A stretch of DNA of 32,000 nt from Candidatus Scalindua sp. (GTDB lineage: Bacteria; Planctomycetota; Brocadiia; Brocadiales; Scalinduaceae), in contig JALDRA010000001.1 of assembly GCA_031316235.1 (NCBI GenBank), positions 1,920,001-1,952,000 on the forward strand, written 5' to 3'. The notes beneath the pieces were generated by a model. That model ran no database searches, had not been told where the DNA came from, and saw only the letters and a program-made list of their open reading frames with translations. Below, one piece after another: positions 1-32,000 of the stretch. The position numbers were made by a program, and so were the translations under genes. The stretch's first letter is position 1. Each line of letters begins with the position of its first letter.

Positions 1-1
1 A

Positions 2-583
2 AATACCATTCTAAAGAAAATTATTGATCGATTGGAAGCAGATTCCAAGGTAGCCGAAATCCTCGTCACAGAAGCTAGGGAAGACAAAGAAACGGGTAAA
101 AAAAAGACAACCATAAAATTCTTAGAATATGATGTTCATGGAAAACCGTTAGAACCGAAATATTTTGAATTTTCAAGTAATATCATTCAATTTCAATCAC
201 TGGTCATCCGTTTTGAAGATATGTATGTTCGCCAGCATGATCAATTCAGGGGGAAAAGCGCTTTTATTTTCTGGAAAGCATTTTATTTAAATGGGAAAAA
301 CACCGAAGAGTATGAAATAAACAAAATGTACGAGATTCCTTCAGGATATAAGCTATCGGACAAAGAATTACGGATGGAGAAATCATTATGGAAGAAATTT
401 TGGCAATATGCTCTCGATCAAAAAGCTGCGAAAGAGCAAGGCATTAAAAATGTTCAGATTGAAGCACCTGGTTCACTGTTTCTACCAGGTTATTTATACA
501 CATTAAAAATTGAACATGACGGAGGTTTGCGCATCGATTCGAGGCCTTTTTCTCATATTATCCGTGGAGAACATATACCTTAG
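2..583 (+). CDS. hypothetical protein, 5'-truncated by the window edge
   Basis: Frame 2 is open from nt 2 through the TTG at 32 to the TAG at 581-583, so the gene probably starts upstream of the window. I recognise no motif in the 183+ aa. Confidence 0.55.
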   Translation, partial: NTILKKIIDRLEADSKVAEILVTEAREDKETGKKKTTIKFLEYDVHGKPLEPKYFEFSSNIIQFQSLVIRFEDMYVRQHDQFRGKSAFIFWKAFYLNGKNTEEYEINKMYEIPSGYKLSDKELRMEKSLWKKFWQYALDQKAAKEQGIKNVQIEAPGSLFLPGYLYTLKIEHDGGLRIDSRPFSHIIRGEHIP

Positions 584-971
584 GCATGCTAAAGATCCAT
601 TTGTAATAACAGAGCCAATGAAATCGTAATAACTCCCTCAATTACTATCTTTCATTCATCTAAAGAAAACTTGAATTGTGAATCAGACTATGTTTTAATG
701 GACTGAAATCAAAATGAGTTGAGGCAACATGGCGAGAGGTGTATGAAAAAAGTCTTGCCGTATCATAAAACTGCTCTGAAAGAGAATATTTCACATTTTA
801 TCGTAATGAGTTCTTGAACTAAAACACACTGGTTGAACCAAAGCTGCACAGATACAAGGTCAAATCATTTCTGAGCCGGATTGTATCAATGTGCTTGAGG
901 ATGAAGAAATTTTTACCGCACCGCAACAGATGGTGAGTTTCCGTTCAGCCGCTAATTTAGGAGAATAAATC

Positions 972-1571
972 ATGCTTAAGGCATTGTTGAAAAAAATGGT
1001 AGTACCCGTTGGCCTTCTATCTCTCTTTCTGCTTGGAAGTGTTTATATGCAATCTGCATATGCCGGCACCCCGACATTGGTACAGATGAAGACTTCAAAA
1101 GGAGATATGACGATTGAGCTGTTTGATGAAAAAGCCCCTGTAACGGTAAAGAATTTTTTATCATATGTGACTGAAGGCTTTTTCGACAATCTTATATTCC
1201 ATAGAGTGATATCAGGCTTCATGATTCAGGGTGGAGGTCTTGATTCCGAGATGAGGCAGAAGGAGACCAGGTCACCGATCAAGAACGAGGCGGCAAAAGA
1301 TTTAAAAAACAGAAAATACACCATAGCAATGGCGAGAACCGGTATTATTGATAGCGCAACCTCCCAGTTCTTTATCAACCTCGTAGACAATGAGAATCTC
1401 GATCATAAAAATACTACCCGTGGCGGTTTTGGATACGCTGTGTTCGGGAAGGTTATAGAAGGCCTGGATGTTGTAGACGCTATAGGCAGGGTTAAGACTG
1501 GTGTTAAAAATGGATTCAGTGATGTACCAGTAGAACCTGTCTTTATTAAGAAGATGACTGTTTTAGATTAA
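972..1571 (+). CDS. ppiA: peptidyl-prolyl cis-trans isomerase, cyclophilin type, secreted/periplasmic
   Basis: Cyclophilin signature FHRVISGFMIQGGG. N-terminal signal peptide ending ..SAYA/GTP. AGGAG Shine-Dalgarno 8 nt upstream of the ATG. Confidence 0.9.
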   Translation: MLKALLKKMVVPVGLLSLFLLGSVYMQSAYAGTPTLVQMKTSKGDMTIELFDEKAPVTVKNFLSYVTEGFFDNLIFHRVISGFMIQGGGLDSEMRQKETRSPIKNEAAKDLKNRKYTIAMARTGIIDSATSQFFINLVDNENLDHKNTTRGGFGYAVFGKVIEGLDVVDAIGRVKTGVKNGFSDVPVEPVFIKKMTVLD

Positions 1572-1663
1572 GTGTGAAATGAGACGGCAAGGAACCTGAC
1601 AAGTTTTTCTTAAGAAAATTCCTATACAATTACATGATGATTACGATAAGGGAGAGAAGCTGA

Positions 1664-2296
1664 ATGAACAAAAAAAGTCTAGAGAAGACAATATTTACAA
1701 TATCACTATTTTTTGGTATTTTTGCCGGTATTACTACTACTTTTGCGGATTCTCTAAGAGTTGACGTTGGAGCTACTCAGGTCCCTGGCTTTAAAAGATA
1801 CTGTTTTCAGGTAATTAATGATGATGAAAATGAGTCCAACCCCAAACATCATATTGAACCTATTGCTTCACTTACTATAAAATACATCGCCAAGGAAGCA
1901 ACTGCCGCTGACCATAGATTCAGAGGAAATATTACCGGTCCTGATCTCTGGAATCCCAATGTTACCATCCTCAGCAAGGAACAGGAAATTACCTGGACAT
2001 TCGATGGGTTTTTTGGGGCAAAAACAACACAGTACACCGTTGATAAACCCGACAAAACAATAAAACCCGGAGATAGATCCGACATTTTCAGTTTTGTTGT
2101 GAACGGAGAAATATTAGTTACGGAATTTTCAACAGGTTTTCAGGAATCACCAGGCTCATACAGAACCATCAGCAAATTACTCAAGCCCTTTGGTGATGAA
2201 TTCTTAACAAATGACAATGATACAGATTTTCTGAGAGACAAGGACGGTGATGGCGTTGTGGATAAATTTGATGATGATATAGATCGTACGAAATAA
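1664..2296 (+). CDS. secreted hypothetical protein with Asp-rich, thrombospondin-type-3-like Ca-binding C-terminus
   Basis: Signal peptide (..GITTTFA/DS). C-terminal NDNDTDFLRDKDGDGVVDKFDDDID resembles DxDxDGxxDxxD calcium-binding repeats. GGGAGAG Shine-Dalgarno upstream. Confidence 0.6.
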   Translation: MNKKSLEKTIFTISLFFGIFAGITTTFADSLRVDVGATQVPGFKRYCFQVINDDENESNPKHHIEPIASLTIKYIAKEATAADHRFRGNITGPDLWNPNVTILSKEQEITWTFDGFFGAKTTQYTVDKPDKTIKPGDRSDIFSFVVNGEILVTEFSTGFQESPGSYRTISKLLKPFGDEFLTNDNDTDFLRDKDGDGVVDKFDDDIDRTK

Positions 2297-2492
2297 TTGG
2301 CGTGATATGTAGATCAATTATTCCTGGTGATTGAAACGAAAAGGGATGGTTTTAAGATCTGTTCTGTCTCGACCCTCCTGTTAAAAAAATCTCTTATACT
2401 CAATTGATATTTTTTATAACGATAAGGGTAGCGGGATTTCGTATCTCTTATTACTTTTTATAAAAACCCTATTTATTCAAAAAAGATCTGTC

Positions 2493-2515
2493 AGCCGATG
2501 AATAACCGATCGGCT
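2493..2515. terminator. hairpin between convergent genes (possible weak terminator)
   Basis: AGCCGAT (2493-2499) pairs with ATCGGCT (2509-2515), with a 9-nt loop. On the minus strand a T6 run follows, but only after a 9-nt gap. Confidence 0.25.
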
Positions 2516-2601
2516 ATCGTAAGAGGATTCCGTTTATTGAGGAAATTCAGGACTGTAAAAAAGGGAGAAGAGGCTCATAACGTGTTGAGTAACGGGACCT
2601 T

Positions 2602-3288
2602 TTAAGCATCTTTTACGCAACGAAAACCCACATTATTATCTTTACCCGACGGTACGCTACAACTTCTATAAGAACATTTCAGGGCATACATGTGATTTAT
2701 CCATGATCCACCCCGGACAACTCGATATTTCCCAACGGAATACCATTCCTGGCACCACTCCCACACATTACCCGACATATCATGGCATCCGTAAGGGCTC
2801 GCTCCAAGCGGATGTTTTCCCACGACAGAGGGAAAACCCCTGGAAGACTCCAGGTCAAATACAGCCAGTCCCTCATCGGGTTTCATGTTTCCCCAGGGAT
2901 ATTCCCTTCCATCAGTCCCGCGAGCCGCTTTTTCCCACTCTTTCTCTTCAGGCAGTCTCTTCCCTGCCCAATTTGCATAGGCCGTTGCGTCATCCCAGCT
3001 TACACCAACAACAGGTTGTTCGGGATTATTAAATTTTTCATCTTCCCAAAAAGCTGGCAAATCGTGCCCGGTTTCTTCTATAAATTTCCTGTATTGTTTA
3101 TTTGTTATAGGGTATTTATCTATATAAAACTCCCTAATTTCAATGGATTTTTTTTCATTCCACATAAAAAAAGGGCCGGCAGGAACATACGCCATCAACG
3201 CTCCATCTTTTTCGTGAATAATCTCATTTTTACTTATTATATTACCCATAGAGTGAATATATTCATACAAATCAATAATTTTCAACAA
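2602..3288 (-). CDS. formylglycine-generating-enzyme (SUMF1/FGE-sulfatase) family protein, probably non-catalytic
   Basis: Motifs YPITNKQYRKF, GVSWDDATAYANWAGKRLPEEKEWEKAARG, NVWEW, RVVRGGSW and GFRCV are typical of PF03781. No signal peptide. The CxxxxC cysteine pair after RGGSW, as I remember it from canonical FGE, is not present (SWINHMYALKC). Confidence 0.85.
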   Translation of the reverse strand: MLKIIDLYEYIHSMGNIISKNEIIHEKDGALMAYVPAGPFFMWNEKKSIEIREFYIDKYPITNKQYRKFIEETGHDLPAFWEDEKFNNPEQPVVGVSWDDATAYANWAGKRLPEEKEWEKAARGTDGREYPWGNMKPDEGLAVFDLESSRGFPSVVGKHPLGASPYGCHDMSGNVWEWCQEWYSVGKYRVVRGGSWINHMYALKCSYRSCSVPSGKDNNVGFRCVKDA

Positions 3289-3408
3289 CTTGATACTATT
3301 CTATAAATGCTACAAAATTGTAATTATAAAATTAGTTTGCTAAAAGTAAAGGTTAAACAAACATAATTTATCCATAATCAGAAATGGCAAGAAAACACTC
3401 AGCTTTTT

Positions 3409-3771
3409 TTAATGCATACCGCCAAAAAGATCTACTGAGAAAGAGAAAGATTCTCGTTTCTGAATCCCGATTTTAAAATGAACGACAACTGACTCCCCCG
3501 ATGATAATACCTCATCACCCACATCAGGTGTTAAAGTTGCTCCAGCACCAGCTGCACCTCCATCAGCATTGAGAAGCAGGTTCCCGCCTGAAAGTTCTGC
3601 TACCTGAAAAAATGGATTGAAAACAGGAATTGAAGTGCTATTCGTATTGGTAAAAATTACCTCAATTATGAAAGTACCTGCCTGCCCACCGGGTACTGGT
3701 GTGGGGACATAGCTGGTTACTGTTTTATCCCGTTCAACATGAACCAGTTCGTTTACAATGGGGGGGGGTAA
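3409..3771 (-). pseudogene. start-less out-of-frame continuation of the DUF1566 gene (C-terminal ~120 codons)
   Basis: Manual translation of the minus strand in the frame with codon first bases at 3771, 3768 ... gives an open 120-codon frame: LPPPIVNELVHVERDKTVTSYVPTPVPGGQAGTFIIEVIFTNTNSTSIPVFNPFFQVAELSGGNLLLNADGGAAGAGATLTPDVGDEVLSSGESVVVHFKIGIQKRESFSFSVDLFGGMH*. The stop is at 3411-3409. There is no usable start codon, and the frame opens inside the C9 tract of the upstream gene. Confidence 0.6.
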
Positions 3772-4927
3772 TTATGCCTCCACGCACAGGCCATACATAG
3801 TCTTTTCCCGATACTGAACCACTCTTGAATCCTCCCTGCACTCCTCCCTCAAACAAGAAGTATGTCCAGGCACTGTTGATTCTGGTATATATTGTTGTAG
3901 AGGTCCAGTAATAGTCAGGTCCCGGTGCAGGAGCCGGTAAAGAGTGAACCTCTGAAAAAGGGTGGTCTCCCGGCAGGGCAGGATTAAATTTCGAGAAGTC
4001 AGTGAGACTTTCGAACTCTTTACGATTTGGGAGACGCCAGTCATTATACCCGAGATAATGAATACTGTTAATACACGCAACATATTCAAGAGCTTCTTGC
4101 CATGTCCTGCTTCCGCCAACACACTCTTCTATACTCACCGTCCCGGCATTCTGCATCCACATAATACCAGTCAAATTATCCGTCACTGTTCCGTCTCCAT
4201 GGTTAATAAACCTGGGAATTGGCCACGGCTCTCCTTCTTGCCTCTCTCCATCGTCACCTGTCATATAGCTTATGGTCTGCCCGGTTGCCCACACTGATAC
4301 CGGGCCATCACTAGTTCCGCGTACGGCCCATGCACCGTACGTTGTCATTTGCTTGGAAAAGGGGTGCATGATACCGGAAGGCTGGATTGACCAAACCCTG
4401 GTTGGATTGTGAGCAACAGTTGTTGATGATATATAACCTTCTCTTACATTAACGAACCCGTTACTATGTAACCACTTGAGATCATCTGTCGTCAAAAGAC
4501 TAACCAGTTCATTCACGTTTGGCAGCCGCCAGTCATTGTACGTCGCCGAGTACTCAGAGCAACGATAATTATCCGGTAATTTATTGAGTACTTCAATCGC
4601 ATTAAAGGCATCTTCCCAATTACGCAGTCCTAAACAGCTTCCATCTTTAAGCCACATAAGCCCTGTCAGGTTATCCGTAACCGTACCATCCTCATGGTCC
4701 TTAAATCTCGGGTTTGGCCATGAAAGACCCGCCTGAATGTTACCATCATCCCCTGCGGCATGGGGGAATGTCTGTCCGGTCTTTGGAAGATCGACGGCAG
4801 CGGAATGGTGCATGTCGAAAAAAAATAACAGGGAGATTATCAATAGAGACAATCTCGAAAGAAATATACTGGGAATCCTCAGCTTTTTGTTGTTTACATT
4901 TCGTACATGATGCCTTGTGCAATACAT
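3734..4927 (-). CDS. secreted protein with two tandem DUF1566 (Lcl C-terminal, C-type-lectin-like) domains; reading frame interrupted at a poly-C tract
   Basis: Internal duplication: GTVTDNLTGLMWLKD...WEDAFNAIEVLN...YNDWRLPNVNELVSL and GTVTDNLTGIMWMQN...WQEALEYVACIN...YNDWRLPNRKEFESL. There is an N-terminal hydrophobic signal/anchor. The frame ends 8 codons after the C9 tract. Confidence 0.8.
   Translation of the reverse strand: MYCTRHHVRNVNNKKLRIPSIFLSRLSLLIISLLFFFDMHHSAAVDLPKTGQTFPHAAGDDGNIQAGLSWPNPRFKDHEDGTVTDNLTGLMWLKDGSCLGLRNWEDAFNAIEVLNKLPDNYRCSEYSATYNDWRLPNVNELVSLLTTDDLKWLHSNGFVNVREGYISSTTVAHNPTRVWSIQPSGIMHPFSKQMTTYGAWAVRGTSDGPVSVWATGQTISYMTGDDGERQEGEPWPIPRFINHGDGTVTDNLTGIMWMQNAGTVSIEECVGGSRTWQEALEYVACINSIHYLGYNDWRLPNRKEFESLTDFSKFNPALPGDHPFSEVHSLPAPAPGPDYYWTSTTIYTRINSAWTYFLFEGGVQGGFKSGSVSGKDYVWPVRGGIITPPHCKRTGSC
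3760..3768 (-). repeat. homopolymer tract, G9 on the plus strand = C9 in the coding strand
   Basis: Counted directly: g at 3760-3768. It lies exactly at the junction of the two reading frames of the DUF1566 gene. Confidence 0.95.
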
Positions 4928-4977
4928 AACTTATTCACTCCTAATGACTTACAAAGTAATTATGCTTCCTTGAAAAA

Positions 4978-5832
4978 TTAAATCCCCCACTTATATTTAA
5001 TATATTTTTTTGCCTGACGGTAACCTTGCTCAAAAAGATACTGTTTCTCATCTGTACTCAATGAAAAGTTGGTCGGCATTATATCACCACAATAAATGAG
5101 AATAGTATCGTTCCATTTTGTCCTCTTGACACGCTCTCTTTCAACTGCATGTAATTGTATCAAAAGCAATCCTTGAATGTATTTTTTAAGAGTAAAATGT
5201 TTTGGAGCAGCCTTCAGGACTGGCCGGTTAGAAATTATTCTAAATATAAGCGTTTTACCTTGCTTCTCAAACATATCCTCTACCACACCAGACATTAAAT
5301 TCCCATCAATAAATATATGCCGGTTACCATTATGGCTAAAATGTTTGTACGCATATACCCAGGGGATTCCAATTGAAAAACGAACAGCTCGTGAAACCTT
5401 CAGATCAGGAAAATTTGAACGAGAAAACACAAAAGGGCTATTATTCAAGACATCAGTAGCAATAACAAAAGGTGCAAGACGAAAGTTATCCCCGAAAGTC
5501 CTTCCTTCCAACTTTTCATCGATCCAATCCTCAAGAAACTTACCCTCATAGAGACCTTTTCCCCTCAAAAGACTCATAACACGGAAGTCCCTGAAAAGAG
5601 AAAAGTCAAACTCCATTGCAATCTTTTTAATCTCAAGAGGAGACTTTCCCATTGCGTAGAGGCTCCCGATAATACTTCCTCCGGATGCAGCCACTATTTT
5701 ATTTATCTTCAGCCCCTTTTCCTCCAGTGCTGAAAGCGCACCGACAAAGGCAAGACATCGTACACCACCACCAAGCAGCATGAGTGTTATAGGTTCGGCC
5801 ATGTTCTGAAATTGTTCTTTATCAATACTCAT
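4978..5832 (-). CDS. patatin-like phospholipase
   Basis: Oxyanion motif LGGGVRC, nucleophile elbow AASGGS (GxSxG variant) and catalytic Asp motif FIDGNL. 284 aa, no signal peptide. Confidence 0.85.
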   Translation of the reverse strand: MSIDKEQFQNMAEPITLMLLGGGVRCLAFVGALSALEEKGLKINKIVAASGGSIIGSLYAMGKSPLEIKKIAMEFDFSLFRDFRVMSLLRGKGLYEGKFLEDWIDEKLEGRTFGDNFRLAPFVIATDVLNNSPFVFSRSNFPDLKVSRAVRFSIGIPWVYAYKHFSHNGNRHIFIDGNLMSGVVEDMFEKQGKTLIFRIISNRPVLKAAPKHFTLKKYIQGLLLIQLHAVERERVKRTKWNDTILIYCGDIMPTNFSLSTDEKQYLFEQGYRQAKKYIKYKWGI

Positions 5833-5959
5833 CTTAAAATGATTTTCGGATAAAATCCGAATAAAAACGGGGCGATCATACCCTTAACCAGACTTTGGGT
5901 TTTAGAAAAATTTAAAACCAAATCGGTGTTAGCATATCAAAGCAGCTCCTGTTTAAAAA
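5830..5959 (-). repeat. promoter + structured-leader module, copy D (fused to the patatin ATG)
   Basis: Minus strand: -35 TTTTTA (5959-5954), extended -10 TGaTATGCT (5939-5931), hairpin 1 at 5924-5891, hairpin 2 TCGGA-TTTTA-TCCGA at 5860-5846, then TTAAG-ATG-AGT-AT (ATG = 5832-5830). It aligns along its length with the copies at 9133, 15770 and 29865. Confidence 0.7.
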
Positions 5960-6014
5960 ACTTACTTCAAATGCCCCGAAAAACTTCCAGAGAGATATTT
6001 CAGATCGAAAGCCT

Positions 6015-6830
6015 TTAATAAAACTCTTTTCTTTCAAAACAGAAAGTGGCCAGCCATAATACAATTATACAGTACAGAACACTATAAAGAGAGGCATAGA
6101 AGATATAGAGAGGTACATATTCGTTTGAAATACTGTTCATGGCAAAGATATTAAGACTCCAGAAGTTTGGAAATACCACATAGCAGATTTTTACTACAAA
6201 GTTGACAGCTACCGGAGCCTTTTCGATTAAAGTAAAAAGATAACTAATGATATGTGAAAGAATGAAAACAGCAAAGCAGGTAATCAGGTTTGCCGACACA
6301 TTCAGATAAACCGACAAGATTACCGATATTGAAGTCAGCATGAGAACCTGCAGCAGTGAAAAATATATCCCCTGTAAACAGTAAGAATCCAGCAGCTGTG
6401 AACTCCCCTCCATACCGAGAGAGGGCTCCAGGTTAGAAAAACCGACTACCTGATCCAGCTTTATCAAGACTTCTAAAAAGGTAGCCTGCAGAAAAATCAA
6501 TACAATTACGGCAGCAGCAATGCCAAAAAATTTCCCCAGGACAATTTGCACTCTTGTAACTGGTTTACAGAGTAATGCCAGAATTGTCTTCCTTTTGAAC
6601 TCATTTGTAATCAAAACAGAGGAGGAGAGTATGCCGGTCAATAGACCGCAAAGAGTTATTGTCGATATCGCCATATCCTTTACCATTCGCAGCTCCTCTC
6701 CGAATGCAAAAAAAGTAAACATAAAAGACATGAACAGGATAAAACAACCGGAAAAAAGCAATATATAATAAAATGGCTGCCTGACTACCTCCTTGAAACT
6801 GTTAAAAGCCAACGAGAAAAGCTTTTTCAT
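6015..6830 (-). CDS. ABC-2 type transporter permease (no adjacent ATPase)
   Basis: Multi-pass membrane protein. NEFKRKTILALLCKPVTRVQIVLGKFFG resembles the ExxxGTxExLLxxPxxRxxxxxGK motif of ABC-2 permeases. I prefer the ATG at 6830, which has a GGAG 7 nt upstream, over the TTG at 6866. Confidence 0.65.
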   Translation of the reverse strand: MKKLFSLAFNSFKEVVRQPFYYILLFSGCFILFMSFMFTFFAFGEELRMVKDMAISTITLCGLLTGILSSSVLITNEFKRKTILALLCKPVTRVQIVLGKFFGIAAAVIVLIFLQATFLEVLIKLDQVVGFSNLEPSLGMEGSSQLLDSYCLQGIYFSLLQVLMLTSISVILSVYLNVSANLITCFAVFILSHIISYLFTLIEKAPVAVNFVVKICYVVFPNFWSLNIFAMNSISNEYVPLYIFYASLYSVLYCIIVLWLATFCFERKEFY

Positions 6831-6847
6831 GCTCGATCTCCAATAAA

Positions 6848-6863
6848 TGTTCCACGTGAAACA
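6848..6863. promoter_or_regulatory. parS: parS centromere-like site
   Basis: TGTTCCACGTGAAACA matches the 16-bp consensus TGTTNCACGTGAAACA at every specified position. It lies 179 bp upstream of parB. Confidence 0.8.
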
Positions 6864-7041
6864 CAATTTGATAAAACAGACGAAAAACTCTCACACCAGA
6901 AAATAGACAATCCTTTCCAGAGAGCTACAGGCTGTAGGAAATATTTTCCTCCTACCCACAAGAAACTCCTTGAATAAGGAACGAGAATCTGTTACTTAAT
7001 ACCTGATTATTTATTTTTTTCAAGCATTTTTTATACGCATT

Positions 7042-7932
7042 ATGACGACAACAAAAAACAAGAAAAAACTGGGGCTTGGTCTTCAAACCTTACTTGGAGA
7101 GGCAATCGGTATCGAACCAACTGATGACATCTCAAAGTTAAACATAGATAAAATTGTAGCTAACGAAACTCAACCCCGAAAGTTTTTCTCCCAGGAGCAA
7201 ATTGAAACATTGGCAAGCTCGATACAGGAGCACGGCATACTGCAGCCCATTATAGTTCGCCCGACAGAGAAAGGGTATACAATTATTGCTGGAGAAAGAA
7301 GATGGAGGGCAGCGAAAAGGTTAGGATTAAGTGAAGTGCCGGTTGTCATCAAGAAAACCGACAACTTAAAGTCCCTTGAGCTCGCCCTGGTAGAGAATAT
7401 CCAGAGAGAAGATCTAAACCCCATGGAAAAAGCCCTGGCGTTTTTTGCATTAAAAAGTGAATTCGGACTAACACAGGTGCAAATTGCTGAGCAGGTAGGG
7501 CTCGATCGCTCATCAATAGCTAATACTCTCCGCCTCCTTGAGCTTCCCCAGGATATACAGGATTTTGTTTCACGTGGAACAATTTCAATGGGACACGCCC
7601 GGGCACTTTTGGCGCTGAAAGATACAGAGAAACAAAGGTCTATATGCGACAAGATTGTGCCTTTCAATCTATCGGTACGTGATGTGGAACTTATCGTTTC
7701 TGGTCGGAAAAAGTTGTCAGATTTTTCCCCAACTCCCGAAACACATCCCGAGAAATCACCTCCTCCCCAAAAGAAACATCCACAAATTATTGCTCTTGAA
7801 GACAAACTAAGAGAGTATCTTGGGACAAAAATCTCTATCAGGGAAAACAGGGGGAAGGGGAAAATAGTTATCGAGTTTTCAAATCACCTGCAATTCGAAG
7901 AACTTGTTTCCAAATTCAAGAGGCTGGCATGA
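7042..7932 (+). CDS. parB: chromosome partitioning protein ParB/Spo0J
   Basis: N-terminal KKLGLGLQTLLG, the ParB-box GERRWRAAKRLG, and the HTH region LTQVQIAEQVGLDRSSIANTLRLL. Confidence 0.92.
   Translation: MTTTKNKKKLGLGLQTLLGEAIGIEPTDDISKLNIDKIVANETQPRKFFSQEQIETLASSIQEHGILQPIIVRPTEKGYTIIAGERRWRAAKRLGLSEVPVVIKKTDNLKSLELALVENIQREDLNPMEKALAFFALKSEFGLTQVQIAEQVGLDRSSIANTLRLLELPQDIQDFVSRGTISMGHARALLALKDTEKQRSICDKIVPFNLSVRDVELIVSGRKKLSDFSPTPETHPEKSPPPQKKHPQIIALEDKLREYLGTKISIRENRGKGKIVIEFSNHLQFEELVSKFKRLA
7566..7581. promoter_or_regulatory. parS: parS site inside the parB coding sequence
   Basis: TGTTTCACGTGGAACA is the exact reverse complement of the 6848-6863 site. It encodes FVSRGT within parB. 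Confidence 0.8.
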
Positions 7933-8012
7933 GTTTGCTACAGTGGGAAATATCAGCAACGGTGCGTTTTTTGACTTTACCATTTTCACGATAAGACTCT
8001 CTCAAGGGTAAC

Positions 8013-8858
8013 TCAATCTTCCATAAGTCTTAAATAGCTCTCAGCACACCCTTTTGCCAGGTTTCTTATCCTGCCAATGTATCTCGTTCGTTGTGCAACA
8101 CCGATTGATTTTCTGGCGTCTAACAAATTGAATGCATGTGAACACTTTAAGACATGATCGTAAGCGGGAAGGACATTCTCCTCTTTCAGCAAACGCTTGC
8201 ACTCCGTCTCATACATTTCAAACTGCCGTAAAAGCATCTCTGTATCCGCCATCTCAAAACAATATTTTGAGAATTGTATCTCATCTAAGCGGTGTACATC
8301 TCCATAGGTATACCCCTCCACCCACTCTAAATCAAATACCGACTCTTTTTCCTGGATAAACATCGCGATTCTTTCAAGACCGTACGTCAGCTCCAGAGAG
8401 ATAACGTCCAACTCTATTCCGCCTACCTGTTGAAAATAGGTAAATTGGGTTATCTCCATACCGTCAAGCCACACTTCCCACCCTAATCCTGTTGCACCCA
8501 ATGTTGGAGATTCCCAGTCGTCTTCCACAAAACGGACATCGTGCTGCACCAAGTCGATGCCAAGAAATCTTAAGCTGTTTAAATATAAATACTTAGAGTC
8601 TTCTGGTGCGGGTTTTATAACCACCTGGAACTGATAATAGTGCTGTAACCTGTTCGGGTTTTCACCATATCTCCCGTCAGTTGGTCTTCTGGAAGGTTCG
8701 ACATAGGCACATTTCCAGGGTTTTTTTCCAAGAACCCTCAAAAAAGTTGATGGATTAAAGGTACCAGCGCCTACCTCAATATCATATGGCTGCATGATAA
8801 CACAGCCCTTATCGGACCAATATTTTTGCAGATTAAGTATTATTTCCTGAAAATTCAT
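8013..8858 (-). CDS. glyQ: glycine--tRNA ligase alpha subunit
   Basis: Near full-length similarity to GlyQ ([54 protein letters not shown]). I prefer the ATG at 8858 (AAGGGG 9 nt upstream; typical MxFQ N-terminus). An alternative ATG lies at 8876. Confidence 0.93.
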
Positions 8859-8957
8859 ATTTTCACACCCCTTCATTTTTATACTATAGATTGTTCAAGC
8901 GTGAGAACTCATGCCAGGAAAAGGTATTCATGTCGTTGCTCACACCACGTATGCACA

Positions 8958-8988
8958 CTTCAGCATAATGAAACGCACTATGCTGAAG
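8958..8988. other. perfect 10-bp stem hairpin in the glyQ upstream region
   Basis: CTTCAGCATA (8958-8967) pairs with TATGCTGAAG (8979-8988), with an 11-nt loop. No flanking T-run on either strand. Confidence 0.5.
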
Positions 8989-9132
8989 CGTTACCATTCA
9001 AAATTGACAATGTTATGCAAGTTAATGAGTGCTTGAATGGAAATCTCGTTGTCAAGCCAATAGTGCCAGGAGAAAGGATGCGTCGATTTCACAGCGTGAA
9101 CGTTAATAAAGTACCGGAGGGTGACTGAATTA

Positions 9133-9260
9133 TTGCAGCCGTGAAGTAGATGGATATACTAAAACCGATTTGGTTTTCGGTTTTACCGGAAACCAAATCC
9201 TGGTGAAGGTATACTCACTCAATTTTGTCTCGGATTTTATCCGAAATCCAGTATGAGATA
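9133..9260 (+). repeat. promoter + structured-leader module, copy A (orphan, ATA in place of ATG)
   Basis: -35 TTGCAG (9133-9138), 16-nt spacer, -10 TATACT (9155-9160). Hairpin 1 at 9167-9199 has a 14-bp stem with one G-T pair and loop TTTTA. Linker CTGGTGAAGGTATACTCACTCAATTTTG. Hairpin 2 TCGGA-TTTTA-TCCGA at 9230-9244. GAG-ATA at 9255-9260. Confidence 0.7.
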
Positions 9261-9398
9261 AGTGTAGTTTTCGTTCAACCACATATGAGCAAAATTCACA
9301 TCCGGATAGGGAATCAGGAAGCTCAGCGGTGATACACACCAACTGTTTTCAAGATCCAGATCTCTTCCGCCCTGATTTACTCTGTTAAACAGCCATTC

Positions 9399-9887
9399 TC
9401 ATTTTCTCGCACAATCCTCAACATTTCCCTTTATCAGCTCCAATACATGGGGTATTGCCTTCAAAACAACATCGAGGCATTCAGCAACCGCCTTCGGGCT
9501 GCCGGGGAGATTGATGATCAAGCTCTCCTTGTATATGCCCGAGAGTGCTCGTGAACCTAAGGCCCTGGGCGTTATCTTAAAACTTTCAGCCCTCATCGCT
9601 TCTGAAAAACCCGGTAGCTCTTTTTCTATTACGTCCCTGGTCGCTTCAGGGGTAACATCCCTCGGGCTGACACCTGTACCTCCTGTAGTGAGCACCAAGT
9701 TCGCACCTTCTTCGGCCAGTCCCTTCAACCGTTGAGCAATTACGTCCCTCTCATCCGGAATGATCTCATACGCAATTACATCAGCCTGAATTTCTCCCAG
9801 TTTCTCCCTGATCACCTTGCCACTTTTGTCTTCTCTTTCACCACGCGAACCTTTGTCGCTTATGGTGAGTATCGCCGCTTTAATCAT
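9399..9887 (-). CDS. mog: molybdopterin adenylyltransferase / MoaB-Mog family protein
   Basis: MogA/MoaB fold motifs: ILTISDKGS, LVLTTGGTGVSPRDVTPEAT, PGFSEAMR and the PGSPKA-like segment. The start overlaps the stop of the upstream MOSC gene by 8 nt. Confidence 0.85.
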   Translation of the reverse strand: MIKAAILTISDKGSRGEREDKSGKVIREKLGEIQADVIAYEIIPDERDVIAQRLKGLAEEGANLVLTTGGTGVSPRDVTPEATRDVIEKELPGFSEAMRAESFKITPRALGSRALSGIYKESLIINLPGSPKAVAECLDVVLKAIPHVLELIKGNVEDCARK

Positions 9888-10317
9888 CTAAAACCTCAAT
9901 AGTATCATCTATCCTTATTACTCCTCCCTTTAAGACCTCCGCAAAAAGCCCTTCTCGTGGCATGATACAGTCTCCAACCTGATAATAAATATTACATCTG
10001 TCATGACACTCCTTACCAATCTGTGTTATTCTTATCATCACATCTCTATTTACCCTCAACATACTTCCAACCTTAAGCTTCGACAGATCGATACCTTCCG
10101 TCATCAAGTTCTCGCCAAAATCACCATCTTCAAGTTTAATGCCCTTATTCTCCATAACCCGTCTGCTTTCCCGTGACAGCAGGCTGATCTGCCTATGCCA
10201 GGAACCAGCGTGTGCGTCCCCTTCCAGTCCGTAATTTTCAACCAGGGTGCACTCACCAACGTCTCTTTTTTGAGTTCCCTTTTTCTTACTTATACAAATC
10301 GCAACGAGTTTACCCAT
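9880..10317 (-). CDS. MOSC domain-containing protein
   Basis: MGKLVAICISKKKGTQKRDVGECTLVENYGLEGDAHAG...RQISLLS is a typical MOSC N-terminus. I prefer the ATG at 10317; the longest ORF begins at 10347. Confidence 0.8.
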   Translation of the reverse strand: MGKLVAICISKKKGTQKRDVGECTLVENYGLEGDAHAGSWHRQISLLSRESRRVMENKGIKLEDGDFGENLMTEGIDLSKLKVGSMLRVNRDVMIRITQIGKECHDRCNIYYQVGDCIMPREGLFAEVLKGGVIRIDDTIEVLDD

Positions 10318-10362
10318 ATCCAATAAAAAAAACCTTTCAATACACATTACTTCGGTATAAAA

Positions 10363-10390
10363 ATTCTAATGTTTTATTCGTATGTGTCAA
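10363..10390 (-). promoter_or_regulatory. sigma70-type promoter for the MOSC-mog operon
   Basis: Minus strand TTGACA (10390-10385), 16-nt spacer, TAGAAT (10368-10363). This sits 40-45 nt upstream of the 10317 ATG. Confidence 0.45.
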
Positions 10391-10950
10391 GAAAGAAGAT
10401 AGTTTTGTTTGCGTCTTTATTCACTTTTATTATCAATGCAATAACCTGAACATACCATCCGCTTAATTCAAAGACATTACCTGTTTTCATTGGGGAAAAG
10501 AGCGGAAACAGATAATTGACACGAACTTTGCCACTTAAATATCAGAAGGTACGATAATAATTTATACCCGTTCTAGTTATATGCAGGATTTGAAAAAACG
10601 AAAAGAAAGTATATTGAAAGCAAAAATATGTTTTGAAATAATCGATTGATGGTATGGGTCACCGTGATTTTATATTATCTCATTCATGTTATCATCTGGC
10701 TAACAGGTTCCGCTGATTGATTTTCCTCTAACTCTTAAATACTATTGAGCCACACCTTCTAACTCCGGATACCTGTCTTCTTCCCTGTACACCCCGCATG
10801 TTTTTTGGTATAAAGGTAACATGACATTACAGAGCTGGAAAAAGGTCAAAGATTTCTCCAACTCAGATATTAATCGGGTAGTTTGCATTATGCCTTGCCT
10901 TAATATCCCTTTTTATATATTTATACTAATCCTGCTCCACAAACAGAACT

Positions 10951-13119
10951 CTATATTCCAAGTTTCCTGTTAAAAGCAGATTGGTTTGTATTCCGCCCCA
11001 GAAATCCCCTGACCGATTCACTCACATCACGGCTTGAACCCTTTTCATAAACTTCCTGGCGAAGTCTTAATCCAATTGCGGGGTTTAAAAAGCCTCTTTC
11101 CGATGTTTTAAAGAGAGAGGCCATATCGGCAGCTAAACTATCCGCCCATACATATCCATAATATCTTCCATCATAGCCGATAAAAGGATGTTTAAAATTG
11201 GCAATAAAACTGCTTCCTTCAGGATAAGGAAGATAGACATTTTTGATAATGGTATTGGTGAAATCAACAATATCAAAATTCTCAAAATCTGTCTCTTTTT
11301 CTAGCATGGATAACTCTAAATCCAACATTCCCAACATTATTTGAATTCGGTATTTCTGTCCAAGGGTGGACTTTTCTGCTTTAAGTATATTGTTTAACGT
11401 TTCCTGAGAAATTTTCTCCTCCGGGTTTTTGTAATTTTTAGCAAAAGTGTCGAGAACCCTTTTATCTCCAATAAAATATTCAAGCATCTGTGAAGGTGCT
11501 TCTACAAAATCTCGCGGAACCGCTGTGCCGGAAAACTTATAAAATCTTGTTTCCGTTAAAATAGAATGCAATCCATGACCGAATTCATGAAAGAGTGTTT
11601 TTACATTTTTCCATGACAGGAGAGAGGGTGAATTTTTGGATGGAGCAGCAAAGTTGCAAATTAACGCCCCTACCGGCCGCTGATATGTCCCATTTTTTAA
11701 TAGTTTTCCCTTAATGATCGAATGATGACTGAAAGAATTATACTTTCCTTTTCTTGAGAACATGTCAAGATAAAGAAAACCCAGTGGTTTACCCGTTTGC
11801 GAATCAGATATTTTTAATAGCTGGAGAGTTGGATGCCACTTATAGGGGATATCCTTGATCTTTTTTATTTTCAGGTGAAAAACCTGCTCAAAACAGGTAA
11901 TCATCCCGGCAAGTGTATTTTCATATTCGAAATACTCCTTTAACTTATCATAATCTATCTTGAATTTCGTTTTAAGGTATTTTGCTTGATAATAGGGTAT
12001 ATCCCATGAGTTAATTTTCGAATCTTCGTTACCAGTCTCTGCAATCTTAATTTTACATAACTCCGCTATCTCATTCTGAAACTTTTCTTCTGTACTCTTT
12101 AATAAGTCTTCCTGAAATTTTATGACCGTTTCTGCATTTTTGGCCATACCTTCCTCAATTTGGTAATCCGCCCATGACGCATAACCAAGCAGGTTTGCAA
12201 TTTTTGTTCTCTTTTTTAATACCTGGATCTGCAGGTCAATATTTTTATCTCTGGCTCTTTCTCGAGAAACTCGAAAAATATGCTTACGCAATGCTTCGTT
12301 GGGAGAATTTCTTACAATTGCCAGGCGTTCGTCCCTGATTCCTTTAGAAACCAGATACTTTCCATTTTTCCTTTGAATAGTTTTTAAGATTTCCGGATCT
12401 ATATCTTCAACAGCGGTTTTTTCTATTTCAATTACCTCGTCTCCGGCCTGGTTAATATTCGAAATGATCTCCTGGCTCAGTTGATAAATCTCAACCTTGA
12501 ATTTTTTTATCAGTTCTAACTGATTATCATTCAAGTGAAAACCCATTCGCTTAAATTCTCGAATTGTTTCATCAAGCATTCTTCTTTCTTCTCCCTGGAG
12601 TGTTAAAGCCTGTGCAGATTTTGAATACCGCTTCACCATCTCGTATATATCTTTTTGCGTTTCAAAGTTTATTAACCATCTATTGATACTATTGAGCAGC
12701 TCTTTGGCCTTATGCTGTAATTCCTCATGAGTCGAGGTCTTTTTAATTACCGATAGACGTCCGTTGAGTTTTGAAATTTCATATTTAATATCATCTATCA
12801 TTCCCAAGGTGTTTTGAAAAGTGAGTAAACCGTGAAAGTTCTTTTTTAAATGGTGAACATCGTTGTCTAATTTAGCCAGAGTAGAATTAACCGACTCTTC
12901 TAATTCATCGGGGGTGGTTTCAAAATAGGGTAGCTGCAAAACATTATCAATTGTTTCAGCATTGGTACTCTCCGGACAAACCAACTCAATCATGCAGAAC
13001 ATCAACACAACAGAAATAATTACAGGATTAGAGAAATACCGTTTTCCCATAATTCTAATAAAGGATAACGAGACAAAATTATGAAACATCTTGATTGGTG
13101 AATTCACGTTATTAACCAC
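10951..13119 (-). CDS. M3 family metallopeptidase (oligopeptidase A / Dcp / thimet-like), secreted
   Basis: Zinc motif HEFGHGLH with a downstream E (FVEAPSQ). ~700 aa, the length typical of M3A. Hydrophobic signal sequence. The longest ORF starts at a GTG (13119); alternative ATGs lie at 13089 and 13050. Confidence 0.85.
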   Translation of the reverse strand: MVNNVNSPIKMFHNFVSLSFIRIMGKRYFSNPVIISVVLMFCMIELVCPESTNAETIDNVLQLPYFETTPDELEESVNSTLAKLDNDVHHLKKNFHGLLTFQNTLGMIDDIKYEISKLNGRLSVIKKTSTHEELQHKAKELLNSINRWLINFETQKDIYEMVKRYSKSAQALTLQGEERRMLDETIREFKRMGFHLNDNQLELIKKFKVEIYQLSQEIISNINQAGDEVIEIEKTAVEDIDPEILKTIQRKNGKYLVSKGIRDERLAIVRNSPNEALRKHIFRVSRERARDKNIDLQIQVLKKRTKIANLLGYASWADYQIEEGMAKNAETVIKFQEDLLKSTEEKFQNEIAELCKIKIAETGNEDSKINSWDIPYYQAKYLKTKFKIDYDKLKEYFEYENTLAGMITCFEQVFHLKIKKIKDIPYKWHPTLQLLKISDSQTGKPLGFLYLDMFSRKGKYNSFSHHSIIKGKLLKNGTYQRPVGALICNFAAPSKNSPSLLSWKNVKTLFHEFGHGLHSILTETRFYKFSGTAVPRDFVEAPSQMLEYFIGDKRVLDTFAKNYKNPEEKISQETLNNILKAEKSTLGQKYRIQIMLGMLDLELSMLEKETDFENFDIVDFTNTIIKNVYLPYPEGSSFIANFKHPFIGYDGRYYGYVWADSLAADMASLFKTSERGFLNPAIGLRLRQEVYEKGSSRDVSESVRGFLGRNTNQSAFNRKLGI

Positions 13120-13297
13120 TCTTTCTGTTTTTTACATTTTTGTTATTCATACAGCAATAACGATGGTTATATTTTTCTGTTTAACAAACAATTAAAACTC
13201 TCAGAAATGATTTCAGATACATGGACACGAGATGGGAAGATAAACGTATTTGACAGTGAACATCACCTGTGGGATACTGCGTTGATTATTATATAAG

Positions 13298-13333
13298 ACC
13301 CTGTTCTGATCAGGGTGCTTTACTTACACCCTG
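13298..13333. other. three-arm alternative hairpin just downstream of the LysM gene stop
   Basis: ACCCTG (13298-13303), CAGGGTG (13311-13317) and CACCCTG (13327-13333). The middle arm can pair with either flank. It begins 5 nt after the LysM stop codon on the minus strand, and no clear U-tract follows. Confidence 0.35.
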
Positions 13334-13338
13334 ATATT

Positions 13339-13719
13339 TTAGGTTGAAATATCAGGGATTAAAATTTCTTGTCCCACTTTCAGGGAATTTGGATCTGTGA
13401 TTATATTTTTGTTTGCGTCGTATATCTTTCCCCATTTTGCTGCATCTCCATAATACCTGGTTGAAATTTTTGAGAGGTTTTCGTTCGAAGAGATCTTATG
13501 AATAATTTTTTTCTCTGAAGTAAAGGAAGTTACCAGCCTTCCCTCTTTTGTTTGTCTCGGCTTCACCGGTAAATCTTCAATTTTCAAAAAATTCTTTTTT
13601 GAAACAGCAAATTTTACCATTTTATTCTCATTTAACGATGTCCTCGTGCTGACAAACACACCTATCAGCACAAGTATTACGATACCAAGTAACAGCCCTG
13701 TTTGTTCTGAGAGTCTCAT
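13339..13719 (-). CDS. LysM domain-containing membrane-anchored protein
   Basis: N-terminal TM helix (LLLGIVILVLIGVFV). C-terminal LysM: HKISSNENLSKISTRYYGDAAKWGKIYDANKNIITDPNSLKVGQEILIP. Confidence 0.85.
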   Translation of the reverse strand: MRLSEQTGLLLGIVILVLIGVFVSTRTSLNENKMVKFAVSKKNFLKIEDLPVKPRQTKEGRLVTSFTSEKKIIHKISSNENLSKISTRYYGDAAKWGKIYDANKNIITDPNSLKVGQEILIPDIST

Positions 13720-14370
13720 GATATTTACTTCCCCTGGTGAGTAATGTCAATCTGCACGTTTGAAATTCAAAGAGAGACTCTCTGTAATAAATATCCTTAA
13801 TTTTCGTTAAACTGGTCATCTCTTTTACTCTGAAAAAATGAGTATGCAATTTGCAAGACCATCCTTTCACATCTTGATAAATCAGCAATAAACGTACCAA
13901 ATAGCTGAATATGTGAGGTTACCAAGTTTCATATCGAACATAAGTAATTGAACTGGAACCCGATAGTTAAATGAAAGCTGTCATGATACAAGGTGTACTA
14001 ATTTTATAACTGTTAGTAAATAAATTACTTGAGTATTACTGAATCTTTACTGCAACGTGGTAGAAAGGTAGTTTTTGCTCAACTATTCACCAGGTTCTCT
14101 AAATCAGATTATTGAATTTTTTTGATATATAATCCAAATGAAATCGGGATGATAAGCCACCACCAGTGAATAAATAATCAACACTGTGTTTAATATTACA
14201 ACTGGTGTAAAAATGTTGTACCTGTTTTCAAGGAGCAACTTCTGAGAAAAATTCTTGAATTTTAATAATTATTTCACTATCCTTGCTCTGTTTATACTCA
14301 TCTTTTATTAGTTTAAGGTAAAGAAAACAATATTCTAATCGTCATAATCGAAAATCAGGAAATTACTCAG

Positions 14371-15084
14371 ATGATGCACCAAACAGTGGAAGAGATTGAA
14401 GCACTCTTTTCAAAATGCGGAGGAGAGTTTCTCACACCTGCCGTAAAAATCATGGAAAAACTCAGGTATGTAAAAGCCTACCTTTTTGACTGGGACGGCG
14501 TTTTTAATCCCGGTATTAAGGGTGACGAAATCAAAAGTACTTTTGCAGAACCCGACGCAATGGGCTCAAACCTCCTGAGATTTGGCCACTGGCTGAAATT
14601 TAAGGAGCTTCCTTTGTTCGGAATTATCACTGCCATGAACAACAAGTCCGCTTTCCAGCTCTCAGAGAGAGAACATTTTCATCTCGTATATTCCCGTCTT
14701 CTGAATAAAGTTAAAGCACTTGAGCACATTGAAAACAGATACGGCATTAACAGACAACAGGTGGTTTTTGTTTTTGATGATGTTCTTGATCTGTCAATCG
14801 CCCAGACCTGCGGGTTGCGATTTTTGGTAAAGAGGACAGGTAGCCCCCTTTTTGAAGAGTATGTAAGAAAAAAAGGGCTGTGTGATTACGTCTGCACCAA
14901 TAACGGTTCAGGTTATGCGGTAAGAGAAATTTGCGAACTAATCCTGGGGCTTTTAAGCATTTATTCTCAAACGGTTGATGAGCGGGTCAAATTTTCTTCT
15001 CTTTACGAAACGTATCTTTCAGAAAGAAACTCTCTGGTTACAACTTTTTATACAATGAAGGATGAAATTATTCAAGAGGAATAG
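14371..15084 (+). CDS. HAD-superfamily phosphatase, KdsC-like (subfamily IIIA)
   Basis: Motif I LFDWDGVF and motif IV-like FVFDDVLDL, with an overall KdsC-like arrangement. A ~40-aa N-terminal extension makes the assignment tentative. Confidence 0.5.
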   Translation: MMHQTVEEIEALFSKCGGEFLTPAVKIMEKLRYVKAYLFDWDGVFNPGIKGDEIKSTFAEPDAMGSNLLRFGHWLKFKELPLFGIITAMNNKSAFQLSEREHFHLVYSRLLNKVKALEHIENRYGINRQQVVFVFDDVLDLSIAQTCGLRFLVKRTGSPLFEEYVRKKGLCDYVCTNNGSGYAVREICELILGLLSIYSQTVDERVKFSSLYETYLSERNSLVTTFYTMKDEIIQEE

Positions 15085-15199
15085 TAGTCTTGATCTGTCA
15101 AGATACTCGATTGCACCGAGATAAATTTTTTTTAGTGTCTTTGTTTTATCATGGCAGGAAAGATCGATTCATTGTTCACTTTTTCGAAAGGAATACCTT

Positions 15200-15754
15200 A
15201 TGTCAAAACATGTGCTGGTTCCAATAGCGGATGGGAGTGAAGAGATTGAAACTGCTTGTATTGTTGATGTTTTACGGCGTGCTGGTGCCACTGTTACCGT
15301 TGCATCGGTCGGGAAATTGCAGGTTACTGGATCGAGAGATATGAAATTTATCGCTGATCGTTTATTACCAGAATGCGTTGATGATATGTATGATCTGATA
15401 GTTTTGCCGGGTGGCATGCCGGGAGCAGAACATCTACGTGATTCGAAAGAATTAACGGAATTATTGAAACGTCAAAATCAGGACAAAAGATTGTATGCGG
15501 CCATATGTGCCTCTCCTGCGGTAGTCTTACAGTATCACGGCCTCTTAGATAAACGTAAGGCAACTGCATATCCAGGCTTTACCGACCTTCTTGAAAATAC
15601 TGAAGCGATAGATTCACGGGTAGTGGTGGATGGCAACTGTATCACCAGCCGTGCTCCGGGAACCGCTATGGAGTTTTCCTTAACATTAGTTGACATTCTC
15701 TATGGAGAACAAAAAGCAAAAGAGATTGCGCAATCCATGCTCGTTGAGTGGTAA
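15200..15754 (+). CDS. DJ-1/PfpI (YajL/ThiJ-like) family protein
   Basis: Nucleophile elbow AAICASPAVVL, LPGGMPGAEHL, ITSRAPGTAMEFSL. AAAGGA Shine-Dalgarno 9 nt upstream. Confidence 0.9.
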   Translation: MSKHVLVPIADGSEEIETACIVDVLRRAGATVTVASVGKLQVTGSRDMKFIADRLLPECVDDMYDLIVLPGGMPGAEHLRDSKELTELLKRQNQDKRLYAAICASPAVVLQYHGLLDKRKATAYPGFTDLLENTEAIDSRVVVDGNCITSRAPGTAMEFSLTLVDILYGEQKAKEIAQSMLVEW

Positions 15755-15769
15755 AAGTACATACAATTT

Positions 15770-15851
15770 CATCATACAGACTCGCTCAATTTTATCTCGG
15801 ATTTTATCCGAAATCCAGTATGAGATGAGTATATCTTTTTTTTCTGAATAG
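15770..15851 (+). repeat. promoter + structured-leader module, copy B (truncated: hairpin 2 + ATG + 8-codon ORF)
   Basis: ACAGACTCGCTCAATTTTATC-TCGGA-TTTTA-TCCGA-AATCCAGTATGAG-ATG (hairpin 2 at 15797-15811; ATG at 15825). About 50 nt match copy A with 3 mismatches. Then ATG AGT ATA TCT TTT TTT TCT GAA TAG (MSISFFSE*), which contains a T8 run at 15836-15843. Confidence 0.7.
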
Positions 15852-15925
15852 AGAGCCGGTCGGCACAGACGTTGCCTTATCTTTTGACCGAAAAGTGATA
15901 AATCAGAGCAGCGTATCATAAAAAA

Positions 15926-16678
15926 ATGAATCTCACAATCCTTGGCTCAGGAACCAGCATTGTAACACCAAGGAGGGGGCCATCCGGCTACCTGCTCCGC
16001 ATTAACGATAAAAATCTACTAGTAGACAGTGGTTCCGGTTCCCTGAGGAAGCTGGTTGAGTCTTCGGTAAATATTGCTGAAATAGATTATGCTGTTTACA
16101 CCCATTTCCATCCAGACCACATTATAGATATGGTTTCGCTCCTCTTTGCTTTTATGATACCTGGAAAACATAAACCGAAAAATCTTACCCTTATCGGACC
16201 AACCGGTATGAGAGATTTTTATCAAAATCTCTCTAAAAATTTTAATAATTTACTTGAACCAAAGGGATATAATCTGCTTATCAGAGAACTGACCGACTGC
16301 TCTGGAAACTTTGAGGATTTTAAGATCATATCAAAAAGGGTTAACCATACTGACAACAGTGTTGCATACCGGTTTGAGGCCGGAAGCGGGAAATCGCTGG
16401 TATATTCAGGAGATACAGACTATTGCAAAAATATCGTTAATCTGGCCAAAGATGCTGATGCGCTGCTGCTTGAGTGTTCTCATCCAAAACATATGAAAGT
16501 AGAAGGTCACCTGAACTCATCTCTTGCAGGAAGGATCGCAAGGGAGTCACATTGCAGAAAACTGATATTAACACATTTTTATCCAATCTGCGATCAATAT
16601 GACATTTTTGGACAATGTAAGGAGAATTTTGGAGGTGAGATAATAATAGCAGAAGACTTAATGACGGTTAAAATTTAA
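15926..16678 (+). CDS. MBL-fold metallo-hydrolase (RNase Z / beta-lactamase-like)
   Basis: Metal motif HFHPDH, plus downstream H (VNHTD), D (SGDTD) and H (LTHF) ligands. 250 aa. Confidence 0.85.
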   Translation: MNLTILGSGTSIVTPRRGPSGYLLRINDKNLLVDSGSGSLRKLVESSVNIAEIDYAVYTHFHPDHIIDMVSLLFAFMIPGKHKPKNLTLIGPTGMRDFYQNLSKNFNNLLEPKGYNLLIRELTDCSGNFEDFKIISKRVNHTDNSVAYRFEAGSGKSLVYSGDTDYCKNIVNLAKDADALLLECSHPKHMKVEGHLNSSLAGRIARESHCRKLILTHFYPICDQYDIFGQCKENFGGEIIIAEDLMTVKI

Positions 16679-16762
16679 GTATTCGCCTCCCTCTGCTTTA
16701 AACACCTCAAAACACATTACCAACCTTTAGAATTTTTACTTGATTAATCTGAAAATGTTTTG

Positions 16763-16791
16763 TTTACATTATGTGTTCATTCTTGTAGAAT
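16763..16791 (+). promoter_or_regulatory. sigma70-type promoter upstream of the FdhA-like gene
   Basis: TTTACA (16763-16768), 17-nt spacer, TAGAAT (16786-16791). This sits 65 nt upstream of the ATG. Confidence 0.4.
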
Positions 16792-16856
16792 TTACCTTTT
16801 ATATTTTCTATATATATTTTGATAATATTTAAACCTGTAAAGGATTTTTCTTTAAT

Positions 16857-19562
16857 ATGAAGAAGATCAAATTATCGATAAACAATACTACCTATGAAGC
16901 GCATCAAGGACAAACGATACTTGAAGTAGCACGAGAAAACGGTATTTGGATTCCTACCCTCTGCCATGACAGCCGATTAGATCCTTATGGCGGTTGTAGA
17001 ATATGCCTGGTTGAAGTGAAAGGTGCCCGACAATTACAGGTATCGTGCATAACCAAAATAAGCGAAGGTATGGATGTCTGCACTGAATCGGAAAATGTCC
17101 ATATGACCAGGAAAGGTGTCCTTGAATATATTTTGTCAGATCACCCTCTCGACTGTATGACATGTGAAGCTACCGGCTCTTGCGAACTTCAGAATATTGC
17201 TTATGCATTGGGTATTAAGGGTGATTCATACAGGAGCAAGGAAAAAAGAGGAGGAATAATACCTGACCATAATAAATTAATTTCCCGAGAAACACCAAAA
17301 TGTATAAGATGCGGTCGTTGTGTAAGAATTTGTGGTGAAGTGCAGCAAGACTATGCTATAGAGTTCGGTGGCAGAGGTTTTAAAATGTGGGTGGCCACTC
17401 CTTTTGGGGAATCCTTACTCGACGGTACATGTGTACTCTGTGGACAATGTGTTTCAACATGCCCTACCGGCGCCTTACTCGATAAAAAGTCAATGAATAT
17501 GGGACGCTTCTGTCAGACCAGAAAGGTAAGAACAACATGCGGTTATTGTAGTATTGGATGCCAGATCGATATCCATACAATTGAAGACAAAATTAATAAA
17601 ATAACATCAGAAGCAGGAGTTGTTCCCAATAATGGCAACCTGTGTACAAAAGGTAGATATGCCTACGATTTTATCAACGATCCAGATAGAATTGAAGACC
17701 CCATGGTACGAAAAAATGGTAATCTTGAAAAGGCTGGCTGGGAGGATGCCTATAAAGAAATTTCACGAAAATTTGAGGAGATAAAATCAAAGTATGGCAG
17801 TGACTCTATAGCCTTTATTGGTTCAGGCCGTTGTACAAACGAAGAAAATTACTTACTCCAAAAATTTGCACGAGCAGTGATTGGCACAAACAATATTGAT
17901 CAATCAGAAACAGAATGCCACCTCCCGACGTTGAGAGGGCTTAAAGATTCGCTTGGATATGGTGCAGCTTCGAATTCGATTGGTGAGATCTCAACATCAG
18001 ATGTAATATTTGTATTCGGGGCCAACATTACAGAAGCTCACCCAATAATAGGGCTTGAGATTAAGAAAGCAGTAAGAAATGGTTCCACTTTGATTGTTAT
18101 CGACACACGGAATATATGGCTGAAGAAGATCGCAAAAATCTACCTCAATCCAAAACCGGGATCTGATACCTACCTTATCAACGCTCTGATAAACATAATT
18201 ATCACAGAGAAATTGTACAATGAAAAGTTTATTGAGGAGATGTCAAGTAAGTTTGATATTCTGAAAAACACTCTCTTGTCTATGGAAACAGAGAAGATAA
18301 TGGAGCTTACAGGTATATCAGAAAAAATAATAAAGGAAACGGCCAGGATCTATGCCAATGCAAAAAAAGCCACGATATTTTATGGTAGCGGCATAACCCA
18401 GCAAAGTACCGGACTGGAAAATGTGCAAGGCCTTGCAAACCTTGCTTTGCTAACAGGACACATAGGTAAAGTTGGTTCCGGTATATATCCCCTTTTAGGT
18501 CAAAACAATGGTCAGGGTGCTTTCAGTATGGGAGCAACTCCACACTTTTTCACAGATTTTCAGTCTGTTACAGACAGTAAAATACGGAGTAAATTTGAGA
18601 CACTTTACCACGTATCTTTACCAAAAAAAGAGGGGTTAACAATCAGGGAAATTATGGATTATGCTCATGATGGAAAGATTAAAGCACTGTTTGTTATGGG
18701 TGCCGATGTCTTAATGAGCGAACCGGATACCACAAGAGTAAAAAAGGCATTGAAAAACCTGGACTTATTAATAGCACAGGATATTTTCATGTCAAACACC
18801 GCTCAATACGCTGATGTTTTGCTGCCTGCTGCCTGTTTTGCCGAAAAAGACGGATCTTTCACCAATATAGAAAGAAGAGTACAGAGAGTCAGAAAGGTCA
18901 CTTCCCCACCGGGAAAAGCAAAAGCTGACTGGAAGATCATAAGCGAACTCTCCACTGAAATGGGTTACCCGATGAATTATCAATCACCGGAAGCTATATG
19001 GGAAGAGATACGGGAAGTTTCTCCAAACCTGGCCGGAATCAATTATCAGAGAATTGAAAAAGTTGGGATACAGTGGCCGTGTCCGGACAGGAAACACCCG
19101 GGTACAGAGTTCCTTTACGGGGAAAATTTCCCTCATGGTAAAGCAGTATTTTCTTTAACTACGAGAGAACCATCCGTGGAGAAAACAGATGCATGCTACC
19201 CTTTTACACTCAGTACCGGAAGAACTCTCTTCCACTTTAATACCGGTTCTATGACACTACGTTCAAAGGGAAGTGCACAAAAGCAGCCATACGCATTTGT
19301 TGAAATTTCACACGAGGATGCAGAAAACGTTGACATTAAAGAGGGTGATATGGTGAAGATTTCCTCGAAACGGGGAGTATTAACTCTAAGTGCAAAGATT
19401 ACGAACAGGGTAGAGCCTAAACAAATCTGGATTCCTTTTCATTATTTCAGCGCACCGGTAAATTTATTAACATCTGGCCCGGATTATGATTCGAATCTTG
19501 AAGAAAGCCCTGGTTTCATGCCTGGTTACAAAACCTGTGCAGCCAGACTGGAGAAACTGTAA
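16857..19562 (+). CDS. fdhA: formate dehydrogenase alpha-subunit-like molybdopterin oxidoreductase (FdhA/FdsA/FdhF family) with N-terminal 2Fe-2S and 4Fe-4S ferredoxin modules
   Basis: N-terminal plant-type 2Fe-2S region (CHDSRLDPYGGCRICLV). HPLDCMTC cluster. Two CxxCxxCxxxCP motifs (CIRCGRCVRIC, CVLCGQCVSTCP). MopB 4Fe-4S CGYCSIGC...C. TNEENYLLQKFARAVIGTNNID followed by a Cys-His pair (ECHLPT). C-terminal molydopterin dinucleotide-binding domain. Confidence 0.8.
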   Translation: MKKIKLSINNTTYEAHQGQTILEVARENGIWIPTLCHDSRLDPYGGCRICLVEVKGARQLQVSCITKISEGMDVCTESENVHMTRKGVLEYILSDHPLDCMTCEATGSCELQNIAYALGIKGDSYRSKEKRGGIIPDHNKLISRETPKCIRCGRCVRICGEVQQDYAIEFGGRGFKMWVATPFGESLLDGTCVLCGQCVSTCPTGALLDKKSMNMGRFCQTRKVRTTCGYCSIGCQIDIHTIEDKINKITSEAGVVPNNGNLCTKGRYAYDFINDPDRIEDPMVRKNGNLEKAGWEDAYKEISRKFEEIKSKYGSDSIAFIGSGRCTNEENYLLQKFARAVIGTNNIDQSETECHLPTLRGLKDSLGYGAASNSIGEISTSDVIFVFGANITEAHPIIGLEIKKAVRNGSTLIVIDTRNIWLKKIAKIYLNPKPGSDTYLINALINIIITEKLYNEKFIEEMSSKFDILKNTLLSMETEKIMELTGISEKIIKETARIYANAKKATIFYGSGITQQSTGLENVQGLANLALLTGHIGKVGSGIYPLLGQNNGQGAFSMGATPHFFTDFQSVTDSKIRSKFETLYHVSLPKKEGLTIREIMDYAHDGKIKALFVMGADVLMSEPDTTRVKKALKNLDLLIAQDIFMSNTAQYADVLLPAACFAEKDGSFTNIERRVQRVRKVTSPPGKAKADWKIISELSTEMGYPMNYQSPEAIWEEIREVSPNLAGINYQRIEKVGIQWPCPDRKHPGTEFLYGENFPHGKAVFSLTTREPSVEKTDACYPFTLSTGRTLFHFNTGSMTLRSKGSAQKQPYAFVEISHEDAENVDIKEGDMVKISSKRGVLTLSAKITNRVEPKQIWIPFHYFSAPVNLLTSGPDYDSNLEESPGFMPGYKTCAARLEKL

Positions 19563-19620
19563 CAAATGCCAGGTTGGTTCTCTTTTGTATTCAACCAGGC
19601 TGCAGTTGAGAGGAGTGTGT

Positions 19621-20040
19621 TTAATGCAGCTGCTGAACGGAAAGTTCTTCTATTTTATCGTAAGCACTTTCTATTCTAAAAATCATTTTCTTCAGTATAC
19701 TCAATGCAACCAGAGGGTTGCTTGAGATCAATGTTTCCAGGACATTTTTACTGATAATATTTAATCTGCAATCAGTAACAGTTTCAGCACTTATTGTACG
19801 AGGTTTGTTGGTAATAACAGAAGTCTCTCCGAAAAATTCACCAAATCCTAATACAGTCAAGACAATTTCTCCCTCAGGTGTATTTCTCGTAAGTTTTACT
19901 TCACCCGAGCAGATTAAATACATCTCATCGCCTCTGTCTCCCTCTTTAAACAGAACGGTACCCTTTGGGATATTTTTACCCGCTTCCTTAAACGTTTTGC
20001 CGGTATTAAATAACATGCAACAGACTCCATGTTTTCTCAA
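19621..20040 (-). CDS. stand-alone cyclic-nucleotide-binding domain protein
   Basis: cNMP-binding beta-roll motifs FKEGDRGDEMYLICSGEVKL, FGEFFGETSVI, RTISAETV. At 139 aa there is no DNA-binding or other output domain. Confidence 0.85.
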   Translation of the reverse strand: MRKHGVCCMLFNTGKTFKEAGKNIPKGTVLFKEGDRGDEMYLICSGEVKLTRNTPEGEIVLTVLGFGEFFGETSVITNKPRTISAETVTDCRLNIISKNVLETLISSNPLVALSILKKMIFRIESAYDKIEELSVQQLH

Positions 20041-20203
20041 TCCTGTGCAGATAGATAAACATATTCATAGGTTTGTATTCGTGTAAATGTATTTCAATTT
20101 GATCTCTACCATACTGCTACCATACGTCAAAGTCAAGTAATAACCATTTCTCAGGGTGTTTTCACTTCATTCTCACCGATAAAATTCAACATATCGGGTA
20201 AAA

Positions 20204-23173
20204 TCATTTTTTCGTAATAACAAAGGTTTTACTTTCAAGTAGATCCTGATCGTCTCGAGCGACGATGGAGATAACATTTTGCCCATCTTTAAGTGGAACA
20301 TCACAGGAAAATGTTAAATGAGAAGCATCATTACCAAGGTTCCCATTTCCGTTTTTATAAAATACTTTGTCTTCATTTACCATGATGTAAATATATTGAA
20401 TCCGGTTGTCATCCTTCACGGTACCTGCAACTGTCAAATGATCAGATTGATAGGCTTCATGAAGTGTTTCCTTGTATAAATCAATAGAGGGGGGTATTTT
20501 ATTGAGAAACAGATCTGATACAGTAATTGTATGATGAGGTTCATCATCAACGGGTAAAATTTCTACATTTTCAGAAGAAATCCAGCCAAACCGGTTATCG
20601 GGCATTCGGGTTCGAAACCACTCTCCTGTCTCTTTGTCTGTACTGAGAATAGTTCCTTTATTCACACACATTACAACAGGGCTCTCTGGAGAAATACCAT
20701 TGTAAACGACCACATTGTCACCTTTAACACGCAGAATCCTCTCTAGATACTGTAAAGAATCTTCATCACTTTTTTGACTGACAGGAAATATTATTTTGTC
20801 TGAGATCCTGGATCCATATGTGGTATCTGCAATAGTAATTTGAACTGAAAAACTTTCAGCTTCAAGGGTATCCCTTACTGAAATACCTAACCTAAGAGAC
20901 TTAGACTCTCCCGGAAGTAGTTTTCCTAACTCTAATTTACTCTTTTTTATAAAAACCTCTTTGTGGTTTAAATCTCTCAGGGCTATAATATTCTTTTCTG
21001 ATGCACCCTGTCCAACATTCTTGACAAGCAGAACTAATTCGATTTCCTCTCCTTTTTGAATTAATCCGTCACCATTTCCGTGCAAACCTTCACCTTCATC
21101 AATTATCTGATAAGAATAAGCAAATACCGGTCTCGGTAATGCCTCAATCGACAATGTACTTTTCAGGTCATCCGGTTTGTATCCGTTTAACTCAGAGAAC
21201 TTAACAATAAATTCATCTTTTCTGCTCACTATGTTTTCGGGTAATTTTATTTTTTTTGAGGATGTTTTTTTTTCACCTTTCTCTATCTTTCCCAGAAGAA
21301 ACTCATGTTTATCAAGAAGGGGGTTTTTTGATTCAGTAATACCTCTTAACTGGTATAAAGTATCATCACCAGAATTCTTAACAGCAACTTCAATTTTTAC
21401 TTCCTCACCCGCCTTGAACTCCCCGCCATTCACGTTGAGAGAAGCAGTTGAAACCGGAGAACCACTTGCTTCTCCTTTTGACCAGTCGATACCAATAGAA
21501 TTCAATGCTGAAGAAATCTTTTCCATTTCACTCTCTTTAAAATCTTCAACTACCGTGTTCAATTCACTTAAAATCTCTTTTCTTTTCGAAGAAGAAGATT
21601 TGAGAATAATGTTTCTCGCAAATTTAACATGAGTATCATCTGTTAGATCTGGAAGATTGTAGTAGTTTTCATCTTTTTCTTCCTGGGACTCATCATCATT
21701 TTTCTCGAGATATTTTATTTTCTTAAATGGCAATTCGGTTTCAGTACTTTCATCCAGGTGTTTTCTTAAATCTTTTTCTCGAGAATAAAGATCTTCATTA
21801 TACATAATGATTTCATCTTCTTTGACACGTGTTTGGGAAAGCATGATATCGGGTGTTATACCTACTGATTGTATATCGGTAAAACTTGGAGTAAGATATT
21901 TTCCTATCGTAAGCTTAAGTGCAGCACCATCCAATAAATCAATCAATTGCTGGATAGATCCCTTACCAAAGCTCAGGTCGCCGATGAGAACGGCACGGTT
22001 ATTATCCTTAAGGGCTCCAGCGACTATTTCTGCTCCTGAAGCACTCCCTGCATTGATAATTACAACAATCGGATATTCCACAAAATCTTTTGAAGATTTT
22101 TTTGCCTTTCTCAACTCTTGATGTTTACCCATTGGGCCAACGGTTACAACAACGATACCTGAGGAAAGGAACTTGTCTGACACTGCTATCGCCTGATCTA
22201 ATAATCCTCCGGAATTAAAACGAAGATCCAGGATAAGCCCTTTCAACCCGCCACTTTCTTCGGTTAATTGTTCAATCTGTTTATCCAGGGAATCAGAAGT
22301 ATCTTCCTGGAAATTGCGAACCTTGATGTAACCGACATTGTCAGCTAATAATTTAGAATCAACCGTCGGTATCTCTATAATTTCTCTCGTCAACGTTACT
22401 GTTTTATTTGCTCCTGATTTCTCGCTTTCGATTGTCAGGATCACCGTAGTGGAAGGATCTCCTCTGAGTTTGCTTACGGCCTCAGGTAATGACATGTTGA
22501 TTGTTGAATCCTCATCAATGGTGATAATTTTATCTCCTGATTGAATTTTAGCCCTATAAGCCGGTGTACCCTCAATAGGAGAAATTACGGTCAAAATCCC
22601 ATCTCTCATACCAACAACCATGCCAAGACCGCCAAATTTTCCAGATGTTCCTATTTTGAATTCTGTGAAATCTACCGGTGGAAAAACAATAGAGTGTGGA
22701 TCAAGCTGTGACAATAAACCATTAATCGCGGCATATTCAATATCTTCAGCTTTCACTTTGTCACTTTTATGCTCGTTTACAAAATTCAGAATATCACTCA
22801 AGGTAGTATATAAATCACTTAATCTCGTTATTCGGGAAGTGTCAATTGTATCGCTTACCTCATTGATCAAAATCTCTATTTCTTCCGCCTCTTCATCTAT
22901 ATTTACCAGAACTTCAGGAATAATTCTCTCAAGCCAGGAGACTGATTCCCGCAGCATCTCTTTTGGCACTATACGTTCAGGCTCAACATAAAGTCTGTTT
23001 AAATAAGAACAGACTATGCCTACTAAACGAAATTTATGATCCTCTTCCCCATGTTCAATTTCTGCCAAAAAATCTTTGTTCCGGGAATTGCAACGCGATA
23101 TGACAACAAAAACTACTACTAAAAATACTAAGAAGGGAATTATGAACTTGTAAAAATTTCTATTTTTAGGCAT
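20204..23173 (-). CDS. S41 family C-terminal processing peptidase with PDZ domain and a long C-terminal extension
   Basis: N-terminal TM anchor. PDZ (GLGMVVG...GTPAYRAKIQSGDKIITID). S41 core (GLILDLRFNSGGLL, AGSASGAEIVAGAL, FGKGSIQ). After that come ~430 aa with two similar beta-sandwich-like repeats (..GEEVKIEVAVKNSGDD.. and ..GEEIELVLLVKNVGQG..) and an SH3-like segment (GEWFRTRMPDNRFGWISSENV). Confidence 0.88.
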   Translation of the reverse strand: MPKNRNFYKFIIPFLVFLVVVFVVISRCNSRNKDFLAEIEHGEEDHKFRLVGIVCSYLNRLYVEPERIVPKEMLRESVSWLERIIPEVLVNIDEEAEEIEILINEVSDTIDTSRITRLSDLYTTLSDILNFVNEHKSDKVKAEDIEYAAINGLLSQLDPHSIVFPPVDFTEFKIGTSGKFGGLGMVVGMRDGILTVISPIEGTPAYRAKIQSGDKIITIDEDSTINMSLPEAVSKLRGDPSTTVILTIESEKSGANKTVTLTREIIEIPTVDSKLLADNVGYIKVRNFQEDTSDSLDKQIEQLTEESGGLKGLILDLRFNSGGLLDQAIAVSDKFLSSGIVVVTVGPMGKHQELRKAKKSSKDFVEYPIVVIINAGSASGAEIVAGALKDNNRAVLIGDLSFGKGSIQQLIDLLDGAALKLTIGKYLTPSFTDIQSVGITPDIMLSQTRVKEDEIIMYNEDLYSREKDLRKHLDESTETELPFKKIKYLEKNDDESQEEKDENYYNLPDLTDDTHVKFARNIILKSSSSKRKEILSELNTVVEDFKESEMEKISSALNSIGIDWSKGEASGSPVSTASLNVNGGEFKAGEEVKIEVAVKNSGDDTLYQLRGITESKNPLLDKHEFLLGKIEKGEKKTSSKKIKLPENIVSRKDEFIVKFSELNGYKPDDLKSTLSIEALPRPVFAYSYQIIDEGEGLHGNGDGLIQKGEEIELVLLVKNVGQGASEKNIIALRDLNHKEVFIKKSKLELGKLLPGESKSLRLGISVRDTLEAESFSVQITIADTTYGSRISDKIIFPVSQKSDEDSLQYLERILRVKGDNVVVYNGISPESPVVMCVNKGTILSTDKETGEWFRTRMPDNRFGWISSENVEILPVDDEPHHTITVSDLFLNKIPPSIDLYKETLHEAYQSDHLTVAGTVKDDNRIQYIYIMVNEDKVFYKNGNGNLGNDASHLTFSCDVPLKDGQNVISIVARDDQDLLESKTFVITKK

Positions 23174-23327
23174 AATTTATCCTTATGGAAATTCTTATAA
23201 TTAAATTAAACTTCGAACGACTTTTTAACATATACGGTTACCTTGAAATTAATAAGCAGATCATGATAGTCTCCATTCCATTGTAAGTCAAGGATTAGTT
23301 ACCGTGAACAAGTTAATTAAAAATTTA

Positions 23328-23355
23328 TTGACATACAATTTCATGATGCTAAACT
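23328..23355 (+). promoter_or_regulatory. strong sigma70-type promoter for the tRNA pair
   Basis: Perfect -35 TTGACA (23328-23333), 16-nt spacer, extended -10 TGcTAAACT (-10 at 23350-23355). This sits ~18 nt upstream of tRNA-Val. Confidence 0.55.
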
Positions 23356-23372
23356 CTGTATAGTTTTTTTAT

Positions 23373-23449
23373 GGGCGATTAGCTCAGTTGGCTAGAGCGC
23401 TTGCCTTACAAGCAAGAAGTCATAGGTTCGAGTCCTATATCGCCCACCA
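23373..23449 (+). tRNA. tRNA-Val (anticodon TAC), CCA encoded
   Basis: Manual cloverleaf: acceptor GGGCGAT/ATCGCCC, D stem GCTC/GAGC, anticodon stem CTTGC/GCAAG with loop CTTACAA, T arm ATAGG-TTCGAGT-CCTAT, discriminator A, then CCA. Confidence 0.95.
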
Positions 23450-23560
23450 CCTTGATAGAAACTGGAAACAAGTTTTATGTTTGAAAGCGGGTTATAAGAT
23501 ATTGACACCCGAGTGAGAAAAAAGGGGTACTGTCTTAAAATCCTGTTGCTGTTAATCTCT

Positions 23561-23637
23561 GGGGCCGTAGCTCAATCGGTTAGAGTACCAGACTGTCGAT
23601 CTGGATGTTGCGGGTTCGAGTCCCGTCGGCCTCGCCA
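23561..23637 (+). tRNA. tRNA-Asp (anticodon GTC), CCA encoded
   Basis: Manual cloverleaf: acceptor GGGGCCG/CGGCCTC (one G-T pair), anticodon stem CCAGA/TCTGG with loop CTGTCGA, T arm GCGGG-TTCGAGT-CCCGT, discriminator G, then CCA. Confidence 0.95.
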
Positions 23638-24040
23638 TTATTCACCCTGTGAAGTGGCGTTTTCCTGCCAGACAATTACACTGTTGATTTCAAACCTGGA
23701 CCTCACTTTTTGAAATTTATATTCTATCCTTTCAGACTTTTCGCGTTTTTTTCAATGTGGTTCTTGATTCGAGTTATGTTACAACGGATTTGCAGGATAT
23801 CTGTTCTTATAAAACCAGCCTACGAGAAATAACAAAAAAAGAGTGAAAAACAGTGGAATAGGTGTTTTTTGTTGAGATAGTGACGCAGATGCACATTTAA
23901 GTTTAACGCACGGATCAGGGAGAAAAATTCAATAAATCACACATGGTTATCCAAAAAAGGTAGTAACGTATTCCCCCCATCGGATGATAGAGACTTTGAA
24001 GGTCTGAATTCACTCATTTTCAAAAAACTGATTTAGTGGT

Positions 24041-26464
<2,424 letters not shown>

Positions 26465-26482
26465 TTAATTAGCTCCTTACAA

Positions 26483-26809
26483 TTATTCTTTTATTATACC
26501 TACCTTGAATTTTATGTCAGAAATATATCTGCTCTTATACCCTTCTTGCATACTCTTTAACAGTTCCTGTTTTCGGAATGCAACGATATTATGAAGCCAG
26601 ATAGCTGAATCTACTTTAATAGTAAGTACGCTTCCCTTTATTCCTTCAACTTCTGTGTGTTCTGAAATATCAGTGTCAACATTTTTCATCCACGCATTTT
26701 TCAAACTGCTGTTTTTGTATCTTTCAGCATTGAGTCTTTTAACCGTATTTATAATAAATCCGCTGAGCGGTTTCACATCTCTATCAATTTTCCCATAAAA
26801 ACTGTTCAT
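26483..26809 (-). CDS. DUF721 (DciA-like) protein
   Basis: 108 aa between dnaN and gyrB. The pattern LKNAW..V...ISEHTEVEGIKGSVLTIKVDSAIWLHNI..RKQELL......I.DIKFKVG fits DUF721. Its start overlaps the dnaN stop by 4 nt (ATGA). Confidence 0.75.
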   Translation of the reverse strand: MNSFYGKIDRDVKPLSGFIINTVKRLNAERYKNSSLKNAWMKNVDTDISEHTEVEGIKGSVLTIKVDSAIWLHNIVAFRKQELLKSMQEGYKSRYISDIKFKVGIIKE

Positions 26810-27921
26810 TGTGATTTTCTGGTTTCCCGTATCTTCAGAGGCATCAGCATATAGAGGTAATAATTCCCCAGCCTGAATACACCCGCAGTGCCCTTGTCTT
26901 TTAATTCAAACCGTACCTGATTATCATCTACCACTCTCAAGAAATCTAATATATAGTCAGGATTAAACCCGATTTCCAACTCCTCATCTCTATACTCGAT
27001 TGTCATTGACAGCCTGGCTTCTCCTACATCTGGTGTTGAACACTTCAGCTCAAGCATATCATTGAAAAATTTAAAACACAGTAACTTGTAATCCTCAACA
27101 GTCATGATTGCACCTTTTCTCACTGCAGATATAAATTCAGCTCTATTTAACACAGCAAATTTGTTCAAATCTGAAGGGATCACTTTTTCATAATCAGGAT
27201 ATTTACCATCAATTAATTGGGAAGATACTGTTACATTTTTCGTTCTTATCAGTATGCGTTTTTCGTCTATTTTTATCTTAATAAGCTCATCACTGTCAAC
27301 AAGCATTTTTATGATTTGTGAGGCACTTTTTATTGGTATCACACAACTTTTGATCATCCCTTCAGGATTGTTGATTTTCCTTTTTATTTCGGCGAGTCTT
27401 CTACCATCGTTCGTTACCATTTTTGCCTGCTCACCATCGACAACGAATAATATACCACTATAGGCAGATTTAGTACGGTCCGCCAGAGCGATAAACATTG
27501 TTTTCTTTATCATATCAGCAAAAACTCTGCTATCGATTTCTATAAAATTTTCATCATTGAAACTTGGAATAACTGGAAAATCTTCCGGAATAGCGCAGAG
27601 AATTTTAAAGTAACCATCTTTCCCTGTAATTTCACAGACTCTTTCATTCTCAACGATATCTATCCTGTCATTATTCCATTCTTTTACAACTGAAACAATT
27701 TTATGTCCAGGACACACTATGGTACCTGGTGCTGTAACCTTAAGGCATTCAATGTGGTAAGTTATGCTGATTTCAAGATCGGTAGTTGACAATTCCAGGG
27801 TATTATCATGAGCGGTGATTTTAACATTTTGTAATATTGGTTTTAAATTTGAACTGGAAATAACGCTTTCTACCAGAAGGAATCCTTTTTTAAGGATATT
27901 GTTGTCACAAGTAATGTTCAC
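26806..27921 (-). CDS. dnaN: DNA polymerase III beta subunit (sliding clamp)
   Basis: 371 aa. The N-terminus has a ..LLK.....V.......PIL.NV.I....N.L.L..TDLEISI pattern, with the three-domain length typical of DnaN. GTG start, immediately downstream of dnaA. Confidence 0.92.
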   Translation of the reverse strand: MNITCDNNILKKGFLLVESVISSSNLKPILQNVKITAHDNTLELSTTDLEISITYHIECLKVTAPGTIVCPGHKIVSVVKEWNNDRIDIVENERVCEITGKDGYFKILCAIPEDFPVIPSFNDENFIEIDSRVFADMIKKTMFIALADRTKSAYSGILFVVDGEQAKMVTNDGRRLAEIKRKINNPEGMIKSCVIPIKSASQIIKMLVDSDELIKIKIDEKRILIRTKNVTVSSQLIDGKYPDYEKVIPSDLNKFAVLNRAEFISAVRKGAIMTVEDYKLLCFKFFNDMLELKCSTPDVGEARLSMTIEYRDEELEIGFNPDYILDFLRVVDDNQVRFELKDKGTAGVFRLGNYYLYMLMPLKIRETRKSQ

Positions 27922-28219
27922 AGTGTTTGTTCGTTAAAATTCAATGTAGTAAGATAAAGTAGTTCTTATAAAATTTTTTATTATCCTTCTTATTATTGTA
28001 TGTCAATTATGGTTATAACGTATTAAATAATTTATAACATAATGTATCAAAAAAACATAGGAATATTTAATATGTTCATAACTATGTCCATAATGGTAAA
28101 ATTATCGAAGATTAATTAACATATTTTGTTGTCAAAATTTCTATTAAAGTCGGGAACATGTTTTTTAATGACACAAATGTGACAATTATCTACAGGATAT
28201 TTACACACTGTGAAGGCCG
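27922..28219. other. oriC: candidate oriC (dnaA-dnaN intergenic spacer)
   Basis: A 298-bp non-coding spacer, visibly more AT-rich than its flanks. DnaA-box-like 9-mers: TTATCTACA (28186-28194, 8/9 to TTATCCACA), TTATCCTTC (27981-27989, 7/9) and TGTCCATAA (28085-28093, 7/9 reverse). Recurrent TTATAAC/TTCATAAC motifs at 28012-28080. Confidence 0.45.
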
Positions 28220-29563
28220 CTACTTGGTAAGTTCTTTTTCTATTTTTCTTAAGATTACAGAAAAATTTCGATCTGTTTTTTGTAGTTTTTTGATTTTTTC
28301 ATTAGCATGCATCACAGTAGTATGATCTCTCCCGCCCAGATAACCGCCTATTTCTTTAAGAGAAAGATTCGTAAACTTTCGCGCTAAATACATTGCTATC
28401 TGTCTGGGCAACGTAATAGATTTAAATTTTCTTCTAGAGAGAATCTGAGAAATCTGGATGTTAAAATGTCTTGTAACAGTTCTTAATATATCTTCTATGC
28501 CAAGAAGTTTTTTTTTCTCAGCAAAACCTTCAATTACCTGCTTTACGAGATCCAAATTTAGCACTTCTTTACTAATTGATGCGTATCGTGCTAAATTTAC
28601 CAGGGTACCCTCGATTTCTCTCACATTTGAGGAAGCATTTTCTGCAATGAAGTTTGCAGCGTCGTTTGATATATTTAAGTTCGCTAACGCAGCTTTTCTT
28701 TGTATGATTGCTATGCTCGTCTCAAAACTTGGCGGGTCAATTCTCGTTATAAGCCCCCACCTGAATCTAGATATGAGCCGTTCCTCTATTGTTGGTATCT
28801 CTTCGGGTGGACAATCACTTGAAAGAACAATTTGCTTTTGTCTGTTATACAAGCTATTGAAAGTATGGAAGAACTCTTCACGGGAACTTTGTGATTTTGC
28901 TAAAAACTGCACATCATCAATTAATAAAAAATCTACGTTTCTGTACATATTTCTAAAACCATTCCAGTCTCCAGTCCTTATGGTGGAAATATAGTGGTTG
29001 ATAAAACTCTCGCAGGGCAGAAACAATGTGTTGTGTTGACGTGCCTGTTGTTGTAAATATATGGCTTGGAGCAGGTGTGTTTTTCCCAGGCCTACCTGGC
29101 CGTGGATAAATAAAGGATTATAAGAAGTGCCGGGTGATTCAGCAACGGCAAGTGCAGCGGCATGTGTCAGGCGGTTACAGGGTCCAACTAAAAAATTGTC
29201 AAACGTGTAGTTCTTATTTATATAATACTGCGTTTCTATCGTTTTTGGAACAATCGATTTTTGAGCAGGATCTACCAATCCTCTTTTATTATCATCCGCA
29301 ATGAGTGATATAGTTATTTTGGAATTTGTTGCCTCAAAAATGGCAGATATAATGACATCCATGTAATTTTTTTCCAACCACTCCTTGCAGTAGAGATTTG
29401 GTACTTTAATGGAAATTTCATGTCTGTTTATTTTGTTGAGACTTAAGTTTTCAAACCAGGTGGTAAATTGTTGAGGTGAGATATTTTCCTTGATATTTTC
29501 CCTGATGGAAAACCAGGTATCTTTATCTTTTTGCGGTAGATTACTCATTGATAAGTCCAGCAC
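28220..29563 (-). CDS. dnaA: chromosomal replication initiator protein DnaA
   Basis: Walker A GQVGLGKTHLLQAI, Walker B LLIDDVQFL, sensor/box VII regions, and C-terminal DNA-binding HTH (..IAMYLARKFTNLSLKEIGGYLGGRDHTTVMHA). The longest ORF starts at a GTG (29563); an alternative ATG lies at 29548. Confidence 0.97.
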   Translation of the reverse strand: MLDLSMSNLPQKDKDTWFSIRENIKENISPQQFTTWFENLSLNKINRHEISIKVPNLYCKEWLEKNYMDVIISAIFEATNSKITISLIADDNKRGLVDPAQKSIVPKTIETQYYINKNYTFDNFLVGPCNRLTHAAALAVAESPGTSYNPLFIHGQVGLGKTHLLQAIYLQQQARQHNTLFLPCESFINHYISTIRTGDWNGFRNMYRNVDFLLIDDVQFLAKSQSSREEFFHTFNSLYNRQKQIVLSSDCPPEEIPTIEERLISRFRWGLITRIDPPSFETSIAIIQRKAALANLNISNDAANFIAENASSNVREIEGTLVNLARYASISKEVLNLDLVKQVIEGFAEKKKLLGIEDILRTVTRHFNIQISQILSRRKFKSITLPRQIAMYLARKFTNLSLKEIGGYLGGRDHTTVMHANEKIKKLQKTDRNFSVILRKIEKELTK

Positions 29564-29864
29564 GGTTCTGTGAAGTCTTGAATTTTGCTGATTACTATTG
29601 CTCAGGTTCCTACGGTAGGATAAAACAGGTTTTTGGTTTCAGGAACATCTGAACCCCGGAAATTTTGATTACTGTTTGATAGATGAGCTTAAAGATCTGA
29701 TGATTTCCATAGTTTGAATGGTATGATTTCAATAATTTTCATACACCCATTAAATTTGGCAACTACGTTTAACGTTAGTTGTTCTCAGCCGATTTTATAT
29801 TGGAATTATACTGCTAATTTCTATAAGATCAAGTGTTAAGTCAAAAAGGGATTAGGGAAAAAGG

Positions 29865-30047
29865 TTGACTTTATTTATGCTTGTATGCTATATACTAACG
29901 GTGATCTGATTTTAGAGTTTTCTAAAAAAATCAATGCATGGTTGCAGTTAGATTCGTTCCATTTTCTATCGGATTTTATTAGAAAACCAATACGAGATGA
30001 TTATTTGGTTGATTTTTGTTTTTAACTGTAGCCGCTGCATTCTGTAG
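29865..30047 (+). repeat. promoter + structured-leader module, copy C, with a 16-codon ORF, upstream of the cupin/DUF2249 operon
   Basis: -35 TTGACT (29865-29870), 18-nt spacer, extended -10 TGcTATATA (-10 at 29889-29894). Hairpin 1 TGATTTT/AAAATCA (29907-29913 / 29927-29933). Degenerate hairpin 2 TCGGA-TTTTA-TTAGA (29969-29983). CGAG-ATG at 29997, then ATG ATT ATT TGG ... CTG TAG (MIIWLIFVFNCSRCIL*, to 30047). Confidence 0.7.
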
Positions 30048-30083
30048 AGTTATTTTGATAAAGATTTCAGCATGGGGGATTAA

Positions 30084-30383
30084 TTGAACATTATCAAGTT
30101 GAAAGAGAAGGTTAAGTTTAACAGGCAATTTAGTCCTCAGATAATGTATATTTCTCCTTCATTAAAGGTGCCGCTTATCTGCCTTGAAGCCGGGCAGGAG
30201 ATACCCCCGCATCCAAGTGGCGCAGGTATTTTTTGTGTTTTGGAAGGAAAAGGTGTCATGGTTGTTGGAGAGAAAGAAGTAAGTCTCTCCCCGGGGCAAG
30301 TCGTGGTAGCGCCAGAGGGTTCCAAGAGAGGAATCAAGGCTATCGAGAACCTTGTAGCATTAGCCTTTCATTTAAGCTCTTAA
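30084..30383 (+). CDS. cupin domain protein
   Basis: 99 aa. Cupin_2-like LEAGQEIPPHPSGAGIFCVLEGKGVMVVGEKEVSLSPGQVVVAPEGSKRGIKA. TTG start with a GGGGGA Shine-Dalgarno 5-6 nt upstream. Confidence 0.75.
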   Translation: MNIIKLKEKVKFNRQFSPQIMYISPSLKVPLICLEAGQEIPPHPSGAGIFCVLEGKGVMVVGEKEVSLSPGQVVVAPEGSKRGIKAIENLVALAFHLSS

Positions 30384-30393
30384 GAATAGGAAA

Positions 30394-30693
30394 ATGATGA
30401 AATTAGATGAAATTGTCGAGTTTTCCAGTGAGAAAACAGTATCAAAGCTATTGCATGAAACAGAAAAAGTAAAGTCAGTTTTCCTTTGTATGAGTGAAGG
30501 CCAGACAGACCTGCACGATAGTGTGAATTGCAAGGTGGCAATATTAGTATACTCCGGCTGCGGAAGTGTATCTACGAATGATGATGAATACGATGTCGAG
30601 GAAAAGGATCTGATCGTGTTTGAAAGAAACGAGGACAGAGTACTTAAGGCCAGAACGAAGCTTACAGCCGTTGTTACATTTATACAGGAATAA
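30394..30693 (+). CDS. cupin-like small protein (paralogue-sized, metal ligands not evident)
   Basis: 99 aa, the same length and beta-strand pattern as the preceding cupin (..VFLCMSEGQTDLHDSVNCKVAILVYSGCGSV....YDVEEKDLIVFERNEDRVLKA). It starts 10 nt after the previous stop. Confidence 0.5.
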   Translation: MMKLDEIVEFSSEKTVSKLLHETEKVKSVFLCMSEGQTDLHDSVNCKVAILVYSGCGSVSTNDDEYDVEEKDLIVFERNEDRVLKARTKLTAVVTFIQE

Positions 30694-30722
30694 TAATTTT
30701 TTATAATGAAAGGAATAAGATA

Positions 30723-30959
30723 ATGTCTGAAAGTAAAACGGTTACCCTGGATGTTCGAGATATCCAGCCGCGTGACAGACACCCAAAAATATTTAATACC
30801 TTTGATTCTTTGCAGGCGGGAGAAATGATGGTATTAATCAATGATCATGATCCGAAACCCCTTAAATATCAACTTGATGCAGAGAGAACAGGCCAGTTCG
30901 ATTGGGAATATAAACTTTCAGGTCCGGAAGAATGGAAGGTAGAGATTATAAAAAAATAA
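30723..30959 (+). CDS. DUF2249 domain protein
   Basis: LDVRDIQPRDRHPKIFNTFDSLQAGEMMVLINDHDPKPLKYQLDAE..GQFDWEY...GPEEWKVEI is the characteristic DUF2249 pattern. AAAGGA Shine-Dalgarno 9 nt upstream. Confidence 0.85.
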   Translation: MSESKTVTLDVRDIQPRDRHPKIFNTFDSLQAGEMMVLINDHDPKPLKYQLDAERTGQFDWEYKLSGPEEWKVEIIKK

Positions 30960-30966
30960 GGGCTCT

Positions 30967-32000
30967 CTAACTTGTATATACTGTTCCGTCTTTCAAGAGA
31001 TTTTCGAATCTGTCCATTCCTTTTTCAATATTTTCAAAAGATGTAGCATACGATATCCTGATGTGGGAGTCTGAGCCAAAGCAGATACCAGGAATAAAAG
31101 CAACTTTGGCTTTATCAAGAACAATATCTACGAGTTCGCTGGAGGTATTTGCAGTCTTTCCAGCAATATTTTTTCCGAAGAGTTCAGAGATATTTGGAAA
31201 TACATAAAAGGCGCCTTTAGGTGATGGACACGACAGCCCTTCAATATTATTGAGTCTTTTCACAATATATTGCCTTCTCTTGTCAAATTCAGAAATCATT
31301 TTGGACACGGTATCATCTTTTTTCACGAGTGCTGCTATTGATGCCTTCTGTGTAAAAGAGTTTGGACATGAGGTTGAATGGTCCTGTATAAGTGTGGCAG
31401 CTGTGATCAATTCTTCTGGACCAGCTGTGTAGCCTATACGCCAACCAGTCATTGAGAATGTTTTGGAAAGACCGTTAATAGTAATAACATTGTTAAAAAA
31501 ATTTTCTCCAAAAGAAGCTGGACTGTAATGCAATGCCCCGTCATACAGCATCTTTTCATAAATCTCATCTGATATAACATATAATCCAGCTGAAATTGCA
31601 AAATCGACAATTTCATAAAGCTCTTCTTTTGTATAAACTGTGCCTGTTGGGTTACACGGGCTGTTTAATATCAACATTTTTGTCTTATCTGTCATATTTC
31701 GCTTTAGATCATCTATGGTCAACTTAAAGTCAGTGCTGTCAGTAGTTTTAATAATCACAGGAACACTGTTTGCTAAAGTGATCTGTTCAGGATAACTCAC
31801 CCAGTAAGGTGATTGAACTAAAACTTCATCGCCCCTATTGCATAATGCAAGAATACAGTTATAGATTGAATGTTTTGCTCCGCATGAAACCATAACCTGC
31901 TGAGGGGAGTAGTTCAGTCCGTTTTCTTCAGACAATTTTTTACAGATAGCCTCCTTAAGTTCCAGAATTCCGGATGTGGGTGTATACTTGGTAAAACCTT
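30967..32000 (-). CDS. class I/II pyridoxal-phosphate-dependent aminotransferase (aspartate/aromatic type), 5'-truncated by the window edge
   Basis: NSPCNPTG, and the PLP-lysine motif SKTFSMTGWRIGY. The frame stays open upstream of the TTG at 31935 to the window end (..GFTKYTPTSGILELKEAICKKLSEENG), so the real start lies beyond nt 32000. Confidence 0.9.
   Translation of the reverse strand, partial: GFTKYTPTSGILELKEAICKKLSEENGLNYSPQQVMVSCGAKHSIYNCILALCNRGDEVLVQSPYWVSYPEQITLANSVPVIIKTTDSTDFKLTIDDLKRNMTDKTKMLILNSPCNPTGTVYTKEELYEIVDFAISAGLYVISDEIYEKMLYDGALHYSPASFGENFFNNVITINGLSKTFSMTGWRIGYTAGPEELITAATLIQDHSTSCPNSFTQKASIAALVKKDDTVSKMISEFDKRRQYIVKRLNNIEGLSCPSPKGAFYVFPNISELFGKNIAGKTANTSSELVDIVLDKAKVAFIPGICFGSDSHIRISYATSFENIEKGMDRFENLLKDGTVYTS

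Follow-up and report, generated by a model that had tools for sequence, protein, structure and literature searches.

What is the structured segment that runs into the start codon of the patatin gene in a 32,000-nucleotide stretch of a Candidatus Scalindua genome (here called the window), and why does it recur next to unrelated genes? The window lies near the replication origin, since dnaA, dnaN, and parB are all encoded in it. The original prediction, made from the window alone, was a promoter followed by a two-hairpin leader that controls the downstream gene as a riboswitch, thermosensor, or protein-binding leader, or else a propagating “mobile promoter.” Our analysis keeps one part of this reading, a dispersed, structured, and possibly propagating module, and abandons the other, the promoter with its two-hairpin leader. 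[quoted passage not shown] We classify it in this way because it is short and non-coding, has inverted termini and a TA duplication, occurs in high copy number between genes, and shows insertion polymorphism. Published definitions of bacterial MITEs name terminal inverted repeats, 5'-TA-3' termini, a target-site duplication, a length below 200 bp, and the capacity to form stem-loops (PMC2229807, PMC3049150; see also PMC3733652).

The repeat itself is beyond doubt. The pattern TCGGATTTTATYMGAAA matches exactly four sites in the window (5844-5860 on the minus strand and 9230-9246, 15797-15813, and 29969-29985 on the plus strand), compared with a mean of 0.06 matches in shuffled sequence, and the copies can be aligned over about 110 nt. 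The pattern search also bore out the statement that the 17-mer is identical in three copies and has two mismatches in the fourth. Copy 1 has an ABC-2 permease gene on one side and the patatin gene on the other. Copy 2, which is nearest to the family consensus among the window copies, lies antisense to both of its neighbors, glyQ (8013-8876, minus strand) and a gene for a molybdopterin-binding-domain protein (9399-9887, minus strand). Copy 3 is only about 69% identical to copy 2 and is placed between dnaA (minus strand) and a cupin gene (plus strand), just past a TTGACT-bearing flank that is also found in locus L128. The copy between a DJ-1/PfpI gene and a metallo-beta-lactamase-fold gene, which had been called truncated and placed at 15770-15827, proved to be a stand-alone half of the element, unit B (see below), with TA flanks of its own; locus L057 likewise has a unit B by itself between two TAs.

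Coordinates of the element copies and related features in the window (position 1 is the first nucleotide of the window)
Feature	Position	Strand	Remarks
Empty TA target	4895-4896		Full element at this site in L076:1152-1264 (= L122:3908-4016)
Copy 1, full two-unit element, 109 nt	5826-5934	-	nhmmer 73 bits; limits from family alignment; TA flank at 5935-5936, right flank TT at 5824-5825
Copy 1, left terminal inverted repeat TGCTAACACCGATTTGGTTTTAAA	5911-5934	-	Family consensus TACTAAAACCGATTTGGTTTTCGG; holds the “-10” of the original prediction
Copy 1, right terminal inverted repeat CCGAAAATCATTTTAAGATGAGTA	5826-5849	-	Family consensus CCGAAAACCATTATGAGATGAGTA; holds the ATG
Copy 2, full element, 108 nt	9157-9264	+	nhmmer 99.7 bits; TA flanks at 9155-9156 and 9265-9266; limits from family alignment
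Possible decayed solo terminus TACTCATCTTTTATTAGTTTAAGG	14295-14318	+	17/24 matches to the reversed right terminus; weak, may be chance
Copy 4, unit B standing alone, 55 nt, a palindrome centered on hairpin 2	15777-15831	+	nhmmer model positions 56-109; TA flanks at 15775-15776 and 15832-15833
Copy 3, diverged full element, 111 nt	29893-30003	+	nhmmer 55.7 bits; limits from family alignment; TA flank at 29891-29892, right flank TT

To see how far the family extends, we scanned genomes (one per species) for the 17-mer and obtained at least 120 loci, about 41 of which belong to Scalindua or Scalinduaceae and come from the assemblies SCAELEC01, RBC_AMX3, and CBDCUS01 and from one “uncultured Planctomycetota.” In each of these roughly 41 loci the 17-mer is part of an element, either complete or as one unit, while the other listed loci hold the bare 17-mer alone, matching chance expectation. 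An nhmmer profile built from 15 basic copies and run on the window and the 120 fetched loci gave 61 matches, 36 of them full length. These were confined to the window, about 40 Scalindua/Scalinduaceae loci, and L057, with none in the other 79 or so fetched loci. Mean column identity among the aligned copies was 90%.

Lined up by this model, the full copies all read TA-TACTAAAACC...GAGATGAGTA-TA, the element itself beginning with TACT and ending with AGTA. A TA stands outside the left end in 34 of the 36 full copies, outside the right end in 33, and on both sides in 29; sequences beyond the TA flanks differ from copy to copy and are unrelated, and a comparison of the 36 full copies revealed in general no direct repeat longer than TA. 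When both termini are read inward (left, TACTAAAACCGATTTGGTTTTCGG; right, TACTCATCTCATAATGGTTTTCGG), 16 of 24 positions are equal. This imperfect inverted repeat includes an outer TACT and an inner 10-mer, TGGTTTTCGG, that are identical and equally spaced in both 24-nt termini, and the 10-mer is present three times in the two-unit form. The family alignment gives several parts of the supposed leader a different meaning. The “-10 box” (TATACT or TATGCT), together with the shared block ATAT(A/G)CTAA, is the TA flank followed by the left terminus TACTAA, and the TG that made the box of copy 1 an “extended -10” is flanking sequence outside the element limits. The ATG that had been taken as the endpoint of the leader sits 5 to 7 nt inside the right terminus (GATGAGTA), and the constant spacing of 95 to 100 nt between box and ATG is simply the length of the element.

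Both hairpins described originally are present, and they are the palindromic units of which the element is built. Its basic 109-nt form consists of two such units joined at TATA: unit A, a palindrome of about 62 nt whose arms make hairpin 1 and which ends in ...GGTGAAGGTA, and unit B, a palindrome of about 55 nt with hairpin 2 at its center (TACTCGCTCAATTTTATC-TCGGAT-TTT-ATCCGA-AAACCATTATGAGATGAGTA). Just as unit B can stand alone, a copy in L088 has unit A without unit B. The elements fall into size classes of 57, 91, 109 to 113, 131 to 143, and 169 to 237 nt. Forms of 57 nt have nothing but the two termini (L003:2557-2613 and L003:2896-2952), those of 131 to 143 nt have an extra 26- to 27-nt module (CCCCGGAC...GAGGACTT) at the junction of units A and B, and those of 169 to 237 nt are enlarged by GC-rich sequence inserted into the hairpin 1 loop. 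None of these forms, from 57 to 237 nt, is coding, and the small open reading frames that begin at element ATGs are unlike one another between copies (MR, MSISFFSE, and MIIWLIFVFNCSRCIL, each followed by a stop codon). The last of these, a small hydrophobic reading frame after copy 3, was considered as a toxin-like peptide and rejected for want of conservation in other copies. We also found a second, related family of about 182 nt with TA flanks and cleaner inverted termini (TATACCCATYRCRAAWTGGTTTTNGG).

Comparison of filled and empty sites offers a direct view of mobility. Locus L076 (SCAELEC01) is syntenic with window positions 3743-7928 at about 80% identity, and the site of copy 1 is without an element there, as it is in L122 and L123 (both AMX11), in L121 (CBDCUS01), and in L124, from a closer relative. 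The reverse situation is found between the patatin stop codon and the gene for an Lcl_C-domain protein, where L076 has an element and the window reads ...TTGTTGTT-TA-CATTTCG. The site of copy 3 is likewise empty in L128, L126, and L127. The cleanest evidence for an exact TA duplication is a nested insertion: L032 and L052 read CCTTG-TA-element-TA-CCTGG, whereas L121 has the host repeat uninterrupted as CCTTGTACCTGG. L035 and L108 are uninformative, as synteny is lost there ahead of the element. Filled and empty sites with a TA duplication identify the family as a transposable element, and the “mobile” half of the “propagating mobile promoter” was therefore right. A 2-bp TA duplication is, formally, the same in appearance as an element that targets TA and ends in TA. 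Relative to L124, copy 1 is bracketed on both sides by a 6-nt repeat, TTGATA, which no other copy shows and which we treated as chance or a small slip; any other origin would be at odds with a plain TA duplication.

If the copies were instead a shared cis-regulatory module, with a promoter at the left end and a two-hairpin leader acting on the gene downstream, they should be arranged with respect to that gene. At first sight some features of the window invite this reading: the left end bears a TATACT/TATGCT hexamer, three of the four window copies face a gene, an ATG close to the right end continues in frame into patatin, the hairpins fold (in two copies with z-scores of -4.5 and -2.9), and some bacterial MITEs are known to supply promoters or to affect mRNA stability (PMC2229807, PMC3733652). 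However, among the 41 copies with neighbors on both sides, as judged from crude ORF-based gene calls, the next gene shares the strand of the copy in 24 cases and lies on the opposite strand in 17 (p = 0.35, approximately), which is near random, and the distance to it ranges from -26 to 1065 nt. Scatter of this kind was among the outcomes that the original prediction had itself named as refuting it. Nor is there a bias with respect to the upstream gene (20 on the same strand, 21 on the opposite). All copies lie between long ORFs, a single “inside ORF” call being an artifact of an ORF left open at the end of its locus. A promoter scan detected no two-hexamer, sigma-70-like promoter (-35/-10 pair) at any of the three full window copies, and copy 2, besides being antisense to both neighbors, heads into a convergent gene from its 3' end. 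Further evidence against a conserved leader comes from the sister genomes, in which the orthologous genes lack the element.

The RNA-level evidence adds little to the case for a leader. At the gathering score, an Rfam search of the whole window returned only tRNA-Val and tRNA-Asp, and a permissive search of positions 5700-9400 gave nothing overlapping copies 1 or 2 at E values up to 10, in agreement with the earlier remark that the module matches no known RNA family. The compensatory change from G:C to A:T in the copy near 29900 is real, although it is one event in one diverged copy; in the alignment, pair 19/41 of hairpin 1 is GC in 19 cases, AU in one, and GU in one. Over the whole structure, double changes of any kind are seen in 3 of the 30 predicted pairs, with a negligible covariation term of 0.05 kcal/mol; at 90% identity this comparison has little power. 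The tip of hairpin 1 does vary and is often still paired (CGG/CCG, CAG/CTG, AGA/TCT), but the variants are few, and the pattern is as well explained by subfamilies of a palindromic element as by an RNA structure. Taken with the patatin evidence given below, these results make a shared cis-regulatory module very improbable. Still harder to credit is a family of small RNA genes, each with its own -10 and acting in trans, for which one could cite the good conservation of the copies and the stable folds of some of them. The only terminator-like site at the three full copies is a weak one at hairpin 2 of copy 1, the consensus after hairpin 2 reads AAAACC, and neither a promoter nor an Rfam family was found; moreover, the TA duplication, empty sites, nested insertions, and half-units typify a transposable element and not a gene family.

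The patatin gene deserves separate attention, because it is here that the element looks most like part of a gene. The first ATG of the patatin ORF, at 5830-5832, lies inside the right terminus of copy 1, and the NCBI patatin protein (P0001, 100% identity) is annotated from this very codon, which speaks for a built-in leader. Against it, homologous patatins have N-terminal tails that vary in length and sequence before the conserved core EPITLMLLGGG, and the annotated start of the AMX11 patatin corresponds to an internal ATG of the window gene, 10 codons downstream of the element ATG. In L122 (AMX11) the in-frame codons upstream are open back to a TTG, whereas the corresponding TTG of the window is out of frame, and there the element ATG alone keeps the extension open. 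Judged from these sequences, translation of the window patatin might begin at either codon, the element ATG or the internal ATG.

If the interval is a MITE, what might move it? Probably this is done in trans by a transposase of the IS630/Tc1-mariner type, to which the TA duplication and the inverted termini, and these two features only, point. To our knowledge, IS630/Tc1-mariner elements are the only known prokaryotic group to make 2-bp TA duplications. In the mechanism that we propose, a TA-specific DDE transposase of this type would cut and paste the element after recognizing the terminal TACT and the inner 10-mer TGGTTTTCGG, the latter being its likely binding site; insertion takes place at a TA, which is duplicated. 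Effects on neighboring genes would then be a by-product of where a copy lands, such as the in-frame ATG at the 5' end of patatin or a structured stretch in the 5' region of the cupin operon. Elements of the IS630 family have been reported from anammox genomes (PMC7814187).

A search for the transposase itself in 44 Scalindua loci (about 350 kb) gave no candidate with matching ends among their multi-copy ORFs; an all-against-all comparison of 237 ORFs brought up ordinary paralogues only (HMA, DtxR/FeoA, SDR, NtrC-type regulators, DEAD helicase, and MauJ). Similarly, a metagenome scan for a terminus followed by non-element sequence yielded one match, which was a variant of the element, and no transposase. 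The sole pair of inverted termini 0.8 to 2 kb apart, at 14293-15833, was considered as an autonomous parent and rejected: one of the termini is weak, and the pair encloses the DJ-1 gene and an ORF without a Pfam match. It is conceivable, by analogy with Correia elements, that the genome may have lost the cognate transposase.

Alternatively, a Y1 (HUH) transposase could move the element in single-stranded form, the element then being either a palindrome-associated one derived from IS200/IS605 or a REP/RAYT-like repeat. Such an element would not truly duplicate its short target (..TA) but insert on the 3' side of it, and the 2-nt “duplication” seen here is formally equal to an element whose last two bases match its target. 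Hairpins near both ends, 8 to 10 nt from the left and 22 nt from the right, and the often paired variation at the apex of hairpin 1 would also suit this idea. However, each end is an inverted copy of the other, with TACT and TGGTTTTCGG at the same spacing, while IS200/IS605 ends are not inverted repeats, and the related family of about 182 nt has inverted termini that are cleaner still. No Y1 transposase of about 140 aa was found in the 44 Scalindua loci, a small sample, and the multi-copy ORF of about 135 aa near clusters of the element encodes a heavy-metal-associated (HMA) domain protein. Finally, there is no conserved GTAG/CGTC tag like that on REPs (PMC3733652). We regard a single-stranded-DNA mover as improbable.

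Among known repeats, the closest to the Scalindua element, taken as a TA-targeting MITE, are RUP and Correia/NEMIS, with BOX as the closest in modular build. RUP, a MITE of Streptococcus pneumoniae that is thought to be moved by IS630-Spn1, is about 107 bp long, non-coding, and intergenic, and it is present in about a hundred copies or more; it shares with the Scalindua element terminal inverted repeats, insertion at TA, and folding into a stem-loop (PMC2229807, PMC3049150). The two have no sequence relation, and RUP is a simple unit, in contrast to the two palindromic units and optional modules described here. A resident IS630 with matching ends is known for RUP, whereas none was found in the sampled Scalindua loci. 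In this respect the Correia/NEMIS elements of Neisseria are more alike, having TA termini, a TA duplication, and no known cognate transposase; their short and long forms differ by an internal block (107 versus 155 bp), and copies adjoin genes and can be cotranscribed with them (PMC2229807). The inverted repeats of Correia are 24 to 26 bp long and well matched, with an IHF site, while that of the Scalindua element is bipartite and imperfect. BOX elements of Streptococcus (boxA-boxB(n)-boxC) resemble it in being modular and of variable size, with modules in varying combination, and in supplying start codons that create or extend ORFs (PMC3049150); they are unlike it in that their modules are not each flanked by TA and do not form two tandem palindromic units, and there is no sequence relation. 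REP/REPIN repeats with their RAYT are likewise short, palindromic, intergenic, and high in copy number, and they also occur in Planctomycetes (PMC3733652). Yet REPs measure 20 to 40 bp, have a GTAG or CGTC tag and a RAYT gene, and are without terminal inverted repeats and TA duplication; neither the tag nor a RAYT gene was seen for the Scalindua element in the sampled loci.

In about 76 kb that had not been selected by motif (the window with L121, L122, L124, L126, L127, and L128), we counted about eight copies or part-copies. This corresponds to roughly one per 8 to 10 kb and would mean, by loose extrapolation, some hundreds in each genome. The 21-kb dnaA regions of S. japonica and S. rubra, whose DnaA proteins are 63 to 64% identical to that of the window, had no copies at E values up to 1, and in this small sample the family seems confined to the clade of the window genome, AMX11/SCAELEC01, RBC_AMX3, and CBDCUS01. 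Our literature search brought up no paper tying Scalindua to MITEs or intergenic repeats, so the element is apparently undescribed in this genus, though otherwise of an ordinary kind. It opens no new mechanism, and its general interest is modest: it adds an example from the Planctomycetota to the TA-targeting bacterial MITEs and provides a concrete terminus sequence for a transposase hunt.

For work on these genomes, the family has more immediate consequences. Gene callers stretch ORFs to an element ATG, as in the NCBI patatin protein, and the hairpins of the element can be mistaken for regulatory RNAs. Its density partly explains why Scalindua assemblies are fragmented, and its insertion polymorphisms are possible strain or species markers for metagenomes from oxygen-minimum zones and sediments. 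It is tempting to speculate that the host has recruited some copies, a fate that Correia elements have met in Neisseria: the right terminus of copy 1 may give the patatin-like phospholipase a working start, and copies in 5' regions, among them the one that separates the cupin operon, next to dnaA, from a conserved flank with TTGACT, may add a structured leader that changes expression. We consider such recruitment rather unlikely; if true, it would make the family an active agent of rewiring in an uncultured anammox lineage.

The window adjoins the chromosomal replication origin, and carries dnaA, dnaN and parB together with a 108-aa ORF and an 804-aa ORF that occupy the positions of DciA and gyrB in related loci. 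The intergenic region between dnaA and the cupin gene holds copy 3 of the element. Directly 5' of this copy lies a flank, GGTTGACTTT(A/T)TTTATG...TATG(C/A)TATA, that is shared with the related locus L128, which lacks the element. Judged by eye from its hexamers, including a TTGACT, this flank may be the promoter of the cupin operon; a consensus promoter scan of the same flank flagged no promoter. If it is the cupin operon promoter, copy 3 was inserted in or beside its -10 region.

Coordinates of genes and repeats in the window and in related loci
Feature	Locus	Position	Strand
dnaA, dnaN, 108-aa ORF, 804-aa ORF, parB	window	24041-29563; 7042-7932	-; +
dnaA	window	28220-29563	-
dnaN	window	26806-27921	-
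Flank of copy 3	window	29855-29892	
Patatin-like phospholipase gene	window	4978-5832	-
Solo match to right terminus	window	14295-14318	+
237-aa ORF	window	14371-15084	
Second MITE family, ~182 nt	L041	4156-4337	
	L042	3193-3373	
	L052	453-634	
	L107, L003, L024, L034, L118		
Third repeat, ...CAATACCGTAATCCTCA...CGCGCCTTGTACCTGGACAGTTTTAGCTCAAACA...	L121	~3060-3190	
	L032	7500-7760	
	L052	6850-7110	
26-mer TATACCCATGAATACGTGGATTCGGC	L130	15809-15834; 21186-21211	
HMA domain genes	L003	2100-2507	
	L107	7068-7478	

At the patatin-like phospholipase gene of the window, the database protein P0001 begins at an ATG supplied by the MITE, and the annotated protein of L121 (P0002, 350 aa) has its N terminus 66 residues farther upstream, across the intergenic repeat. 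Both N termini look like annotation artefacts of repeats. In L121, the third repeat lies uninterrupted 5' of patatin; in L032 and L052, the MITE splits it, and these two loci share 97% identity over 260 nt.

The element itself also varies. In six loci (L048, L058, L065, L082, L106, and L109), the loop of hairpin 1 carries insertions of ~30 to 120 nt (e.g., CCGTCCGAACGGCTGACAGGCCGGGCGGGC) that are GC-rich, whereas the element is AT-rich, and these might be nested small elements. One stretch of the window, TACTCATCTTTTATTAGTTTAAGG, looks like a solo right terminus of the element, with 17 of 24 positions matching, and lies close 5' of a 237-aa ORF without a Pfam match; it may be either a decayed fragment or a chance similarity.

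The second MITE family is found in the same genomes as the element studied here and is likewise flanked by TA, and its inverted termini are cleaner than those of the element (TATACCCATYRCRAAWTGGTTTTNGG). Probably, one transposase is common to both families. In Candidatus Scalindua rubra, a species without the studied family, a 26-mer occurs twice, 5.4 kb apart, and could represent the terminus of yet another TA-flanked repeat family. Finally, two paralogous genes for heavy-metal-associated (HMA) domain proteins of ~135 aa each immediately adjoin a cluster of several MITE copies.
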